DNA from: Candidatus Bathyarchaeia archaeon
GTDB lineage: Archaea > Thermoproteota > Bathyarchaeia > Bathyarchaeales > Bathycorpusculaceae
Direction of reading: 5' to 3'
Length of the DNA: 64,000 nt
Assembly: GCA_049969855.1 (NCBI GenBank)
Contig: JBMFOB010000001.1
Coordinates: 32,001-96,000, forward strand
The notes beneath the pieces are model-generated. The model was not told where the DNA came from. It saw nothing but the letters and a program-made list of their open reading frames with translations, and did not search any database. The position numbers and the translations under genes were made by a program. Shown here piece after piece: positions 1-64,000 of the stretch. Positions within the stretch are counted from its first letter, which is position 1. The number at the start of each line of letters is the position of its first letter.

Positions 1-1
1 T

Positions 2-1951
2 ATGGTTTCAGAAAATCCCTTCGCCGTATTCCGCCTTGAGTGTAAAAATGCTTTAGAGGAAGCCCTAAAGAAACTTTTCCCGAAAATCGAAATTGCACGC
101 TTAACATTGGAAAAACCGCCAAACCCAGATTTCGGTCAGTTAGCTTCTTCTTTATGTTTTGAACTTGCCAAAAGCATCAACGAAAAGCCCGCAGTTTTGG
201 CTGAACACATAGTGAAAGCCATAGACAAGGCAAAGTTTTCTTTAATTGAGCGTGTTGCTCCAGCAGGAGGCGGTTACATAAACTTTTATGTTGACTTTGC
301 GAAATTTTCAAGTTTAGTTATTGAATCGGTTGAACAATTTGACAGTGAATATGGTTTTGTTAAAACTGATAAACCCTTGAAAATTATTGTGGAACACACA
401 AGCGTAAACCCGCTTCATCCCATACACATCGGACAAGCAAGAAACCCAATGTTAGGCGATTCTATTGCACATATGCTTAAAGCCACGGGACACAAGGTTT
501 TCCGCCACTATTACATCGACGATGTTGGTCGCCAAACAGCAGTCATCGCCTACGGATACAAAAAACTGGGCAAACCCAAACCGGAAGGCAAACCAGACCA
601 TTTCATTGGAAAAATCTACACCATAACAAGCTGCCTCATCGAAATTAACCGCTTAAAAAAAGAACTTGAAAATGCAAAAAAGGCTTCGCTAACAGAACAA
701 ATCGCAAAAATTAACAGAGAACTAGACGATTGGATGTCAGTAGCAGTAGAGCTTAAAGAACGTTTCCAAGAGCTTTTCGAGAAGCTTCTGAATGAAGTTG
801 GCAAGGATGAAGACCCAGAAAACGAGGTTAACAAGCTAAACCGAGCCTATGAAGAAGGAGAGAAAGAAGCTAAAACGCTCATAAGAGAGGTTAGCGAATT
901 ATGCCTACAAGGTTTTAAGGAAACTTTGGGGCGTGCTGGAGTTTTTTATGATTCTTGGGATTGGGAAAGCGACTTTGTATGGAGCAACCGCGTAGCTGAA
1001 ACCCTTGAAAAACTAAAGAAGACACCTTACGTTTTTGCCTTAGGAGGAGTTTTAGAGTTTGACGCCGAAAAGGCTGCTCAAGAGCTTAACTTGAAACAGA
1101 AACTCGGATTAAGAGAAGATTACGAAGTTCCATCTTTGACGCTTATGCGTGCTGATGGCACAACACTTTATACTACACGCGACATCGCATACACTTTATG
1201 GAAATTCGAAAAGGCGGAAAAATTCATTAATGTCATAGGTATGGAACAAACCCTTGCGCAGTTGCAGTTGAAAATAGCTTTGCACGCTTTGGGTTATGGA
1301 GAGAAAGCGGATAATTTGGTTCACTTTGCTTACAATCTTGTAACTCTTCCAGGCTATAAAATGTCAAGCAGAAGGGGACGCTACATAACCTTTGACGAAG
1401 TTATGGATGAGGCAGTTGAGCGGGCTTACAACGAAGTTTCGAAGCGTTCTCCACAATTGTCCGAAGATGAAAAGAGGAAAATAGCCGAGTTTGTGGGTAT
1501 AGGCGCTGTGCGTTATGCTCTTGTGGAGGTTGATCCATCAAAACCAGTTGTGTTCACATGGGATAGAGTGTTAAATTTCGAAAAAAACAGCGCGCCTTAC
1601 ATTCAATATACTCACGCAAGAGCCTGCAGCATCCTGCGAAAGGCAGCGAGAAAACCTGAAAGCCCAGCTTATGGACTATTAAAGGAGAGAATAGAAAACC
1701 AGATAATTTTGGATTTAGCAAACTTTCCAGAAGTTTTTGTTGAAGCAACCGATTTCCTTAAACCCAACATGATTGCAGAGTTTGCAAACGCCTTAAGCGA
1801 CAAATTTAACACTTTTTACAATGCTTTACCCGTAATAAAGGCTGAACCAAAAGAGCTCAGCGATGCAAGACTTGCACTTGTAGATGCGGTGAGAATTGTT
1901 TTAAGAAATGCGCTTAATCTGCTTGGTATAGTGGCTCCAGAAAAAATGTAG
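2..1951 (+). CDS. argS: Arginine--tRNA ligase
   Basis: Class I motifs (VEHTSVNPLHPIHIGQARN, KMSSRRG), DGTTLYTTRDIAY, C-terminal DALR-like region (PYIQYTHARACSIL); start is at the window edge. Confidence 0.97.
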   Translation: MVSENPFAVFRLECKNALEEALKKLFPKIEIARLTLEKPPNPDFGQLASSLCFELAKSINEKPAVLAEHIVKAIDKAKFSLIERVAPAGGGYINFYVDFAKFSSLVIESVEQFDSEYGFVKTDKPLKIIVEHTSVNPLHPIHIGQARNPMLGDSIAHMLKATGHKVFRHYYIDDVGRQTAVIAYGYKKLGKPKPEGKPDHFIGKIYTITSCLIEINRLKKELENAKKASLTEQIAKINRELDDWMSVAVELKERFQELFEKLLNEVGKDEDPENEVNKLNRAYEEGEKEAKTLIREVSELCLQGFKETLGRAGVFYDSWDWESDFVWSNRVAETLEKLKKTPYVFALGGVLEFDAEKAAQELNLKQKLGLREDYEVPSLTLMRADGTTLYTTRDIAYTLWKFEKAEKFINVIGMEQTLAQLQLKIALHALGYGEKADNLVHFAYNLVTLPGYKMSSRRGRYITFDEVMDEAVERAYNEVSKRSPQLSEDEKRKIAEFVGIGAVRYALVEVDPSKPVVFTWDRVLNFEKNSAPYIQYTHARACSILRKAARKPESPAYGLLKERIENQIILDLANFPEVFVEATDFLKPNMIAEFANALSDKFNTFYNALPVIKAEPKELSDARLALVDAVRIVLRNALNLLGIVAPEKM

Positions 1952-1955
1952 CAGT

Positions 1956-2636
1956 TTATGGTGCGCCTTCAATTATTGTTGTTGCTGTGCTTGTTCCTAT
2001 GCGGTTTGCTCCAGCCTTGATAAAGGCTACTGCGTCAGCGTATGTTCTTATGCCACCAGCAGCTTTAACACCCATGTCTTCGCCTACAATCTCTCGCATC
2101 AGCCTTACATCTTCAATTGTTGCTCCTTTTCCAAACAAGCCAGTTGACGTTTTAACAAAGTCTGCTCCAGCCTCTTTGACAATTTTGCAAGCAGTTATCT
2201 TTTCATCCCTCGTGAGGTAAGCAGTTTCGATGATTACTTTCACAATTATTTCGTTAGATAGGCGTTTAGCGTCTAAAACAGCCATAATATCTCTTTTAAC
2301 AAAATCATAATCACCAGACTTTAAGGCACTTAAATTAATAACCATGTCCAATTCTTCAGTACCATCCTCCACAGCCTTAACCGCTTCTAAAGCCTTTATT
2401 TCTGGTAGGGAAACGCCGAAGGGAAAGCCAACCGTAGAGCAAACCTTAACATCTGAACCCTTCAGCAATTTTGCTGCAAACCGCACATAAAAGGGGTTAA
2501 CAACTGCGCATCTGAAGCCATACTGTATAGCCTCTTTGCAAAGCCTTTCAATTTCCTCTTTTGTCGCTGTGGCTTTTACATTTGTTGAGTCTATCATTTT
2601 GGCTAATTCTTCTCTTGACAACTTCAACCGCATCAT
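1956..2636 (-). CDS. deoC: Deoxyribose-phosphate aldolase
   Basis: VGFPFG, ELDMVIN, KVIIET, ADFVKTSTG, VKAAGGIR, RIGTS motifs. Confidence 0.96.
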   Translation of the reverse strand: MMRLKLSREELAKMIDSTNVKATATKEEIERLCKEAIQYGFRCAVVNPFYVRFAAKLLKGSDVKVCSTVGFPFGVSLPEIKALEAVKAVEDGTEELDMVINLSALKSGDYDFVKRDIMAVLDAKRLSNEIIVKVIIETAYLTRDEKITACKIVKEAGADFVKTSTGLFGKGATIEDVRLMREIVGEDMGVKAAGGIRTYADAVAFIKAGANRIGTSTATTIIEGAP

Positions 2637-2746
2637 CTACCCGCTTTAAACTGGGAACACAAACATTTAGCAGTTTCTTAACGCTGAAGGAGTTTTTGGC
2701 AAAAATTTCTTATACTAGCCTTTTAATCCTAAAAAGGAGGCACAAT

Positions 2747-3808
2747 ATGTCAGGCTCATACTTTGAAAGAAAGGTTGAACCCATCGAAGTTAGAGAAAAG
2801 ACGATATCTGAACTTTTGACGGAAATGAGCAAAACTGCCTATCAAGGTAGAAAACTTGGAGAGGCTGTGGAAGTTTGGGAAGCCATGCTTAAAGAAAAAG
2901 ACTTAACAATAATCATGGGATTTGCGGGTTCCATGAGCACTGCGGGTCAATGGAAAATTGTTAATTGGCTTATAGAAAAACGCTTCATAGACGTTCTAGT
3001 TTCAACAGGAGCAAATGTTTCAGAAGACATAGTGGACGCTATGGGACTTGGTTATTGGCAGGGCACACCTTACGCTAATGATGCTGCGCTTGTGAAAGCT
3101 GACATTAACAGATACTACGATGTTTATGGAAAAGAATCCGATTATAGACAAATGGAAGAACTTATGACCGAATTCATGTTAACGCTGAAAACCAACTTTG
3201 CATACTCATCAATGGAACTGCTTTATCTGTTTGGCAAGTGGCTAAGCAAAAAAGGAATAAAAAGCATAACAGCAGTGGCAGCAGAAAACAATGTCCCAAT
3301 ATTTTGTCCCGCAATAACGGACAGCGCCTACGGAGAAGCCTTCTTAATGGCAAAAAACAAAGGACACAACATTCTGTTAGATCAAGTGAAAGAATTCGAC
3401 CAATTTGTTGGCATAGGCGAAAAAACAAAAGATATAGGAGTCGTCTACATAGGAGGAGGCGTACCAAAAGACTTCACACAACTCATAGCAATATCAGTCT
3501 CGCCAAAAACAATGGACAAAGGCGTGCCCGGAAGAGAAGGCTTCAAACGCAAAAGCGTAAAAGAATACTATTACCCACACAAATATGCCATCCAAATCAC
3601 CACAGATTCCCCACAGTGGGGCGGCTTGTCGGGTTGCACCCTAGAAGAAGCCATAAGCTGGGGTAAAATCCACAGCCAAGGAAAAAGGGTAACTGTTTAC
3701 TGTGACGCAACCATTGCCTTACCACTAATAGCACATGCCCTCAATGAAAAACTAAAAATTAAAAGAAAGGCTCCAGACCTTTCATGGATTTTTAAAAACG
3801 TTTCTTAA
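2747..3808 (+). CDS. Deoxyhypusine synthase-like protein (paralog A; possible homospermidine synthase)
   Basis: GGGVPK, QITTD..GGLSGCTLEEAISWGK; start placed at ATG 2747 behind GGAGG (2736-2740). Confidence 0.88.
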   Translation: MSGSYFERKVEPIEVREKTISELLTEMSKTAYQGRKLGEAVEVWEAMLKEKDLTIIMGFAGSMSTAGQWKIVNWLIEKRFIDVLVSTGANVSEDIVDAMGLGYWQGTPYANDAALVKADINRYYDVYGKESDYRQMEELMTEFMLTLKTNFAYSSMELLYLFGKWLSKKGIKSITAVAAENNVPIFCPAITDSAYGEAFLMAKNKGHNILLDQVKEFDQFVGIGEKTKDIGVVYIGGGVPKDFTQLIAISVSPKTMDKGVPGREGFKRKSVKEYYYPHKYAIQITTDSPQWGGLSGCTLEEAISWGKIHSQGKRVTVYCDATIALPLIAHALNEKLKIKRKAPDLSWIFKNVS

Positions 3809-4735
3809 CTACAACCTTGTTATTAACGAACATACCATAATTGGAAGAATCAGCGAAGCATCACCCTCAACCATAACAGTGTCTGCTTTCTGGCTTATCT
3901 TCCCCCATGAAACCGCTTCTCGAGGTCTTGCGCCAGATAGGCTGCCGTCCCACTCATCAGCAGTACAAACATAAACTGCATAGTCCAATCCCTCTCTGAA
4001 CTGATTCCACCAAAGCGTATGATGCTTCGAAATTCCACCGCCAACAATTAATGCGCCAGTTTTCTTTGCAGTAAAAATAGTTTCGCTGAGTTCGCCAGAA
4101 TCCTTCAACAAGTTAACTTTAAAGTTGTGGTCTTGCGAAAAAAGCCAGAGCTGATAACCAACCGCTCCGTCTGTTATGCCAGGCACATAAACTGGTATGT
4201 TGTTTTTTGCCGCCCAATAAAGGATGGAGTTTTCGTTGCATATGCGTCTTCCAATTTCATGGCATAACTGGCGGGTTGATAATTCTTTGACGCCTTCCTC
4301 CCATAAAGTTTGAAGAAGCTCTTGCATTTTCTTTTCAATTATTATTCCATAACTTTCGTTTGGAACCAAAACATTTCCTAAACGGTTTATCTTTTTCCTA
4401 CGAAGCTCGGCATCGTCCATGAAAAATGAACCTTTATAATAGTTTTTCCAGCTTCTGGCAATATCATGGTCAAGAGTTCCGCAAGTTGTGATTATAACAT
4501 CAACAAGCTTCTCTTTTACAAGCTCCCTCAAAGCGCCTCTCGTTCCAGTGGCAACAAGATTGCCAGTGAAAGAAAGAAACTTTACACATTCACCATCCTT
4601 AATCATTCTTTCTAAAATGTTCACACCGACTGCCAATTTTCCAGCCGTAAAACCCCAAGCGTTATCCATCTGCAAAACAAGGTCGTTTACAGATATTCCC
4701 TTAAAGAGATTATAATCTTCAACCTTCTCCAACAC
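3809..4735 (-). CDS. dys: Deoxyhypusine synthase (paralog B, canonical archaeal type)
   Basis: FTGNLVATG, GGGISKHH, DGSLSGARPREAVSWGK with catalytic Lys. Confidence 0.93.
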   Translation of the reverse strand: MLEKVEDYNLFKGISVNDLVLQMDNAWGFTAGKLAVGVNILERMIKDGECVKFLSFTGNLVATGTRGALRELVKEKLVDVIITTCGTLDHDIARSWKNYYKGSFFMDDAELRRKKINRLGNVLVPNESYGIIIEKKMQELLQTLWEEGVKELSTRQLCHEIGRRICNENSILYWAAKNNIPVYVPGITDGAVGYQLWLFSQDHNFKVNLLKDSGELSETIFTAKKTGALIVGGGISKHHTLWWNQFREGLDYAVYVCTADEWDGSLSGARPREAVSWGKISQKADTVMVEGDASLILPIMVCSLITRL

Positions 4736-4802
4736 GCATTCTCATCTCCATAATCAAACTAAATTGTCATGTTAAAGATAAATAACTGTCGAACTTTTGA
4801 GG

Positions 4803-5681
4803 CTAATTAACCAAGTATGCTATGATTTTTTCATATACGTCTCTGTTTCTCAAGTCTTCGTTGCCAGCGTAAATGCTTGGGTTATCATTGACTTCCACCA
4901 CCACATAATTGCCGTTGAATTCTTTTATGTCAACTCCATAAAGCCCACGCCCAACAACTTCACAAGCCTTCAAAGCCGTTTCTTTCAATTTGGTTGGAGC
5001 ATTTTCCCTTTTAAGGGTCACAGTTCTTCCCCAAACAAAGCTTGGTTTGCCCCTCCTTTTTGCGCCGTGTTTCCATCTGCCCTTTGGCACCATGTACTTG
5101 CAAACATACAAAACTTCACCATTTAAGACGCCGACTCTCCAATCGAAAGCTGTTGGCATAAATTTCTGAACCGCCAAAACATCGGATCTCCTGAAAAATC
5201 TCTTCGCAACTTCTCTAAAACTTGTTTCACACGCCACTTTCTCCACATATCTCGAAAAACTTGTGTATGGCGCCTTCACCACAACAGGTCTTCCAAAAGT
5301 TTTGAAAATCTCAACTATCCGCTTATGATGCAGTTCATCCTTGCTTAGGAAAATTGTTGGAATATATGGAACATTATACTTTTTGAAAAGAGAGTACAAG
5401 TGAATCTTGTTTCCACAAATTTGTATGGATTTAGGGTCATCAACCACGTTTAAACCCATCTCCCAAGCAGCCTTAGAAACTATGTAGGCGGTGTAAAGGG
5501 GGTCTGTTGTAGCTCTAATGAAAACAGCGTCGTATTTCGGAATTTCCAACAGGTTTTCTCTAAACAAGAAGTTGAATGCATGACCCATTTTCTCCGCTGC
5601 AACTTTAAAGTTCTGTAACGCCAAAACCTCTTTAGGGTCTGAAAAATTGTATCTTTCAACAAAACATGCTATTCTAGACAA
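4803..5681 (-). CDS. RimK-family ATP-grasp ligase
   Basis: VFIRATT, VVDDPKSIQICGNK, FDWRVGVL, GLYGVDIK, VEVNDNPSI. Confidence 0.9.
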   Translation of the reverse strand: MSRIACFVERYNFSDPKEVLALQNFKVAAEKMGHAFNFLFRENLLEIPKYDAVFIRATTDPLYTAYIVSKAAWEMGLNVVDDPKSIQICGNKIHLYSLFKKYNVPYIPTIFLSKDELHHKRIVEIFKTFGRPVVVKAPYTSFSRYVEKVACETSFREVAKRFFRRSDVLAVQKFMPTAFDWRVGVLNGEVLYVCKYMVPKGRWKHGAKRRGKPSFVWGRTVTLKRENAPTKLKETALKACEVVGRGLYGVDIKEFNGNYVVVEVNDNPSIYAGNEDLRNRDVYEKIIAYLVN

Positions 5682-6360
5682 TTAAGTGGTCACCATTTTC
5701 AGAAATTCGAGAAATTTCGCCAGAGATCATCCTCAAATCTTGCACAGTTATTTCTTCTCTTTTTAATGGTTGAAGCCCGCACAAATACACTTCCTTTTCG
5801 ACGCATTGCACATGCAATTTGCAAATAGGTATCTTAAACACTTCGTAAACTTTAGCTGAAATTTTCGCTATGTCTAAATCGCATTTTCCAAAGATGGATT
5901 TGAATGATAACATGCTTCCCCTTAGCGGTTGCGCACAAACATCAAATTTGTAGTTCATACCTAAACTTTTCATGGCTCTGTAAAGGGCGCTTCTATTTTT
6001 TGCGATTTTGTACCCATCATAGGAAAATGGGTTGACAGCGAAAATAACAACTGGAAAATTGAACTGAGAAATTATTTGCTTCACCGAATCAGTTACTATG
6101 TAGGGAATTGTTGGAATTCCAGCCTTTGAAGCCCTAAGCAGAAGAAGGGGCGTTCTATAAGCGTCTATAATGTTTTCGCTTGGTGGAATAACAGGATTGC
6201 CTAGAACCTCCGCATGCAGGGAAACGTAATATCCAGTTTTTAAATATCGATAGTCATTGTTTATGTTGAGAGTAAAGTCTTTAACTGACGATTCAAGGAA
6301 GGTCGACGGTTTCATAATAGGCAAGTTTGTCGTTAGGTCGATGTTTGATACGACCAACAC
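5674..6360 (-). CDS. RLAN (RimK-like ATP-grasp N-terminal) domain protein
   Basis: N..DYRYLKTGYYVSLHAEVLG..VIP signature; overlaps the start of the ATP-grasp gene. Confidence 0.8.
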   Translation of the reverse strand: MLVVSNIDLTTNLPIMKPSTFLESSVKDFTLNINNDYRYLKTGYYVSLHAEVLGNPVIPPSENIIDAYRTPLLLLRASKAGIPTIPYIVTDSVKQIISQFNFPVVIFAVNPFSYDGYKIAKNRSALYRAMKSLGMNYKFDVCAQPLRGSMLSFKSIFGKCDLDIAKISAKVYEVFKIPICKLHVQCVEKEVYLCGLQPLKREEITVQDLRMISGEISRISENGDHLIV

Positions 6361-6453
6361 GCATGTAACACCAGATTATTGAATGCTCGGTATTGCTCCA
6401 GTCATATTTAAAATTAACTGTATTCTTATATCCATATTTCAGAACAAAATAGA

Positions 6454-7662
6454 ATGAAAGAGGAACAGTATACGTACAAAACCCTAGAAGTGCTGGGTCC
6501 AGAACACGAATTTTCACTGGTTAACGAAGAATTAAAAGCATTACCAATAGTAGACAAAGTCATAAAAGATTTTCACGGGCGAATTGTAAACTTTGTCGAA
6601 CAATCCGACTTCACCTTTGGAAAGGAACTTCAGCTCCATGTTATGGAAATTAAACCCAACATGCCATTTAAGTCGCCAGAAAAATTCGAAGAAACCATGC
6701 ATCAAGCAGTTTTAACCATTGACGATTTTCTGGAAAGCAAATATGGAGCACATCTCCTCGGAACAGGAATGCATCCTCTACTTACACTTGAAGAAACCAT
6801 GGTTTGGCCTCACCGTCACAGACAGATTTACCAAGCTTACAGCAAAATCTTCAACCTTAAACAGCACGGATGGTTAAACATTCAAAGCTTCCAACTAAAC
6901 ATCCCATACTTTAAGGAGAAACAAGCAATTTTGATGCATAATGTTCTAGCGGAAATCTGCGCATATTTACCAGCAATATCAGCATCATCACCCATATACG
7001 AAGGAAAATTTGGCGCTTACATCGATAACAGATTACACTTTTACATGACAAACCAGGAAGAAGTAAATTCAGTAACCGGAGATGTAATCCCAGAATACGT
7101 ATACTCTTTCAAACAGTACAAAAAAGAGATTATCGAAAAATACTCCACGGAATTAGCCAACAGAGGCGCAGACAAATGTCTTCTTCACAAAGACTGGGTT
7201 AATTCCCGCGGTGCAATTTTCCGATTCGACAGAAAAGCCATTGAAATAAGAATCATGGATGAACAAGAATGCGTCCAATCAGATGTGGCTTTAAGCTGCT
7301 TCATAAGGGCGCTATTAAGAGGATTGATGAAGGGTGAACCAGATCTTTTGCCGCATGAGGTTCTCGTGAAAGACCTTAATTCAGTCATAGCTAATGGATT
7401 AAATGCAAAAGTTTTGCATCCAAAAGGAAAAACTGCTAAACAAGTGTGCGAACACTTTTTCAAAACTGCTTGCGAAAATGCTTCAAAAGAAGAAAAGAAA
7501 TACCTTCCGTTAATACAGAAAAGAATAGAAGGCGGCAACCTTTCAGAGATTATAAAGGAAAGAGTTCAAAGGAAAGCTCAAAAAACAGATTTAAAAGAAG
7601 CCATCGTCAGCGTTTACTCAAATCTGGTAAAAAGCCTTATGAATAATCAACCTTACTTCTAA
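6454..7662 (+). CDS. Glutamate--cysteine ligase family 2 (GCS2) carboxylate-amine ligase
   Basis: GPEHE, ELQLHVMEIK, GMHP, HGWLNIQSFQLN, SASSP, NSRGAIFRFDRKAIEIRIMDEQEC. Confidence 0.88.
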   Translation: MKEEQYTYKTLEVLGPEHEFSLVNEELKALPIVDKVIKDFHGRIVNFVEQSDFTFGKELQLHVMEIKPNMPFKSPEKFEETMHQAVLTIDDFLESKYGAHLLGTGMHPLLTLEETMVWPHRHRQIYQAYSKIFNLKQHGWLNIQSFQLNIPYFKEKQAILMHNVLAEICAYLPAISASSPIYEGKFGAYIDNRLHFYMTNQEEVNSVTGDVIPEYVYSFKQYKKEIIEKYSTELANRGADKCLLHKDWVNSRGAIFRFDRKAIEIRIMDEQECVQSDVALSCFIRALLRGLMKGEPDLLPHEVLVKDLNSVIANGLNAKVLHPKGKTAKQVCEHFFKTACENASKEEKKYLPLIQKRIEGGNLSEIIKERVQRKAQKTDLKEAIVSVYSNLVKSLMNNQPYF

Positions 7663-7681
7663 ACACTGGAGAACCTACGAT

Positions 7682-8218
7682 ATGACCAGCAAAAGACAAA
7701 ATGACTTTTTTGCCGTTTGCAACAAGTGCAAAATTAGTTGTTGCCAGAACGCAAGACCTCCAATAACAAATGAGCGCAGAAAAATTATAGAAGAATATTT
7801 AAAAGAGCAGAGAATTCCCATCCAAAATCCATTTACCCAAACAATGTACACTTTTCCAAGAGAAGACGCTGAAGGATACTGCGTATTCTATGATAAACAA
7901 ACGAGAAAATGCAAAGTTCATCCAGTAAAACCAGAAACTTGCGTAGCGGGACCAATAACTTTCGACATAAACAAGCAAACCCAAAAAATTGAGTGGTATT
8001 TAAAAATGGAAAAAATATGCCCCCTAGCCGGAGTTCTACACAAAAATAATGAAGTTTTCAAAAACCATTTGGAGTCGGCTAAGAAGGAAATACTTAGGCT
8101 TGTGCATGGGCTTGACACAGAAGACTTGAAGGCTATATTAAGAATAGAAGAACCAGAAACCTTCAAGATTGACGAAGACCCTATTGAAAGCGAAATTCTC
8201 GCTAAGTTACACTGTTAA
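7682..8218 (+). CDS. YkgJ-family cysteine-cluster (CxxCxxCC) protein
   Basis: CNKCKISCC ... YCVFYD ... CKVHPVKPETCVAGP ... ICPL. Confidence 0.85.
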   Translation: MTSKRQNDFFAVCNKCKISCCQNARPPITNERRKIIEEYLKEQRIPIQNPFTQTMYTFPREDAEGYCVFYDKQTRKCKVHPVKPETCVAGPITFDINKQTQKIEWYLKMEKICPLAGVLHKNNEVFKNHLESAKKEILRLVHGLDTEDLKAILRIEEPETFKIDEDPIESEILAKLHC

Positions 8219-8329
8219 TCCTCATACAATCTTTCAAAACATTCTTGTAAGCAGAGTTAGCGAAAAACGTTACTTTGCCATTTTAAGTGTGTGTCAAGGG
8301 AAAAGACACGCTAAGTCATTTTAGAAATC

Positions 8330-9685
8330 TTGCAGAGGCTATCAAACTATTCAAGTTTCAAGTTGATAATTTTGAATGGAAAACAATTACGCAAACTCTT
8401 CAACAATGTTTCATTTGCAATTTTATTCTCTATACTATTAAGTCTCTTGTTTTTCGTTTTTCCCTCAGCAACCCAGCAGGAAAACTCTCAAGAAAGAAAT
8501 CCTACATCATACACAATTTTGAATGATGGAAACATCACACATGCCCTAAACGAAAACACAAAAACAATTGAATACTCTTCAACCGACACAGGCGCTGTAA
8601 TAAACGCAGCTTTAGGAACTTTGCCAGATTATGGCGGCAAAATATACATAAAAGCTGGAAACTACTCACTCCTATCAACGATAATTCTAAACAAGCCATG
8701 CATTCTGGAAGGCGAAGGTTCAGGGCGCAGTTACCCAGAAGAAGGCATAACCCAGCTGAATTTTGGAAACACGACTGGAATAAAAATAACTTCAAGCGGC
8801 GTCAGAATAAGTCATCTTCAACTGAGAGGTTATGGGGATACAGCTGTTGCATGTTATGGCATCCACTTAGACGCATCCTCCAACATTTTGAACCAAAACC
8901 TAAACGTTGAAGACGTTATGATAGTGGATACTTATTATGCCATTTACGGAACAGGAGCGCATGACATTTGGGACCTCTATCTATGTGATGTTTACATAAA
9001 CTATTGCAACCAAGGAATAAGAATGGACAAAACAACAGGCGCCGTACAACTTCAAACCAACCACGTCATAATCACCCATGCAAAAAGCGATGCAGTTTAC
9101 TTGACACGTGTGGATGCGGTTATACTTGAATCAATTTATTTTGTTGAACCCGGCGGAAACGGCATAGTTATTGCAAGCTTCGGTTCGTATCCATTGATGA
9201 TTAGAAACTGTCAAATAGACGAATGCCACGAAAACGGCATACTTCTGGCGTTCGAAAATCCATCTTCCTTGTGGCTGACAATAACCGACACACAAATAAA
9301 AGCACACAAATCTGCAATCTACATGCAAAACGCTCAAGACGTAATAATATCAAACTGCAACATCGCCGCCAGCCAACTCAGCACCTCAAACCAAACGATA
9401 ATATACGTTGAAAATGGTTATCGAATACAAATAAACAATTGCCTAATCAAAAACTTAAGCCAACAAACAAGAAACTGCATAGAATTAAAAGACTCAAACT
9501 ACTGCCACATATGCAATTGCCAAGTAGACCATTCCGTTGGCAAAGCAGAAAATGTCGACTTCGCCATAAAAGAAACGGGAACCGACAGCAACAACAACCA
9601 AATAGTCAACAACATATGCGTTGGCGTCTCAAATGGTCCAGCGTACACTTACGGTACAAACTCCATAAACAAAGACAACATTTAA
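8330..9685 (+). CDS. Secreted/membrane-anchored right-handed parallel beta-helix protein
   Basis: N-terminal hydrophobic segment; INAAL..GGKIYIKAGNY start motif of pectate-lyase-3-like folds; repeated I.I.NC.I / G-I motifs; exact start uncertain. Confidence 0.75.
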   Translation: MQRLSNYSSFKLIILNGKQLRKLFNNVSFAILFSILLSLLFFVFPSATQQENSQERNPTSYTILNDGNITHALNENTKTIEYSSTDTGAVINAALGTLPDYGGKIYIKAGNYSLLSTIILNKPCILEGEGSGRSYPEEGITQLNFGNTTGIKITSSGVRISHLQLRGYGDTAVACYGIHLDASSNILNQNLNVEDVMIVDTYYAIYGTGAHDIWDLYLCDVYINYCNQGIRMDKTTGAVQLQTNHVIITHAKSDAVYLTRVDAVILESIYFVEPGGNGIVIASFGSYPLMIRNCQIDECHENGILLAFENPSSLWLTITDTQIKAHKSAIYMQNAQDVIISNCNIAASQLSTSNQTIIYVENGYRIQINNCLIKNLSQQTRNCIELKDSNYCHICNCQVDHSVGKAENVDFAIKETGTDSNNNQIVNNICVGVSNGPAYTYGTNSINKDNI

Positions 9686-9728
9686 AGCCCATGCAGCAAG
9701 CCCAGAGAGTTTTAAACCCCCTTTTGTT

Positions 9729-10847
9729 TTAGCGATAAGAATTTAAGAAGCCTTTGAACCGTGACAAACCTTCTTTTAGAACCTCGGTTTTGCATCCATA
9801 ACCAATTCGCAGATACCCTTCCATCCCAAAGCATGAACCTGGAACAAGCAGCGTTCCCCTTTCTCGAATGAGGCGGAGACAAAGATCTTCTGAAGGTATC
9901 TTAAGGTTGTACCGAAGGAAAGCAATGCTTCCTGCTCTTGGAGGAACCCAATCAATTAATGGTTCATCTTCGATCCATTGTGAAAGGATCTCGTAGTTGG
10001 CACGGATAATTTTTAAGCTGCGTTCGTATATTCGGTCTACATGTTTCATGGCGAGAGATGCAAGGGCGTCATCTATTAAACCGTTGCTTATTGTTGTATA
10101 ATCTCTGTGAAGTTTACATTCACCGATTACTTGTTTGTTGGCAGCTATCCATCCTAACCGTAAGCCTGTTAACGAAAAAGCCTTGGAAAAGGATCCAGTT
10201 GCTATGGCTCTCTCGCTGATGTCTACCGCTGAAGGAACAAAATCGTTCGGCTTTATGTAAAGACTCCTATACGTCTCGTCGCAGAGTAAATACGCACCGG
10301 CATCTTCTGCAATGGAACAAATTTTTTTCAAAAGTTTGGCATCGATAAGGCTTCCTGTTGGGTTGTGCGGATTAATGAGTACGATAAGCTTGGTTTTGTC
10401 ATCAACAAGTTCAGATAATTCATTAATGTCTGGTAACCACAGATTTTTCTCGCGTAACTTTAGCAACTTAACTTTGGCACCAAAAGATTTAGCTACACTG
10501 TACAATTGTTGATAGGCGGGGAATATGGAAATAACTGTGTCGCCTGGTTCAACGAGAGTGTAAAAAACAAGAAAATTTGCGCCGATGGCTCCACCAGCAA
10601 TGAGAATGTTCTCAGGTTCCATATGAGCGTACAGATTTGCAATTCCTTGTCGGAGATCGAGAGAACCGTCAACAAAGCCATAGGTTAATTGTGTTCCCTT
10701 AAACTCCTCAAAGAAATTTTCTTTGCCCATAAGAGACAGAAACTCGCTCAACGTGAACGGATCAACACAAGTCTCTGCGAGATTCACCTCCACATCATGT
10801 TCATAAGCCCCTATGAAACGTTCAACCAAAAATGGATCAACCTTCAT
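9729..10847 (-). CDS. PLP-dependent aminotransferase class I/II
   Basis: NPHNPTG, DETYR, GSFSKAFSLTGLRLGW. Confidence 0.92.
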   Translation of the reverse strand: MKVDPFLVERFIGAYEHDVEVNLAETCVDPFTLSEFLSLMGKENFFEEFKGTQLTYGFVDGSLDLRQGIANLYAHMEPENILIAGGAIGANFLVFYTLVEPGDTVISIFPAYQQLYSVAKSFGAKVKLLKLREKNLWLPDINELSELVDDKTKLIVLINPHNPTGSLIDAKLLKKICSIAEDAGAYLLCDETYRSLYIKPNDFVPSAVDISERAIATGSFSKAFSLTGLRLGWIAANKQVIGECKLHRDYTTISNGLIDDALASLAMKHVDRIYERSLKIIRANYEILSQWIEDEPLIDWVPPRAGSIAFLRYNLKIPSEDLCLRLIRERGTLLVPGSCFGMEGYLRIGYGCKTEVLKEGLSRFKGFLNSYR

Positions 10848-10942
10848 TACACTCCCTCTATTTGCATAAAATGGAACGATCCTATTACATTTTCTCCTTT
10901 AAGCTTAACATTAACAAAAGTCAAAAAGCATATCGGATATGA

Positions 10943-11018
10943 CGGGCCCGCTGGGATTTGAACCCAGGATCTCCGGCTCCGCAGGCCAGCGTCCTAATCC
11001 TGCCTAGACTACGGGCCC
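10943..11018 (-). tRNA. tRNA-Arg(GCG)
   Basis: Reverse complement GGGCCCG...CTGGC CT GCG GA GCCGG...GGTTCAAATCC..CGGGCCCG folds as a cloverleaf; CCA not encoded. Confidence 0.96.
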
Positions 11019-11042
11019 ATAGAACAAATCTGAATATGGTCA

Positions 11043-11054
11043 TAAAAGGGTTTT
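11043..11054 (-). promoter_or_regulatory. Probable BRE/TATA promoter of tRNA-Arg
   Basis: AAAACCCTTTTA about 25 nt upstream of the tRNA; a near-identical element sits at the same distance upstream of tRNA-Ser. Confidence 0.6.
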
Positions 11055-11061
11055 TAACGCT

Positions 11062-12684
11062 TCAGTGCTTGTTTGATTTTTTAAGGGTTCTTTCAAGAGC
11101 GTCAATCACGTTTTGTTTTCCCATGGCTAGGATGTATGGGCCTAGTCTTGGACCTTGTGGCACGCCTAAGAGGATGGCGTAGAGGGTTTTGAAGAAGTTT
11201 GCTGGTTGTATGCCGTGTTTTTTGGCTGCGTTGAATATGGCGTTTTGGATTTTTTCAGCTTCGTTTTCGGCTTTTAATGTTTCAATTAATTCTTTTATTG
11301 CTTCTTGTTCGTCTTGCGTTAAGGTTGCTGCTGTTTCTTTTATTTCCTCGAAGTCCCTTATCCAGTTAAAGGCATATTCAATGCGCCTTCTCAAGTTTTC
11401 ATCCAAGGTTTGGTCTTTCTGCAAGTAGCCATAGCTTCTGAGTTTTTCAGTTATGAATTCTTCTTCTCGTTCTTTAGGCGCCATTTTAGCCAAGAAAGTT
11501 AGCAGGTTATATGGCACTTTAATGCTTGGCTTTGATGGGGGCTTCATCGCCCAGCAATATTCGTATAAGCCTCGAAGCTTTGCAAGTTCTCTTTCATCTT
11601 TCAGCGTTTTAACTCCGAAGTACAAGTCCTCCAAATAATCAAACTCATTCATGTACGCCGGTATGTCGGTAACATCTAAAGTGCGGGTTCCAACAAACCT
11701 TTTCAGCATTAACAAAAGCAATGATTGAGGTGACCCATAACGGAACCAAACTTGGGGTGTGAAAACGTTTCCTGTAGATTTTGAAATTTTTCGTCCACTT
11801 TTGTCTAGAAACATTTCATACATTGCATGGGAAGGAGGCTCGTAACAGAGTATTTCACGGCAAATTCTATCGTTTATCCGAACAGAATCGGCTATGTCTT
11901 TGCCGTAAGCCTCAAATCTTATGTCAAGAGCCTTCCATCTTGCAGCAAACTCGCCTTTCCATGAAAGCTTACCTTCACCCTTTTTGACGTCTGCCTCGCC
12001 TTTGAAACCGCAACCTTCAATCCATCTGCCTTTAATTTCCATGCCATCACAAACGTAGAGAACCTTGTTTTCCTTTGGCAGAAATTCTAAGGCTTTGGTT
12101 GTGTATATGCGACCGCAATTTTCGCATATTGGAAAATATGGTAAGACTTCTATGTAACGCTCCTGTCCCACCTCTTCCTTGACTATTTCTCCAACTTTTT
12201 TGGCGTTCAAAAGTAAAGCTTCAACTTCTTTATTCAGCATTCCCTTTTCATAAGTTTCCTTTGCAGAAACATAACGATATTCTATGGAGCACTTGTCCAA
12301 AGCCTCAAGCAACAGTGAACTCATATGTTTGCCGTAACTTTCATGACAGTTAAAAGGGTCTGGAATATCAGATACTGGAAAACCTAAATACTTTTCAAGG
12401 GATTTTGGCAAACCAGCGGGAACCTTACGCAATCCATCCTTGTCATCGCAGAAGGCAATTAATTCTGAACGATAATTCTGTTCCCTTAAGGCTAATGTAA
12501 CAGCATAAGAGCGAGCAGCATCACCCAAACTTCCAATGTGAGGGAAACCAGAAGCTCCTAAACCCATCTCGGTTCTTATAAGGTCTAAACTTCTGCCCAG
12601 CTTCCGCTCCCTTTCAATTATTTTTGCAGCCATTTTATCGTACCATGTGCCTCTGCCAATTATTTTCTTGCTCATCATCCTCAT
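11062..12684 (-). CDS. lysS: Lysine--tRNA ligase, class I
   Basis: GASGFPHIGS, DGLRKVP, GKLSWK, FEAYGKD, KISKSTGN, GPRLG. Confidence 0.96.
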   Translation of the reverse strand: MRMMSKKIIGRGTWYDKMAAKIIERERKLGRSLDLIRTEMGLGASGFPHIGSLGDAARSYAVTLALREQNYRSELIAFCDDKDGLRKVPAGLPKSLEKYLGFPVSDIPDPFNCHESYGKHMSSLLLEALDKCSIEYRYVSAKETYEKGMLNKEVEALLLNAKKVGEIVKEEVGQERYIEVLPYFPICENCGRIYTTKALEFLPKENKVLYVCDGMEIKGRWIEGCGFKGEADVKKGEGKLSWKGEFAARWKALDIRFEAYGKDIADSVRINDRICREILCYEPPSHAMYEMFLDKSGRKISKSTGNVFTPQVWFRYGSPQSLLLLMLKRFVGTRTLDVTDIPAYMNEFDYLEDLYFGVKTLKDERELAKLRGLYEYCWAMKPPSKPSIKVPYNLLTFLAKMAPKEREEEFITEKLRSYGYLQKDQTLDENLRRRIEYAFNWIRDFEEIKETAATLTQDEQEAIKELIETLKAENEAEKIQNAIFNAAKKHGIQPANFFKTLYAILLGVPQGPRLGPYILAMGKQNVIDALERTLKKSNKH

Positions 12685-12821
12685 GCTCTTTTATAGCATA
12701 ATTAAAAAGTAAATAAAAATGTTACAGAAAACAGCACATCTGTTGCTTCTCTTTTGAAGTTAGAATTAACTAAACAATAGACAAATGGTTTGGATGAAAG
12801 ATAAAACTGTTGGAGTGGCTG

Positions 12822-13856
12822 TTACTCGATTTTTGTTCCACAGTTGGGGCAGAACTTAACTCCAGCTTGGACTTCTGTGCCGCATTTTGGACATTTAGTT
12901 GTGGCTTGTAATGGTGTTCCGCAGTTGCTGCAGAATTTCGTTCCAGCAGGGTTGAATGTACCACATTTTGGACACGTAATGCCTACAGCTTGTAGCGGCG
13001 CACCACAGTTGCTGCAGAACTTTGCTGTCTGTGGATTCTGGAAGTTGCATTTTGGACATAAAACCATAGGCACTGCCGGCGCTGGCGCCGCTGCTGGCTG
13101 AAGCACTTGCGGAAGAATCACTGCTCCAGCCCCTACTGCCGCTCCGGGACTCTTTGACAGGCTTTCAGCTGATTTTTGAACTGTTTCCATTCTTAGGACC
13201 TCTGTTGCGCCCACTCCGGTCTTTATGTAGAACAATCTGTCTCTCCACTCTGGGGTTGTGTCTATTCCTTCAAACTTCACATCAATCAGTTCAAGACCTA
13301 TTCGTGAAAAGGCGTCGAAGAGAACGTTTTTTGCAAGTAGGCTTGTTTCGTCAAGTTTGCCGTATACGTCCGCCAGCGAATATTGGCTTAGGGTGTCGAT
13401 GAGTCTTTCGTTAAAGTATCCTCTTAGAAAGTTTTGCAACCCATCCGTAGTGAAGGCTCCTTGTCCGCCAACAACTTCGTTGACGAAAAGGTTTGGTTCT
13501 TCAACTCTGAACCAGAAACCTCCAAAGAACTTTAATGGTGCAAGCTCTTTGGTTTGTCCTTGCGCTCCAAACTTTCCTTGGAACTGTTTTAAAGAGACAA
13601 AGACAATTGTGGCTCTGAAAGGAACCTTGTCAAACCCGGCAATTTTTGAAATTATCTTTGTTAGTAATGGCAGGTTTGCTGTTGTTAAGACGTGGCGTCC
13701 GGCTCTGAAAACATCGTAGGCTTTTCCGTCCCTAAAGAAAACTGCAGCTTCGTATTCGTGAACTATTAAGTTGTCTCCCCATGCAATTTCTTCCACTGGA
13801 TATTTCCAAACTATGTCTCCTTCTCTCGCCCCAACCCATTCAATAACTTTTGGCAC
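12822..13856 (-). CDS. SPFH/Band-7 domain protein with C-terminal zinc ribbons (YdjI-like)
   Basis: LIVHEYEAAVFFRDGK..G.H.L.T.NLP; three CPKC...KFC.NCG double-zinc-ribbon repeats. Confidence 0.88.
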   Translation of the reverse strand: MPKVIEWVGAREGDIVWKYPVEEIAWGDNLIVHEYEAAVFFRDGKAYDVFRAGRHVLTTANLPLLTKIISKIAGFDKVPFRATIVFVSLKQFQGKFGAQGQTKELAPLKFFGGFWFRVEEPNLFVNEVVGGQGAFTTDGLQNFLRGYFNERLIDTLSQYSLADVYGKLDETSLLAKNVLFDAFSRIGLELIDVKFEGIDTTPEWRDRLFYIKTGVGATEVLRMETVQKSAESLSKSPGAAVGAGAVILPQVLQPAAAPAPAVPMVLCPKCNFQNPQTAKFCSNCGAPLQAVGITCPKCGTFNPAGTKFCSNCGTPLQATTKCPKCGTEVQAGVKFCPNCGTKIE

Positions 13857-13873
13857 CCAAACTTCACCTCCTT

Positions 13874-15106
13874 TTAAATCACTCCTTTAGGAACCCAAGG
13901 TCTTTGACCAGCTATGACGCCCCCATTACATGCGTCAACTATCACGGAAAATGACTTGCCGCCCATACGATATTCTATAAACCACCAAGGTGCATATACA
14001 AGTTCAGGGTCTTCCATAGGATAAGCACCAACACTAAAACGTGAAACAAAAGTGTACCTTGACCTTAACTCTTGAAGGGCTAATCCTTTAGCTTTCTCCT
14101 TAGCCTCTTGAGCGCTTATTTCAACATTAAGCGTTTCTTCTCCTGTTTTCTTGAAAGGCTCCTTCCTATCTAGGGGGATTTTGTAGGCGCCAACATCTGG
14201 TTGATATTGGGCTGCTTTGCGTGCCACAACAAGGACATCCATTGTTTCGTTTACGGAAACTCTCTCAGTTCTGTCTGTTAAAGCCTTCCCAGCTCCTTTT
14301 CCAGCCCCGCCAAAAATGCTCCCGAGGGCTCCTCCTAAAGCTTGCATCGCAACCTCTTGAGCAAGCTGCCCCTTCCTATCCTTCGCTTTCACCAATGCCT
14401 TTTTGCCTTCAAGGTCCCCTTCAAGTTGAACGGTTACAGTCCAATTTGGAACATAGCGAAGGAGAATGGCGCCCCATTCGGCACGTTCAACCATCCCACG
14501 AGTGACAAGGATTCCTTTTGCCACATGGTTTTTTGCTATTTCCAGCGTCTGAGAACCAGTAAGCAGCATTGGAAGCATGCTGCATCTTGGAGGTTGTTCG
14601 CCTGTTGTGTTATTAACGTATCCGCAGTAGTTGCAAACCACGAGAACTTCTTCTGGATTATACGTAAGTGGAGCCCCACAGTGCATGCAAGCCTCAAGTT
14701 TAGGTTTCGGCGTTGGCAGCGGTTGTGGTTGAGTTGGAGTGGGTGCAGCAGTTGGCGGGGTCGGTGAAATTCCGTCTAAACTTTTAGCCATTTCCATGGC
14801 TTCTTGTTTCTCTTGCTCCTTCCACCCGATTAAAGCGCTTGGATTCTCACATGTGTTTGCCAAAGCTTGTTCCACAACATCCATTAGACCCGCTGGTCCG
14901 TCAACTTCAACATACACATCCTCTGGTACGCCTCTAACCTTAATCGTTGCCTTTTCAAAAAACCCCTTTTTTAGCTCAAGCATAAAGCTTCTTTCGCCTG
15001 GAATAATTTTCTTGGTGCTCCACCCGATTTGCTTGAGATATTCTGGCAAAACTTGTTGAAAGTTTGCCATTTTTGCTTCGATTTGGCGATAGCGGGCTAT
15101 GGTCAT
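13874..15106 (-). CDS. Zinc-ribbon protein (paralog of 16036-16788 with N-terminal extension)
   Basis: CMHCGAPL..CNYCG, YVP.W, LVYAPWW.IEY..VDACNG; Pro-rich linker. Confidence 0.7.
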   Translation of the reverse strand: MTIARYRQIEAKMANFQQVLPEYLKQIGWSTKKIIPGERSFMLELKKGFFEKATIKVRGVPEDVYVEVDGPAGLMDVVEQALANTCENPSALIGWKEQEKQEAMEMAKSLDGISPTPPTAAPTPTQPQPLPTPKPKLEACMHCGAPLTYNPEEVLVVCNYCGYVNNTTGEQPPRCSMLPMLLTGSQTLEIAKNHVAKGILVTRGMVERAEWGAILLRYVPNWTVTVQLEGDLEGKKALVKAKDRKGQLAQEVAMQALGGALGSIFGGAGKGAGKALTDRTERVSVNETMDVLVVARKAAQYQPDVGAYKIPLDRKEPFKKTGEETLNVEISAQEAKEKAKGLALQELRSRYTFVSRFSVGAYPMEDPELVYAPWWFIEYRMGGKSFSVIVDACNGGVIAGQRPWVPKGVI

Positions 15107-15639
15107 CCTCCCAATCCTCTAAGAACCTCTGACCTCTTGTCCACAAGTCCGTCGAGTTCCTCAACCTTTGATATCAACTCGTCCATTGCCGTTCTCCACT
15201 CGTCTTTTCCAGGCTCTAGCTCGTTTACTTTTTCAACATCGGCTTTTATTGCTTCGGCTTTTTCTATCAAACTTAAGTCATGTTCAATAACTGTGTCAAG
15301 TTTGTCCTCTTTAACTTTGATGGCGTCAAACATTCCAGCATATCCAGCAACCGCCCGGTCTATGCGTTGGGTAACCCTATCAATGCGTGATGTAAGCGTG
15401 TCAAATCTAAAAGTGTCTTCATTTGAAAGCTTCTGGATAAGCAGTGGATTTGCGAATTTTCTTCTGAAAGCGGTTTTTGCAGCCTTAAGCCTATTCACAA
15501 CTTCCATTCGCACAAGACGGTCGCTTTCTCTTCTCAACTCTTTCTCTTTGTAGCCTCTGTATCCTGGAATGTAACCCATAATTTTCTCAAGAAGACTTCG
15601 TTCTTTCCGAACTTTCTCCAAATAATCTTTTCCACTCAC
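15103..15639 (-). CDS. Conserved hypothetical alpha-helical protein
   Basis: Long ORF overlapping both neighbours; IPGYRGYKEKELRRESD motif, helical composition. Confidence 0.75.
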   Translation of the reverse strand: MSGKDYLEKVRKERSLLEKIMGYIPGYRGYKEKELRRESDRLVRMEVVNRLKAAKTAFRRKFANPLLIQKLSNEDTFRFDTLTSRIDRVTQRIDRAVAGYAGMFDAIKVKEDKLDTVIEHDLSLIEKAEAIKADVEKVNELEPGKDEWRTAMDELISKVEELDGLVDKRSEVLRGLGG

Positions 15640-15989
15640 TTTTTACTCCTCCAATATGCAACTATACCTATAACAGCAATGACAATTAAAAGTATGCCTA
15701 AAACAACGAAGGAGTTCACCACATTATAGAAGGCTGAAGTTGCTGCAACTGCAAACATTATGACACCCCAAACCAGATAGTAAGTGGCTTCCTTGCCGGC
15801 TATAAAGGAAAAAAGAATTGTATAAACTCCAAGGGGACCAAGCAGCCAAGCGGGAATATTGAAAATATCAAGAGGAATCATGTTCATACCGTAAACCACC
15901 ACCGCTAACCCGATTGATATGACAAGAATAACGAGAGCACCAACATTATAATCGAATACTTTACGTTCAGCTTTCATCTTATTCCTCAA
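15636..15989 (-). CDS. Small integral membrane protein (about 4 TM)
   Basis: Four hydrophobic stretches; operonic position. Confidence 0.75.
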   Translation of the reverse strand: MRNKMKAERKVFDYNVGALVILVISIGLAVVVYGMNMIPLDIFNIPAWLLGPLGVYTILFSFIAGKEATYYLVWGVIMFAVAATSAFYNVVNSFVVLGILLIVIAVIGIVAYWRSKK

Positions 15990-16035
15990 GGCATATTTGA
16001 CTTATTATTTTGTAATTGCATCTTTTAAAGTTTCG

Positions 16036-16788
16036 TTACAATATTCCAAAGCCAGCTGAGGGAATGTCGCCTTTTACGACTGCCCCTGTTGCCCCATCTA
16101 TTATTAGCTGGTAAGTTTTGCCCTTATACTCATATTTTATAAACCATATAGGAGCATGAAGGTAAACTGTTTGGCTAACTCTTATTTCGCTTTCAATTTC
16201 AATTATCTTATCCACATCTTGCTGAGCCAAGTACTTATGATGCTCCTCAATTTCTTGTTTCGCTTGCTCCAAAGCCTCATCCTTATCAATTTCACTGTTC
16301 AATGTTCTAGCATAACCCTCAATCTTCCTAAAATCATAAGGAATTTTACCCTCTAAAGGCACATCATATTCCCTTGTTGGAAATTCCGTTGCTTTCCTTG
16401 CCAAAATCAACCAATTATACTCTTTTTTGATTTGACCTTCTTTAATAACGGCTGGCGCTATGCGTTCAAAAATTCCTTTATATTTTGTTTCCGCTTCTGC
16501 CGTTATAATCCAAAATGGTATGTAAATTAAGGATTTTTCTATTATTTTCGATTTTCGAGCAAGGTCTGGAGGCTTTAGAAAGCCCGAGGTCATCCAGCTT
16601 TTTACAACTTCTTCAACTTGCGCTGGGTCATATTTGTTCAGCAGCATTGAATGGTCAAAAGTGAAGGCTTTTCCAGTTTCTATAACAACAGTGTAACCAC
16701 AGTATTTGCATGTCGCTATTATTTCGCCAGGCTCAAAAGATATTGGAGCGCCACAATTTGAACACCTAATTTCTTGAACTATTGCCAT
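16036..16788 (-). CDS. Zinc-ribbon protein (YdjG-like)
   Basis: CSNCGAP..CKYCG, YIPFW, LHAPIW.IKY.Y.GK..IDGATG. Confidence 0.75.
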   Translation of the reverse strand: MAIVQEIRCSNCGAPISFEPGEIIATCKYCGYTVVIETGKAFTFDHSMLLNKYDPAQVEEVVKSWMTSGFLKPPDLARKSKIIEKSLIYIPFWIITAEAETKYKGIFERIAPAVIKEGQIKKEYNWLILARKATEFPTREYDVPLEGKIPYDFRKIEGYARTLNSEIDKDEALEQAKQEIEEHHKYLAQQDVDKIIEIESEIRVSQTVYLHAPIWFIKYEYKGKTYQLIIDGATGAVVKGDIPSAGFGIL

Positions 16789-16795
16789 CTCTGTT

Positions 16796-18223
16796 TCACG
16801 CTTTCGATTTTTCCCTCTTTACAATTTCTCGAGCCACAAGAACACCAGATGCTGAAGCTTGAACTAAGCCTCTTGTAACACCAGCCCCATCTCCTATAGT
16901 GAAGAGGTTGCGAATTTTCGTTTCTAAACAGCTGCTTAACTGCAGTTTTGAGGAGTAGAATTTTACTTCAACGCCATAAAGAAGGGTGTCTCTGGAGTAA
17001 ATGCCTGGAGCTATTTTATCCAAAGCTTGAAGCATTTCACGAATATCAGAAAGATAGCGATATGGCAAAACAAAGCTTAGGTCGCCGGGCGTGGCGTTTT
17101 TTAATGTGGGGTTGATGACGCTTCTCGATATTCTTTCAGGTGTTGATCTTCTCCCAGCTTCTAAGTCGCCGAGGCGCTGTATTATTACGCCTCCGCTTAG
17201 GAGGTTTGAGAGTCTGGCGAGGTATTTTCCGTAGGCTATTGGTTCTTTGAAGGGTTCTGTGAAGGATGTGCTTACGAGGATGGCGAAGTTCGTGTTTTCT
17301 GTTTTTCTCTCTGCATAACTTTGACCGTTAACTGTTAAAACTCCGTTATAGGATTCTGTTATAACCTCGCCGTATGGCGCAACACAAAAAGTGCGAACTT
17401 GGTCATCGAAATATTTTGAGTAATATATGAGTTTAGGCTCATAAAGAGCGCTTGTTAACTCTTCCATGACTGAGGCTAAAACTTCAACTCTTATTCCAAC
17501 ATCAACGGGATTGTTGAGGGTTTTTAAGCCTAAAGCTTGGGCTTCTGATTGGAGCCATTCAGCCCCGCTTCTTCCCGGCGCAACAATAACATATTTTCCT
17601 AAAAACTTTTCACCATTTACGGTTTCAACACCTTCAACGGTGTCGCCTTTCAATATGAGTCCTTTAACGTCAGTTTTCGGTTTAAACTCAACCTTGCTGG
17701 TTAATTCTTGCCTCATTTTCCTCAAAGTCTGGGCGCATCTTTCTGTGCCCATGTGTCGAATTTTTTGGCGAATAAGCTTCAAACCAGCCAACGACGCTTT
17801 TCGCTCAATTTCTTCTACTTTCTCAACATTCACTCCATAACTATGCTCAGGCGCACCAAACTTTAGGTAAATGGAATCCACATAGTTTACAAGTTCTTCA
17901 AGTTCCTTTGACGAAATATATTGGTTGAGCCAACCGCCAACTTCTGTGGATAAAGTGAGTTTGCCATCACTGAAGGCTCCGGCGCCTCCCCACCCAGATA
18001 AAAGCAGACATGGTTCGCAGTGAACACATTCGAATCCTCGGCTTGCTGGGCATTTGCGTTGGTTAATGTCTGGACCCCTATCCAATATGAGAACGCTCAA
18101 GTTGGTTTTTTCCGTAAGCTCTAAAGCGGAGAATATTCCAGCTGGACCGGCACCGACGATTATTACATCGTATTTCAATGATTTTGTCTCCTGAAACCCA
18201 GAAGTAGATGTGGTAACTTGCAT
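16796..18223 (-). CDS. FAD-dependent oxidoreductase (COG2509-like)
   Basis: DVIIVGAGPAG, GGAGAFSDGKL, VDVGIRVE, RTFC, GDGAGVTRGL. Confidence 0.88.
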   Translation of the reverse strand: MQVTTSTSGFQETKSLKYDVIIVGAGPAGIFSALELTEKTNLSVLILDRGPDINQRKCPASRGFECVHCEPCLLLSGWGGAGAFSDGKLTLSTEVGGWLNQYISSKELEELVNYVDSIYLKFGAPEHSYGVNVEKVEEIERKASLAGLKLIRQKIRHMGTERCAQTLRKMRQELTSKVEFKPKTDVKGLILKGDTVEGVETVNGEKFLGKYVIVAPGRSGAEWLQSEAQALGLKTLNNPVDVGIRVEVLASVMEELTSALYEPKLIYYSKYFDDQVRTFCVAPYGEVITESYNGVLTVNGQSYAERKTENTNFAILVSTSFTEPFKEPIAYGKYLARLSNLLSGGVIIQRLGDLEAGRRSTPERISRSVINPTLKNATPGDLSFVLPYRYLSDIREMLQALDKIAPGIYSRDTLLYGVEVKFYSSKLQLSSCLETKIRNLFTIGDGAGVTRGLVQASASGVLVAREIVKREKSKA

Positions 18224-18248
18224 ATATTTTTAGCGAACACAAAATCAT

Positions 18249-18587
18249 TTATTGTGTGTAGGGTATGAGACAGAGAAACTTCACAACTTTCGAGCCAGTA
18301 TTCCTAAACTGATGCTCTTCGTGCGGCGGAATAAAAATGACATCGCCATGCTTAAACTTACGTTCTTCCCCTCCGCTTTGCACTATGCCCTCGCCTTCCA
18401 AAATGAAAACTTCATGCTCCCAAGCATGAGAATGCAAAGGACTGTAACCGCCAGGCTCCATTTCAAAAAGCCTCATAGCAAAGTTCTCAGCGCCAATCTC
18501 TTTTGTTATGAGCCATCTAACCTTCAACTTGAATGTTCCCTTTTCCGCATCCTTCGCTTCCACACTAGTGTAAGGAAAAATTTTCAT
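18249..18587 (-). CDS. Cupin domain protein
   Basis: PLHSHAWEHEVFILEG ... GDVIFIPPHEEH. Confidence 0.9.
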   Translation of the reverse strand: MKIFPYTSVEAKDAEKGTFKLKVRWLITKEIGAENFAMRLFEMEPGGYSPLHSHAWEHEVFILEGEGIVQSGGEERKFKHGDVIFIPPHEEHQFRNTGSKVVKFLCLIPYTQ

Positions 18588-18614
18588 TTAAACCACCTCA
18601 CTTAAGGTTACATA

Positions 18615-18902
18615 TCAATCCTTTATGGCTTCTAAGAGACTCATCACGTTCCACAATTTGACCCGCGTGTAAGGTGGCATGTTAGGATCTTGCAAAATTT
18701 CGTCTAGAATTGATATGGCGTTTGAGGCTCTAACTGCTGGCGTGTACTCTGTTGTCTGCAAGGCATCCATGGAATCTTTGGCAGCTCTTCTAATGTTTCT
18801 AGGCGTTGTATTATCCTCGGAAACTGCTCCCAGCACGGCTAAGGCTTGCTTTATTCTTTCCTCATACTCTTCAAGCTTCTTTTTTCGAACCAATGCTGCC
18901 AC
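18615..18902 (-). CDS. UPF0147 family protein
   Basis: D.TTPRNIRRAA, DPNMP.YTR..W signature. Confidence 0.88.
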   Translation of the reverse strand: MAALVRKKKLEEYEERIKQALAVLGAVSEDNTTPRNIRRAAKDSMDALQTTEYTPAVRASNAISILDEILQDPNMPPYTRVKLWNVMSLLEAIKD

Positions 18903-18966
18903 CCCTTGCAGTTTTCAATAATAAGTTATTATAGGCTTTTATACTATTCTATTAGAGGTTTAAACC

Positions 18967-19329
18967 TTGCCACAAGAAAAAGACGAAGAAAAACACGTTA
19001 AAAGAATGGCTGACCTACTGCGCCAAGGCTTAACACTCACAGACCTAGCCTGCCCAGCCTGCGCTTCTCCACTTTTTAGATTAAAAAATGGCGACTTATG
19101 GTGTGCAAAATGTGAAAAAAAGGTTATAGTCGTGAAAGAGGGGGAAGAGCCAAAAATAACAAGTTCCATGGTTCTGGACACCATGGAGGCTACACTCCTA
19201 ACAAAAATACAAGAGATACAAAGTAAGATGCAAAGTGAACAAAACATAGAAGAGCTTCAGAAACTCGGCAAGACACTATCTGACTTGTTAGAAAACCTTG
19301 AAAAGATAAGAAAAATGAAAAGGTTTTAG
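18967..19329 (+). CDS. Autoantigen p27/UPF0148-like Zn-finger protein
   Basis: MADLLRQG..L..ACPACASPLF...WCAKC followed by a coiled coil. Confidence 0.82.
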   Translation: MPQEKDEEKHVKRMADLLRQGLTLTDLACPACASPLFRLKNGDLWCAKCEKKVIVVKEGEEPKITSSMVLDTMEATLLTKIQEIQSKMQSEQNIEELQKLGKTLSDLLENLEKIRKMKRF

Positions 19330-19343
19330 GGCGAAAACATAAA

Positions 19344-19844
19344 ATGCTTGGATTTTACGAAAATTTTCCACAAAACATCCACAAAACAACACGCGCCACA
19401 ACTTCACTTTCAAATAAAAAATTACAACAAACACTAATGCGCTTATTCCAAGAAACAAACACTAAAACCTTCAAACTGGAAGAAATCGCAGACCCGTCCA
19501 TTCCTCAATGCACAGTGATTTTTGAGTTTGGCATAGCCGAAGCCAACGCCTTCAACTTTCTAAACCAAGAAGAAACAAACAAAGTGCTGAAAATTATAAA
19601 CAAAAAACCTTTCCAAATAATGGATTTCTTCTGTGCCATACGCTACTACAAGACACAAAATGAAAAAAGAAAACCATTAAAATTTGATTATTACATGATA
19701 CGCTTCACATTTAACAAAAACTACGTGGAAACACAAGTTTTCCACGAAAGAGGACCAAGATACATATCTCCAGATGACGTGACCAATTTCATTTTTGGCA
19801 AAATTAACGATTTCTTTTTAAGAAAAATACTAAAAACCCTCTAA
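19344..19844 (+). CDS. Hypothetical protein
   Basis: Clean ORF with ATG start filling the gap; no family recognised. Confidence 0.7.
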   Translation: MLGFYENFPQNIHKTTRATTSLSNKKLQQTLMRLFQETNTKTFKLEEIADPSIPQCTVIFEFGIAEANAFNFLNQEETNKVLKIINKKPFQIMDFFCAIRYYKTQNEKRKPLKFDYYMIRFTFNKNYVETQVFHERGPRYISPDDVTNFIFGKINDFFLRKILKTL

Positions 19845-19851
19845 GCCCTCT

Positions 19852-20454
19852 TTAGCCTCGTTTCTCCAAAAATTTCAAAACAAATGTTAAAATGTCCTCA
19901 GCAACCTCTGTCTTTGATTTGTTTCCATCTATTTTAACAAGCTCCCCACTCTTAACAAAATCCAAATATACTGAGCGCACTTTTTTCTGAGTTTCCAAAT
20001 CCTCCATAACAGATTTTTTTGACTTTAACCTTTTAATCGCAATGTCGGGTTCAACATCAACAAAAATTGCTAAGTCTGGGCGTATCGCATGTTGGTTTAT
20101 CTCTTTAATCCATTTTAAATCAAGTCCTGCAGCGCCTTGATAAGCCAAGGAAGAATAAACGTAACGGTCAGAAACTACAACTTTTTCTTCGTTTAAGGCT
20201 GGAATGATTTCGTTCTTAACATGTTCGAAGCGGTCTGCGGCGAAGAGCAAAGCTTCAACGATGGCTGAAACTCGTTTTTCACCATGTAAACAATACTTTC
20301 TAATGAACCGCCCAATTTTTCCCGAACTTGGCTCCGCCGTATAAACTGCTGCATAACCAATCTTCCTCAACTTTCTAACGAGAAGTTTCGTTTGTGTTGT
20401 TTTTCCGCATCCGTCTAATCCTTCAACACAGATGAAACAGCCTTTCCCTTTCAT
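19852..20454 (-). CDS. tmk: Thymidylate kinase
   Basis: EGLDGCGKTT, LLFAADR, DRYVYSSLAYQG. Confidence 0.95.
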   Translation of the reverse strand: MKGKGCFICVEGLDGCGKTTQTKLLVRKLRKIGYAAVYTAEPSSGKIGRFIRKYCLHGEKRVSAIVEALLFAADRFEHVKNEIIPALNEEKVVVSDRYVYSSLAYQGAAGLDLKWIKEINQHAIRPDLAIFVDVEPDIAIKRLKSKKSVMEDLETQKKVRSVYLDFVKSGELVKIDGNKSKTEVAEDILTFVLKFLEKRG

Positions 20455-20540
20455 TCTACCAATCCTTTACCGCCTATAGCATTAGACATTATAAGAGCGA
20501 AGATGCATTAATAATTATTTCAGAAAATGGAGAAAAGACG

Positions 20541-21821
20541 ATGCCAAAAAACCATTGGGGAGAAATAAAAGACCCAGTGCACGGATACGTCTACATAACT
20601 GAAGAGGAAAAAGAAATCATTGATTCCTTTCCCGTACAAAGGTTGCGGAGACTGCGCCAACTGGCAGGAGCAGAATATGTTTATCCAGGAGCAAACCACA
20701 CACGATTTGAACATTCTGTAGGCGTCATGTATTTAGCTGGAAGAGTTGCCGAAAACCCTAACATTTCCCAATATACGAGTCAAGAAGAAAGGGAAAGTAT
20801 TAGAATAGCAGCTTTACTTCATGACGTTGGACACGGTCCGTTTTCTCACGTTTTTGAACATTTACTCGAAAAGGAGTTAGAGAAAACACATGAGGACATG
20901 ACGTATTGGATAATTGCAAACAGCGAATTGAAGGACATAATTAAAAAGTTTGGTTATAACCCAGAAGAAATCGGAAAATTGGCTGTTGGAAGACTTCACA
21001 AACCCCAAAAAGCCTTCCTAGACCAAATAATAAGCAGCGCCGTAGATGTAGACAAACTGGACTTTGTTGTAAGGGATACGCATCACACTGGCGCTGAGTA
21101 TGGCTATGTTGACATTTTCAGACTAATCCACGCCTTAGATGTGCTTGGAGAAAATTTGGCTGTTGATTTAGGAGCACTTTCAGCCCTTGAATCCTTCATA
21201 ATAGCAAGAATAGAATCCTTCAAAAGCATATACTTCCACCGCGTTGGAAGAGCCGCACAGATAATGCTCGCCATGGCTATGGAAAAGGCAAATGCAGAGC
21301 TTGGATTAACCCAATTTAAGTCTCCAGAAGAGTATTTGGCTATGGATGATTACACAGTTTGGACACGGCTCAAAAACTGCAAAAAATCAAGCGAAATCAT
21401 AAAAAACCTCGAAAGACGAAAAATGCTCAAATGTGCCTACGAATGGACTTTTTATGAGAAAGACGTGAAAATTTCAAACATTTTCAGCAAAGAGGCACAC
21501 AGAAAGCAACTTCAAATCGACATCGCAAAAAAGGCAGGAATCGAAACAGAAGCAGTAATAATAGATGTACCCACCGTCCCATCAGTTCCATACCACCATT
21601 CAGTCCTAATGGAACCCATGGAAATTCCAGCCTTCTACAAAACAAGAGAAGGCGAAAAAGTTATGCAACGCCTAAGCGACACCTCAAAAATTTTCGAAGT
21701 CCTAAAAGGATTCATAAACATATTACGCGTTTACACGGACGAAGAAAACCGTGAAAAAGTTAGCACCGCAGCGGCAAAGATTTTAGGTGGAACACCAACA
21801 ACAGCAAGAATATCCTATTAA
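20541..21821 (+). CDS. HD-domain phosphohydrolase (SAMHD1/dNTPase-like)
   Basis: DPVHG, QRLRRLRQL, HTRFEHS, LLHDVGHGPFSH, DVDKLD. Confidence 0.92.
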   Translation: MPKNHWGEIKDPVHGYVYITEEEKEIIDSFPVQRLRRLRQLAGAEYVYPGANHTRFEHSVGVMYLAGRVAENPNISQYTSQEERESIRIAALLHDVGHGPFSHVFEHLLEKELEKTHEDMTYWIIANSELKDIIKKFGYNPEEIGKLAVGRLHKPQKAFLDQIISSAVDVDKLDFVVRDTHHTGAEYGYVDIFRLIHALDVLGENLAVDLGALSALESFIIARIESFKSIYFHRVGRAAQIMLAMAMEKANAELGLTQFKSPEEYLAMDDYTVWTRLKNCKKSSEIIKNLERRKMLKCAYEWTFYEKDVKISNIFSKEAHRKQLQIDIAKKAGIETEAVIIDVPTVPSVPYHHSVLMEPMEIPAFYKTREGEKVMQRLSDTSKIFEVLKGFINILRVYTDEENREKVSTAAAKILGGTPTTARISY

Positions 21822-21831
21822 AGTGCGTGAA

Positions 21832-22260
21832 ATGCAGCCAAAAACACTAAAGGGAAGAAGAATCGTTGAGGGACACTGCAAAGCAGAAGCCCTCGTATCC
21901 AATAAACCAATAAGTTTTCTTGGAGGAGTAGACCCAGCTGACGGAAAAATAATAGAAAGAGACCACGATTTATATGGAGAGTGCATAAAGGATAAGGTTT
22001 TGTGTTTTCCAAATGGACACGGCTCAACAGTCGGTAGCTACGTGTTATATTCCTTAGCTAAGAAAAAATGTGCACCAAAAGCCATAATCAATCAGACCGC
22101 TGACCCTGTTGTTGTGGTTGGAGCCATAATAGCGAACATTCCCATGGTGGACCAAATAGACATTAAACAGATAACAACAGGCGATGTGGTTGAGGTTGAC
22201 GCATATAAGGGCTTTGTTAAAATTTGGAAAGGGAAAGGGGCAAAGCAAGCATGTATTTGA
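21832..22260 (+). CDS. Aconitase X swivel subunit (DUF126; phosphomevalonate dehydratase small subunit)
   Basis: PISFLGGVDP, GHGSTVGSYVLY; start moved to ATG 21832. Confidence 0.88.
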   Translation: MQPKTLKGRRIVEGHCKAEALVSNKPISFLGGVDPADGKIIERDHDLYGECIKDKVLCFPNGHGSTVGSYVLYSLAKKKCAPKAIINQTADPVVVVGAIIANIPMVDQIDIKQITTGDVVEVDAYKGFVKIWKGKGAKQACI

Positions 22261-23426
22261 CAAAGGAAGAAGAACACATATACGACGGCGAGTTTGGCTG
22301 GGCAAACGAAATATGCATGAAAATACTTGTCCGTCTGGGCGAACTTTTCAAAGCCTCAAAGCTTATTCCAATAAGTTCCTCCCATGTTTCAGGAGTTTCT
22401 TACAAAACCTTAGGGGATGCACCAACAGAATTCCTGAAAGCTCTGGCGGACGCTGGCGCAAAAGTAAAAGTTAAATCAACACTAAATCCTCAAAGCCTTG
22501 ATTGCGAATTTCTCTGCAAAAGGCTTCCATCCAATTTATGCGAAAAACAGTTGGATGTTCTGAATTATTTTGAGAAGATGGGTTTTACGCAATCATTGAC
22601 ATGCACGCCATACTATTTGGAAAAGCAAAAAAGAGGTGCTCATCTGGCATGGGCTGAATCATCCGCAGTGATTTATGCAAATTCTGTCATTGGAGCATGG
22701 ACAAACCGTGAAGGGGGACCAAGTGCTCTTGCAGCAGCAATAATAGGAAAAACACCAGATTATGGAATACACCAGCCTGAAAATAGACAACCAAAGGTTT
22801 TAGTGAAACTGGAAAAACCATTAACAAAAGAAATAGAGTTTGGCGCCCTGGGAATTTTTCTCGGCGAAATCTTGAAAGACGAAATTCCAATAATACAAGG
22901 TTTACAAAAAGCTTCAAAAGACAACCTAAAACAGTTGGGAGCAGCCCTCGCATCTGCTGGAATGACAAACATGTTCTACCATAAAGACACAAACACAAAA
23001 ATCAGCGAAGTTGAAAAGATAAACGTGCAAGCTGAAGACTTGAAAAGAACCATTGAAAAACTAATCACAACATCCACACAAAAACCAGACCTAATTTTTA
23101 TAGGATGCCCCCACTGTTCCCTAAATGAAATCAGACAAACAGCAGAGTGGATAGGCAATAGAAAAATCAAAAACAAAACAGAATTTTGGGTTTGCACATC
23201 ACACCACATAAAAGAAAAATCCAAAAAATATGTGGAAAAAATAGAAAAAAGCGGAGGTCACGTTCTCACGAACACATGTGCCGTTGTAACATGGACAGAA
23301 AAGCTAGGAATAAAAACAATAATGACAAACTCCGCAAAAACAGCCCATTATGCACCCACACTAAACAAGGCAGAAACAATACTTGCACCACTAAAAGAGT
23401 GCATAAAAAGAGCTTGTATGGGATAA
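22251..23426 (+). CDS. Aconitase X catalytic subunit (DUF521; phosphomevalonate dehydratase large subunit)
   Basis: MYLTKEEE, HVSGVSY, TCTPY, WAESSA, TNREGGPS, GCPH, TNSAK. Confidence 0.9.
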   Translation: MYLTKEEEHIYDGEFGWANEICMKILVRLGELFKASKLIPISSSHVSGVSYKTLGDAPTEFLKALADAGAKVKVKSTLNPQSLDCEFLCKRLPSNLCEKQLDVLNYFEKMGFTQSLTCTPYYLEKQKRGAHLAWAESSAVIYANSVIGAWTNREGGPSALAAAIIGKTPDYGIHQPENRQPKVLVKLEKPLTKEIEFGALGIFLGEILKDEIPIIQGLQKASKDNLKQLGAALASAGMTNMFYHKDTNTKISEVEKINVQAEDLKRTIEKLITTSTQKPDLIFIGCPHCSLNEIRQTAEWIGNRKIKNKTEFWVCTSHHIKEKSKKYVEKIEKSGGHVLTNTCAVVTWTEKLGIKTIMTNSAKTAHYAPTLNKAETILAPLKECIKRACMG

Positions 23427-23472
23427 GGTTTATTCGAGTGAAAAAGCATCTTGCATGATGCCACAAAAGAAA

Positions 23473-23547
23473 GCTCCGGTAGTATAGCCCGGTCAAGTAT
23501 TCCGGCCTTTCGAGCCGGAGACGCGGGTCCGAATCCCGCCCGGAGCA
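23473..23547 (+). tRNA. tRNA-Glu(TTC)
   Basis: GCTCCGG...CCGGC CT TTC GA GCCGG...GCGGG TCCGAAT CCCGC CCGGAGC A cloverleaf; T-loop reads TCC rather than TTC. Confidence 0.93.
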
Positions 23548-23691
23548 CTCCAAATCTGAGCGTATTTTAGGCGTATTTTGGTTAAAAAAGCTCAATTCGA
23601 GCAGTTTCTAAAAGAGGCTAAAATTAGAACACGAATTTACCGGCAAAAAATAATGCTACTAATAATCTACTATGAACTTTCATAACATAGT

Positions 23692-23967
23692 CTAGCATCG
23701 ATGTGTAGAATTTCTTAATAACTCTTTTGCTTCGCGATAATGGTATAAAAGCAATTTACCTTTCTCTGTTATTTCGTAAACCACACGGTTTTCTTGCTCA
23801 AGTTCCCTTATTAGATCCAACTTCATTAACAAGGTCATGTATTTTTGGAGTTGGCTAAAACTCACATTGGCTCTATACATTATATGCGTTTTTGTAATAG
23901 TCTTTCCTGTTTCAATAGCCTCTAAAATTTGAGCACATATTTCTAAGTGTGATCTTCGCATCGACAT
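23692..23967 (-). CDS. Winged HTH protein (HTH_45-like)
   Basis: RRSHLEI..ILE...KTHIMYRANVS...YEITEKG. Confidence 0.88.
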   Translation of the reverse strand: MSMRRSHLEICAQILEAIETGKTITKTHIMYRANVSFSQLQKYMTLLMKLDLIRELEQENRVVYEITEKGKLLLYHYREAKELLRNSTHRC

Positions 23968-24117
23968 TGTTGATTCCTTTTTCTTATAGAAGATAATTCA
24001 TTAACAATATTCTGTAATAGTGTTCCATAATGTTTATTATCAGAAAGCTTCTTTTAAACTTTTGCAGATAGTTCCTGGTCGGGATTATCTGTCAAGGTAC
24101 CATATTAAATATGTTGT

Positions 24118-25164
24118 TTATTTTAACAAGTTCTGAGTTTTTACTCTTAATTCTTTAACTGACAATATTTCTATATCAAACATATCTTTGAAGGAAGTTG
24201 CTCTTTTCTTAGACTCTTCTCCGGCGTATACGTATACATCGCCATCCCTTATCTTCCTTGAGTCCAGAGTTCTATCAAATCCTTGAAACGCCCCGCCCTT
24301 GGAACAAGCATATGCGGCAGCACTTACGATTGGTTCTCCACTAAGATCAGAAATACGTATTCCTTCAATGTCTATAAAAATTATGGGATGTGCAAGAAAG
24401 TTATCTGGAGGAATTTCTTGTTTGCTGTACCATCTAATTTTTGATAAAACTCCTTGATCAAGAAATCTTGTTTCAACAGGAAAATCGTAGTTTCCCCACA
24501 CCTCTTCTATGTTTTCGGGTGTTAGCCACAATTTTCTATCCCAAAGCTTTTTCTCCGTTAAATAAGTCAGCATATCCGCCACAGAAATAAACTCGTTGCA
24601 TTCATCACCCTTTGGATAGATTTTTGGAGTAGTGTGCTCTGTTAAATCGCGCCAAGCTGTAGTTTGTTTACTTGAAAAGCCATCTATTAAGTATATGTTA
24701 GTTTCTGATCGATGCCTGCCACTATACGACCATGCGGTTGTGTAAGAAAACATAGGAGTTAGAGAACGAAGAAATTTCATTGTAGGAATTTCTTCTATGG
24801 GACAACCATACCCTCCAACGGAGACTGATTTTATATCATTAGGTGGAAGGACCACATATGAACAAAAAATACTCTCAATAACATCTTGAAGTTCAGTCAC
24901 TATTTCATCACAAAATCTTATGGCTTTTGCATGACCTATTTCCTTCCATAGGGTGCTATGAGAATAAACAAGCCGTTTTGTTGGGACATTAAATTTCTTT
25001 ATAAGATTTTTCCGCGAATTATGATAATTTGATTTAAAATCTTCTTCTTTTCCGTTCTTAATAATCACGCCAATACCAAGAGGAGTGAAGAAAACTGTTT
25101 CTTTTTGTTCTTCAACTTTCTTCCAACGAGAAAATTCGCCGACATCAAAGGCTGCAATTGTCAT
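24118..25164 (-). CDS. Hypothetical protein, possibly RNase H-fold (DUF3800-like)
   Basis: N-terminal AAFDVGE, internal LIDG and ISVADML resemble the D-E..D..AD catalytic layout (inference). Confidence 0.6.
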   Translation of the reverse strand: MTIAAFDVGEFSRWKKVEEQKETVFFTPLGIGVIIKNGKEEDFKSNYHNSRKNLIKKFNVPTKRLVYSHSTLWKEIGHAKAIRFCDEIVTELQDVIESIFCSYVVLPPNDIKSVSVGGYGCPIEEIPTMKFLRSLTPMFSYTTAWSYSGRHRSETNIYLIDGFSSKQTTAWRDLTEHTTPKIYPKGDECNEFISVADMLTYLTEKKLWDRKLWLTPENIEEVWGNYDFPVETRFLDQGVLSKIRWYSKQEIPPDNFLAHPIIFIDIEGIRISDLSGEPIVSAAAYACSKGGAFQGFDRTLDSRKIRDGDVYVYAGEESKKRATSFKDMFDIEILSVKELRVKTQNLLK

Positions 25165-25231
25165 AATTTACATTGAGCTTTCCTTCAAAATAAATTTTTC
25201 ATTATTGAAATGAATGCCCAGTAACAGGGAT

Positions 25232-25320
25232 GTTTGAAAACCCAACTGCACTGAGCATATTTTGTGGTAAACTTGAGCGCAAATTCTGCTTCGGACATTC
25301 CAAATTAGAGCTTATTTTAG
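25232..25320 (+). repeat. att-like site 1 (degenerate)
   Basis: ATATTTTGTGGTAA, 13 nt, then TTCTGCTTCGGACATTCCAAAT (14/22 vs tRNA-Glu 3' end plus flank); the downstream flank resembles 23548-23625. Confidence 0.7.
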
Positions 25321-25424
25321 CCAACAAAGCTCGATTTTGGCAGTTTGTATGCTAGAAGCCCAAATAACAAGACTACAGTAAGCTTTAAGATTTCTATTGT
25401 TGGATTGAATATGGAGGTATTTGA

Positions 25425-26351
25425 ATGGCTGTAAGTAAGCTAAATCGAGTCCCAGTTCGTCAGGTTTGGAAAAATGAAGAAAAAGACTTTACGCCATGGC
25501 TTGCGAAGAATATTGAAATTCTAGGAGAAACTCTTGGAATGCCACTTTCCGTCGTGGAGAAGGAAACTGATGTAGGTGAATCTTTTGAGGCAGATATTCT
25601 TGCGGAAGGTAAGGATGGCATACCAGTGGTAATTGAAAATCAATTTGGGAAGACAGACCATGATCACTTAGGAAAACTAATTACATACTCCACAAACTTG
25701 GAGGCTAAAATAGCTATATGGATATGCGAAAATCCTCAACCAGAGCATGTAGCAGCAATTGATTGGTTAAACAAGAACACTTCAGGCGATATATCCTTTT
25801 ACTTAATCAAACTCGAAGCTTTCCAAATTAATGGTTCTCCGGTGGCACCACATTTTTCTATAATCTCTGAACCAAGCAAAGTAATAAGAGAAGCCGGCGA
25901 AATGAAAGAAGAGCTTGCAGAAAGACATATCAAAAGACTTGAGTTTTGGAGACAACTTTTAGAAAAAAGCAGTCTGGACATCTTCTCAAACGTGTCGCCC
26001 AGCAAGGATCACTGGATAGCAGCAGGCGCTGGTAAAAGCGGGCTCTCATACAATTATGTTATATTAATGAATTCTGCGAGGGTCGAGTTCTACATAAGTA
26101 CACCGGATGCTGCAAAGAATAAGAAAATATTTGACGAGCTGTATAAAAGAAGACAAGAGATTGAAAAAGACTTTGGTGAAGAGTTGGAATGGCAACGTCT
26201 CGATGACAAAACAGCGTCTCGTGTAGCAAAAACAGTTTCGCAAAAAGGATTGATGAATGTGGAGGAGTGGTCAGATATTCAAAGCAAAATGATTGACGCT
26301 ATGCGTAGACTTGAAAAAGCAATAAGCAAGCACATAAAAACAATAGGTTAG
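25425..26351 (+). CDS. DUF4268 protein with N-terminal PD-(D/E)xK-like nuclease domain
   Basis: VWKNEEKDFTPWL, ADIL...VIENQ, TDHDHLGKLITY; C-terminal EFW...ELEWQRL; GGAGG RBS. Confidence 0.85.
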   Translation: MAVSKLNRVPVRQVWKNEEKDFTPWLAKNIEILGETLGMPLSVVEKETDVGESFEADILAEGKDGIPVVIENQFGKTDHDHLGKLITYSTNLEAKIAIWICENPQPEHVAAIDWLNKNTSGDISFYLIKLEAFQINGSPVAPHFSIISEPSKVIREAGEMKEELAERHIKRLEFWRQLLEKSSLDIFSNVSPSKDHWIAAGAGKSGLSYNYVILMNSARVEFYISTPDAAKNKKIFDELYKRRQEIEKDFGEELEWQRLDDKTASRVAKTVSQKGLMNVEEWSDIQSKMIDAMRRLEKAISKHIKTIG

Positions 26352-26398
26352 GAACAGAAAAATAGAAAACCCATGAATAATAATATTAAACAATTAGA

Positions 26399-26486
26399 GT
26401 TTCAAACCCCGCAATGCTCAGAGATATTTTACTGGTAATTTCGTGCGCCGTTCCCGCCCGGAGCACTCCAAATTTAGGTTTATTTT
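26399..26486 (+). repeat. att-like site 2 (intact)
   Basis: TTTTACTGGTAA, 13 nt, then TCCCGCCCGGAGCACTCCAAAT (26452-26473), 22/22 identical to 23534-23555. Confidence 0.92.
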
Positions 26487-26531
26487 AAGCAGGTTTAGTG
26501 GCGAAATCCTCATTTGATTTAGAATTGGATA

Positions 26532-26783
26532 TTAGTAGACACGTTTGCGATGGCCCACAACTAACAAAAATACTTCATTTTTCTTAACTTGATAAAGAAC
26601 TCGGTAATCCCCTATTCTTAAAGAGTAAACGCCTTTCCATTCGCCGCGTAAAGGCTTTCCTACGTAAGGGTTAGTCTTTAATATTTTGATCTCTTGAAGT
26701 ATCCGTACTTGAATTTTTCTGTCTAAAGCTTCAATGTTCTTTAAGAAACGCGGCGTAAACCGAACTTCAAATTTCGCCTTCAA
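26532..26783 (-). CDS. RelE/ParE family toxin
   Basis: NPYVGKPLRG..YSLRIGDYRVLY..VGHRKRVY. Confidence 0.92.
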   Translation of the reverse strand: MKAKFEVRFTPRFLKNIEALDRKIQVRILQEIKILKTNPYVGKPLRGEWKGVYSLRIGDYRVLYQVKKNEVFLLVVGHRKRVY

Positions 26784-26976
26784 GGTTTAACTCTCTTACA
26801 AGCTCATCCAATGGTTTAGCCTTGCCCTCTTCAACCTCTCTTAAGGCAATCTTCAAATCTTTGACAAGTTTCTTGTCTTGCAGGACTTCAAGAGTTTCTA
26901 ATAGCTCATCCATTAAACTGGCAGCTTTTGTTAGCAGTTCTTTCTCTTCCGCTGTTAAAAGAGGCATACCTCTCAC
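26767..26976 (-). CDS. Cognate antitoxin (RelB/Phd C-terminal-like)
   Basis: Acidic ELLETLEVLQD..L..ALREVEEG; overlaps the toxin start. Confidence 0.8.
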   Translation of the reverse strand: MRGMPLLTAEEKELLTKAASLMDELLETLEVLQDKKLVKDLKIALREVEEGKAKPLDELVRELNLEGEI

Positions 26977-27045
26977 AAACCTTCAGAATATAAAATCTCC
27001 GCAGACATTTTAACTCTTACTCTTAAAATCGGATTAGCAAATGTG

Positions 27046-27086
27046 TTTACTGGTAATTTTGTGCGTCGTTTCCGTCCTGGGCACTC
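27046..27086 (+). repeat. att-like site 3
   Basis: TTTACTGGTAA, 13 nt, then TTCCGTCCTGGGCACTC (13/17 vs tRNA-Glu 3' end plus flank); collinear with site 2. Confidence 0.85.
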
Positions 27087-27091
27087 TGCTT

Positions 27092-28297
27092 TTATAGTAA
27101 TGTGCTTGCATTTTTTGCCAGCACGGGTATTTCGTTCTTTTTTATATTTATAAGATCAAGGTATTTCATAGCATTACCGGTTAAATACAAAAGCACACTT
27201 TCATTCTTATCAATTGCACCGTCGTTTCCAAGTTTGTTTAATGCTGGGAGGGGTGCGGAGGCTTCTGGACATGCATATATGCCGTTCTTGAGAAAAATTT
27301 TCATCGCGTTGATTATTTCTGTGTCATCTACTGCTACTGCCATGCCCTTCGTTTCCCTTATCGCCCGCAATACAAGATAGCTTGCGTAGGGACGGGGAAC
27401 CCTTAAACCCGCAGCTATAGTTTCAGCGTTTTCCCAAGCTTCTTTCACTTCCGCCTCTCCACTATTATATGCCTTGACTAATGGGGCACAACCAGAAGAT
27501 TGAACTATTATTAGGCGTGGAATCTTTTCCGTCCAGCCGAGCTCAATTAAATCTTTGAAACCTTTCCATAAACCTATGATTCCTTCGCCTCCGCCTGTCG
27601 GGAAAATTATGTTGTCTGGCAGATTCCAATTGAATTGTTCTGCGATTTCAAATGCCATGGCTTTGTAACCTTCGTATCTATATGGTTGCTTGTTAGTTGA
27701 AACGTCCAGCCATCCGTAATCTTTTCCAAATTTTTTCACCATTTCTGCGGCGTCATTTATCAAACCGTCAACAAGGTATACCTTGGCGCCCATGGAAATG
27801 CATTCTTTAATATTGCTTTCCGGCACATCTTTCGGCATAAAAACATAAACTTCCATTCCAGCCTTCGCTCCATAAGCAGCCAAAGCTGCAGCAGCATTTC
27901 CAGCAGACGGAAGGGCAACACGGTTTATGTTTAACTCTTTAAGTTTGGAAACTGCCACAGCCATACCTCTGGCTTTAAAGGTTCCAGTTGGAAGCCGCCC
28001 ATCATCCTTCAAAAACACGTTTGAAACTGCACTGTTATCTTTCCGAAATTGGAGTATAGGCGTATAGGGTTCTCCCAAAGAAACTATATTATCAGGCGAT
28101 GACAGCGGAAGTAATTCTTTGAACTTCCAAAACGTATCTGCTCTATTCTCTAAATCACGTTTAGAAATCTTCTTGGCAATTCTTGATAAATCATATTGGA
28201 ACAGAAGTGCTCCGCCACATTTTGGGCATATTGTTAAAATGTTGTCTGATGGGAAAACTTTTCCACATCTGCTACATTCAGCCCCAAGTATGAACAT
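27092..28297 (-). CDS. thrC: Threonine synthase-like PLP enzyme
   Basis: N-terminal CSRC/CPKC, LPTGTFKARG, SAGNA, PTGGGEG; substrate not certain. Confidence 0.8.
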   Translation of the reverse strand: MFILGAECSRCGKVFPSDNILTICPKCGGALLFQYDLSRIAKKISKRDLENRADTFWKFKELLPLSSPDNIVSLGEPYTPILQFRKDNSAVSNVFLKDDGRLPTGTFKARGMAVAVSKLKELNINRVALPSAGNAAAALAAYGAKAGMEVYVFMPKDVPESNIKECISMGAKVYLVDGLINDAAEMVKKFGKDYGWLDVSTNKQPYRYEGYKAMAFEIAEQFNWNLPDNIIFPTGGGEGIIGLWKGFKDLIELGWTEKIPRLIIVQSSGCAPLVKAYNSGEAEVKEAWENAETIAAGLRVPRPYASYLVLRAIRETKGMAVAVDDTEIINAMKIFLKNGIYACPEASAPLPALNKLGNDGAIDKNESVLLYLTGNAMKYLDLINIKKNEIPVLAKNASTLL

Positions 28298-28436
28298 GTA
28301 TTCTCCCAGTTAATTGTAGAAGAGAAATCCTTTAAGTTTACTGTGAAAAAACGCTTGAACGCTGTGCATATTACATAAGACTCATATAGAAGGTTGTTTT
28401 ATTCGATAAATCTTCAAATCTTTAAAGTGATGAAAA

Positions 28437-29972
28437 ATGATGGAAAAAACGCCATCAAGCTATAAGAAACTAATGGAAAAAGTTAAGGATTTGTTAACTT
28501 TTCAATCAGCCACTGCCATCATCCACTGGGATATGGAGACAATGATGCCGCCGAAGGCTATTGGTCTACGAAGCCAACAATTAGCCCTCCTCAGCCGAAT
28601 TGAACACAGAATGAGCACAGACCCAGAAATAGGTAGATTATTGGAAGAAATCATGCGACCGTCAGAATATGAAAAACTTGACGCTGTCCAAAAGAGAAAT
28701 GTTTACTTGATAAAGAAACAATATGATGAACAGACAAAACTTCCAGAAGAACTTGTTGCAGAAATTGCAAAACAACAAGCCATAACCGTGGACGTATGGA
28801 AAAAAGCCAAAGCAGCAAAAAACTTCTCCATGTTCAAGCCTGAACTTGAAAAACTTGTCGAATTAGAGAAGAAAGCCGCAGAAATTCTGATGAAAGTGAA
28901 AGAAACAGCTACGCCATATGATGCATTAATAGACATTTTTGAACCAAAAATGACAGCCAAAACAATCACGAAAGTTTTCAACGAGCTAAGAGAAGGCTTA
29001 GTTTCATTACTGAAGAAATGTGAAACCGCTCCAAAACAGCCAGACGTAAGCATTCTCAAACGCAAAGTTCCAATAGATGTGCAAAGAAAAATCTCCAAAG
29101 CCCTCGCCGAAACTGTCGGTTACGATATAGAGTCAAGAGAGGCTGGAGGCAGAATAGACGAGACGGAACATCCCTTCACGACAGGTTATTATGACGACGT
29201 GCGAATTACAACACATTATTATGAAGATAACTTCACTTCTTCAATGTTTTCAGTATTACATGAAGCTGGACACGCCCTCTATGAACAAAACTTGAAAAAA
29301 GAATGGATGTTTCAACCTGTTGGAACAAGCTGCTCTTCTGGATTCCACGAATCCCAATCACGTTTTATAGAAAACATAATTGGACGGTCTCGTGAATTTT
29401 GGGTTTATTTCCTACCAAAATTAAAACAAATCACAGGCACCATCCTCTCTGATGTAGATTTAGACACTTTTGTCCACGCCGTCAACCAAGTTAAGCCTTC
29501 TAATATTCGCGTCGAAGCTGATGAGGTAACGTATGGACTCCACATTATCATAAGATTCGCCATGGAACGGGACCTTTTCGCTGATAAAACAATGGTGAAA
29601 GAGCTTCCAGAGATATGGAATCAAAGCTATGAGGAATATTTAGGAGTTAAAATTGAAAATGACTCGGAAGGCGTAATGCAAGACACCCATTGGGCAAGCG
29701 GCTTATACGGTTATTTCCCAAGCTACGCTTTAGGCAATATTTATAGTGGACAAATTCTCGCCGCCATGGAAAAAGACCTCAAAAACTGGAGAAAACAAAT
29801 TGCGAAAGGAAACTTGAAAGAAGTTAAGAGGTGGCTTGTAGAAAATGTTCACGCATATGGAAACCTCTATGACCCAGAAGACCTCATAAGAAAAATCACT
29901 GGAACAGAGCTTAACGTTAAACCATACCTAAACTATTTGAACGAAAAATATTCCAAACTCTACGGTTTTTAA
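28437..29972 (+). CDS. Carboxypeptidase M32 (Taq/Pfu type)
   Basis: HPF, DVRITT, HEAGHALYEQ, HESQS, IRVEADE, QDTHW, GYFPSY. Confidence 0.95.
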   Translation: MMEKTPSSYKKLMEKVKDLLTFQSATAIIHWDMETMMPPKAIGLRSQQLALLSRIEHRMSTDPEIGRLLEEIMRPSEYEKLDAVQKRNVYLIKKQYDEQTKLPEELVAEIAKQQAITVDVWKKAKAAKNFSMFKPELEKLVELEKKAAEILMKVKETATPYDALIDIFEPKMTAKTITKVFNELREGLVSLLKKCETAPKQPDVSILKRKVPIDVQRKISKALAETVGYDIESREAGGRIDETEHPFTTGYYDDVRITTHYYEDNFTSSMFSVLHEAGHALYEQNLKKEWMFQPVGTSCSSGFHESQSRFIENIIGRSREFWVYFLPKLKQITGTILSDVDLDTFVHAVNQVKPSNIRVEADEVTYGLHIIIRFAMERDLFADKTMVKELPEIWNQSYEEYLGVKIENDSEGVMQDTHWASGLYGYFPSYALGNIYSGQILAAMEKDLKNWRKQIAKGNLKEVKRWLVENVHAYGNLYDPEDLIRKITGTELNVKPYLNYLNEKYSKLYGF

Positions 29973-30152
29973 TCAATTCTTTCTTTTTATTATGCTTTCA
30001 TAAACTTTTAGGACTATCTCTGCAAGAATCCCGCCAAAAATAAAAAACACGCCAGTCCAACCAATCGTAGCATTATAATAATTGCTTCCATACAAAAACA
30101 AAATGATGCCCACTATAATTATGCATAGACATGCGAAATCTTCCCACGACAC
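29973..30152 (-). CDS. Small 2-TM membrane protein (59 aa, not in the ORF track)
   Basis: Manual translation MSWEDFACLCIIIVGIILFLYGSNYYNATIGWTGVFFIFGGILAEIVLKVYESIIKRKN; GTG start with GGAG upstream; abuts the M32 stop. Confidence 0.7.
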   Translation of the reverse strand: MSWEDFACLCIIIVGIILFLYGSNYYNATIGWTGVFFIFGGILAEIVLKVYESIIKRKN

Positions 30153-30432
30153 CTAAACAACTCCTAAGCTGATTTTAAGCCTTTTAAAACGTCAAAGTAT
30201 ATAGACTTACCGATAAAAAGAGGGAAAATTGGAAGTTCGTAAATTATTGAATGTCTAACTCAAAAGAACAAAAATATTACCAGCGCATTGATGGTGAAGA
30301 GGGGACGTGAAACTTCCGACAATATTCGACATCCAACATAAGCGTACAATCCGTTGAAGCGTGTTTACATGATTTATTACCGACAGTTTTATATACAACT
30401 TTCAAAAGATATGCCTGTACGGTGAATTTAAA

Positions 30433-31890
30433 GTGTCGGAATATAATTTCAAAAAGCCAGAAACAAGGGAAGAACTTATCAGAGTGTTGACGGATGCTGC
30501 GAGAAGAGAAGTAGAAGCGCGCATCCGCGTAAAGGGAAAACCGACAAAACCTACAGTTTCTGGGACGGCTAAAATTTTGAACATACACAGAGATACGCTT
30601 TACACGTGGCTTAAAGAGTTTAATGTCGATTTTGACGATGTTTGTAAACAACATTCTATGACAGCTCTGTCGGAGACCGCTGAAATGCCTGGAAAATACA
30701 CCTACTTAATTGGCGAAGCCCTTGTCGGAGAAGGCAACGAGGTAGCGCATATCGACCTTTTAATAGGAGATAAGGATGGGCCTGTCGGAGAGGCTTTTGC
30801 GTCAGGCTTGTCTAACCTTTCTGTGGGACATACGCCACTGTTGGCTGTTATAAGGCCGAATCTTCCGCCTAAACCTCACACCTTGCTTGTTCCAAAGGTT
30901 ACGGTTAAACATCTTGAGGATGCAAACAAGATTTTTGGACCCGCACAGGCTGCTGTTGCGAAGGCTGTTGCGGATGCTGTTGAGGAGGGAATAATCCCAA
31001 AAGAGAAGGTGGATGATTGGGTTATAGTTTGCAGTGTTTTTGTGCATCCACAAGCAAGTGATTACCGAAGAATATACCATTACAATTATGGGGCAACCAA
31101 ACTGGCTTTAAAGAGAGCGTTAGCAAAGTATCCGTCACTAGAGAAAGTTTTCTATGACAAAGACAGGGCGAAACATCCAATAATGGGTTTCAGAGTGCCG
31201 AGGCTTTGGAGACCACCATATTTGCAAATATCCTTGGATATACCTGATTTGGATAGAACCAAGAAGATTATAGCTCAAATTCCAAGAAGCGACAGAATAA
31301 TATTGGAGGCTGGAACGCCGCTTATTAAAAGGTATGGAACAAAAGTGATAAGCGACCTTCGAGAAATTGCTAAGGACACATTCGTAATTGCAGACTTGAA
31401 AACCTTAGATGTTGGAAAAGTTGAAGTCGACTTGGCTTATGACGAAACCGCAGACGCAGTGATAGCTGCCGGATTGGCACCCGAAGAGACACTTGACTCT
31501 TTCATCCACGAAGCAAAAAGATTCGGAATATACGCTGCGGTTGACATGTTAAACGTGGAAGACCCCATCAAAAAACTCAAGGCGCTTAAAGAATTTCCCG
31601 ACATAGTCATCATACATAGGGGAATAGACCAAGAAACCGGAATGACCGTCGGATTGAACCGTATAGAAGAACTACGGAAAACATTTAGTGATAAACGATT
31701 CTTAATTGCTGTGGCTGGAGGAATAGTGCCGGAAACCGCAAAGGAAGCCTTGGAAAAGGGCGCAGACATAATAGTTGTCGGAAGATACGTAACCCAATCA
31801 AAGGATATTGAAAGGGCTGTTAGAGACTTTCTTGAGTTAACACCTTCCATGCGGGAAGATGTAGACTTGTTCAGAGTTCATGTAGAGTAG
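30433..31890 (+). CDS. fae-hps: HTH-fused bifunctional formaldehyde-activating enzyme / 3-hexulose-6-phosphate synthase
   Basis: [37 protein letters not shown] (Fae); [29 protein letters not shown] (Hps); extra N-terminal [17 protein letters not shown]. Confidence 0.92.
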
Positions 31891-31906
31891 CCTTTTCTTT
31901 CCCTTT

Positions 31907-33109
31907 TTACGCGAACACTTTGAAAGCTATATATGAGAGAAGAAAAAGTATACCGGAAATCAAAAATACGAATCCGAAATTGTAAGTCTGGGCAAGAAAA
32001 GGTCCTATGAAGGAACCGCTTGCGCCGCCGATCCCGACAAGCACATCGAAAAGTCCAGCTCTACCTTTTGGTATAAGTTCCATAGAAAGAGATAGAACAT
32101 TAACCAAATAAAAGGCGTAGGTGAATCCGGATAGAATCAAAATTACGGTTGCAATCATAATGCTATACGTGGACAGTTGTGTAGTCGTTATTAAAAGGAA
32201 TGCGAGAAAACTTCGATATAACACAACCCTTCCAACATTGACGTTTTCAGTTTCACGTTCAAGCCGTCTTCCAGCAAGAAAATAGCCTAAAACACCACTA
32301 CCAGAGTTCAGAACAAATACCGCAAAAACAAAGCTTGAAGGTAAAGCTGCAGCATTGACGATGTTGCTGATGAAAATTGGCATGGGCGTGAACAATATGC
32401 TGGTAGCGAGAGAAAAGAGAACGAGACCACAACAGAAGATGCCCAAGTTTTCCTTTTTCAACCTTTCATCAACAGCGACGCCTTCGACGATTCTAGAAAA
32501 TATGGAAATTCCTCTATATGCGAAGCCTATTGACTTCTCTATTGTCACCAAGCTTCTTTCAAAGATTAGAGTTGGATCCTCAACCAGAAGAAGCGCGGCG
32601 AAGAATGCTGCAAGGTTTAAGCCGCTGCACAATAATAGGGTGGATTTCGCATCGAAGCTGAACATTGAGGTTACAGTTCCCAAAATTAAGCCAATTAACC
32701 ATCCAAACTCCGTAAGCCCCTCGTAAAATGCAAAGGCTTTTTTCCATTCTTCACGAGGGTAAAGCTCGGCGATAAGCACGTTTTTTGGTGGTTCATGAGC
32801 TACATGAAATAACGCCATGACTATGTAAAGGGTTACCAGCAGAATAATTTGGTTTGTGAGGGTGAATAGATAGAGAATAAAGGCTAGGGTTAAGAATGAG
32901 ATTAGTATGTAGATTTTGTAGCGTCTTGTCCTATCACATATGTATCCCCAGAAGAAGGAAGCAGGTATTGACATGAACATAGCAGCCGCATACATGGCTC
33001 CAATCCAAATCAGCGAACCAGAGAGAGAAAAAATGTATAGGGGTAGAAAAACCGAAAGTAATCCGAATGCCATCTCGTGGAAGAAGAATCCAAGCTGCCA
33101 CATAGCCAA
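31907..33109 (-). CDS. MFS transporter
   Basis: About 12 hydrophobic segments; WGYICDRTRRYK motif A. Confidence 0.88.
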   Translation of the reverse strand: MAMWQLGFFFHEMAFGLLSVFLPLYIFSLSGSLIWIGAMYAAAMFMSIPASFFWGYICDRTRRYKIYILISFLTLAFILYLFTLTNQIILLVTLYIVMALFHVAHEPPKNVLIAELYPREEWKKAFAFYEGLTEFGWLIGLILGTVTSMFSFDAKSTLLLCSGLNLAAFFAALLLVEDPTLIFERSLVTIEKSIGFAYRGISIFSRIVEGVAVDERLKKENLGIFCCGLVLFSLATSILFTPMPIFISNIVNAAALPSSFVFAVFVLNSGSGVLGYFLAGRRLERETENVNVGRVVLYRSFLAFLLITTTQLSTYSIMIATVILILSGFTYAFYLVNVLSLSMELIPKGRAGLFDVLVGIGGASGSFIGPFLAQTYNFGFVFLISGILFLLSYIAFKVFA

Positions 33110-33222
33110 TAAAGGAAAATAAAAGGCAAGATAAACTTTTACTGTGAGAAAGCACTGGTTTTAATAAATCCTTAATAGAGAGATTTTTAACACTCATAAC
33201 ACTAACTGGAGTTTGGTCGTTA

Positions 33223-33660
33223 ATGGCTAAGTTTAAGGTAATCGTTTCAGATCCAGAAACGGGAACATCAAAGGCAGTGGAGCTTGAAGAAGCCCGAGCA
33301 CTTCCGCTAATTGGGAAGAAAATAGGCGAAGTGGTTGACGGGTCAATAGTGGATTTGCCCGGCCACAAAATGCAAATAATGGGTGGTTCCGACAAGGATG
33401 GTTTTCCGATGAGACCAAATGTTCATGGTGGAGTTCGTAGAAAAGTGATACTGAGTGGAGGAGTAGGGTTTAACCCAGAGAGTGAAGGGGCTAGGAGGCG
33501 TAAAACAATTCGTGGAAACGTGATAACAGATGAAATTGTTCAAATAAACATGAAGATTATAGAGAAACCCAAAAAGCCTAAAGAGAAAAAGAAGGCGAAG
33601 GAAGAGAAGGAAAAAGAAACCACGGATGTGCCAGAAACTCCGACAACAAGTGACAATTAA
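33223..33660 (+). CDS. rps6e: 30S ribosomal protein S6e
   Basis: GGSDKDGFPM, G.RRRKTIRGN. Confidence 0.96.
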   Translation: MAKFKVIVSDPETGTSKAVELEEARALPLIGKKIGEVVDGSIVDLPGHKMQIMGGSDKDGFPMRPNVHGGVRRKVILSGGVGFNPESEGARRRKTIRGNVITDEIVQINMKIIEKPKKPKEKKKAKEEKEKETTDVPETPTTSDN

Positions 33661-33718
33661 ACATAAGTCAACATTTATTAGCTTGCATAGTCTAACCATC
33701 TAATAATTTGTAAAGTTC

Positions 33719-34984
33719 ATGGGAAATGGAGAAATGAGCAGCGAAAAGCACGTAAGCATACCAAAACAACCCGAGGTTAACATAGGCACCATAGGCCACG
33801 TTGACCATGGCAAAACAACATTAGTGCAAGCGTTAACTGGCATTTGGGCATCAAGACACAGTGAAGAATTGAAGAGGGGTATAACAATAAAGTTAGGCTA
33901 CGCAGACATGCCAATCTATAAGTGTCCTAAATGCGAACCACCAAAAAATTATTCCACAAAACCAGTTTGTCCCTATTGCAACTCAAAAACAACCTTTTTA
34001 AGAGCCATAAGTTTCGTTGACGCCCCAGGTCATGAAGCGCTGATGGCAACTATGCTCTCAGGAGCAGCGATAATGGATGGAGCTATACTTGTTATAGCAG
34101 CCGATGAACCATGTCCTCAGCCGCAAACAAGGGAACATCTTGCCGCTGCAGAGATTATAGGCATAAAGAACATAATTATTGTTCAGAATAAAATTGACAT
34201 AGTTGATGAAAAAAGAGCACGCGAAAGCTACAATGAAATTAAAAATTTTGTGAAGGGAACTGTTGCTGGAAACGCTCCAATAGTTCCCGTTTCAGCACAG
34301 CGTGGAGTCAACATAGATGTTCTCATACAAGCAATCGAAGAATTTATACCAACACCAAAGAGGGATGAAACAAAACCGCCACTCATGTATGTCGTCCGCT
34401 CCTTCGACATTAACAAGCCTGGCACTCCCATTGAGAAGTTGGAAGGAGGCGTGATTGGAGGAACAATACTTCAAGGCAAATTTGTTGTGGGAGACGAAAT
34501 TGAAATTCGCCCGGGAGTAATTCTGGAAAAAGAGGGAAGAAGCACCTATAATCCACTCTTCAGCCAGATTGTCAGTTTACATGCTGGCGGAAGAAGCGTA
34601 AATGATGCTCATTGTGGAGGATTAGTCGGCATCGGAACCCTGTTAGACCCATCATTTTCAAAGGCAGACGGCTTAACTGGAAACATTGCTGGAAAAGTGG
34701 ATATGCTGCCACCAACATTATCGGAGTTAACGTTAGAAACAAACATTCTTGAACGTGTTGTCGGAACAAAAGAACTCTTGAAAGTTGAAGAAATAAGCAT
34801 CAACGAAACACTTCTCCTCCACGTTGGAGCCGCCATAACCACTGGAAAAATCGCCTCTACAAAAAAGAACATGATCACAGTCAAGCTTACTAGACCAGTG
34901 TGCGCACAAAAAGGTTCCAGAGTTGCCCTAAGCAGAAAAATAGCAGGCAGATGGAGACTCATCGGATACGGAATGATAACCTAA
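33719..34984 (+). CDS. eif2g: Translation initiation factor aIF2 gamma
   Basis: QPEVNIGTIGHVDHGKTT, RGITIKLGYA, DAPGHE, QNKID, RWRLIGYG. Confidence 0.97.
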   Translation: MGNGEMSSEKHVSIPKQPEVNIGTIGHVDHGKTTLVQALTGIWASRHSEELKRGITIKLGYADMPIYKCPKCEPPKNYSTKPVCPYCNSKTTFLRAISFVDAPGHEALMATMLSGAAIMDGAILVIAADEPCPQPQTREHLAAAEIIGIKNIIIVQNKIDIVDEKRARESYNEIKNFVKGTVAGNAPIVPVSAQRGVNIDVLIQAIEEFIPTPKRDETKPPLMYVVRSFDINKPGTPIEKLEGGVIGGTILQGKFVVGDEIEIRPGVILEKEGRSTYNPLFSQIVSLHAGGRSVNDAHCGGLVGIGTLLDPSFSKADGLTGNIAGKVDMLPPTLSELTLETNILERVVGTKELLKVEEISINETLLLHVGAAITTGKIASTKKNMITVKLTRPVCAQKGSRVALSRKIAGRWRLIGYGMIT

Positions 34985-35404
34985 ATGACACCACCAGACA
35001 AAAAAATGTTAAAAGTAATTTTGGATTCAAATGCATTATTTGTTCCGCTTCAATTCAAAATCGACATCTTTGAAGAATTACGAACCCTTTTAAATGGAAA
35101 TTTTGAGCCCATCTTGCTTTTGCCCGTTAAGCATGAACTCGAAAGACTGGCGGATAAGGGTTCACCGAAAATGCGGAAAAATGCTTCTTTTGCTTTGAAA
35201 CTTGCCGAAAAATGTAAACTTGTCAACATTAACGAAGAAGAAAATATGGCTTCGCCGGACGACGTCATTATCAAAGCGGCTAAAAATTGGAAATACCCCG
35301 TGTTCACGAATGATAGATTGTTGCGAAAGAGGCTAAGAGATATAAATGTGCCAGTTATTTATGTGAGGCAAAAGTCACGCTTAGAAATTGACGGGAGGAT
35401 ATAA
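34985..35404 (+). CDS. PIN-domain protein (Fcf1/Utp24-like)
   Basis: VILDSNAL, DD.II, TND..LRKRL; conserved operon position. Confidence 0.88.
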   Translation: MTPPDKKMLKVILDSNALFVPLQFKIDIFEELRTLLNGNFEPILLLPVKHELERLADKGSPKMRKNASFALKLAEKCKLVNINEEENMASPDDVIIKAAKNWKYPVFTNDRLLRKRLRDINVPVIYVRQKSRLEIDGRI

Positions 35405-35408
35405 CCCC

Positions 35409-36002
35409 TTGTTTAAACTTATAACATTAGAAGATACAATTCGCATCCCACCCGAAACCTTCGGCAACCCCCTAGAAGCCGTGGGCCACCAACAGGTTAA
35501 GGCAAAATACGAAGGAGTCGTTGACGAAGAATTAGGATACGTAATAGCCGTTACTAACGTGAAAGTTAGTCCTATTGGAAAAATAATTCCAGGAGACGGA
35601 GCCGCCTACCACAAAGTTACCTTTTCCTTGCTGACATTCTATCCTAAAATTCAGGAAGTTGTGGAAGGGGAAGTTGTGGAAGTTGCTGATTTCGGCGCCT
35701 TCGTGCGCATAGGTCCCATTGACGCTTTGCTGCATGTCTCACAACTTATGGATGACTTCATTTCATACGACGAGAAACAAGGAGTCTTATTTGGAAAGGA
35801 AACAAAAAGGAAGCTGACAAGCGGCGACCAAGTTCGGGTTCGAATAACGGCGGTTTCGCTAACGAGGGCGGGAAGTTCAGGCAAAATAGGCGTAACAACA
35901 AGACAACCATTTCTCGGCAAACTGGAGTGGATTGAGGAGGATGTACAGAAAATAAAGAAGAAAACGGAGAAGCCCCAAGAGAAGGAAGAAAAAGGTGATT
36001 AA
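35409..36002 (+). CDS. rpoE1: RNA polymerase subunit Rpo7 (E')
   Basis: GKIIPGDGA, FGAFVRIGPIDALLHVSQ, RQPFLGKLEW; TTG start 35409. Confidence 0.95.
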   Translation: MFKLITLEDTIRIPPETFGNPLEAVGHQQVKAKYEGVVDEELGYVIAVTNVKVSPIGKIIPGDGAAYHKVTFSLLTFYPKIQEVVEGEVVEVADFGAFVRIGPIDALLHVSQLMDDFISYDEKQGVLFGKETKRKLTSGDQVRVRITAVSLTRAGSSGKIGVTTRQPFLGKLEWIEEDVQKIKKKTEKPQEKEEKGD

Positions 36003-36188
36003 ATGAGCGAAAAAGCCTGTTCAACATGCCACTTCATAACAAAAGAAAACGTCTGCCCAAAATGCAAAAGCTCATCCCTAAGCGACGACTTCAGCGGCAT
36101 AGTAATAGTGTTTGACCCAGAAAACTCAGCCATCGCAAAAGCCATGAACATTAAAGAAAAAGGACGCTACGCATTAAAGGTTAGATAA
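36003..36188 (+). CDS. spt4: Transcription elongation factor Spt4 (RpoE'')
   Basis: AC..C...CP.C....S.D.SG, G.YALKVR. Confidence 0.95.
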   Translation: MSEKACSTCHFITKENVCPKCKSSSLSDDFSGIVIVFDPENSAIAKAMNIKEKGRYALKVR

Positions 36189-36722
36189 ATGAGCGTTTTA
36201 TACACTTTAACACCAGAATTGCGCATAAAACTTAAGAAACCATTAGGTGCATTAATTCGAGGCTCATATGCTGAAACGATGAAGAAGCTTTTGGACATGA
36301 TAAAGGAAGAAAAGCCGTCAGCCATAATTTCTGTTGGAGACACCGTTTCAAAAAACATTACGGAAAACCATGTGCTTCCGCAATTGGCAATAGTGGATAA
36401 TAAAGTAATGAGAAGAAACATTCAACCAATCCCAACAACGACAGAGAAAACCATCCACATCAAAAACCCGCCGGGAACAATAACTGAAGAGGCAGTAACA
36501 GCAATTCAAGACGCATTAAAAAGCAGTTGCCATGCCAAAATAATTATAGACGGAGAAGAAGACCTACTAGCACTTATCGCCGTTTTGTATGCGCCTCCAA
36601 ACTCTTTCGTTATATACGGTCAACCCTACGAAGGCATAGTAATAGTTAAGGTTACACCAGAGAAAAAATCAGAGGTTTCTGAAATTTTGAAAGCAATGGA
36701 AACCGTTCGAAAAACTAAATAA
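36189..36722 (+). CDS. GTP-dependent dephospho-CoA kinase (DUF359)
   Basis: LKKPLG, VGD, NPPGTI, DGEEDL, YGQP.EG. Confidence 0.9.
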   Translation: MSVLYTLTPELRIKLKKPLGALIRGSYAETMKKLLDMIKEEKPSAIISVGDTVSKNITENHVLPQLAIVDNKVMRRNIQPIPTTTEKTIHIKNPPGTITEEAVTAIQDALKSSCHAKIIIDGEEDLLALIAVLYAPPNSFVIYGQPYEGIVIVKVTPEKKSEVSEILKAMETVRKTK

Positions 36723-36763
36723 GAAGCGACGATATCAGTCAACTCCACAATTGGGGAAAACTT

Positions 36764-37075
36764 ATGGACATTAAAATAATCTCCGACAAAAAGAACCCGT
36801 TACTAAAAAGAAGAGAAGTATATTTCCAAGTAGAACACACCCAAACAGGCAGTACCCCGCCAAGACTTGAGGTTAGAAAAGCTGTGGCTAACGCATTAAA
36901 AACGAGTATAGAGTTAGTTACCATTAAAAAATTTGAAACCAAAACGGGAACGCATACCGCCAATGGAATAGCAAACGTTTACGATTCCATTGAACAAGCA
37001 AGACTTATTGAACCAGAATATATTATAAAGAGGAATGTTCCATCCGAAAAACCAAAGGAAGAGGAAAAGGAATAA
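36764..37075 (+). CDS. rps24e: 30S ribosomal protein S24e
   Basis: NPLLKRREV, TPPR, EPEYI.KRN. Confidence 0.95.
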   Translation: MDIKIISDKKNPLLKRREVYFQVEHTQTGSTPPRLEVRKAVANALKTSIELVTIKKFETKTGTHTANGIANVYDSIEQARLIEPEYIIKRNVPSEKPKEEEKE

Positions 37076-37078
37076 AAT

Positions 37079-37321
37079 ATGACTGAAAAAACAGAAGAAA
37101 AAACAGAAGAGAAAAAGGAAACAGAGAAAATAGCCAAGGCTGAAAAGAGAAAGAAAAGGAAGAAGGGCGTTTTCTCATTATATAAAATTGAAGAAGACAA
37201 GATTGTAAGGTTACGCCCAACATGCGAACGCTGCGGACCAGGATATTTTATGGCTGACCACGGTGACAGATACACTTGTGGACATTGCGGCTTTACACGA
37301 TACAAACCTGCTGAGAAGTAA
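37079..37321 (+). CDS. rps27ae: 30S ribosomal protein S27ae
   Basis: CERCGPGYFMADHGDRYTCGHCG. Confidence 0.95.
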   Translation: MTEKTEEKTEEKKETEKIAKAEKRKKRKKGVFSLYKIEEDKIVRLRPTCERCGPGYFMADHGDRYTCGHCGFTRYKPAEK

Positions 37322-37367
37322 ACAACTTTAAATCATACGAAACATTGATAATTTCAGATGACCCTAA

Positions 37368-37790
37368 ATGATTAGAGTGAATGTATCTATAACCAACGTG
37401 TCTGCCGAACGCTTTTGGGATATTAGAAAACCCATTCCACCCATCCAAATAAACACAAACCTGAATCTATTAGGGATGGAAAAGAAACCAGACGCCTTAG
37501 AAGTTCCCTTCGTCTTAACAATCAGCTTCAACCCTTCCATAGCACAGATAAGCCTAAAAGGTAAAGCCTATGTCGCTGGAGACGCAAACGAGGTTGAAAG
37601 GGTCTATAAAGATTATGAAGAGAAAAAACCGCCGCCACCCGTTATAGTGCAGTCAATTTCAAACGTTGTCTTCATAGAATCCGTAATAATATCTAGGACA
37701 TTAAATATTCCACCACCAATTCCGTTACCGCAAATACCAGAAGCTAAGCAGCCAAGCAAAAAGCCTACAGAAAGGGACTACAGCGCTTAA
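37368..37790 (+). CDS. Conserved archaeal hypothetical protein (possible SecB-like fold)
   Basis: Four predicted beta strands, then a helix and a LNIPPPIP tail. Confidence 0.65.
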   Translation: MIRVNVSITNVSAERFWDIRKPIPPIQINTNLNLLGMEKKPDALEVPFVLTISFNPSIAQISLKGKAYVAGDANEVERVYKDYEEKKPPPPVIVQSISNVVFIESVIISRTLNIPPPIPLPQIPEAKQPSKKPTERDYSA

Positions 37791-37803
37791 AATATTGAAA
37801 TAG

Positions 37804-38208
37804 CTACTTTAATGGAACATACATTGAAGAGCGGGAAGCACCTATACCTGGAGTCCCATGTTTTACTGGTTTATTTGTAATTGCAAACTCGCCTAAATAA
37901 TGTCCAATCATTTCTGGTTTTATTTCCACAGCAACAAATTCTTTGCCATTGTGAACAAATATTGTGACGCCAACCATTTCAGGCAAAATAATCATGTCCC
38001 GCACATGAGTCTTAACTTTTACACTGCTCCCTTTCCTAAGGGCTTCTTTTGCTTCTCTTATTTTTTCAAGCAGTATCCTCTGCTCCTGTGTTAAGCCACG
38101 TTGGAAACTTCTTCTTTGTCTTGAAGGAAGCAGATTAATGAATTCGTCCATGGACAGATTTTGCAGTTGGTTAAGGGTGTATCCGCGATAGGTAAATTCT
38201 TTAGGCAT
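37804..38208 (-). CDS. rps19p: 30S ribosomal protein S19
   Basis: [24 protein letters not shown]. Confidence 0.97.
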
Positions 38209-38235
38209 TCTTCAACCCATCACATTGCAGTTACA

Positions 38236-38985
38236 TTAAACGCTATAAACCTTCCTTTTCTTCTTTTGCCCAGCACCTCTGGCTGCAATCAACCCAACCT
38301 TTTGCCCAGGTGGAGCACCATGGGAGGTTGTGGTTCCTTTTCTAGCACTTCTTTTGCTGCTACCATAAGGATGCACAGCAGCAACCATCGCCCTACCACG
38401 AGTTCTCGGATACTTACGCCCCCTAGCCCTCATTAAATGAAATTTCATGCCAGCCTTCAAGAAAGGTTTCTCTGTCCTGCCAGCCCCCGAAACAACACCA
38501 ACAGTTGCCCTACAACGGTCATCTATATACCGCGTCTTTCCAGATGGAAGCTTGATTATGGTTCCCTGAGCCGTATGCGTCACAACCATCGCATAGGCTC
38601 CAGAGGATTTTGCAATTTTGCCACCGTCACCTGGACGAAGCTCTATGTTGCACACCATTGTGCCTTCCGGAATCCTTCCTATGGGAAGAATGTTGCCCAC
38701 ATCAACAGCGGCTTTTCCTCCCATTTGGATTTGCTGTCCTATAGAAAGTCCTTCTGGAATTACAGTGTAACATGTTTCGCCATTTTCGAATCTTATTAAG
38801 GCTAAGGGTGTCCCGCGTCCTGGGTCGTGGACAAATTCTTCAATAACTCCTTTTATTGCCTTTTCAAAGTATTCTTCTGCAGTCACGGTTGTGGGATACT
38901 GTGATGGAGCCACTCTTTTGTGGGTTGCCGCTTTAAATGTGGGAGCACCACGTCCACGCCTTTGAACCCGAATTCTCTTTCCCAT
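38236..38985 (-). CDS. rpl2: 50S ribosomal protein L2
   Basis: MGKRIRVQRRG, HDPGRG, GDGGK, KLPSG, PGQKVGLIAAR. Confidence 0.97.
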   Translation of the reverse strand: MGKRIRVQRRGRGAPTFKAATHKRVAPSQYPTTVTAEEYFEKAIKGVIEEFVHDPGRGTPLALIRFENGETCYTVIPEGLSIGQQIQMGGKAAVDVGNILPIGRIPEGTMVCNIELRPGDGGKIAKSSGAYAMVVTHTAQGTIIKLPSGKTRYIDDRCRATVGVVSGAGRTEKPFLKAGMKFHLMRARGRKYPRTRGRAMVAAVHPYGSSKRSARKGTTTSHGAPPGQKVGLIAARGAGQKKKRKVYSV

Positions 38986-39007
38986 AACTTATTCCTTCCA
39001 AATGTGT

Positions 39008-39268
39008 TTATAATATTCCAAGTTTGATTGCGACATCCGTCGCCTTATAGTCTGGATGAAGCTTAACAAAGGCTTTCTTCTCCCCTTGCGGTGTAATTTG
39101 AAGATTCACTTTCTCAACTTCAACTTCATAAAGCTCCTCAACAGCCCTCTTCACGTCAGTTTTTGTTGCCTTAAGATCAACTATGAAGACAAGCTTGTTT
39201 TCTTTTTCAACCATTAAACTTGCAGCTTCAGTCATTAAAGGATAAAGTATAACCTCATTAGGGTCCAT
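39008..39268 (-). CDS. rpl23: 50S ribosomal protein L23
   Basis: P..TE, NKLVFIV, KKAFVKL. Confidence 0.96.
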   Translation of the reverse strand: MDPNEVILYPLMTEAASLMVEKENKLVFIVDLKATKTDVKRAVEELYEVEVEKVNLQITPQGEKKAFVKLHPDYKATDVAIKLGIL

Positions 39269-40053
39269 TAGGCTTCCTCTCCATAAAGTTCATTCAATCT
39301 TTCAATTGTGCCACGCGTCCAGATTGTGAGCCTTCCAGGATGCGTTCCAGGAGCAAGTATTTCAGCGTTTAAATTATTAACAGTAACAACATCCAAGCCT
39401 GGAATGTTTCTTGCAGCTTCCATTATTCCCTTATTTTCATTCACAACTATAAGCGGACCTACAGCCTGTTTTATTTTTCTTCCTCTACGTTTACCTTTTC
39501 CAGCCCGAATGTTCCTGCTTTCTTTGACTCTGTAAATGTCTGAAAACACGCCCAATTGCACGAGAACTTCTTCAACATCTTTCGTTCTCTTCAGCTTCTC
39601 AAGGTTATCTGTAACGATTAGGGGGATTTGGGGAACATCCTCGATTGCATGGTTCCGAGAAGCTACCACTTCTTTATGGGCTGTTGCAGCTATCGCTGAA
39701 AGTAACGCAAGCCTCTTCTCCTTCTTTGGAATTCGTTTAACAATTTTTTTATTTGAGGTCGGTGGATGCGCTGCCCTTCCGCCCACTGTTCCCGGGGCAA
39801 AGGCGCCTCTACCCGCTGGTCCCTTAGTTCGAGGTATCCTTGATATGCCAAGGTCTACGCCTCTGGATTCTGCTGATGTTCTTTTTCCAGCCATCGGATC
39901 TCTGCCTTGAGGTTGGATTCTGCTTGATTGTATTGCCAAGACAGCTCGTCTTATAACGTCAGGTCTTAATGGAGTTTCAAAGACTGATGGAAGGTTTATT
40001 TTTCCAACAGGCTTTCCTTGAAGATCGAAGACGTTCATTGTCTTTTTAGCCAT
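39268..40053 (-). CDS. rpl4: 50S ribosomal protein L4
   Basis: GKRTSAES, GGRAAHPP, RAGKGKRRGR, LAPGTHPGRLT. Confidence 0.97.
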   Translation of the reverse strand: MAKKTMNVFDLQGKPVGKINLPSVFETPLRPDVIRRAVLAIQSSRIQPQGRDPMAGKRTSAESRGVDLGISRIPRTKGPAGRGAFAPGTVGGRAAHPPTSNKKIVKRIPKKEKRLALLSAIAATAHKEVVASRNHAIEDVPQIPLIVTDNLEKLKRTKDVEEVLVQLGVFSDIYRVKESRNIRAGKGKRRGRKIKQAVGPLIVVNENKGIMEAARNIPGLDVVTVNNLNAEILAPGTHPGRLTIWTRGTIERLNELYGEEA

Positions 40054-40066
40054 TTACGTTCACCGT

Positions 40067-41080
40067 TTACTTTCCTTGCGGAGACTCAAGAGATATATGG
40101 GTGATTTGTGGCAACTCCTCAGCGGCTTGTTTTGGTGGACGAGCCGGATAGCGCAATTTTATTGCACGTTTCTCTGGTCCCGGCACGCTTCCATCAAGCA
40201 AAATGTAAGGTCCATGAACTATGCCATATCTTATGAAACCGCCTTTCGGCGTTACTTCTTTTCCGTCCTTTCCAATTTTGAGAATGCGCTTGTTGTATTC
40301 TGTTCTTTGGTGGAAACCCATTTGCCCAGCTCTTGGAACGCTGTACATTACGTGGTGGGGGTTCCATGGACCTAGGGTGGCTATGCCCCTTTTTGTCTTT
40401 CTTCCCTTATGCTGCAGAACTGTTACACCCCAACGTTTTACTGGTCCTTGAAAACCTTTTCCGGTCGAAACGGCGATAACGTCTAGGTATTGCCCTTCTT
40501 TAAAAATTTCAGCGGGGTTCACAGTTTTTCCTAAAAGGTTTTTTGCATATTCAAACTGTTGTTGAATGGTTCCTCCGCCTATTTCGATTTCTGCAATGTC
40601 TGGTTTTTTCTTTGGCACACCAGTTTGTTTCGGTTGAGTTATGGCTATAACTCGGATTTTTGTCGCTTTTTCCAAGTTTTCTTCAATTTTTTTGAGGTTT
40701 TCTTCGGTATTGAAGTTCTCTGGAAGAGTGAAAACTCTTTCAAGTTCTTCTGGAGGGTCTTTCATCCATGCTTCTGTAACGGTTTGCAAACCATAGGCGT
40801 TTTTTGTGTAGGCTCTAACAGCGCACACAAGTATGGGCGGCGTTTCTATAATGGTTGCTGGGCGCATTACTTCTTTGCCATAATTTGGTGAACGCTTCCT
40901 ATCCTCTATTGCGAAGACATAGGTCATACCAGCCTTATAACCCATAAAACCCAAAAGCCTAGGCGTTTCAGCCATTATTTTTGGCCAATACCGAATTCTA
41001 GCCAACAATCTTTTAGCACGTTTCCTAGGCAAATAAGCAAGTGAACCATGTTTTGGCGCATGAGTTTTTCTATGACCCAT
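40067..41080 (-). CDS. rpl3: 50S ribosomal protein L3
   Basis: GSLAYLPRKRA, GYKAGMT, GKGFQGPVKRWG, GQMGFHQRTEYNK. Confidence 0.97.
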   Translation of the reverse strand: MGHRKTHAPKHGSLAYLPRKRAKRLLARIRYWPKIMAETPRLLGFMGYKAGMTYVFAIEDRKRSPNYGKEVMRPATIIETPPILVCAVRAYTKNAYGLQTVTEAWMKDPPEELERVFTLPENFNTEENLKKIEENLEKATKIRVIAITQPKQTGVPKKKPDIAEIEIGGGTIQQQFEYAKNLLGKTVNPAEIFKEGQYLDVIAVSTGKGFQGPVKRWGVTVLQHKGRKTKRGIATLGPWNPHHVMYSVPRAGQMGFHQRTEYNKRILKIGKDGKEVTPKGGFIRYGIVHGPYILLDGSVPGPEKRAIKLRYPARPPKQAAEELPQITHISLESPQGK

Positions 41081-41244
41081 TGTTTCTCGCTTCGCGTCTT
41101 TTAGGAATGAGAATAAGGAGTTATAAACGTTACCGTTAAAGGCTAATTTTTGGAGCGAAAATTATCCAATACGGATAGGCCTCTCTAGGTTTTTGTTTTA
41201 GTAAATGTTATAAAGTGAACGATAGAATTTTTTAGGGGTTTAGC

Positions 41245-41898
41245 GTGTCAGATATTGTGTCTAAAGTTGCTTATGCCCTTTACAATTCTGGATGTTTAAA
41301 ATTCGGCACTTTCAAGATTAAATCCGGAGCCTTAAGCCCCTACTACATCGACCTTGCCTCCTTACTCTCCTCGCCAAAAGATCTATCCACCATTGTCGAT
41401 ATAGCAGCAGAAAAAATCAATGAAATTAGGAAAACCGAAAAAATAGACCAGTTAGCCTCCATCGAGCTAAAAGGTGCGCTCATACTGCCAAGCATAGCGT
41501 GCAGAGTAAAATTGCCATGCACCATAGTCAGAAAAGAAGATAAGACCTATGGGGTCACTGGAAGAATTGCGGGAGCCAATGTTGCCAAGGACGAAAACAT
41601 ACTATTTTTTGATGACGTTATCACTGAAGGATTGTCCAAGCTTGAGGGAATAAAATCATTAGAAATGCATGGAGCTAATGTCAAAAATGTGATGGTAGTC
41701 GTGGACAGAGAGGAAGGCGGCAAAGAAAACCTTGATAAATTAGGGTATAAAGTTCATGCCCTTGCAAAAGTTTCCGAACTTGTTGACTTCCTCTTCCAAA
41801 CAGAACAAATCTCAAAAGAACAAAGAGATGCTGTCATGAACTATGCTAAAAAGGACAAAAATGCTTTAGCGACTGAAATTAAAGGTGGGCAAAATTAA
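41245..41898 (+). CDS. pyrE: Orotate phosphoribosyltransferase
   Basis: KFG.F.IKSG.LSPYYID, RKE.K.YG, FDDVIT.G.S, VVDRE. Confidence 0.9.
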   Translation: MSDIVSKVAYALYNSGCLKFGTFKIKSGALSPYYIDLASLLSSPKDLSTIVDIAAEKINEIRKTEKIDQLASIELKGALILPSIACRVKLPCTIVRKEDKTYGVTGRIAGANVAKDENILFFDDVITEGLSKLEGIKSLEMHGANVKNVMVVVDREEGGKENLDKLGYKVHALAKVSELVDFLFQTEQISKEQRDAVMNYAKKDKNALATEIKGGQN

Positions 41899-42443
41899 AC
41901 CTTTGCAATTATCGCGTTTAGTATTTTTTGAGCGCATTCTTCTGGCTTAAATTTAGTAGTATCAACTGTTATTTCTGGATTTAGTGGCTCCTCATATGGT
42001 TGTCCAAAACCGGGAACGGTTGGCGCTTTTCCTTGGAGGGCTTTGGCGTAGATTTGTTTTGGTGCATGGTAAGTTTTTCCTCTTTTGGCTTCACGTTCCA
42101 TACAAACCTCTAAAGGACATTTCAAATAGGCTTCGATAAAACGTGAGATTTGTTTTCTGGCATTTTCCCGGTAACGTCTCAAGTTGCCAGTGGCATCGAT
42201 CACAACGTTTACGCCATTTTGTGTTAAAAGTTTGGCAATGTAGACAAGAGTTGAATAAACTATGTCACGCTCTTCCAGCGTGTAGGTTGGTTTGGGAGTT
42301 AAGACCTTACGTAAAGCGTCAGAAGCTAGTAGCTGCGCTTGAATGTTCTTTTGCGTAAGAAGTTTAAGCAAGGCTTCGGAGACAACAGACTTGCCGCTGC
42401 CAGGCAAACCAGTAATCCAAACACACCAGCCCTCTTTAACCAT
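41895..42443 (-). CDS. Adenylyl-sulfate kinase-like P-loop kinase
   Basis: WITGLPGSGKS, CPLEVC, PYEEP.NPE; start at MVKEG assumed. Confidence 0.8.
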   Translation of the reverse strand: MVKEGWCVWITGLPGSGKSVVSEALLKLLTQKNIQAQLLASDALRKVLTPKPTYTLEERDIVYSTLVYIAKLLTQNGVNVVIDATGNLRRYRENARKQISRFIEAYLKCPLEVCMEREAKRGKTYHAPKQIYAKALQGKAPTVPGFGQPYEEPLNPEITVDTTKFKPEECAQKILNAIIAKV

Positions 42444-42465
42444 TAATCTCTCTCCACGGAACAGA

Positions 42466-42864
42466 TTATAATTGCAGCTCATGCATAAATCCTCTCAAAA
42501 ATTGATAATCTTCTACCTTAAACAAGTGGCTTATGCACCTACAATCCGAAGAACCAAAACCTCGCATGGGAACGCCTTTCTCACTTATGATGTTTGCCAC
42601 TTCGCACTCTTCAAAAGGTCCTTGAACCGCAAAAACCTTCAAAACATTCACACTCTCATCACTAAGCAAATAGTCTATGTGCCAAAATTTTGTCTTATTC
42701 TTCCTCAAATGGCGTTCAATTCTTTTCCTTAAGCCTTTTTTGGCTGAACCTACATAGATGTAGATTCCTTTTTCAAAATTTAAGTTTCCCAAGGCGCCCA
42801 CATTAACGTTAACGTTTTTGCCAACTTCGATGACTAAAACATACACGTCGTTCACTATGCTCAT
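42466..42864 (-). CDS. GIY-YIG nuclease (DUF123)
   Basis: GIYIYVGSA, RIERH, WHIDYL, GFGSSDC.C.SHL. Confidence 0.9.
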   Translation of the reverse strand: MSIVNDVYVLVIEVGKNVNVNVGALGNLNFEKGIYIYVGSAKKGLRKRIERHLRKNKTKFWHIDYLLSDESVNVLKVFAVQGPFEECEVANIISEKGVPMRGFGSSDCRCISHLFKVEDYQFLRGFMHELQL

Positions 42865-42868
42865 CCAT

Positions 42869-42988
42869 TTAAGAATTGTTAGGACTGTACCATTTCAAAA
42901 TTTCAGCAATAACCTCCTCAGAATAACCCATCTCTTTAAGCTGCCTCTTCAAATCATCAATGAGCTCATCATCCAAATTAGCCGCCAC
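42869..42988 (-). CDS. Small hypothetical protein (39 aa, not in the ORF track)
   Basis: Manual translation MAANLDDELIDDLKRQLKEMGYSEEVIAEILKWYSPNNS; ends 4 nt before the next co-oriented start. Confidence 0.55.
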   Translation of the reverse strand: MAANLDDELIDDLKRQLKEMGYSEEVIAEILKWYSPNNS

Positions 42989-43042
42989 AAAAAGCAAAAT
43001 TAAATCCAAAACTATTTATCCTTTACCGTCAACGTTTAAGCC

Positions 43043-43410
43043 ATGCCAAACCAAAAAACACTACACAATGTAACCTACTGCGGTTTATACTGCAAACTAT
43101 GCGCACAACAAAGCCGCATACCAAAACAAGCATCCCAACTGAAACAAAGTCTCCACGAAGAAGGATTTGACGACTTTTACCAATACGTGCCAGAAATGAA
43201 AGAAACCTTTCCGCAGTTCTGGCAGTTTGTCCACAATGCAAAGAATACCCATGCAAGCTTATACAATCATTGGCAGAGCATTACCCAACCCTAATCCAAG
43301 ATGGAAAACGCCTGCAAAAAATTGGCATAGAAGAATGGGTTAAAGAACAAGAGGAAAGGGCTAAACGTGGAGTAGTGTACGCAGATATACGTTACAGAAC
43401 TGAAAACTAA
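43043..43410 (+). pseudogene. DUF3795-family Cys-rich protein, frameshifted by an apparent internal deletion
   Basis: YCGLYCKLC in one frame; C-terminal CPQCKEYPC...RLQKIGIEEWVKEQEER in another frame from about 43228. Confidence 0.75.
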
Positions 43411-44555
43411 ACTTCACTAATATAGGAATTTACACGTTTTAAATCGAATTTTTCAAACTGTAAAACGTTTCTCACAAAGTTTAGAAGTTTTATGCGAACA
43501 TCCCTGTTTAAGTTGGGATACCATATTGGCGAGGCAACGACCAACCCGCGCCATGCATAGAAGGGTTGAACAACCTCAAGAATTTCCCAATCATCTGTCT
43601 TCTCTAAATAATTTTTCCAGAATAGATGGAACAAATGCTCAAAAACTCCAGACAACTCGCCATATTTTTGCAGAGAATAAAAGATGTAATTGATTGTCAT
43701 GGCAGTAACATCATCTGCAGGTTCACCCCACTCGCCCCTGCTACGGTCCAAAACCGTAAAGTCTGTGCCCTCACGAAACAGGACATTCCATGGATGAAAA
43801 TCCCCATGCACTTGACTAAGTCTATGGGCTTTACGTTTAAGTCTCCAACGCCAAATGACACAGTCCCTTTCAATATCAATCAGATCTGACTCGCTAACAA
43901 AATCAAGTTCGCGCGGATAACTATCCAACAAACCCATGATGCATTCGCCATGTCCAACAAGTTCACGGGCACGCCTAACATAAAGCCAGGGAGCATCTCG
44001 CTTAACTTTATGAATTTCAACAAGATAATCCGACAAGGCTAAACAGCGCTTCTCATCCAATTCATTTAACTGTCCGCTTTCTTTGAGAATGTCCAAATCA
44101 AAATGGTATAGTTTACCGTCCACAAGTTCTGTTAAAATGAAAAATTCACCGCAATCACCCAAGGACTTCAAACCGTCGCCCTTTACAGTAAAAGCACCAA
44201 CATCTAACGAACGCACATGACGAGGCAGCTTGTTAAATGTTGAATGCTGCCAAAGCAAGACTTGAGCCCTATCAGAAACATAATCATGCCCAAACCCTTC
44301 AGAACGCATTGTCTCCAAAACAACCCGTTTAGTTACGCCATTAACCATAAACTCAATAACATAGGGAACACCATAACCAAAACCCTTCAAATCCCTTGAA
44401 ACCTCAGACTTTTCAGCTCCAAGCCTCCAAACTCCACAAATTTTAACATCAGCATCATACAAGGAAGATAAATACTCTCGCAGAACATTTTCAGAAACTC
44501 TTAGTTGCTGATCGCTTCTTTTCGTCACCATCCGCCTTTCACCACATAATAGCAT
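43407..44555 (-). CDS. Aminoglycoside phosphotransferase/choline kinase-like protein
   Basis: HGDFHPWNVLF, LDRSRGEWGEPADD; real start may be MVTKR. Confidence 0.85.
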   Translation of the reverse strand: MLLCGERRMVTKRSDQQLRVSENVLREYLSSLYDADVKICGVWRLGAEKSEVSRDLKGFGYGVPYVIEFMVNGVTKRVVLETMRSEGFGHDYVSDRAQVLLWQHSTFNKLPRHVRSLDVGAFTVKGDGLKSLGDCGEFFILTELVDGKLYHFDLDILKESGQLNELDEKRCLALSDYLVEIHKVKRDAPWLYVRRARELVGHGECIMGLLDSYPRELDFVSESDLIDIERDCVIWRWRLKRKAHRLSQVHGDFHPWNVLFREGTDFTVLDRSRGEWGEPADDVTAMTINYIFYSLQKYGELSGVFEHLFHLFWKNYLEKTDDWEILEVVQPFYAWRGLVVASPIWYPNLNRDVRIKLLNFVRNVLQFEKFDLKRVNSYISEV

Positions 44556-44649
44556 CTCGCCACAAACAGAGGGTTAAGGTGAAGGCTGTACTTAAATATA
44601 TAAATAAATTACACCCTTGACTTTCATTAAAAGCTTCATGGCGATTAAA

Positions 44650-46005
44650 ATGAACATACTCATCCACAGCGGAACAATCCTAACAATGCATAATGGAAAA
44701 GTTATTCGCAAAGGCGCCATCGCAATAGAAGAAGAAACAATAGTTGATGTTGGAAAAACCCAAGAATTAAAAAGAAAATACGGAAGAGGCTACGAAAAGA
44801 TAGATGCAAAAGGCAAGATTGTCCTGCCAAGCCTCATCAACACTCACCAGCATGCCGCCATGAGCTTACTGCGAGGATACGCTGATGATTTACCACTTCA
44901 AGAGTGGTTGGAAAAATGGATATGGCCAATAGAAAAACACATGACGCCCAACGACATTTACGTTGGAGCCTTATTAACAGCAATAGAATCAATAATGGGC
45001 GGAACAACAACAGTCAACACAATGTACCATTACACGCCAGAAGAAAACGAAGCAAAAGCCTTCGCAGACGCAGGCTTAAGGGGAGTAATCGGTCATGTTT
45101 GCTTTTCATGGAGGAAGAAAGAGGATAAAAAAGCATTATTAGGTTTGGCCAAAAAATGGCACACAAAAGAAAAAGGGCTAATTCGCGTCAGTGTAGACCC
45201 TCATGCACCATACACTGTTGACCCGGAATATATGAAAGAACTAAAAACCATAAGAGAGGAATTAACAGAAAAGTTTGGCTCAGAAAATGCGCCGATAATT
45301 TGGCATACACATATTGCTGAAACAAGTGATGAAAAAGAAAAAATCCGAAAAGCCTTCAACGTCCAAATTAAAAGTGGAGTTATGGTATACTTAGATTCAT
45401 TAGGAGTTTTAAATGACAAAGTGGTTGCAGCTCACTGCGTAGCCTTAAGGGATGAAGATGTTAAAATCATGAAAAAGAGAGATGTTAAAGTTTCACACAA
45501 TCCCATCTCAAACCTTAAACTTGCTTCTGGCGTAAGCCGCATCCCAAAAATGTTGAAAGAAGACGTAACAGTTTCCCTAGGCACTGACAGCCCATGCTCA
45601 AACAACACGGCAGACATGTTTGAAACAATGAAAACAACAGCCATCTTACACAAAGGAATAAACAAAAACCCGACATTACTGCCTGCGGAAAAAATTTTGG
45701 AGATGGCAACAATAGAAGGTGCAAAGGCATTGTGTTGGGATAACGAAATAGGTTCAATAGTTGCAGGCAAAAGGGCAGATTTAACAATCATAAACATGAA
45801 TAAACCGCATCTTTGCCCATTATACAATGAAGCAAGCCACTTGGTTTACGCCGCAAAGGCGTCAGATGTTGAAACCGTAATAATAAATGGCAAATTAATT
45901 ATGGAAAATAGAACGCTTAACACATTAAATGTTGAAAAAGTCATGGCGCTTGCAGAAAAAGCAAAAGAAAACCTTCTTAGAAAATTAAGCGCCAACATTA
46001 AATAG
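44650..46005 (+). CDS. mtaD: 5'-deoxyadenosine / MTA / SAH deaminase (amidohydrolase)
   Basis: NTHQH..MSLLRG.ADDLPL..WL, PHAPYT, HIAET, AAHCV, HNP.SNLKLASG, LGTD. Confidence 0.85.
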   Translation: MNILIHSGTILTMHNGKVIRKGAIAIEEETIVDVGKTQELKRKYGRGYEKIDAKGKIVLPSLINTHQHAAMSLLRGYADDLPLQEWLEKWIWPIEKHMTPNDIYVGALLTAIESIMGGTTTVNTMYHYTPEENEAKAFADAGLRGVIGHVCFSWRKKEDKKALLGLAKKWHTKEKGLIRVSVDPHAPYTVDPEYMKELKTIREELTEKFGSENAPIIWHTHIAETSDEKEKIRKAFNVQIKSGVMVYLDSLGVLNDKVVAAHCVALRDEDVKIMKKRDVKVSHNPISNLKLASGVSRIPKMLKEDVTVSLGTDSPCSNNTADMFETMKTTAILHKGINKNPTLLPAEKILEMATIEGAKALCWDNEIGSIVAGKRADLTIINMNKPHLCPLYNEASHLVYAAKASDVETVIINGKLIMENRTLNTLNVEKVMALAEKAKENLLRKLSANIK

Positions 46006-46038
46006 TTAGTTTGATGAGCATAAGGAGAAGGAGTCAAA

Positions 46039-47295
46039 ATGAAAGACTTCAAAGTCAAAGACATAACTCTCGCTTCAAAAGGTTATCTACAAATAGAATG
46101 GGCTTCAAAACACATGCCAGTCCTAAACCAGATAAAAGAAAGATTCCAAAAAGAAAAACCCCTAAAAAACTTGACATTGGGCGCATGCCTCCATGTAACA
46201 AAAGAAACAGCCGTCCTCGTCGACACTTTTCTCGCTGGAGGAGCAAAAGTTGCATTATGCGGTTCCAACCCACTTTCCACACAAGACGATGTGGCAGCTG
46301 CTCTCGCAGAAAAAGGCGTAAACGTTTTCGCATGGAGAGCACAAACAACAGATGAATATTACTGGTGCATTGAAAGCGTGGTGGACCGCAAGCCGGTAAT
46401 AACGCTTGATGATGGAGCAGACCTTGTAGGAACAATACACAACAAAAGAACTGAAGCATTAAACAACATTAAAGGAGGCACAGAAGAAACCACAACAGGC
46501 GTCTTACGCCTAAGAGCCATGGAAAAAACTGGCGCACTCAAATATGCGATAATAGCCGTAAATGACGCTTACACAAAATACTTGTTTGACAACAGATACG
46601 GAACAGGACAAAGCACAATAGACGGAATCCTAAGGGCCACAAACATTCTTTTAGCAGGCAAAAACTTTGTCGTCTGCGGTTACGGATGGTGCGGAAGAGG
46701 AATAGCCATGAGAGCGCAAGGAATGGGAGCCAACGTAATAATCACAGAAGCGAATCCGTTAAGGGCTCTTGAAGCTGCAATGAACGGTTTTCGCATAATG
46801 CCAATTGCCGAGGCAGCAAAGGTAGGCGACATATTCGTAACAGCAACAGGCGATATAAGCGTCATAAGAAAAGAACACATGCAAAAAATGAAGGACGGCG
46901 CAATACTAGCCAACAGCGGTCACTTCAACGTTGAAATAAACATAAAGGACTTAGAAGAATTAGCAGCTTCAAAACGAACAATAAGGGCAAACCTTGAAGA
47001 GTACACATTAAAAGATGGAAGAAAACTGTATCTTTTGGCGGAAGGAAGACTTGTGAATCTTGCATCAGCGGAAGGGCATCCTTCAGAGGTTATGGACATG
47101 TCCTTTGCAAACCAAGCCCTCTGCGTTGAATATTTAGCAAAAAATGTAAAGATGGCGCCAAAAGTTTACGAAGTTCCAAAAGAAGTGGATGAAACCGTGG
47201 CTAGGTTAAAGCTTAATGCAATGAAAATAAAAATAGACAAACTAACTAGTGAACAGAAGAAGTATTTAGCGACATGGGAAATGGGAACCATATAA
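46039..47295 (+). CDS. ahcY: Adenosylhomocysteinase (SAH/SIH hydrolase)
   Basis: [42 protein letters not shown]. Confidence 0.97.
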
Positions 47296-47371
47296 AGTTG
47301 AAACCGAAAGCTATGGTAAACTTTTTAAAGCTTAAGCGGATAAACATGGGTTACATAGGGTGATGTAATAA

Positions 47372-47704
47372 ATGGTTAGTAAAGATCAAGCAATTGGCGG
47401 AATAATATTTGTAGTATGTTTAATAGTAGGCATATTATACACTGTCGGGTTGTTCTACTTTGGAAACCCGCTTGGAGGTTGGGCAATAGAATTTTGGCTC
47501 ATTGCAATTCCAGTGTTTCTCGCATTCATTGCCATAATGGGCATAGGTGCATGGATAGGTTGGACAATGGCTACAACGCCACCACCGAAACCAATAGAAG
47601 AGATAACAAGCGAGGTTGAAGAGAAAAAGGAAGAAGAGAAAGCGGTAGAAGAAGCAACGGAAACCGAAGAAGAGAAAAAGCCTGAAAGAAAAAAGAAAAG
47701 CTAA
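47372..47704 (+). CDS. Conserved 2-TM membrane protein with acidic tail
   Basis: WIGWTMATTPPPKPIEE; two hydrophobic helices. Confidence 0.8.
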   Translation: MVSKDQAIGGIIFVVCLIVGILYTVGLFYFGNPLGGWAIEFWLIAIPVFLAFIAIMGIGAWIGWTMATTPPPKPIEEITSEVEEKKEEEKAVEEATETEEEKKPERKKKS

Positions 47705-47808
47705 AAGTGTCACATTTTCCAAAAAGTTTCATGTCAAGAAAACTGTTTCATCCATATTTTATGTTGCCGACTAACTAACAATTATTCTACTGTATAAAAC
47801 ATGCTCCT

Positions 47809-48183
47809 TTACAACCCAAGAAGCCTAAAAGCAAAATACAAAGCCACATAAACCACTGCGGAAAACCCAAAAATCATTGCGATTATTTTTGGAGAAACGG
47901 AAATAAAAGGAGTCTCTTCGCCTTTAGGCTGTATCTCATACTCCTTAATTCCATGCGTTTCAGAGTCAACCTTAACCAAAGCTATAAACTTTTTCAATTC
48001 AACCTCAACAGTGTATATTCCCTCTTCCAATGAAACCCTCTTGGGCTTTAGGCTTCCCTTATTTCCAATCCTTTTTAGAAACCCAGTAGCAATGGTTGTC
48101 ACAGTTTCAGCGTTTAACTCTCTTGTCTGAGGCGTGGCTGATGTAAGAGCGCCTAGCGCTTTTCTCTGAAGAGATGCCGACAA
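47809..48183 (-). CDS. Hypothetical protein with C-terminal membrane anchor
   Basis: Soluble domain plus terminal hydrophobic helix. Confidence 0.65.
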   Translation of the reverse strand: MSASLQRKALGALTSATPQTRELNAETVTTIATGFLKRIGNKGSLKPKRVSLEEGIYTVEVELKKFIALVKVDSETHGIKEYEIQPKGEETPFISVSPKIIAMIFGFSAVVYVALYFAFRLLGL

Positions 48184-48260
48184 TCATGTTGTCTCCTATA
48201 TCAGTTTATACGAAGTTATTGGGTGTTTAAAAGGGAATGTGTGTATCATGGTTAACCAAC

Positions 48261-48659
48261 CTAACCAGTTACGTTCTTGAGCATGCATTGGACTATGTTT
48301 TCGCACATCATACATTCTTCAGGGATTTTCTCCTTCGTTTTACGTTGGCTGAGATATCCAAAATGGTGGGGGCATCCTTGTTTCTTCGGCACTTGTAATG
48401 TTTCTTTTCCTTTTTGAACATTTACCTCTTGAACTTTAACGTCTACTTCAACCTCTGGCTTAGGATTTGTTTCAGTTATGGCAGCTTTTTCCTCCACTGC
48501 GATTTCGGTTAAGCAGTAGGGGCATGCATCATAAATTCTTGCATGTCTTGCGTTTAAATTTTCAACCTTGATTGGCGCCGTGAACACTTTTCCGCATGAT
48601 GGATTTGGGCAAGTATAGCTTTGATTCTTCATTGTCGCATCTTTATTTTTTGTGATCAT
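48261..48659 (-). CDS. Cys-rich two-zinc-finger hypothetical protein
   Basis: CPNPSC..CPYC and CPHHFGYL...IPEECMMC...C. Confidence 0.75.
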   Translation of the reverse strand: MITKNKDATMKNQSYTCPNPSCGKVFTAPIKVENLNARHARIYDACPYCLTEIAVEEKAAITETNPKPEVEVDVKVQEVNVQKGKETLQVPKKQGCPHHFGYLSQRKTKEKIPEECMMCENIVQCMLKNVTG

Positions 48660-48917
48660 TTTGTGATCATTGACCCTCCTTTAAAATAGAATCGGATTCC
48701 GAGTTTATAGTGTTAATGAATCCAGAATTAATATCATGGATATCTGCCAACAATTAAATTGAAACTCATGGAGAAGCACCTCTTACGTTTGACCTTTAAA
48801 CCCTAAACAACGGCATTATAATGTTTAATAGGTTTCCAACAAAGCTTACAGAAAATTCAGATTTTAAATTCATAACTGTTTTTAATTTTTCAAATTCTAA
48901 CATTCGCCATACTAAAG

Positions 48918-49115
48918 GTGAAGAATGTGTATATAGTATGGATAAAAATTGATGAAACCTTGCCAAAGATTGAGTTAAAAGGAGAATACCAAACAAGAAG
49001 CGAAGCAAAAAAGGCAGCACAACAAATCTTAAGCGACATAAAAGTTGAAATTGTAAACGCTTCAGAAAAGCGAGGCTCCATAAAAGCATTGGCAACAGCA
49101 AAGGCTATGCAATAA
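48918..49115 (+). CDS. Small hypothetical protein
   Basis: 65-aa ORF with protein-like composition in an otherwise empty gap. Confidence 0.5.
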   Translation: MKNVYIVWIKIDETLPKIELKGEYQTRSEAKKAAQQILSDIKVEIVNASEKRGSIKALATAKAMQ

Positions 49116-49168
49116 TTGCCAATTTTCAGCTAATTTTTGCCAAGCCTGCTTTGTTACGTACTCTTTCA

Positions 49169-51847
49169 TTAGTTTTTCTTATTTAATTGCCCCTTAGCGC
49201 TAATCTTTCTAGGTGGCATTAGAACTTGTTCTAGGCGGTAGCCGTACCTTTTGTAAAACCAACTTTTAACGATTTCAGCTAAAGCTAGGTAGGCGCTGAG
49301 TATAGCCGCTAATGCAATGAAGAAGGTTTGCGGAGCCTTTACGAATTCAAAAATTGTTCCTAGTGGCGTATATGGCAATATTAATGCGAAGATTATTATC
49401 GCTATACTGCTTAGAACTAAGAGTCTGCTTGGTTTGCTTTTCCAGAAGGGTGACTTTTTGGTTCTAATAACAAAAATTACCAACGTTTGGGAAGCTAAGG
49501 ATTCAAGGAACCAAGCAGTTTGGAACAACGGTTCAGTGGCGTTAAAAATGAAAAGCATTATAAAGAATGTTAAGAAATCGAAAAGGGAGCTTACAGGTCC
49601 CAAGCATACCATAAACAGTCTGATGAAATGCATGTCCCACCTCTTCGGCTTCTCAATATATTCTTGGTCAACTTCATCCATAGGTATTGTTGACTGAGAC
49701 AAGTCGTAGAGGAGGTTGTTGAGCAATACCTGTGTCGGACGCATAGGCAGAAACGGCAAGAATAGGGATGCTCCAGCCATGCTGAACATATTTCCAAAGT
49801 TTGAACTCACACCCATCATAATATACTTCATAGTGTTGCCGAAGGTTTTTCTACCCTCCAAAACTCCGTCATGAAGCACTGTCAAATCAGTTCGCAAGAG
49901 TATAATGTCAGCTGACTCCTTTGCAACATCAACCGCATTATCCACCGATATGCCGACATCTGCGCTTCTCATCGGTGGTGCATCGTTTATTCCATCTCCT
50001 AAAAACCCTACTACATGGCCGTTATTCTTTAAAGCATTTATTATGCGGTCTTTTTGGGCTGGAGTGACTCTGCAGAAGACATTAGCCTCTTCAACAACCC
50101 TTGCAAGGGCATCATCGCCTGCTTGAGCGATTTCATTCCCAGTGACTATCCCTTTAATCTCAAAGCCTAAATATTCGCAAACTTTTCGGGTTACCAGTTC
50201 ATTGTCGCCCGTGAGGATTTTCAGCTCGACGCCTTCGTTTTTCAAGAGTTGCAGAGAATCCTTAGCTGTTTCTTTTGGAGGGTCCAAGAAGGCGATAAAG
50301 CCTAAAAACACCATGTCAAATTCGTCGTTGACAGAATAAACAGCCTTTTCTTCTCTTAGACGCTTGTAAGCAACACTTAAAACTCTAAAGCCTTCAGCGC
50401 TTAACTCAATGTATTTCTGCTCAATTTTTCTGCGCACTTCCTCTGTTATGTCGGCAATAACATTCTCAACTTCGTAATAAGAGCAGATTTTAGCGATTTC
50501 TTCTGGGGCGCCTTTAGTAATCATAAATCGCTGATTTTGATATTCAATTACTATGGAGAGGCGTTTTCGTACGAAATCAAATGGCACCTCATCAATTTTT
50601 ATGTATTCCTTCACGTCTATGTCTCTAAACTTTAGCACTGCCTCGTCAAGGGGACTCCTCAATCCTGTTTGAAAATGACTGTTTAGATACGAGTAGAGTA
50701 TCACTTTCTCGCTTTCATCTCCATTGATATCCACATGAAGGACAAGCTTTATTCTGTTCTCGGTCAATGTTCCAGTTTTATCTGTGCATAAGACATCCAT
50801 GCTGCCAAAATTCTGTATAGAGACTAAACGCTTTACAATGACACCTTTCTTAGACATTGCAATGGCTCCTTTAGAAAGATTAACCGATATTATCATCGGC
50901 AAAAGTTCAGGTGTTAAGCCTACAGCCAAAGCCACTGCAAAAAGAAGCGAGTCAAGCACACTGCGCATGTAAAGGGCATTTATGAAAAAAACAAACAGAA
51001 CAAGCAAAAATGTAACTTGCATTATCATATAACCAAAACTTCTAATTCCCCTCTGAAATTCTGTTTCTGGCTCCCTTGATACAAGCCTCTTCGCAATTTT
51101 CCCAAACTCTGTAAGGCTTCCAGTTTTCACCACAACGGCAGTTGCGGTTCCGCTTACAACAGATGTCCCCATGAAAAGATAGTTATTCCACTCCGTGATT
51201 GCAGACACGTATGATTTCAATGGAACAGCTGTCTTTTCAACAGGAAACGATTCGCCAGTCAACACAGACTGGTTCACGAACAAATCCTTTGCACTAATTA
51301 CCCTAGCATCCGCTGGCACTATGTCGCCTGCTGAAAGGTATATTATGTCGCCCGGAACTATCTCGGAAAGCTTAACCTCACGTTTAACGCCGTCCCTCAC
51401 CGTAGTTGCTGTGGTTGCCACCCTCTGTTTCAACATTTCAGCAGCACTTTCAGCCCTAAACTCTTGATAAAAATCTAAAATAACACTTAACATTACTATT
51501 GCGAATATTATAATAGTGTTGATGACCTCTCCAAAAAAGCCTGAAATCAGCCCAGCAACTAAAAGGATAATTATTAAAGGACTCTTAAAATGAGAAAGAA
51601 AATCAACGACAACTATCCTTTTCTTTTTCTTAACAATTTCATTGTAACCATATACTCTTATGCGTTCCTCAGCTTCTTCGGAAGAGAGCCCTAACAAAGA
51701 AGTGTTTAAACGAGTAAAAAGCTCTTGAACTGGTAGAGTTAGAAGCTCTTCTGTACTCGGCAGAACCCGGCTTACAATCTCGTTCCCATCTAGTTTCTCT
51801 TGGTTTTGTAGCTTCATCGTTTTCACCGCCCATTTCTCTTGAACCAT
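49169..51847 (-). CDS. mgtA: Mg2+-translocating P-type ATPase (P3B)
   Basis: TGES, AVGLTPELLP, DKTGTLT, TKGA, DPPK, TGDN, GDGIND, SSNFGNMFS, NNLLYD. Confidence 0.93.
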   Translation of the reverse strand: MVQEKWAVKTMKLQNQEKLDGNEIVSRVLPSTEELLTLPVQELFTRLNTSLLGLSSEEAEERIRVYGYNEIVKKKKRIVVVDFLSHFKSPLIIILLVAGLISGFFGEVINTIIIFAIVMLSVILDFYQEFRAESAAEMLKQRVATTATTVRDGVKREVKLSEIVPGDIIYLSAGDIVPADARVISAKDLFVNQSVLTGESFPVEKTAVPLKSYVSAITEWNNYLFMGTSVVSGTATAVVVKTGSLTEFGKIAKRLVSREPETEFQRGIRSFGYMIMQVTFLLVLFVFFINALYMRSVLDSLLFAVALAVGLTPELLPMIISVNLSKGAIAMSKKGVIVKRLVSIQNFGSMDVLCTDKTGTLTENRIKLVLHVDINGDESEKVILYSYLNSHFQTGLRSPLDEAVLKFRDIDVKEYIKIDEVPFDFVRKRLSIVIEYQNQRFMITKGAPEEIAKICSYYEVENVIADITEEVRRKIEQKYIELSAEGFRVLSVAYKRLREEKAVYSVNDEFDMVFLGFIAFLDPPKETAKDSLQLLKNEGVELKILTGDNELVTRKVCEYLGFEIKGIVTGNEIAQAGDDALARVVEEANVFCRVTPAQKDRIINALKNNGHVVGFLGDGINDAPPMRSADVGISVDNAVDVAKESADIILLRTDLTVLHDGVLEGRKTFGNTMKYIMMGVSSNFGNMFSMAGASLFLPFLPMRPTQVLLNNLLYDLSQSTIPMDEVDQEYIEKPKRWDMHFIRLFMVCLGPVSSLFDFLTFFIMLFIFNATEPLFQTAWFLESLASQTLVIFVIRTKKSPFWKSKPSRLLVLSSIAIIIFALILPYTPLGTIFEFVKAPQTFFIALAAILSAYLALAEIVKSWFYKRYGYRLEQVLMPPRKISAKGQLNKKN

Positions 51848-51993
51848 CCCTTATAGATGAACCAGTATACCTACACCTCTCTGCGTTCTTAAAATTGTTT
51901 CTATAAATCATTTAGCGGTAAATCTTGCATATCATTTTTAATTGAAAAACCGGAAAGAGAAACTGAAAATTTAACATCAACAGTAAACACAAG

Positions 51994-52032
51994 CGCCGGA
52001 GAAGGGATTTCAACACCAATTTATCAGTAAAG
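51994..52032 (-). repeat. att-like site at the tRNA-Ser island boundary
   Basis: 51994-52009 matches the tRNA-Ser 3' end (54015-54030) at 15/16; the minus strand reads TTTTACTGATAA, 13 nt, TCCCTTCTCCGGCG. Confidence 0.8.
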
Positions 52033-52395
52033 AGTTCGACACCCTCCCGAGCTACCACAAAAACATTGCTTTTAACGTTATTCGCTGAATTGGCTTGCGA
52101 GAAATGGTTTATCAATTGTTTAAGCGCCGTTCCTAGATATTATATGACATTTCTTTTGTTTTTCATTTGGCAAAAATTCAGTCTTTGAACCCTAGGGAAA
52201 GGGGATAATTGCTGAAGCTAAGATTCCCTTGCTGCAATCATGGAGAAGTAACCGTTAGCAAAATGTTTAACTCTTAAAAAGGCGAAGTTTAATGGTTAAG
52301 CAACTGACTGTGTTGGAGGCGCGTCACCATTTATGGATAAAGAAATCCCAGAAAGAGAATATAGCGCGAAAGGGAAAGTATCTAGGTTTGAGTAG

Positions 52396-52983
52396 GTGTT
52401 AAAAGTGGATGATAAAATCGGTCTCGGTAGCATGGTTGGAATAGGAATGATGTGCGTGATGCTTGGATTTCTAGGTTGGCTACATGCTAACTTCTTGTTC
52501 GAAAGATTAAGTTACGTGTTTGGATTTGTGGGAATAGACACCAGCCATTATATATCCGCCGACCTTGGTGAAATAATGCGGATTTATGTGGGCTTTATTA
52601 TAACTGGGTGTGTGTTTCTATTCTTTGGTTCTTTAGGAATAAAAAAGAAATTGAAGAACAACACAATCAATCTAGGAATTACACTGGTTCTTGGTCCGAC
52701 CCTTGCGTTTCTAGGCGTAATCAATTGGGTTGATTTGAGCTTCTATATGCTGGGTTTAATGTTCGTGCTTATGAGCGTTTCATTCACAAAATACAGGGCA
52801 TATGCCAAATACTATGTTCCCGCGATCCTGATTTGCGGAGTCATAATTACAATGTTGGGGTACCATCTTTTACACGCCATACACTGCGGGCTTGTCTATG
52901 CGACAGGTATAAGCGTGCTTGCTAGTGGAGTGATTAACCTTATCTTAGTCGAGAAAACTAGAGAGAAAGGTCTTTTCAGCTAA
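52396..52983 (+). CDS. Multi-pass membrane protein
   Basis: About 6 hydrophobic segments. Confidence 0.7.
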   Translation: MLKVDDKIGLGSMVGIGMMCVMLGFLGWLHANFLFERLSYVFGFVGIDTSHYISADLGEIMRIYVGFIITGCVFLFFGSLGIKKKLKNNTINLGITLVLGPTLAFLGVINWVDLSFYMLGLMFVLMSVSFTKYRAYAKYYVPAILICGVIITMLGYHLLHAIHCGLVYATGISVLASGVINLILVEKTREKGLFS

Positions 52984-53047
52984 AAATGGGAAAGAATGCA
53001 ACCACAACCGTAATAAGCTGACCAGTAGAACTCAATAAGAGGGTTGC

Positions 53048-53320
53048 ATGAAATATACAAAACACGCAAAAGCCAGAGCAGCTGAAAGGGGTATAACTGA
53101 GGACATGATTTTGGAAGCGATATTGCAACCCTCCCAGACATATTATGACTTAAGCACTGGAACAACAATCGTCTTCAAGAAGCTTAATGGGAAGTATCTT
53201 TTAGTAGCATACTCTAAAGAGAATAAGGAAATCAAAATTGTAACAACGTTTATAACATCAAACGCCCAAGAAATAATTAGCAGAAAACTGGAAAGCAGAA
53301 CATGGGTGAGGATTAAGTGA
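53048..53320 (+). CDS. DUF4258 putative toxin (RelE/BrnT-like fold)
   Basis: YTKHAKARAAERGI, L.VAY...IKIVT. Confidence 0.85.
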   Translation: MKYTKHAKARAAERGITEDMILEAILQPSQTYYDLSTGTTIVFKKLNGKYLLVAYSKENKEIKIVTTFITSNAQEIISRKLESRTWVRIK

Positions 53321-53538
53321 AAGTGGAATATGACAGAGAATCCGACATATTATACATAAAGTTTAAAGAGTCAGAAATAGCAGATACTAAAATATTAGGT
53401 GAAGACGCCTACATAGACTTAGACAAAGACGGAAACCTAGTTGGCATAGAAATATGGAAAGCCTCCCAAAACGCCATACTCCCAATATCAAAAGACATAG
53501 CCGAAAAACTAAAACTAATTTTAGAAAACCCCGCCTAA
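53317..53538 (+). CDS. DUF2283 putative antitoxin
   Basis: YDRESDILYI, DLDKDGNLVGIEI; 4-nt overlap with the toxin. Confidence 0.88.
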   Translation: MKVEYDRESDILYIKFKESEIADTKILGEDAYIDLDKDGNLVGIEIWKASQNAILPISKDIAEKLKLILENPA

Positions 53539-53610
53539 AGCAAAATAAAAGCCTTCCAACAAAATCTAAATTAATTCTCAACCGCTAAACGCTAACTTCT
53601 AGATTTTTGA

Positions 53611-53636
53611 TTTCTGTTAGCGTCTCCTAACAGAAA
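53611..53636. terminator. Perfect 10-bp inverted repeat (terminator or operator)
   Basis: TTTCTGTTAG-cgtctc-CTAACAGAAA downstream of the TA pair. Confidence 0.4.
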
Positions 53637-54014
53637 ATGCTTAAATAAAAGTGGAGTGAGTTGTGCAAAAAGGTTTGTTATTACATATTGAGGTTGACTT
53701 TGTCTACCCTTAAGGATTTATCGATAATAGTGATATTTTCTTGGAAGCCTAGTTCAAGTCCACATAGGCTCTTGTTTCTTAAACATAGCGATGTCTGGAG
53801 TGGCGGAATCTTTCTGTTAGTCGCTGTTAAGGGAATTTAAAACCATGAGAAAGTCTTCTGTAAGGGTTAAATGCTATTGGGGAAGTTGTTGTAAGAACTT
53901 ACAGCAAGCCACAACCAGATTCAAGTTTACTATTTCAATAAATCTCATTATACGCTCTAAAAAAAGGCTATTTATCAAAACAAAGCGCAAAATTAACCCA
54001 AAACGTTAAAATGA

Positions 54015-54134
54015 CGCCGGGGAAGGGATTCGAACCCTTGCGAGCCCGAAGGCCCACTGGCTTACCTGTTCTCATCTAGCCCTTCTTTCAATTTGATCTC
54101 GAGGCCAGCGCGTTAACCGCTCCGCCACCCCGGC
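54015..54134 (-). tRNA. tRNA-Ser(CGA) with approx. 35-nt intron in the anticodon loop
   Basis: GCCGGGG...CTGGC CT CGA G [intron about 54063-54097] A GCCAG, long variable arm GGGCCTTCGGGCTC, GGTTCGAATCC. Confidence 0.92.
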
Positions 54135-54158
54135 GAAAGGAATTAGTTGTTTGTCTTC

Positions 54159-54171
54159 TAAAAAGGGTTTT
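54159..54171 (-). promoter_or_regulatory. Probable BRE/TATA promoter of tRNA-Ser
   Basis: AAAACCCTTTTTA about 25 nt upstream; same element as for tRNA-Arg. Confidence 0.6.
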
Positions 54172-54995
54172 CATCGGGTTAATAGTGAAGGGAAAAGCCA
54201 CTGTTTCTTCTTTTCGTGTTTTTTCTTGTCCCATTCATAAAGGATTTTTGTTGCTTCGTTTGCAATTTTTATGGCGTTCTCTTCGCCTGCTCCGGGCTTA
54301 AATTTGTTTGTGCATCTGTTAGCGTAAACAGCACATATGGAGCCTGCTCTTAATCCGTAAAGATTTGCTAGAGTGAACAGTGTGGCTGTTTCCATTTCAA
54401 AGTTTAAAACTTTCGCCTTCTGCAAAGTTGAAAGCAAATCTTCCATGTGCTGTGGATAATTCTTTATTGTTGGGCGCCTTTGTCCGGCGTAAAAATCTGC
54501 TGTTGTCGCAGTCACGCCTACATGATAATTGCTTATGCCAAGGCTTTCAGCAGCCTCAATCAAAGCCAACAAAACTTCATAGTTCGCCACAGCAGGATAC
54601 TCGGGCATGATGTAACAGTTACTCGTGTAATCCAAGCGTACAGCAGCCGAAGAAATAATCACGTCACCACAGTTTATGTCTTCCTGTATAGCGCCAGTAC
54701 TACCCACACGAATAAAAGTATGCACACCAATACGCGAAGCCTCATTGACAACAATAGCCATACAAGCGGGACCAATACCACTTGAAAGAGCAGAAAGCGG
54801 AACGCCTTTATATTTGCCTGTGAAACTTCGAAACTCACGGTGACAAGAAACTTCCTTGGCAGAATCCCAAAAAGAGGCAATTTTTGGAACTCGTTCCGGG
54901 TCGCCGGGCACAAGCAAATACTCGGCTAAGTCGCCTCTTTCACATGCAATATGATATTGCTTGCTAGGAAACATTGAGTGCATCATATTCACCAT
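54171..54995 (-). CDS. udp: Uridine phosphorylase
   Basis: QYHI, PGDPERV, HREF, GIG, IRVGSTG, FYAGQ.R, NFEME. Confidence 0.9.
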   Translation of the reverse strand: MVNMMHSMFPSKQYHIACERGDLAEYLLVPGDPERVPKIASFWDSAKEVSCHREFRSFTGKYKGVPLSALSSGIGPACMAIVVNEASRIGVHTFIRVGSTGAIQEDINCGDVIISSAAVRLDYTSNCYIMPEYPAVANYEVLLALIEAAESLGISNYHVGVTATTADFYAGQRRPTIKNYPQHMEDLLSTLQKAKVLNFEMETATLFTLANLYGLRAGSICAVYANRCTNKFKPGAGEENAIKIANEATKILYEWDKKKHEKKKQWLFPSLLTR

Positions 54996-55003
54996 GATGG
55001 AAA

Positions 55004-55987
55004 TTAATCCTTTTTTGGCATCGCCAAATCCGCTATGTCCACACTGTGTTCATAGATTTGTCTTAACATTGACGCTGCAGCAAGGATATTAGGCATAATA
55101 TCCAAGGGTTGTTCTTTTGCAACCTTTTCTATGCTGGCAAATATTTTTTCAACCTTCTCCCTAACACCACGCACGTTTTCAGCTAAACCCACATCGCCTG
55201 TCAGAAAAGCCTTCAAAGCATCCTCATGAGCTTGGAAACAAGCAAGGTGAAGCTCAACGAAAGTTTTCTTAAAGTTTTCAGCTAACGTTTTTCCTTTTAA
55301 CTCGTTTGTTTTTAACGCCATCCGAACACATTCATCACCGATGGCTTCAACCAAACTTGCTACAAGGCGATAGTCTAAGCATTCAATTGGGCGAACTCCA
55401 AGTTTCTCGCTGAGGCTTGGGTTTTGAATTATTGTGCGAAGAATACGAACCAAAAGGAAATATAGCCTGTTAACCTCGTCGTCGCGGGCTATAACACCCT
55501 TTGCCAAATGCAAGTCTCCATCAACCAAGGCGTTAACAACATCACGGTGCATGCCAGCAGCAATAGTATAACCTCTTCGAAGAATTTTTTCAGGCGGAAA
55601 ACCAGAGGGCTCCAGCAAGCATTGCAAAACTATTCGTGAATAATCTTCCTCCACAATTTCTAATCCAATAAGTCGACTAACAGCATTCTTAACTATATCA
55701 CGAACCTCAAAACTAATACGCTCTTTAGTCTCAATAGTAATAATATCGAACCCCAACAGGTACTTAGCTATGATTTCACGATTCAAATAAGGGCTAGGCC
55801 CCAAAGTAACCGTGCGCGGAGAAAACTCAGTCCCATATTCGGGATCTATCAGAAGTTTGCCTTCGCTGGTTTCACTGACAGCAACCACAGAGCCTGGTTT
55901 AAAGCCGTGGCGTTCAGCCCAACGTTTGGGTAAACAAACGAAAAATGTGCCGCTTGGAGTGCGTTGAACTTTGCGTAACTCACTCAT
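55004..55987 (-). CDS. phoU: AbrB-PhoU phosphate uptake regulator
   Basis: RKVQ...VCLPK.W N-terminal AbrB domain, DDEVNRLYFL, two PhoU repeats; start set at MSELRK. Confidence 0.88.
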   Translation of the reverse strand: MSELRKVQRTPSGTFFVCLPKRWAERHGFKPGSVVAVSETSEGKLLIDPEYGTEFSPRTVTLGPSPYLNREIIAKYLLGFDIITIETKERISFEVRDIVKNAVSRLIGLEIVEEDYSRIVLQCLLEPSGFPPEKILRRGYTIAAGMHRDVVNALVDGDLHLAKGVIARDDEVNRLYFLLVRILRTIIQNPSLSEKLGVRPIECLDYRLVASLVEAIGDECVRMALKTNELKGKTLAENFKKTFVELHLACFQAHEDALKAFLTGDVGLAENVRGVREKVEKIFASIEKVAKEQPLDIMPNILAAASMLRQIYEHSVDIADLAMPKKD

Positions 55988-56071
55988 CCTAACCACCAAC
56001 GGTAAAGTTGCTTCGCAAGCCATAATATAAACGCATCTAAATAAAAACCTAAAGTACAAATGTAAATGTGA

Positions 56072-56668
56072 GTGTTAGAATTGAAAATGCTAATTATAAT
56101 AGGTATAGACCTAGCCGGAAGCTCAAAAAATCCAACAGGATGGGCTTTATGGAAAAATAAAACAGTAAAGACAAAATTAGTTTATACAAACAAGGAAATC
56201 ATAGAGAGCGTTGTAACCGATAAGCCCTCTATAATTGCAATAGATGCCCCCTTAAGGCTTCCAAAAAAGGGGATTTTAAGAAGCGTCGATAAAGAAATGA
56301 TAAAGAGGGGGTATAGAGTTTTTCCGCCAACTCTTCCAGCAATGAAAAAGCTGACATTACGGGCTATAAGAATAAACAAGTTAATAGTGGAGAAGGGATA
56401 CAAGACAATAGAAGTGCATCCGACATCAACGCGGAAAGCCTTGGACATGCCATTAAAAGATTGGGGAAAAATTCAAACACTCTTAAAGGATATAGGATTG
56501 AAAGGAGACATTGAAACACCCCATTTAACGCCTCACGAAATAGACGCCGTAACCGCGGCTCTAACTGCATACCTTCAAATACAAAATCAAACAGAATCCA
56601 TTGGTGATGAGGAAGAAGGCTACATAATCGTCCCTAAAAGGTTGAATTGGAGAACCCTCAAAATATGA
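56072..56668 (+). CDS. DUF429 family RNase H-like protein
   Basis: GIDLAG, AIDAPL, IEVHP, HEIDA. Confidence 0.88.
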   Translation: MLELKMLIIIGIDLAGSSKNPTGWALWKNKTVKTKLVYTNKEIIESVVTDKPSIIAIDAPLRLPKKGILRSVDKEMIKRGYRVFPPTLPAMKKLTLRAIRINKLIVEKGYKTIEVHPTSTRKALDMPLKDWGKIQTLLKDIGLKGDIETPHLTPHEIDAVTAALTAYLQIQNQTESIGDEEEGYIIVPKRLNWRTLKI

Positions 56669-58218
56669 GCCAAAATGACAAGTTGCATAAAGCTGTGGAA
56701 TTAACGATTGAGGCAGGCTACCAACTCGACAAGGAAGCCTTCGAATTCCTAAGCACTGTAGCAGAAACAGAAGACCCAACAGAAATCATAAACAAAGCTA
56801 TACGAAAAATAGAGACTCTAAGGGAGAAACCATTATTCATCGACAAAAACCTTCTGGAACAACTGATAAAGGAACAGAAGCCGCCAGAAGAAACCTTTCC
56901 ACAGCAATTAGAACCATCGCAAACATTACCAGAAAACCTGCCAATTCTTGGGAAAGGAAAATTCCACTCTTTCGCAAAAGACATTGAGGCACGTATCAAG
57001 GTTATTGACAATCCAGCGGAAAGACTAAGCTCAGGTGGAACAATTGAGGACTATCTGGAATATTTCCGGGACAGATTTAAGCGTATAGAAAAATTGTTAA
57101 GACAGCGAATGGATGTTAAAAGCGCCGCTTCCATTATAGACGCATTAAAATCTCCTGCAAACACACGTTTGAAAGTAATTGGCATGATAACGGAAAAGAG
57201 GGAAGCAAAACAAAAAATCCTGTTAACAGTGGAAGATTTAAGTGCAAACGTTACAATGTTAGTGCCTCAAAACGCATCAGAAGAAGTTCTAAAGAAGGCA
57301 CGATGCCTCCTCCTTGACCAAGTTGTCTGCTTAAGCGTTGTAAAGACAAGAAGCAACCTTTTAGTTGTTGAAGATATAATCTTACCCGACATAGCGCAAA
57401 GAACTCCTCATAAAGCGCCGATTCCAGTTTACGCTGTGCTTACATCTGACATGCATGTGGGCAGCACAAAATTCCAAAGAGAAGCGTTTAACCGTTTCTT
57501 GTTATGGCTTAACGGCAAATATGGAAACGAAAAAATGAGGGAAATAGCGAGTCATGTCAAATATGTTTTAGTGGCAGGTGACATTGTAGACGGCATAGGA
57601 ATTTATCCAAACCAGGTGAAAGAGCTAGCAATAAAAGATGTTAATGAACAGTATAGGCTTGCTGGGAAATATTTTGAACAAATTCCAGACTATATAGAAG
57701 TGGCAATCATTCCAGGAAATCATGATGCACCCAGAAAAGCCTTGCCCCAACCACCCATATCAAACACTTTTTTAGAAAAGCTGCAAGAAACACGAAGGTT
57801 CTATTCCCTTGGAAACCCATGTTTTCTCAGCCTTCACGATGTGGAAGTGTTACTATATCACGGGCGCAGTTTAGATGACATAATTCCCACAGTTCCCGAC
57901 ATGAATTCTAATCAACCGGAAAAAGCAATGAAGCTAATGCTGCAAAGTCGCCACTTAGCACCAGTATACGGCGGAAAAACGCCGTTATCTCCTGAAAACA
58001 GAGACTGCTTAGTTATAGAACGTGTTCCCGACATCTTTCATGCTGGTCACATACATGCATTAGGATATACAAATTATCGCGGAGTTTTAGTTGTAAACTC
58101 GGGCGGATGGCAAGAACAAACAGAATATATGAAAAGAATGGGATTTGTCCCAACACCGGGGAAAGTTCCAGTTGTAAACCTTCAAACATTAGAAGTTAAC
58201 ATCCTCTCCTTCTGTTAA
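56665..58218 (+). CDS. polB: DNA polymerase D small (proofreading) subunit DP1
   Basis: SDMHVGS, AGDIVDG.GIYP.Q, PGNHD, YHGRS, RHLAP, GHIH, NSG.WQ.QT. Confidence 0.96.
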   Translation: MSQNDKLHKAVELTIEAGYQLDKEAFEFLSTVAETEDPTEIINKAIRKIETLREKPLFIDKNLLEQLIKEQKPPEETFPQQLEPSQTLPENLPILGKGKFHSFAKDIEARIKVIDNPAERLSSGGTIEDYLEYFRDRFKRIEKLLRQRMDVKSAASIIDALKSPANTRLKVIGMITEKREAKQKILLTVEDLSANVTMLVPQNASEEVLKKARCLLLDQVVCLSVVKTRSNLLVVEDIILPDIAQRTPHKAPIPVYAVLTSDMHVGSTKFQREAFNRFLLWLNGKYGNEKMREIASHVKYVLVAGDIVDGIGIYPNQVKELAIKDVNEQYRLAGKYFEQIPDYIEVAIIPGNHDAPRKALPQPPISNTFLEKLQETRRFYSLGNPCFLSLHDVEVLLYHGRSLDDIIPTVPDMNSNQPEKAMKLMLQSRHLAPVYGGKTPLSPENRDCLVIERVPDIFHAGHIHALGYTNYRGVLVVNSGGWQEQTEYMKRMGFVPTPGKVPVVNLQTLEVNILSFC

Positions 58219-58802
58219 GATAAACCACGTGCAATCAATCGCGCAGCCCGAATGGGTTCTGGAACTCTGCCACAAAAACACAAAGCCTGAATCATATTAG
58301 AAGCCCATTTAACGCTTGCACCCACTATTTCTACATATAATGGTGGTTCGCCGCTTCGAGTAATAATTTTGTGAATTGGGCCTAACTTTTGAAACACTTC
58401 CCAGCGCATTTCCCAGTCTTCAAAATGTTTTTTGAGGGCTTGCTTCACCGTTCGGTTATCAGGTTTTGTTCGGGATATTATGATAACTGGCTTTTTGAAT
58501 TTTTCATAAATTATTGTTGGATTGATGAGGTTAAAACCCGCAAAGGATACTCCAGCAAGCATAATAGCAGTAAACTCCCATGCTTTTAGGACCTCGGCGA
58601 GTTTTTCCGTCGCATCTAACCCATCAACAGTTATTTTTACGACTTTCACGTTTTCAATGCTGGCTTCTCTGAACAAAACTGCGGCAAGAAGTGCCTCTCG
58701 CGTTATGCCTTTCTGGAAACTTCCATCTTCAACTCCTACTGTTAGCATGCTTTGAAAGGCTTTTTGCTTCATATTCCACCAGACGCCCAAGCCTATTGTC
58801 AC
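58215..58802 (-). CDS. DUF99 family (endonuclease V-like) protein
   Basis: GVEDG, VDGLDAT, GVSFAGFN, PEPIR.A.LIA; start uncertain. Confidence 0.88.
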   Translation of the reverse strand: MTIGLGVWWNMKQKAFQSMLTVGVEDGSFQKGITREALLAAVLFREASIENVKVVKITVDGLDATEKLAEVLKAWEFTAIMLAGVSFAGFNLINPTIIYEKFKKPVIIISRTKPDNRTVKQALKKHFEDWEMRWEVFQKLGPIHKIITRSGEPPLYVEIVGASVKWASNMIQALCFCGRVPEPIRAARLIARGLS

Positions 58803-59973
58803 TAGCGAAGACGTCTCTAATAAGAGTGCGAGCTATTTCCAGCCTAATTTTTTTCGTTCTTCCATATCTTCCCATGCTTATAACCTTAGCATTTAACAAT
58901 CCCATCGAATCCAGCTCATTCACCAATGTGCTTAACCGACGCTGCGTTAAAGGTGTAACACTTAACTCCCCGCAAAGTTCAGCATAAACGTCATATATGT
59001 CGCCTGTGATGGCACTGTGAACATTCGCCCTATTCAAGTGATACACACTTAAAATCACAAGTTTTGAATGCAAGGTTAAATTTCTAAGAGCCTCAACAAC
59101 ACGGTTGTGTTCAATGTGTTTTTCAGCCTCTCGGACATGTTCTTCAGTCACAACACTTGCATCATTGCGCTCTGCAACCTCGCCAGCAACACGCAACAAA
59201 TCCAAAGCCCGTCTTGCATCTCCATGTTCTGCAGCCGCCAAAGCAGCGCATAAACCCAAAGCAGCTTCAGACAAAGCCCCATCACAAAATGCCAATCGCG
59301 CCCGTTCCAACAGTATGTTGCCCAATTCACTTGCGTCGTAAGGCCTAAAAACAATTTCTTCCTCGCTGAGGGAGCTGAAAACACGTGGGTCAAGAAATTC
59401 CTTCAGCCGCAGGTCATTTGATATGCCCACTAGGGATACTTTGCTTTTGCATAAATTCTCATTTATTCTTGTCAATTCGTAAAGAAGCCGGTCTCCACGC
59501 GCTTTAACTAACGCGTCAATTTCATCTAAAACAACAATAAAAACAATTTTTAAAACATCCAAACCTGTTCTGAATCTATCAAAAACTTCGCCAACAGATA
59601 GCCCTGTGAAGGGAACATATACGCCTATGTTCTGGCATAAATTTGAAAAAACGCGATATTCAGACCCCGCCATGCGACAGTTCACATAGCAAAATCTTAC
59701 AGGTGCATTAAACTCCTTTGCTTTGGCCTCAAGATGGCTTAAAACATATTTTGTCACTGCTGTTTTGCCTGTTCCAGTTTTTCCATATATAAAAACGTTA
59801 GAGCCTCTAGAACCTTTCAAAGCTGGGGCTACTGTCTCCCCTAGTTGTCTAATCTGTTCTTCTCGATGGGGCAGCTTCTCAGGTAAATAATCATGTCGTA
59901 ATACTTCCCTATCTTTGAAGATTTTATTATTGTAAACGAATTTCTTGAATACTTCGTCAAGGATGTGGTTCAC
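58729..59973 (-). CDS. cdc6: Orc1/Cdc6 replication initiator
   Basis: LPHRE, YGKTGTGKT, VLDEID, GDARRALDLL, S.GRYGRT winged helix. Confidence 0.97.
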   Translation of the reverse strand: MNHILDEVFKKFVYNNKIFKDREVLRHDYLPEKLPHREEQIRQLGETVAPALKGSRGSNVFIYGKTGTGKTAVTKYVLSHLEAKAKEFNAPVRFCYVNCRMAGSEYRVFSNLCQNIGVYVPFTGLSVGEVFDRFRTGLDVLKIVFIVVLDEIDALVKARGDRLLYELTRINENLCKSKVSLVGISNDLRLKEFLDPRVFSSLSEEEIVFRPYDASELGNILLERARLAFCDGALSEAALGLCAALAAAEHGDARRALDLLRVAGEVAERNDASVVTEEHVREAEKHIEHNRVVEALRNLTLHSKLVILSVYHLNRANVHSAITGDIYDVYAELCGELSVTPLTQRRLSTLVNELDSMGLLNAKVISMGRYGRTKKIRLEIARTLIRDVFASDNRLGRLVEYEAKSLSKHANSRS

Positions 59974-60001
59974 GTTAATTCCTCAGCAATTTTTAGTGGT
60001 A

Positions 60002-60321
60002 ACACCCCATTTTCTAGTAGAGAAATAAGCTCTGTCATACAAAAAACTAAAGGCATAACATAAAAATCCTAAAAGAAGAAGAATTTGCATCACTTATTAT
60101 TCTATTGAATGTGAGACGCACCCCACAATTTCTTTTGGAACTCTGCAAGGTAATAACAAATCCTTTCTGATTTCTGCTTTACAGAAATATACTCTGAAAG
60201 GTTAAAACCACCAAAGCTACTTTAATGTTTACTGTAAAAGATTTTTGACAATTAACTAAAAAATATGCAAAAGTAAAGTGTTTGAGATGAGCAGAATCTT
60301 CCAAAGGAAATGAAGGGGTGC
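60002..60321. promoter_or_regulatory. Replication origin (oriC) with ORB elements
   Basis: TTCCAAAGGAAATGAAGGGG (60299-60321, +), GTTCCAAAAGAAATTGTGGGG (60118-60141, -) and TCTACTAGAAAATGGGG (60002-60021, -); the inverted pair flanks an AT-rich segment directly upstream of cdc6. Confidence 0.88.
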
Positions 60322-60771
60322 CGCTACATGATAACTTTGATATAAACGGTAGCAATTGATTTTTCTTTTTATTTTTATTTTCTACCTGACCAATGTAGAA
60401 GTTCTAAATAGTTCTCCAATAAACAATTTGCTTCCTTCATTTTTGTTCACAATTTGTAAACACCTTGTGAAATTGACTTAACAAAGCCTCTTTTCCAACT
60501 CCGCTTTCCCTAATATTGACTTTTTCTTGTCTCTTTTCTGTAAAATAGCCACCCCTTCTCTTCTACTGGAAATAAGCATTGCTTTAGTTCTCGTTTTCCT
60601 TTTTCTTTTTAGAAGAAGTGTGAAGTCTGTAAAAACAAAAGCTTTAAAAATTCTCCTTATTTTCCTTTTTTCTACCCTTAATGCCAATTTTCTTTCCAGC
60701 ATTTTTACCATAACAGCTATAACTTGTGAACTGTAAAATTGTGAAATACCTTAAGCAGGTGTACACCGCAG

Positions 60772-61203
60772 ATGCCCGCTAAAAAGATGCGTGTTGAACT
60801 GTTCGATAGTGAAGGCAATAAATATACTGTGTCCTTTGAAGGGCAAATAACCAGAGAAAAAGCTCTTCGCTTATTGGACATGGTGGAACTTTTAGGCGGA
60901 GTATCTGCGGGTGAGGGAAATCCAGAAAGTAATAACCCAGCTGTCGCAAATCAACTTGATAAGTACAGCAAGGTTCGAATGATAATTCAGAAACATTTTC
61001 CGTTGGTTTGGTTTTCTTCACGGGATGTCCAACTGGTTTATGAGCAAGAGCTAAAGGAACCAATAAGCCTAAGCACTGTGGCAACATACCTTTACAGAAT
61101 GGCGAGTAAGGGTATGCTTTCTAAAGCGGGGAATTCCAATCGTTTGAAATATAGATTTGCGCCAAGTTATCCGCAATTAGCACCTAAACAACAAATGCCA
61201 TGA
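60772..61203 (+). CDS. Hypothetical protein with C-terminal winged HTH
   Basis: FSSRDV...Y....ISLSTVATYL.RM...G.L. Confidence 0.75.
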   Translation: MPAKKMRVELFDSEGNKYTVSFEGQITREKALRLLDMVELLGGVSAGEGNPESNNPAVANQLDKYSKVRMIIQKHFPLVWFSSRDVQLVYEQELKEPISLSTVATYLYRMASKGMLSKAGNSNRLKYRFAPSYPQLAPKQQMP

Positions 61204-61232
61204 TAAAATCTTAAACGCCATTTTTGCATGAT

Positions 61233-61952
61233 TTATAGGGCTTCGCTTTCCTTCTTTTTCAAAAGATTTTCCATTTCCTTCTTCACATTATACTTAAAAG
61301 GAATTTTGCTCGTATCCCTCTCCAAGTAACCCCCCTCATAAAGCTTCTTCATCAAACGAGCCGTATGTTCCCGGCTGAGTTTAATGCGATCTTTTATCTC
61401 AGGCGCAGTTTTAGGACCTTCTGAAGCCAACATTTCCAAGACGGACAATTCGGTTTCTGTGAGTGGGGCTAAGGCTTTCTCTCTTTTTATGGGTATTACC
61501 GCTTCGATTTTTGCCTCTGGAACCATGGAGAATTGACGTGTTTGTTCTTCCATTTCGGAAACTTTTGAAGCTAACTTTTCATGCGCTGTGGAAAGGGCAC
61601 TTACTTTCTCGTCCACTTCACCAAGTTTTGCTGATATCCTCTCTCTATGCTCCAAAACTTCAGTAAGCTTTCCCTCTAAAGAATGCACTATTTTATGGGT
61701 TTCTTCCGCTTTGTCCAGAGCCTTTTCACTTTTTGAAGAAATTGCCTCGACTTTATAAGCAATTAACTCCGTCCTTTCCGCCTCCTGCCTTAACTGTCTA
61801 TTAAAACTCAAAACAATGTCACCGATTATTTCCTTACTCTTCTCGTATTCCCTTCTAACTTTTTGCAGTTGCCTATAATACTCAAAAGCGGCACAAGCGG
61901 TTACGACAAGTAAACTCCCAGCAATAATCAAAACTTCATCCAAATGAAACAC
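61233..61952 (-). CDS. N-terminal TM + coiled coil + C-terminal MarR-like wHTH protein
   Basis: VLIIAGSLLVVTACAAF; long heptad-rich region; LTETELSVLEML...TAPEI...LSREHTARLMKKLYEGGYLER. Confidence 0.8.
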   Translation of the reverse strand: MFHLDEVLIIAGSLLVVTACAAFEYYRQLQKVRREYEKSKEIIGDIVLSFNRQLRQEAERTELIAYKVEAISSKSEKALDKAEETHKIVHSLEGKLTEVLEHRERISAKLGEVDEKVSALSTAHEKLASKVSEMEEQTRQFSMVPEAKIEAVIPIKREKALAPLTETELSVLEMLASEGPKTAPEIKDRIKLSREHTARLMKKLYEGGYLERDTSKIPFKYNVKKEMENLLKKKESEAL

Positions 61953-61954
61953 CT

Positions 61955-62228
61955 CTGTGATTCACCTGTGATTACGTTTACTTTAAACACGTTACATCAC
62001 ACATCACAATTCTAACATAGAAGATTTAAAGATTACGGTAAAAGCATGGCTTCTAAGGAACAATGACGTCACACGTCACAGCCACAAATATGCTTACGCT
62101 CAAACTAGCAACATTGCCTGAAAAAGGTTACTTTTGAACTATTTTTGACTTTTCGCCTTATTTTTGCTCCAGATAGATAATGCATTTAATGCTTTTATTT
62201 AGGGTATGATGTGATTTGTGACGTCACA
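61955..62228. repeat. Cluster of TGTGA/TCACA repeats
   Basis: CTGTGATT x2 (61955, 61966), ACATCAC x2 (61994), ACGTCAC x2 (62066), TGTGAT (62210), palindrome TGTGACGTCACA (62217-62228). Confidence 0.7.
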
Positions 62229-62739
62229 CGATGCCTTCTGATGGGTTTGAAAGCTTTTTCAAGCTGTTTTCCAGCTCCTCTCTAACCATTTTTATAAGTT
62301 TTAGGTGTTCACCGAGGTCTTCGCTTTTGTTTGGTATGTTTTTGTATGCCTCCATAAAGTCGTGCAATTTGTTGGCTATTTCTAGGTACGGGTCAAGTGT
62401 CGTGTCTTCGAACACTCCTAAGTATCCTAAAAGCAGTATAGTGTATATTGATTTTATGACGTTTTCTTTTGCTTGTTTTAATGTTCTGTTAAAGGCTCCG
62501 CGGCTTATTTTTGCCTTTGATAACCGTAATCTGGCTTTTTCATCGTATTTTAGCGGTTTACCCGAAATATTTTCAGCCAATATGTCAATAAGCAATGTTT
62601 CAAGCTGAGTTTTTGTTAATTGACTATTTTTAGTAAGCATTTTTACAATAGGGTCATTTAATGAGCTTGTTAACCACACTTGGACGTTTTCTTTAAGCTT
62701 CAAACTTTTCTCTCCACGCAGCTTCTTAAATGTATACAC
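62224..62739 (-). CDS. Hypothetical HTH-like protein
   Basis: SQLTKTQLETL...ISRGAFNRTLKQAKEN helix-turn-helix-like segment; start uncertain. Confidence 0.7.
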   Translation of the reverse strand: MYTFKKLRGEKSLKLKENVQVWLTSSLNDPIVKMLTKNSQLTKTQLETLLIDILAENISGKPLKYDEKARLRLSKAKISRGAFNRTLKQAKENVIKSIYTILLLGYLGVFEDTTLDPYLEIANKLHDFMEAYKNIPNKSEDLGEHLKLIKMVREELENSLKKLSNPSEGIV

Positions 62740-62849
62740 TTTTGTATACGGGTCTCCTTTTAAAACTATCGAATATCATGACAAAAATCACGTTTTACCA
62801 ACACAAACATTTTATGCTAAAGAGAACAGTGTAGGATGAGGTGCCTCCT

Positions 62850-64000
62850 TTGGTTTTAAACTTTAGACCCGCAGATCGCCTGAAAAACCTAAAGTATTCT
62901 GGAATACGCCGATTTTTCGATATAGCCCAGAAAAAATCGAACGTTATCAATTTGAGCGTTGGAGAACCCGATTTTATACCTCCAAAACACGCATTAGATG
63001 CTGGTTGGCAAGCCATGAAGGAGGGTAAGACACATTATACGCCAACTAATGGAATTCCTGAACTTCGAGAAGCTTTGGCGCAGAAGGCGTATCATGACTA
63101 TGGGCTTAATTATGATCCAAACACTGAAATATTGGTCACTGCTGGTGGAACAGAAGCTATTTTCTTGGCGGTTGCTGGGTTGGTGAATCCTGGCGATGAG
63201 GTGCTTATTCCAAACCCTGGATTTGTTTGTTATGAACCGAGTGTCCTTTTGGCGGGTGGTGTTCCTGTCTCTGTTCCTTTGAGGGAGGAGAATTCTTTTA
63301 AGCCGTCCATTGAGGATGTGATTTCATGTATCACGAAGAAGTCACGTGTGATGATACTGAATTACCCAAACAATCCTACAGGTGCCGTTCTTTCCCATGA
63401 TGAGGCGGCTTCTCTTGCGAAAATTGCTGTTGAACATGATCTGATTGTGATTTCAGATGAGGTTTACGAGAAAATAGTTTATGATGACGTTAAGCATAGT
63501 TGTTTTGCAGCTTTTCCTGGAATGCGAGAGCGCACCCTTGTCGTTAATTCCTTCTCTAAAACCTATGCAATGACTGGTTTGCGTGTTGGATACATTTATG
63601 GGCCAAAGGAGATTATTTCTTTCCTCTGGCTTGTTCACCAGTACACTGTTGCTTGTGTAGACACTCTAGCGCAGTATATTGCATTAGCAGCATTGAAAGG
63701 ATCACAAGACTTTGTTAAGAATATGGTGCAAGAATTTGACAGGCGAAGACGATTGATCCATAAAAGGCTCATGGAGATTGACGGTTTTAATTGTAGCCTT
63801 CCAAAAGGAGCGTTTTACGTTTTTCCAAGCGTAAAGAATTTTGGCATGAGTTCAGAAGAATTTGCTGAGTTTCTTGTGAATGAGGCTAGTGTTGTGGCTG
63901 TTCCAGGGTCTGCTTTTGGCGTTCACGGTGAGGGTTACATAAGAATTTCTTATGCTGCTGCATACGAGAAGTTGGAAGAGGCGCTAAATCGCATAGAAAG
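62850..64000 (+). CDS. PLP-dependent aminotransferase class I/II (aspartate aminotransferase-like), runs off the window end
   Basis: Manual translation: SGIRRFF, VINLSVGEPDF, THYTPTNGIPELR, NYPNNPTG, SDEVYE, NSFSKTYAMTGLRVG; absent from the ORF track because there is no stop in the window. Confidence 0.92.
   Translation, partial: MVLNFRPADRLKNLKYSGIRRFFDIAQKKSNVINLSVGEPDFIPPKHALDAGWQAMKEGKTHYTPTNGIPELREALAQKAYHDYGLNYDPNTEILVTAGGTEAIFLAVAGLVNPGDEVLIPNPGFVCYEPSVLLAGGVPVSVPLREENSFKPSIEDVISCITKKSRVMILNYPNNPTGAVLSHDEAASLAKIAVEHDLIVISDEVYEKIVYDDVKHSCFAAFPGMRERTLVVNSFSKTYAMTGLRVGYIYGPKEIISFLWLVHQYTVACVDTLAQYIALAALKGSQDFVKNMVQEFDRRRRLIHKRLMEIDGFNCSLPKGAFYVFPSVKNFGMSSEEFAEFLVNEASVVAVPGSAFGVHGEGYIRISYAAAYEKLEEALNRIE

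Follow-up and report, generated by a model that had tools for sequence, protein, structure and literature searches.

The segment from 23534 to 27086 of the window, by which we mean the whole 64,000-nucleotide stretch of Bathyarchaeia DNA analyzed here, is probably a tandem array of three non-autonomous integrative cassettes at the 3′ end of a tRNA-Glu(UUC) gene, accreted by site-specific recombination with a recombinase supplied in trans (Table 1). Bathyarchaeia are abundant uncultured archaea of sediment and hot springs, and to our knowledge their mobile elements have barely been described. Each cassette consists of cargo and an att module of ~170 bp. A circular cassette would recombine with the core in the tRNA gene by tyrosine-recombinase-type strand exchange, which would restore the tRNA and leave a core copy at the far end, and repeated integration events would pile up cassettes in tandem. 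Because the cassettes carry no recombinase gene, the enzyme would have to be provided in trans, either by a different element or by the host itself.

Table 1. Features of the tRNA-Glu array and its chromosomal flanks (window coordinates).
Feature	Coordinates	Strand	Details
Left chromosomal flank: aconitase X (AcnX)	22224..23426	+	PF04412 7.1e-138; syntenic in 5 relatives
tRNA-Glu(UUC), anchor (attL)	23473..23548	+	recombination core in its final ~15-22 nt (from 23534)
Site A P′ arm, ~101 nt	23549..23649	+	ends in inverted arm copy CACGAATTTACCGGCAAAAA at 23630-23649
Unit 1 gene 1: winged-helix protein (HTH_45 / Sso10a family)	23692..23967	-	PF14947 3.6e-20; NF053610 6.7e-22
Unit 1 gene 2: 348-aa protein, predicted RNase H-like (RNase HII-like) fold	24118..25164	-	AF2 model and Foldseek
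Site B, decayed junction	25261..25355	+	arm TTTGTGGTAA 25261-25270, 13 nt, core copy 25284-25305 (14/22), degenerate P′ arm
Unit 2: DUF4268 protein	25425..26351	+	PF14088 4.1e-36; PADLOC PDLC04914 (PDC-S11) 5e-118
Site C, intact junction	26428..26510	+	arm TTTACTGGTAA 26428-26438, left half-site within 26439-26451, exact core 26452-26473, shortened P′ arm
Unit 3 toxin: RelE/ParE family	26532..26783	-	PF05016 1.3e-14; TIGR02385 1.7e-10
Unit 3 putative antitoxin, 69 aa	26767..26976	-	overlaps toxin gene
Site D (attR), decayed	27046..27086	+	arm TTTACTGGTAA 27046-27056, core copy 27070-27086 (13/17)
Right chromosomal flank: PLP-dependent enzyme (ThrC-like)	27092..28297	-	PF00291 9.5e-69; syntenic in L010, L012, L045, L046, L129

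Repeat sites at tRNA-Glu

The tRNA-Glu(UUC) gene was identified by ARAGORN and as an Rfam tRNA (RF00005, 61.5 bits), and it is intact. Exact matches to the 22-mer TCCCGCCCGGAGCACTCCAAAT lie at 23534 and 26452, with 0.00 copies expected by chance (100 shuffles), and less perfect copies of the tRNA 3′ end start at 25284 and 27070 with the identities given in Table 1, as counted on the sequence; they were also recovered as repeat families (D1, D2, and D4). Of the four sites, only the one in the tRNA (A) and C remain intact, B and D having decayed. An arm, either TTTGTGGTAA or TTTACTGGTAA, with the general form TTT(AC/G)TGGTAA, lies exactly 13 nt ahead of each of the non-tRNA copies. The joint pattern TGGTAA-N13-TYCYGYYY yields three matches that are precisely the sites at 25284, 26452, and 27070, with 0.05 matches expected and none of 100 shuffles reaching three. 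Note that this pattern was composed after the sites had been seen, and that the 11-mer arm by itself is not significant (two matches versus 0.40 expected, with 7 of 100 shuffles reaching two).

These counts and shuffles confirm a preliminary description of the region, which had placed copies of the tRNA-Glu 3′ end at the same positions, with the same identities and 13 nt behind an arm. Its division into units of about 1.75, 1.17, and 0.62 kb is likewise matched by spacings of 1750, 1168, and 618 bp between repeat starts. The G+C content of the units is 0.35 to 0.38, compared with 0.40 to 0.42 for the flanks. The description had also combined arm and core copy into a bipartite att site. Both components are real, but the actual site is the ~170-bp module and not a pair of 11- and 22-nt elements, and the 13 nt between them hold the left core half-site instead of forming a neutral spacer.

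Anatomy of the att module

The att module is composed of a palindromic arm, a core, and a P′ arm. The first of these is an AT-rich palindrome with the family consensus TTTTTACTAGTAAAAA. [quoted passage not shown] This layout resembles that of tyrosine-recombinase cores, an analogy that suggests an enzyme of this class. The core co-varies with its target, reading TCCCGCC at tRNA-Glu(UUC) and TCCCGGC at an intron-bearing tRNA-Glu(CUC). The P′ arm of ~100 nt closes with the arm plus half-site in inverted orientation, and follows 30 of 88 P-core sites as well as 28 of 47 tRNA-Glu ends. When 15 P-core-P′ junctions were aligned, the module was common to all and gave way to complete divergence, with unrelated cargo beyond.

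Within the window, site A has the order tRNA-core-P′, sites B and C have the order P-core-P′, and at site D the P-core runs into the DNA that G049, with its empty site, has immediately behind the tRNA, a pattern that fits tandem integration. The DNA behind site D is the flank of the empty site in L045. The P′ arm of site A is conserved behind the tRNA in L010 and L012 and is 96% identical (alignment count) to the P′ arm of an internal junction in L049, a member of another genus. The arm plus core of site C is also present in other genera.

The inverted repeats of 18 to 31 nt around cargo (18 nt and 83% complementary in L012; 31 nt and 71% in L010) would qualify as the terminal inverted repeats of a non-autonomous transposon that is moved by a transposase from elsewhere and prefers a target near tRNA-Glu. 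In line with this idea, contigs of runs X3 and X4 join position 23640, which lies within the inverted arm copy, to 26536. Compared with that form, the extra DNA of the window begins at the arm and not at the tRNA core. Nevertheless, we consider such a transposon improbable. What is duplicated is 15 to 22 nt of the tRNA 3′ end and no short fixed target site, the insertions bring an asymmetric stretch of ~85 nt that separates the core from the left arm, the core follows the tRNA isoacceptor, and the two arm copies of the module differ from one another in a conserved, site-specific manner. Moreover, many insertion sites were not seen; in the window's own genome the module was found only at the array locus, at a second tRNA locus, and at C23.

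Distribution and occupancy in relatives

A search of 185,579 species genomes for the att module gave 11 matches, all of them in Bathyarchaeia; none was found in the viral contigs searched, and at least 120 metagenome contigs carry the module. The three units of the window belong to a large cassette family whose members have the att module in common but differ widely in cargo. The conserved docking sequence that bounds each unit points to a mobile element of the cassette type that is widespread in Bathyarchaeia.

Relatives differ in what they hold at tRNA-Glu. The AcnX-tRNA-Glu-thrC locus is empty in L045; in the empty attB, as recorded for G049, the thrC flank lies directly behind the tRNA. 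In L010 and L012 the locus has the RelE unit only, in L046 the RelE unit and a 444-aa ORF, and in L129 an HD-domain cassette and an antitoxin remnant, with a flank that is 93% DNA-identical to that of the window. An M32 peptidase gene is directly behind the tRNA in L013 and L014. The contents thus vary among empty, one unit, and other cargo, and there is no single gene order common to all relatives that would speak against att-bounded gain and loss.

Direct repeats alone could stem from a local duplication around the tRNA, with no mobile element involved. This explanation is almost certainly wrong, because it is refuted by the empty and alternative occupancies, the same module is present in many genera and on the metagenome contigs, and the units carry unrelated cargo.

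The RelE and antitoxin genes of L049, L051, L055, and L113 have 85 to 91% DNA identity to the window copies, whereas AcnX and M32 there have only 69 to 75%. This better conservation of the cassette than of its flanks across genera points to horizontal movement, with the cassette spreading as an integrase-less unit. Unit 3, the RelE/antitoxin cassette, is old and common to the genus.

Cargo genes

The gene content originally assigned to the units (winged-helix and RNase H-like genes, a DUF4268 gene, and a RelE/antitoxin pair) holds by Pfam, PADLOC, and Foldseek, although the RNase HII likeness is weak. The 348-aa protein of unit 1 has no match in the local Pfam library but has 68 homologs. With its AF2 model (pLDDT 95), the top Foldseek matches are archaeal RNase HII (E 3.7e-4; TM 0.49 on target), and this enzyme would be, weakly, the most alike by predicted fold. 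The DUF4268 protein of unit 2 is the PADLOC candidate defence protein PDC-S11. Unit 3 matches a type II toxin-antitoxin layout, in which a RelE/ParE-fold toxin gene overlaps that of a small upstream partner by 17 nt; this putative antitoxin has no family match. The gene pair was found again in nine att-bounded units.

In the cassette family as a whole, 104 cargo ORFs group into 73 clusters. The suggestion that the array represents a defence and toxin-antitoxin cassette system is correct only in part: both cargo types are present, but cargo is not limited to them, and transporters, redox proteins, regulators, and large secreted proteins occur as well.

Search for a recombinase

None of the array's five ORFs is a recombinase by Pfam, there is no PF00589 match on the whole 134-kb contig (C1), and tblastn with seven integrases against 23400-27200 gave a best E value of 2.1 and revealed no integrase remnant. 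The Pfam and tblastn searches agree with the preliminary description, which had noted no recombinase in any of the three units. Likewise, none of 36 att-bounded units has an integrase match (phmmer with five integrases), none of 30 large cargo representatives from att-bounded units matches recombinase families in Pfam, and neither the Int(N) nor the Int(C) half of an SSV-type self-splitting integrase was found in the array or the 36 units. Only 2 of 91 loci have an integrase adjoining a P-core site. In L115, the integrase is of the C12 type and its gene has its end 13 nt behind the site; in L136, the adjacency is not kept in the closest relative, G090. The arm palindrome was not found beside any of the genome's own integrases, and these comparisons linked no recombinase to the att module.

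Integrase fragments are located just outside some arrays (L070, L096, L099, and L114), indicating that integrase-bearing elements did use these sites. These fragments, the integrase gene of L115, and the decay of sites B and D in the window would suit gene capture by decay, wherein the units are remnants of autonomous elements at tRNA-Glu that lost their integrase by deletion, with no mobilization in trans. PMC8371274 and PMC6563490 put both integrase loss after integration and tandem integration on record in archaea. We regard this scenario as unlikely. An integrase or a fragment thereof is absent from all 36 units, and module and cargo meet at one and the same boundary in the 15 junctions although the cargo is unrelated; deletions that arose independently would be expected to stop at varying positions. 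In addition, the 0.65-kb RelE cassette, both arms included, shows the higher identity across genera given above, and the relatives do not reveal every unit to be a deletion remnant of an integrase-bearing element.

Comparison with known systems

The cassettes, integrase-less and probably mobilized in trans, are best read as CIME-like or CALIN-like. CIMEs (cis-mobilizable elements), known together with the accretion of site-specific islands from Streptococcus and other bacteria, are att-flanked elements without an integrase that lie in tandem at one attachment site, and a composite of them can move as one piece. The Bathyarchaeia units resemble them, with sites A and C intact and functional-looking and sites B and D decayed. 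However, they are archaeal, are much smaller (0.65-3 kb), share the ~170-bp att module with its defined boundaries, and have no autonomous partner that we found beside them. The terms CIME and accretion occur in two reviews (PMC5704250, PMC7563491).

Tandem islands formed at tRNA or tmRNA genes by tyrosine integrases, such as the Dehalococcoides ssrA islands (PMC3146451) and the Islander islands (PMC4383910), are described as stacking at one site with a direct repeat of the small-RNA 3′ end at each boundary. The array has such a repeat with an intact tRNA, as well as an empty attB in G049, but no internal integrase; islands as a rule carry their own, compared with 0 of 36 Bathyarchaeia units. 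Archaeal elements at tRNA genes that use SSV-type or pNOB8-type integrases are similar in their targets, their tandem integration, and the decay of integrated elements (PMC8371274, PMC6563490, and PMC7253208), but no split integrase halves flank the Bathyarchaeia units. Of the cryptic integrated elements that PMC6563490 names, the smallest measures 2.6 kb and has an integrase, whereas the units here are as small as 0.65 kb without one.

Archaeal integrons offer a further parallel, since arrays without an adjacent integrase (CALINs) can still be acted on in trans according to PMC9668308. Small cassettes, very diverse cargo, and many toxin-antitoxin and defence genes, as in the archaeal integrons of that paper, are common to both, and the short cassettes look promoter-less. 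The idea that the array is itself a classical integron cassette array without integrase, as reported for archaeal MAGs, is nonetheless extremely improbable. The site is not attC and its recombination core is the tRNA 3′ end, GTTRRRY cores are present at none of the four junctions (a single RYYYAAC is near site B), and the anchor is a tRNA gene and not attI. There is no IntI or other integrase on the contig, no common orientation or promoter, and cassettes and genes occupy both strands. The main text of PMC9668308 contains neither 'Bathyarchae' nor 'tRNA'. Accretion in an integron-like manner, as initially proposed, stands insofar as the units are att-bounded, integrase-less, and variable, but not with regard to an adjoining IntI, the GTTRRRY core, or cassette orientation.

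More tentatively, Bathyarchaeia could have a dedicated system for gene capture, comparable to integrons in function but built from other parts. Docking would occur at tRNA-Glu and some other tRNA genes, free-standing cassettes down to 0.65 kb in size would carry the ~170-bp module as their counterpart of attC, and a recombinase from elsewhere (the host or a rarely assembled element) would shuffle cassettes between genomes to give variable arrays of defence, toxin-antitoxin, and accessory genes. If true, recombinase-less cassettes with one docking module and very diverse cargo would constitute an archaeal route of gene exchange that current tools miss, as detection by integrases, attC sites, or transposases would pass over them. 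The defined att module offers a handle for surveying the metagenomic cassette pool and for finding the recombinase, and it might also be usable as an archaeal site-specific insertion tool. Assemblies of these genomes break at tRNA-Glu because cassette arrays sit there.

The array in contigs of other runs

In runs from three other studies (X2, X3, and X4), units 1 and 2 are recovered together. X3 and X4 have them in a single piece of 2.2 to 2.8 kb, X2 has them in pieces that overlap, and all these pieces end at att modules. Units 1 and 2 are now one composite of ~2.9 kb. The joint from 23640 to 26536 in X3 and X4 and another from 23547 to 26535 in X1 reveal forms in which the tRNA or its P′ arm is immediately followed by the RelE cassette. 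At site B, contigs from three other runs have 146 different letters replacing positions 25203-25355.

Cassettes of this kind may be active at present. The contigs, which are blind to rare forms, gave no excised circles, as none has terminal repeats and no go-back joint was listed. Because sites B and D are decayed, most of the array in the window may be fixed by now. The order of events is not clean, in that junction B, expected to be the youngest, is the most decayed. The P′ arm is shortened at site C, whereas that of site A matches L010.

Three units follow tRNA-Glu(UUC)

The preliminary description of this locus reported that the 3′ end of tRNA-Glu recurs downstream at a fixed distance from a second motif, and both the repeats and their spacing proved to be real. 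The 22 nt comprising the tRNA end plus flank are present again, without change, at site C, and decayed copies are found at sites B and D. Every core copy sits 13 nt 3′ of TTTGTGGTAA or TTTACTGGTAA. The joint arm-spacer-core pattern, which was written post hoc, has three matches versus 0.05 expected. The contig concerned (C1) belongs to a Bathyarchaeia MAG of 1.28 Mb in 49 contigs with 93% completeness, and the array 3′ of the tRNA comprises three units.

Features of the tRNA-Glu(UUC) array and of the second locus in the window
Feature	Positions	Strand	Remarks
Aconitase X (AcnX)	22224-23426		Flank of tRNA-Glu(UUC)
tRNA-Glu(UUC), site A	23473-23548		Between aconitase X and ThrC-like PLP enzyme
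End of P′ arm	23630-23649		CACGAATTTACCGGCAAAAA
Unit 1			Winged-helix protein and 348-aa protein
Site B	25284		Decayed core copy (14/22)
Unit 2			DUF4268 protein
Site C	26452		Exact core copy
Unit 3			RelE/ParE toxin and overlapping 69-aa partner
Site D	27070		Decayed core copy (13/17)
ThrC-like PLP enzyme (thrC)	27092-28297	minus	Flank beyond array
Second locus	51994-54135	minus	
Arm + core of second locus	near 51994-52033		TCTTTACTGATAAATTGGTGTTGAAATCCCTTCTCCGGCG
Intron-bearing tRNA	54013-54135		tRNA-Thr(CGT) by ARAGORN -i

The unit 2 protein is matched over its full length by PDC-S11, a PADLOC candidate defense protein (5e-118), and the winged-helix (wHTH) protein of unit 1 belongs to the Sso10a/HTH_45 type. 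For the 348-aa protein there are 68 homologs, with PF26630 as their precomputed family, and its relatives are scattered among Bathyarchaeia, Methanoperedens, Methanomassiliicoccales, and others. A confident structural model of this protein (pLDDT 95) found its best match in archaeal RNase HII (E 3.7e-4, 14% identity; TM 0.32 on query and 0.49 on target). Because such matches are weak, the earlier label "RNase H-like" is fair for the fold alone. The idea that unit 1 represents a conserved two-gene module was dropped, as 13 loci from other archaea that carry the 348-aa family have no wHTH partner. At these 13 loci we found no arm near the family gene; a tRNA call lies within reach of the gene at two of them, and tRNA-Glu at none.

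The core and its arm are parts of a larger att module

Anatomy of the att site was derived from 22 further sites in related genomes and 15 aligned junctions from metagenomes. Both motifs of the bipartite site originally proposed are genuine, although they belong to a larger module of ~170 bp. The arm is an AT-rich palindrome with the family consensus TTTTTACTAGTAAAAA (TTTACTGGTAA in the window). The 13-nt stretch noted previously contains a left half-site, GTGCKCCG(W), which is followed by the core center TCCCGSC and by a right half-site, CGGAGCAC, that repeats the left one in inverted orientation and doubles as the 3′ strand of the tRNA acceptor stem. Beyond the core is a P′ arm of ~100 nt, whose consensus begins CAATTTNAGGCTTATTTTGGGCGTATTTTGGTTAAAAAAGC and at whose end arm and half-site recur in inverted form. 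Cargo is located between this inverted arm copy and the next arm.

Tyrosine-recombinase cores consist of two inverted half-sites around a 7- to 8-bp center, and we infer from its layout that the att core is probably of this type. Its version tracks the target, with TCCCGCC accompanying tRNA-Glu(UUC) and TCCCGGC accompanying the intron-bearing tRNA-Glu(CUC). The stretch from arm to half-site reads AAAC, AAAG, or ATTC on one side of the module and CGCG or CGTG on the other. This conserved difference between the two arm copies favors sites bound by protein over a DNA hairpin. An RNA gene within the P′ arm was also considered and discarded, as the only Rfam match was the tRNA. The best-preserved module was observed in locus L088 (4040-4210), where the P′ arm closes with a near-complete inverted arm, half-site, and part of the core (GGTCGCGCCGGGATTGGCGCACGAATTTACTAGCAAAAA); no tRNA-Glu was found in the 12-kb contig of this locus.

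Site order is consistent with tandem integration

The sites of the array differ in composition: site A reads tRNA-core-P′, sites B and C read P-core-P′, and site D reads P-core followed by TGCTTTTATAG. This last sequence is located directly 3′ of the tRNA in G049, a genome that belongs to the same genus and has its site empty. There, by our reading, two contigs share a 55-nt overlap within the tRNA, and one of them continues from the tRNA directly into thrC. The pattern fits tandem integration, and we are highly confident that the array arose via site-specific insertion at the tRNA. A transposon-like nature of the cassettes was retained as an improbable alternative because one joint, at 23640, falls within the inverted arm copy and thus permits crossover at a second site.

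Of the junctions, B is expected to be the youngest but has decayed furthest. At site C the P′ arm is shortened, and that of site A matches the corresponding arm of L010, a locus from a close relative. Units 1 and 2 also occur in Logan contigs of sequencing runs that belong to three further studies (X2, X3, and X4), as one piece of 2.2 to 2.8 kb in X3 and X4 and as overlapping pieces in X2. These pieces stop at att modules, and 146 other letters replace junction B (25203-25355). Because units 1 and 2 are found as one block in other samples, we think that they came together as a composite whose inner junction was already dead. Such a composite is the outcome expected from accretion and mobilization of att-flanked elements. 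In contigs from X1, X3, and X4, which have greater depth, the RelE cassette directly adjoins the tRNA or its P′ arm. The Logan contigs show alternative natural forms, as distinct from excision within one strain.

Occupancy of the locus varies and one unit has moved between genera

A comparison of cassette content at tRNA-Glu between relatives, as the preliminary description had proposed, revealed that occupancy indeed differs, from empty sites through the RelE unit only to other cargo. L010 and L012 (AcnX 90% and 82% identical, respectively) carry only the RelE unit, with a truncated toxin in L012, and L046 carries RelE/antitoxin plus a 444-aa ORF. The metagenome contig L129, whose thrC-M32 peptidase gene flank is 93% identical in DNA to the window, holds a cassette for a 596-aa HD-domain protein, and its antitoxin is reduced to a remnant. 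The tRNA of L013 and L014 is followed immediately by the M32 peptidase gene.

The RelE and antitoxin genes of four loci (L049, L051, L055, and L113) have 85 to 91% DNA identity to the window copies, whereas AcnX or M32 of these loci are just 69 to 75% identical. In L010, every gene is near 89 to 95%. Furthermore, the P′ arm of window site A and that of an internal junction in L049 have four differences in ~101 positions. Thus, the 0.65-kb unit (P′ arm, toxin-antitoxin pair, and arm), which encodes no integrase, has crossed between genera.

The search tied no integrase to the att module

A tyrosine recombinase co-occurring with the motif was sought, and we found no integrase tied to the att module. 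The own genome has six PF00589 matches, all on contigs other than C1, and no arm palindrome lies beside its integrases. No PF00589 match was found within ~30 kb of P-arm sites in the five genomes searched, and one genome, G036, has no match at all. Five of the own integrases were compared by phmmer with every ORF of 25 + 91 loci. A P-core site had a full integrase next to it in L136 alone, and L115 had a partial one. The C12-type integrase gene in L115 ends 13 nt behind an arm-core site, and that in L136 lies 490 nt before one. The L136 integrase was rejected as a cassette partner: its gene is chromosomal and neighbors rpoH, and homology between L136 and the related genome G090, from which the cassette is absent, ends ~100 nt behind it, so that it lends no support.

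Short ORFs similar to part of a Zn-ribbon-type integrase (C36/C15 type) are present in L070 (1659-1856) and, directly behind the last arm-core site, in L096, L099, and L114. All four match the C-terminal or middle part of the enzyme and lie immediately outside arrays at tRNA-Glu(CUC). Integrase-bearing elements have therefore used these att sites in the past. We consider it somewhat probable that the cassettes are mobilized in trans, by an enzyme encoded elsewhere.

Circular junctions were likewise sought, and none was seen in contigs, which lose rare forms. No go-back joint, a sign of circles, was among the joints listed, and none of 91 oriented loci has direct repeats of at least 15 nt at its two ends, which only whole short contigs could show. 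In L054/L073 (G119:C30), a Zn-ribbon integrase abuts an intron-bearing tRNA-Ser 2.3 kb from an arm-core site of the tRNA-Glu type. Synteny in this stretch switches from C25-like to C1-like, suggesting that the chromosome was rearranged between elements that had integrated at two different tRNA genes.

The cassette family is widespread in Bathyarchaeia and carries varied cargo

With up to two mismatches allowed, the arm + core pattern matches in 62 of the 301 genomes of the family, most of these matches being the tRNA itself; our reading of the match table yields ~25 true arm-core sites in many genera. A stricter att pattern recovered 11 stretches among 185,579 species genomes, all from Bathyarchaeia/Bathyarchaeota/Bathyarchaeales, no match in viral contigs, and at least 120 metagenome contigs, from which 80 loci were retrieved. 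By profile, the P′ arm follows 30 of 88 arm-core sites and 28 of 47 tRNA-Glu ends, and therefore arrays are common. Tandem examples include L049/L075, L125 (three units), and L050/L070, in which an MNT-type nucleotidyltransferase and a 94-aa partner, read as putatively HEPN-like, precede a RelE-like pair.

The 36 units with recognizable bounding sites span 657 to 5749 bp, and the longer ones contain further degenerate junctions. Their ORFs of at least 60 aa (104 in total) fall into 73 clusters. A Pfam search of 30 large representatives revealed no recombinase family. Cargo of a defense or toxin-antitoxin nature, as initially claimed, is present: the defense-like or related families are HD plus HD-associated, STAND-type ATPase with TPR, OLD-like TOPRIM, CHAT, and nucleotidyltransferase. 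Accessory families were also recovered (ChrB_C, PadR, EamA, ABC transporter, FMN reductase, flavodoxin, SnoaL-like, DUF952, and others), and therefore the cargo is not confined to defense and toxin-antitoxin genes.

Tandem islands at tRNA genes, integrase loss after integration, and integron arrays lacking an integrase (CALINs) are already known, and integrase-less att-flanked elements (CIMEs) are a known kind. Word searches of main texts in the open-access literature turned up no account of arrays like these in Bathyarchaeia. What is new is the combination, in archaea, of tiny cassettes, a long, conserved, and sharp-edged att module, and highly varied cargo, together with cassette spread over a whole class with no linked integrase.

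Assembly effects and other att modules

Many MAG and metagenome contigs, among them L011, L045, L052, L053, L057, L064, and C34, stop either at tRNA-Glu or an arm-core site or no more than ~100 nt away. The repeated att module interrupts assemblies, and arrays are therefore under-represented in MAGs. Contig C34 (L003) of the own MAG carries a second, diverged AcnX (66% identical in protein) and tRNA-Glu, and terminates 67 nt behind the latter; contig C38 resembles a diverged copy of part of C2. These copies likely derive from a second related strain or species in the same bin (MAG contamination, 3.8%).

A second locus of the same kind was observed in the window, where an intron-bearing tRNA is followed by a stretch of ~2 kb. 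This stretch holds a 90-aa and 73-aa gene pair, presumably a toxin-antitoxin pair of the DUF4258/DUF2283 type, followed by a 195-aa membrane ORF, and the locus is closed by an arm and a core that copies the 3′ end of that tRNA. A third att module of this genome was noted on contig C23 (4675-4803), on which no tRNA or integrase was found. The module has TTTACTGGTAAA as its arm and a core whose tRNA-like end is a different one (AATCCCACTCAGCAC); another arm lies 117 nt further.

Follow-up and report, generated by a model that had tools for sequence, protein, structure and literature searches.

In a stretch of 64,000 nt from Candidatus Bathyarchaeia archaeon (contig JBMFOB010000001.1, positions 32,001 to 96,000; hereafter the window), a short motif and a spacer are joined to a copy of the 3' end of a tRNA-Ser gene at some distance from the gene itself, and we asked how this arrangement arose and whether the DNA between the two tRNA copies constitutes a mobile element. 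The original prediction placed the motif, 13 nt, and a tRNA-Ser 3' fragment on the minus strand, and this order is present at 52031-51994; the fourth leading T assigned to the motif was wrong, base 52032 being a C. A 2.0-kb insert has its right-hand att site at 51994-52031, and the features at the two boundaries are as follows.

51994..52009, minus strand: core copy O in attR, AATCCCTTCTCCGGCG, with one mismatch to the tRNA, at 52000
52008..52031, minus strand: right-end (X) arm, composed of the motif TTTACTGATAA (52031-52021) and the 13-nt spacer ATTGGTGTTGAAA (52020-52008)
54015..54030, minus strand: core block O in attL, AATCCCTTCCCCGGCG, with the T-loop end and the discriminator base as its limits
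54015..54134, minus strand: tRNA-Ser(CGA) gene with an intron of about 35 nt (Rfam RF00005, 50.3 bits), the integration target (attB side of attL)

The tRNA fragment beyond the spacer is TCCCTTCTCCGGCG (52007-51994, minus strand) and the tRNA-Ser gene ends in TCCCTTCCCCGGCG (54028-54015), the two differing only at 52000. Counting two preceding A's, a direct repeat of the tRNA 3' part, 16 nt long and identical at 15 of 16 positions, bounds the insert (54015-54030 and 51994-52009); in contigs of runs X1, X3, and X5 the core repeat is perfect, with G on the plus strand at 52000. ARAGORN in its default mode does not call the tRNA at 54015-54134(-), and with introns allowed it reports Thr(cgt) with a 35-nt intron, an assignment that we rejected on the basis of the long variable arm and an alternative CGA reading. 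These two features, together with the Ser(cga) call for the syntenic gene in the related genome G026, identify the gene as tRNA-Ser(CGA).

The insert and its chromosomal flanks contain the following.

49169..51847, minus strand: P-type cation ATPase (MgtA-like; Pfam E1-E2_ATPase and related domains), the flank beyond attR
52396..52983, plus strand: hydrophobic ORF of 195 aa, putative membrane protein (about 5-6 hydrophobic segments by hydropathy)
53048..53320, plus strand: DUF4258 protein, 90 aa, putative toxin of the RelE/ParE superfamily (BECR fold; Pfam PF14076, E 4.2e-9, 37.0 bits, cut-off 25)
53317..53538, plus strand: DUF2283 protein, 73 aa, putative antitoxin (Pfam PF10049, E 2.2e-18, 66.6 bits, cut-off 23)
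53613..53634, no strand assigned: perfect 8-bp hairpin, TCTGTTAG-N6-CTAACAGA, located in non-coding cassette DNA
53905..54014, minus strand: left-end (Y) arm of about 110 nt, starting TCATTTTAAC (MAFFT alignment with left ends from 14 other places)
54171..54995, minus strand: uridine/purine nucleoside phosphorylase (Pfam PNP_UDP_1), the flank upstream of the tRNA, syntenic in G026, G001, G002, and G004

A cargo consisting of a DUF4258/DUF2283 pair and a membrane protein, with no integrase, had been proposed, and Pfam, hydropathy, and tblastn all agree with this. The two DUF genes are small and adjacent, with a 4-nt overlap at the start of DUF2283, and the toxin family scores above its curated cut-off, as expected of a type II system; we regard them as a putative toxin-antitoxin pair, and the pairing of these two families is presumably that of a toxin-antitoxin module. 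In PMC11980606, DUF4258 is listed among the BECR-fold type II toxins. The 195-aa ORF belongs to no known family, its sole Pfam trace being a sub-threshold match to DUF3149. A tRNA-targeting integrative element usually has an integrase inside it, but no PF00589 match is present among the insert ORFs, and tblastn with the family integrases recovered no remnant of Int or of the accessory gene within the insert (best E 0.11). No integrase was found beside either the tRNA-Ser or the tRNA-Glu array in the window. Within the Y arm are two GCNTATTTTGG-type direct repeats and, near +95, a degenerate copy of the arm motif in inverted orientation; the window copy is among the more degenerate in the alignment and its extent was set by eye. 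The hairpin at 53613-53634 has one related copy with a single mismatch, on contig C9, and none in the reversed control; short matches to it are also seen in G004.

The same organization is found elsewhere in the window, at a tRNA-Glu gene.

23473..23548, plus strand: tRNA-Glu(TTC), target of a three-cassette array
26428..26465, plus strand: internal X-O site, with the motif, 13 nt, and TCCCGCCCGGAGCA, followed by a Y arm
27046..27083, plus strand: terminal, decayed X-O site, TTCCGTCCTGGGCA

The array spans 23549-27045 and carries HTH_45, DUF4268, and ParE genes. The predicted identity of motif and spacing between the tRNA-Ser and tRNA-Glu sites is evident at both 26428 and 27046, and the core is intact at the G004 site orthologous to 27046-27083. 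Further decayed copies occur at 25240-25330 (recognized by eye) and at C23:4675, the latter matching no assembled tRNA.

The 11-mer alone occurs at chance frequency, with four exact copies in the 1.28-Mb genome compared to a mean of 3.2 in 30 shuffles. All four genomic copies are followed by WTTNGTG, and all four have TCCC or TTCC at +13. The pattern motif-N13-TYCC has three matches in the window and none in 100 dinucleotide shuffles, and the motif followed by a 12-nt match to one of the genome's own tRNA ends (up to two mismatches) was observed twice, but in none of 30 shuffles. The comparison with shuffled sequence that was originally suggested therefore places the combination of motif, spacer, and tRNA fragment above chance, but not the motif by itself.

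The X arm, which for the family as a whole reads TTTACTGRTAA followed by a 13-nt spacer, is also present well beyond this genome. An 18-nt version (allowing one mismatch) is found in 13 of 41 related genomes, with 26 matches compared to two in the reversed control, and a 27-nt pattern is present in 106 stretches of public genomes, where it precedes many different tRNA 3' ends. Among the 80 of these that are listed, 55 are from Bathyarchaeota/-ia, 12 from taxa with names beginning Thermoplasmat, seven from other archaea, and six from bacteria. At +13, T[CT][CT][CT] is present in 125 of 133 arm sites. In the relatives and in a second phylum, the arm with its 13-nt spacing precedes 3' fragments of Ser(CGA), Ser(GGA), Glu, Leu, Ile, and other tRNAs. 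At these same five and at others there are attL/attR pairs whose cores are identical, and MAFFT alignment shows the cassette left ends to be homologous across tRNA targets. The idea of one element family with several tRNA targets is thus supported, and well beyond the window. Judged from this distribution, the arm is the hallmark of a widespread and apparently undescribed family of tRNA-inserting mobile elements. Many members are small: a core copy lies within 3 kb at 11 of the 47 arm sites that have at least 3 kb of upstream sequence, and none of 44 cargo ORFs matches an integrase HMM, even at E 10. The cassettes hold one to five genes, in either orientation.

Comparison with relatives shows turnover of the cargo between fixed boundaries. 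The mgtA flank is 93.5% identical to that of G002 up to the arm, and in G002 this flank, the arm, and the core are retained, with a different cargo composed of a small basic ORF and a radical-SAM gene. Homology with G002 and with contigs from other runs ends exactly at 52031; for the contigs, the points of divergence are 52031 and 54014/54015, and some of their free ends resemble Y arms. Among populations with 92-94% identity across the mgtA flank, the cargo differs within identical boundaries, and conserved flanks with a differing insert are seen in G002, G001, G004, and the other runs. Of the variability anticipated between mgtA and tRNA-Ser, different cargo between the same flanks was found, but an empty site was not; neither an empty site nor an excision product was seen in the contigs of the relatives and of the other runs, and no contig from those runs joins across the insert. 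In G001 and G004, the radical-SAM neighbor is present without a recognizable arm after it, and given these two cases part of the cargo variability may be ordinary island decay.

Boundaries such as these could alternatively mark a fixed scar, in which an old, vertically inherited arm and tRNA fragment remain beside mgtA and the cargo has changed in other ways, for instance by deletion, by homologous recombination, or when unrelated elements inserted. The divergence of arm plus core between G000 and G002 (3 of 38 positions) is indeed about that of the mgtA flank, and homology with relatives always spans the arm and ends at its outer edge. However, arms are equally similar between unrelated genomes, so the match in divergence cannot discriminate; moreover, the internal X-O-Y junctions in arrays are a prediction of successive site-specific integrations, and complete integrase-bearing elements end in the same arm. 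We consider a scar of this type to be improbable.

Integrase-bearing elements share the att architecture. Beside the tRNA, the complete elements with the arm have genes for a Xer-like tyrosine integrase (about 324 aa) and for a small DNA-binding-like protein (about 175 aa). At the syntenic tRNA-Ser of G026 lies a 35-kb island that contains just two core copies and has the integrase adjoining attL, and a 5.45-kb element in G129 has the order tRNA, palindrome, accessory gene, int, X-O. In G004 (contig C21), which is of the same genus, a tRNA-Ser 95% identical to that in the window is followed by CCAA, the palindrome, the accessory gene, and int, the evidence here coming from the attL side. A tRNA 3' end, 4 nt, and the palindrome are found about 600 nt upstream of int in 11 of 16 integrase-homologue loci examined, drawn from 301 Bathyarchaeia genomes, and a Thermoplasmatota genome has the same tRNA-palindrome-int order. 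The integrase has PF00589 and SAM-like domains, and its PDB matches are to XerD and XerA. It scores 180.9 bits against the NCBIfam XerA model (cut-off 220), and we rejected its identity as the XerA of chromosome dimer resolution because it falls below this equivalog cut-off and the gene lies in islands beside tRNA genes. The accessory protein appears, from weak fold matches, to combine a predicted RHH-like domain, a coiled coil, and a winged helix; Foldseek returned no match at E <= 0.001. The genome studied here contains an integrase truncated by a contig end (C33:2-316, the C-terminal 104-105 aa at the contig start, 71% identical), but no homologue of the accessory protein was found in this genome, which is 93% complete.

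One open frame runs through the arm, and the arm could be the end of an integrase gene that integration had split (SSV-type, class I), its conservation dating from a time when it was coding. Differences between the two Glu copies fall mostly at third positions, the C23 copy has AAA for CGT (Arg to Lys), and at locus L065 a truncated Zn-ribbon integrase abuts a tRNA fragment. The L065 integrase is of a different family, however, and its junction has no arm. The frames are just 39-75 codons long, no long genomic ORF contains the peptide in that context, ORF 51912-52115 has no Pfam family match, and tblastn detects no integrase similarity in the insert. In the complete elements, the integrase gene adjoins attL, at the opposite end, and points away from the tRNA. 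A coding origin of the arm is thus very unlikely. An SSV-type class I provirus was rejected as no int(N)/int(C) fragments abut two att sites.

The interpretation that we favor, and consider probable, is that 52008-54014 is an integrase-less, att-flanked cassette inserted site-specifically at the 3' end of tRNA-Ser(CGA) and possibly mobilized in trans. As in CIMEs, the insert has both of its att sites but no recombination module. Homology unites the left ends of cassettes, which differ from the left ends of integrase-bearing elements; this, and the absence of any Int or accessory-gene remnant by tblastn, argues against a recent deletion derivative. We infer that integrase-less cassettes are loaded and mobilized in trans. 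Weak points of the window copy are the single core mismatch and the degenerate left arm.

The main rival explanation is that the insert is a dead relic, a once-autonomous element that has lost its integrase module and become immobile, with the differences among relatives reflecting old integrations and deletions. In 10 of the 13 arm-bearing related genomes no cognate integrase was detected at E <= 1e-15, and most arm sites therefore persist without one. This is compatible with a relic, as are the decayed copies noted above (27046, 25240-25330, C23:4675), the core mismatch and degenerate left arm in the window, and the lack of a joint across the insert in contigs of the other runs. Against it, the insert retains nothing of Int or the accessory gene, and the left end of about 110 nt is a conserved type of its own across tRNA targets and genomes, unlike that of integrase-bearing elements. 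Both ends are retained in many inserts of 0.7-3 kb with unrelated cargo, and at L083 a ParE cassette is 87.7% identical to that in the window, whereas the adjacent core gene is just 73.0% identical. Different cargo between identical boundaries, with mgtA flanks that are 92-94% identical, also argues against a relic. We regard a relic as possible but rather doubtful.

If the insert is a cassette, as we favor, the attP would have the layout X-O-Y. In the reconstructed Ser-type attP, two 12-bp palindromes (TTTACYRGTAAA) would lie 30 nt apart, and between them imperfect inverted arms of about 11 nt, TTGGTGCTGAA and CCCGGCGCCAA, would surround a center of about 8 nt, predicted to be identical to the T-loop and 3' strand of the T-stem of the tRNA. 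Across arm sites, complementarity of the spacer to the acceptor 3' strand is 5.17 of 9 positions compared with a null of 4.68 (sd 0.115), a value reached in none of 2000 permutations; the dyad statistic is significant and the effect small. The attR of G026 folds (z = -5.1), whereas the window attR has no dyad partner and does not (z = +0.84), and none of the window sites folds better than shuffles (z = +0.84, -0.90, +0.30). Exchange at the T-loop AATCCC fits both the position at which attL/attR identity starts and the putative dyad geometry of attP. We propose that the integrase would exchange strands within the center of about 8 nt, and that the palindromes may be binding sites for the accessory protein (about 175 aa). 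The cassette would not be self-mobile, but would be moved in trans by a co-resident autonomous element, or trapped when none is present, and successive integrations at one tRNA would build arrays such as that at tRNA-Glu.

Arrays of small cassettes, often with toxin-antitoxin genes and separated by a repeated dyad site, are reminiscent of integrons, in which attC-like hairpins are recombined as folded single strands by an integron-type integrase. Here, however, the repeats consist of directly oriented tRNA 3' fragments, the window sites do not fold, and the family integrase scores 50 bits against the TIGR02249 integron-integrase model (cut-off 265). No integrase or attI accompanies the arrays, and the cassettes hold one to five genes in either orientation. 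An integron-like mechanism is accordingly highly improbable; integron cassettes are likewise small, often toxin-antitoxin, and stacked at one site, but the IntI-type integrase with attI and the folded attC-type sites are both absent.

The closest parallel to the cassette reading is with CIMEs, which in the accretion-mobilization of streptococcal ICEs are att-flanked inserts without a recombination module, lying in tandem with, or sharing a site with, autonomous elements that might act on their att sites. The insert is similarly flanked by the attL and attR of its family, has no recombination module, and occupies a site shared with autonomous elements. It differs in its archaeal host, the absence of a conjugation context, the integrase lineage, and the many tRNA targets, and a conserved left end of about 110 nt is peculiar to the cassettes; mobilization is putative here. 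Tycheposons of Prochlorococcus are tyrosine-recombinase elements of tRNA genes located between full and partial tRNAs, in which new arrivals displace older ones deeper, leaving scattered partial tRNAs and degenerate remnants, and the cargo is adaptive or defensive, according to the sections consulted of bioRxiv 10.1101/2020.12.28.424599. As far as these sections go, tRNA insertion, full and partial tRNA flanks, and stacking at a site are shared, but tycheposons are bacterial, carry their own integrase and often replication genes, and are not described as having a palindromic arm that is conserved and keeps a set spacing from the core. For archaea, PMC6563490 (Thaumarchaeota iMGE) and the review PMC8371274 describe tyrosine-recombinase integration at tRNA 3' parts, cryptic elements, and arrays at one site; integration at tRNA 3' ends, cryptic elements, and re-use of a site are common to both, and in a term search the review contains neither Bathyarchaeota nor any word starting with Thermoplasmat. 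The family integrase gene is not split by integration, unlike in class I (SSV-type) elements. As given in PMC8371274, dif consists of two 11-nt inverted repeats and a 6-nt spacer, and XerA/dif resembles the present system in the Xer-like integrase sequence and in a reconstructed core with inverted arms of about 11 nt around a short center. It differs in that the target here is a tRNA 3' end, the integrase scores below the XerA cut-off, extra palindromes and an accessory gene are present, and the putative center is about 8 nt.

A broader and more tentative proposal is that this is a modular, retargetable att system, in which a Xer-like integrase serves many tRNAs in at least two archaeal phyla and moves cassettes in trans. 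The integrase, probably with the accessory protein, would recognize a constant 12-bp palindrome that flanks an exchangeable core, the tRNA 3' end, on both sides and always at the same distance. The inner arm would co-vary with the acceptor strand of the targeted tRNA, and a large pool of cassettes that lack an integrase but have conserved ends of their own would be moved in trans.

Bathyarchaeia are abundant and uncultured, and little is known of their gene exchange. Small variable islets located behind many Bathyarchaeia and Thermoplasmatota tRNA genes appear to be due to this family, and the signature of motif, 13 nt, and tRNA 3' end locates these islets and their boundaries in MAGs, even when an integrase is absent. 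Should the cassettes be merely relics, this useful annotation rule remains and the biology would be ordinary. If the design of constant palindrome and exchangeable core is correct, the integrase family would retarget with its main recognition site unchanged, providing a compact thermophilic recombination system with a reprogrammable target, and the modular att system would be functionally a tRNA-anchored analogue of the integron for archaeal accessory and defense genes.

On the minus strand, the tRNA-Ser gene and a second copy of its 3' end frame the cassette as follows.

54015–54134, minus strand, tRNA gene (Rfam)
52031–52021, minus strand, arm motif TTTACTGATAA
52020–52008, minus strand, 13-nt spacer
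52007–51994, minus strand, tRNA-derived core TCCCTTCTCCGGCG

Direct reading of the sequence returned the same layout of motif, spacer and tRNA fragment (52031–51994) as the original prediction, the sole slip in which was base 52032, a C in the window. The final 16 nt of the tRNA-Ser, AATCCCTTCCCCGGCG, are found again at 52009–51994 with one mismatch. The mismatched position, window 52000 (A on the plus strand), is a G in contigs from three other sequencing runs (X1, X3, X5), so that the core repeat is perfect in those populations. The tRNA gene is absent from the default ARAGORN output and is called Thr(cgt) with a 35-nt intron when introns are allowed; we read it as tRNA-Ser(CGA) because it has a long variable arm, a CGA anticodon is equally possible, and the syntenic gene in the related genome G026 is called Ser(cga).

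Between the tRNA-Ser and the repeat lie three genes, encoding a hydrophobic 195-aa ORF, a DUF4258 protein and a DUF2283 protein, the last two with a 4-nt overlap, and about 475 nt of non-coding DNA adjoin the tRNA inside the cassette. As had been proposed, the cargo has no integrase: none is present among its genes, and tblastn with the family integrase and accessory protein gave a best E of 0.11. The feature is a genuine att-flanked cassette that lacks an integrase. PMC11980606 counts DUF4258 among the BECR-fold RelE/ParE-type toxins and describes it as little known. Copies of the putative DUF4258/DUF2283 toxin-antitoxin module that are 89% and 81% identical occur near other tRNAs in two related genomes (G003 and G001, respectively). 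In three other runs labelled as hot spring, the summed contig depth over 53000–53550, which holds this module, is many times that of the rest of the cassette, and the module is found there in several different contexts with loose ends behind 53550; the module seems to be widely mobile in its own right. The non-coding part also contains a perfect 8-bp hairpin, TCTGTTAG-N6-CTAACAGA, at 53613–53634, with a one-mismatch relative about 1.4 kb from a tRNA-Ser(GCT) elsewhere in this genome (C9:53011–53032) and short matches in the same-genus assembly G004.

By itself the 11-mer is unremarkable: the 1.28-Mb genome has four exact copies, and 30 shuffles average 3.2. All four copies run on into WTTNGTG, with TCCC or TTCC at +13. 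For motif-N13-TYCC the window gave three matches and 100 shuffles gave zero, and a motif with a near match to a tRNA end of this genome behind it occurs twice, against zero in each of 30 shuffles; the combination of motif, spacer and tRNA fragment is thus above chance, as the original prediction expected.

The same arm recurs in a three-cassette array behind tRNA-Glu(TTC), in which the cassettes are parted by junctions of arm (X), core (O) and the left-end arm of the next cassette (Y).

23473–27086, three-cassette array after tRNA-Glu(TTC)
cassette 1, HTH_45 winged-helix gene and a 348-aa unknown
cassette 2, DUF4268 protein
cassette 3, ParE and a 69-aa partner

By eye, a strongly decayed junction is also visible near 25240–25330. 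At locus L083, only the ParE module stands between tRNA-Glu and the arm, and it is 87.7% identical to that of the window, as against 73.0% for the neighbouring AcnX gene. The fourth exact arm copy in this genome (C23:4675–4712) is followed by a tRNA-Leu-like fragment and then a Y arm, forming an X-O-Y junction; the fragment has no match among the assembled tRNAs of this genome, and a similar copy is present in G002:C22. A further contig, C34 (5111 nt in all), is a 72.5%-identical counterpart of C1:50619–55558 that ends 64 nt past a second tRNA-Glu(TTC), the break falling right at the integration hot spot; its probable source is another, related organism binned together with this one (contamination 3.8%).

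Relatives carry other cargo between the same flanks, in line with the variability predicted between mgtA and tRNA-Ser. The same-genus genome G002 is 93.5% identical to the window over mgtA through the arm and 96% over the tRNA, and its tRNA and arm enclose a radical-SAM gene together with a small basic ORF; the repeat, 22 nt long, is perfect. G001 and G004:C1 have the G002-type cargo beside the tRNA, followed by a different continuation with no recognisable arm. Contigs of three other runs track the mgtA flank up to 52031 and then part from the window, and on the tRNA side they part from it at 54014/54015, some of the loose ends reading as Y arms. Among contigs of X1, X3, X5 and X10 none spans the insert or shows an excision product, and the cargo is partly uncovered in X3, X5 and X10, such that these data are uninformative on excision.

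Of 41 related genomes, 13 have an 18-nt version of the arm (at most one mismatch), with 26 matches against two for the reversed control. In a collection with one genome per species, a 27-nt pattern matched 106 stretches, the best 80 of which are labelled Bathyarchaeota/-ia (55), Thermoplasmat* (12), other archaea (7) and bacteria (6); the six bacterial matches are about the level expected of chance or mis-binning. The pattern had no match among viral contigs (IMG/VR). Nearly all sites have a tRNA-like 3' end at the same spacing after the arm, and in loci of sufficient length a complete tRNA gene or another core copy with an identical 3' end lies 0.7–4.9 kb upstream. The tRNAs paired with arm sites in such loci include Ser(CGA), Ser(GGA), Glu, Leu, Ile and others, although some ARAGORN labels at these loci are unreliable because of introns. 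The proposal of one family with several tRNA targets, made from the Glu and Ser sites, therefore holds well beyond them, and the cassette belongs to a widespread archaeal family of arm-bearing, tRNA-inserting elements.

Complete elements of this family encode an integrase. In G026, where the tRNA-Ser is syntenic (gene order PhoU-like, udp, tRNA), CCAA and a 12-bp palindrome (TTTACCAGTAAA) come after the tRNA, then a 177-aa ORF, a tyrosine recombinase of 324 aa and, 35 kb further along, arm, spacer and core; the region has no core copies besides these two. The order is repeated in a 5.45-kb element of G129, which closes with an arm and a 19-nt repeat and whose remaining genes are IS transposases and unknowns. 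An arm representing the end of an integrase reading frame was considered and rejected, as the insert has no integrase similarity and the integrase sits elsewhere in these two elements. Contig G004:C21, from the same genus, opens with udp, then a tRNA-Ser that shares 95% identity with that of the window, past which are CCAA, palindrome, accessory gene and integrase.

Integrase matches were found in 18 of 301 Bathyarchaeia genomes, and the same module occurs in one Thermoplasmatota genome. Twenty loci were returned and 16 examined, four short partial matches (L165–L167, L170) being left out. In eleven of the 16, a tRNA 3' end and, 4 nt on, the palindrome stand some 600 nt before the integrase; the five that do not comprise two cut by contig ends, one with an unreadable stretch, one 28%-identity match and one fragment. 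At L152 (G116:C1:1221658–1225578), a 60%-identical homologue has a run of N upstream, and the readable part contains neither tRNA nor palindrome. In the genome studied here, contig C33 begins with the C-terminal 105 residues of such an integrase, 71% identical; this fragment is all of the integrase in the assembly, and the accessory gene was not found there. Downstream of the cut integrase (C33:1787–6258) are a wHTH gene, a second tyrosine recombinase (330 aa), a 966-aa ORF and, by eye, an IS110-type transposase end, which looks like part of a larger island. Of the 13 genomes that carry the arm in the set of 41, three (this genome, G004 and G026) match the integrase at E ≤ 1e-15, a count that is descriptive only, the genomes being related and incomplete. 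With ten of the 13 lacking a match, most arm sites persist without this integrase.

The integrase contains PF00589 and SAM-like N-terminal domains, its best solved relatives are XerD and XerA, and the NCBIfam XerA model scores it at 180.9 bits, under the cut-off of 220; judged by its sequence, it is Xer-like. A phmmer search with six integrase seeds against the ORFs of all loci taken gave matches in G026, L065, L101 and L119 only. The zinc-ribbon integrases of L065, L101, C15 and C36 belong to a separate family without a link to the arm. The C15 representative in this genome (C15:5068–6490, L002), a tyrosine recombinase of 419 aa with a zinc ribbon at its N terminus, ends 40 nt from the 3' end of a tRNA-Leu, which is on the opposite strand, intron-bearing, uncalled by ARAGORN and without a palindrome; its L065 homologue is cut off at a 38-nt tRNA-Leu fragment, resembling a split (SSV-type-like) integrase. 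These recombinases constitute a second, separate integrase family that uses tRNA-Leu.

The accessory protein matches no Pfam or NCBIfam family above threshold, with Arc, RelB and DUF6364 only below it. A model built from 12 homologues (mean pLDDT 75.9, pTM 0.39) predicts two N-terminal helices, a 45-residue helix and a C-terminal unit of three helices and two strands. Foldseek with this model returned nothing at E ≤ 0.001, the weak top rows being mostly winged-helix DNA-binding domains. The predicted assignment as RHH-like, coiled coil and winged helix is tentative because of the weak Foldseek and sub-threshold family matches.

The cassettes differ from the complete elements at their left ends, which align over about 110 nt across genomes and tRNA targets. 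After the core, the Ser type reads (CCA)TTTTACCAGTT, then two direct repeats of the GCNTATTTTGG type and an inverted arm motif near +95, whereas in the integrase-bearing elements the palindrome is followed by a TATA-like stretch and the accessory gene; no convincing match to the cassette-type Y box was found downstream of int in the latter. A core copy lies within 3 kb at 11 of 47 sites with at least 3 kb of upstream sequence (none from this genome). From 23 small inserts, two of 4 nt and one of 58 nt, none of them with an ORF, and one duplicate were left out, and the 44 ORFs of the other 19 were scanned. The best 25 of 64 Pfam families include PIN, UPF0175, RHH, DUF3368, methyltransferases, radical SAM, ABC transporter and PAS kinase, and none of the 44 matches an integrase HMM, even at E 10.

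At paired sites, attL and attR are identical from the T-loop (AATCCC...) to the tRNA end, often through CCA. The terminal flanks past attR are mostly without the palindrome, so the exchange must fall inside this 14–19-nt identity block. A crossover inside the 12-bp palindrome, making a dif-like site of the tRNA end and its inverted copy, was prompted by the 4-nt "insert" sites L081 and L103, by tRNA-plus-palindrome junctions at L026 and L027, and by L104, where tRNA-Leu stands directly before an arm and a Glu-type fragment. However, the attL and X palindromes of G026 have opposite central dinucleotides, and with the flanks past attR usually lacking a palindrome we rejected this as the general mechanism. 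L081 and L103 consist of a tRNA gene, 4 nt, the arm and a second copy of the tRNA's own 3' end without cargo, which gives a nearly perfect palindrome some 26 bp long; L053 has a similar build with a decayed second copy, and L044 and L140 apparently share the L104 arrangement. Such cargo-less sites may be deletions between the two palindromes.

From the internal array junctions, the order in attP would be X-O-Y. Ser-type sites and G026 have two palindromes, TTTACYRGTAAA, at a distance of 30 nt, and the 11 nt innermost on either side form imperfect inverted repeats (TTGGTGCTGAA / CCCGGCGCCAA) whose differences are all transitions. In our own reading, the leftover centre would be about 8 nt in the T-loop and T-stem 3' strand. 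PMC8371274 gives dif as two 11-nt inverted repeats with a 6-nt spacer, and the reconstructed att core likewise has inverted arms of about 11 nt around a short centre. This dif-like layout supports the exchange near the T-loop that had been suggested, but the crossover itself is something we infer. Over 76 distinct acceptor types, complementarity between the spacer and its own tRNA fragment averages 5.17 of 9, against 4.68 (sd 0.115) when permuted, and was reached in 0 of 2000 permutations; decay of many fragments keeps the effect small. Compared with shuffles, folding is strong at the G026 attR (z = -5.1) and weaker at an internal L073 site (z = -2.0). A hairpin at the window's own three sites was rejected, folding there being no better than in shuffles, and dyad symmetry is restricted to X-O-Y or G026-type attR sites.

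She et al. reportedly described "gene capture", and Williams in 2002 is said to have defined tRNA sublocation classes. We found no description of the att signature with its integrase/accessory module in the literature searched, although supplementary att tables outside that search (e.g. PMC6563490) could bear on novelty. Among the matches listed, those for the motif string are unrelated papers only, and those on integrase, tRNA and attachment sites in Bathyarchaeota/-ia do not describe the att architecture. A term search of an archaeal recombinase review (PMC8371274) gave no occurrence of Bathyarchaeota or of words starting Thermoplasmat.

On the features that define them, integrons, SSV-type proviruses and dif-type elements are all excluded for the cassette; it works like the known tyrosine-recombinase islands and their non-autonomous derivatives. 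If the rest of this explanation holds, the chances that such cassettes are actively moved in trans are about even.
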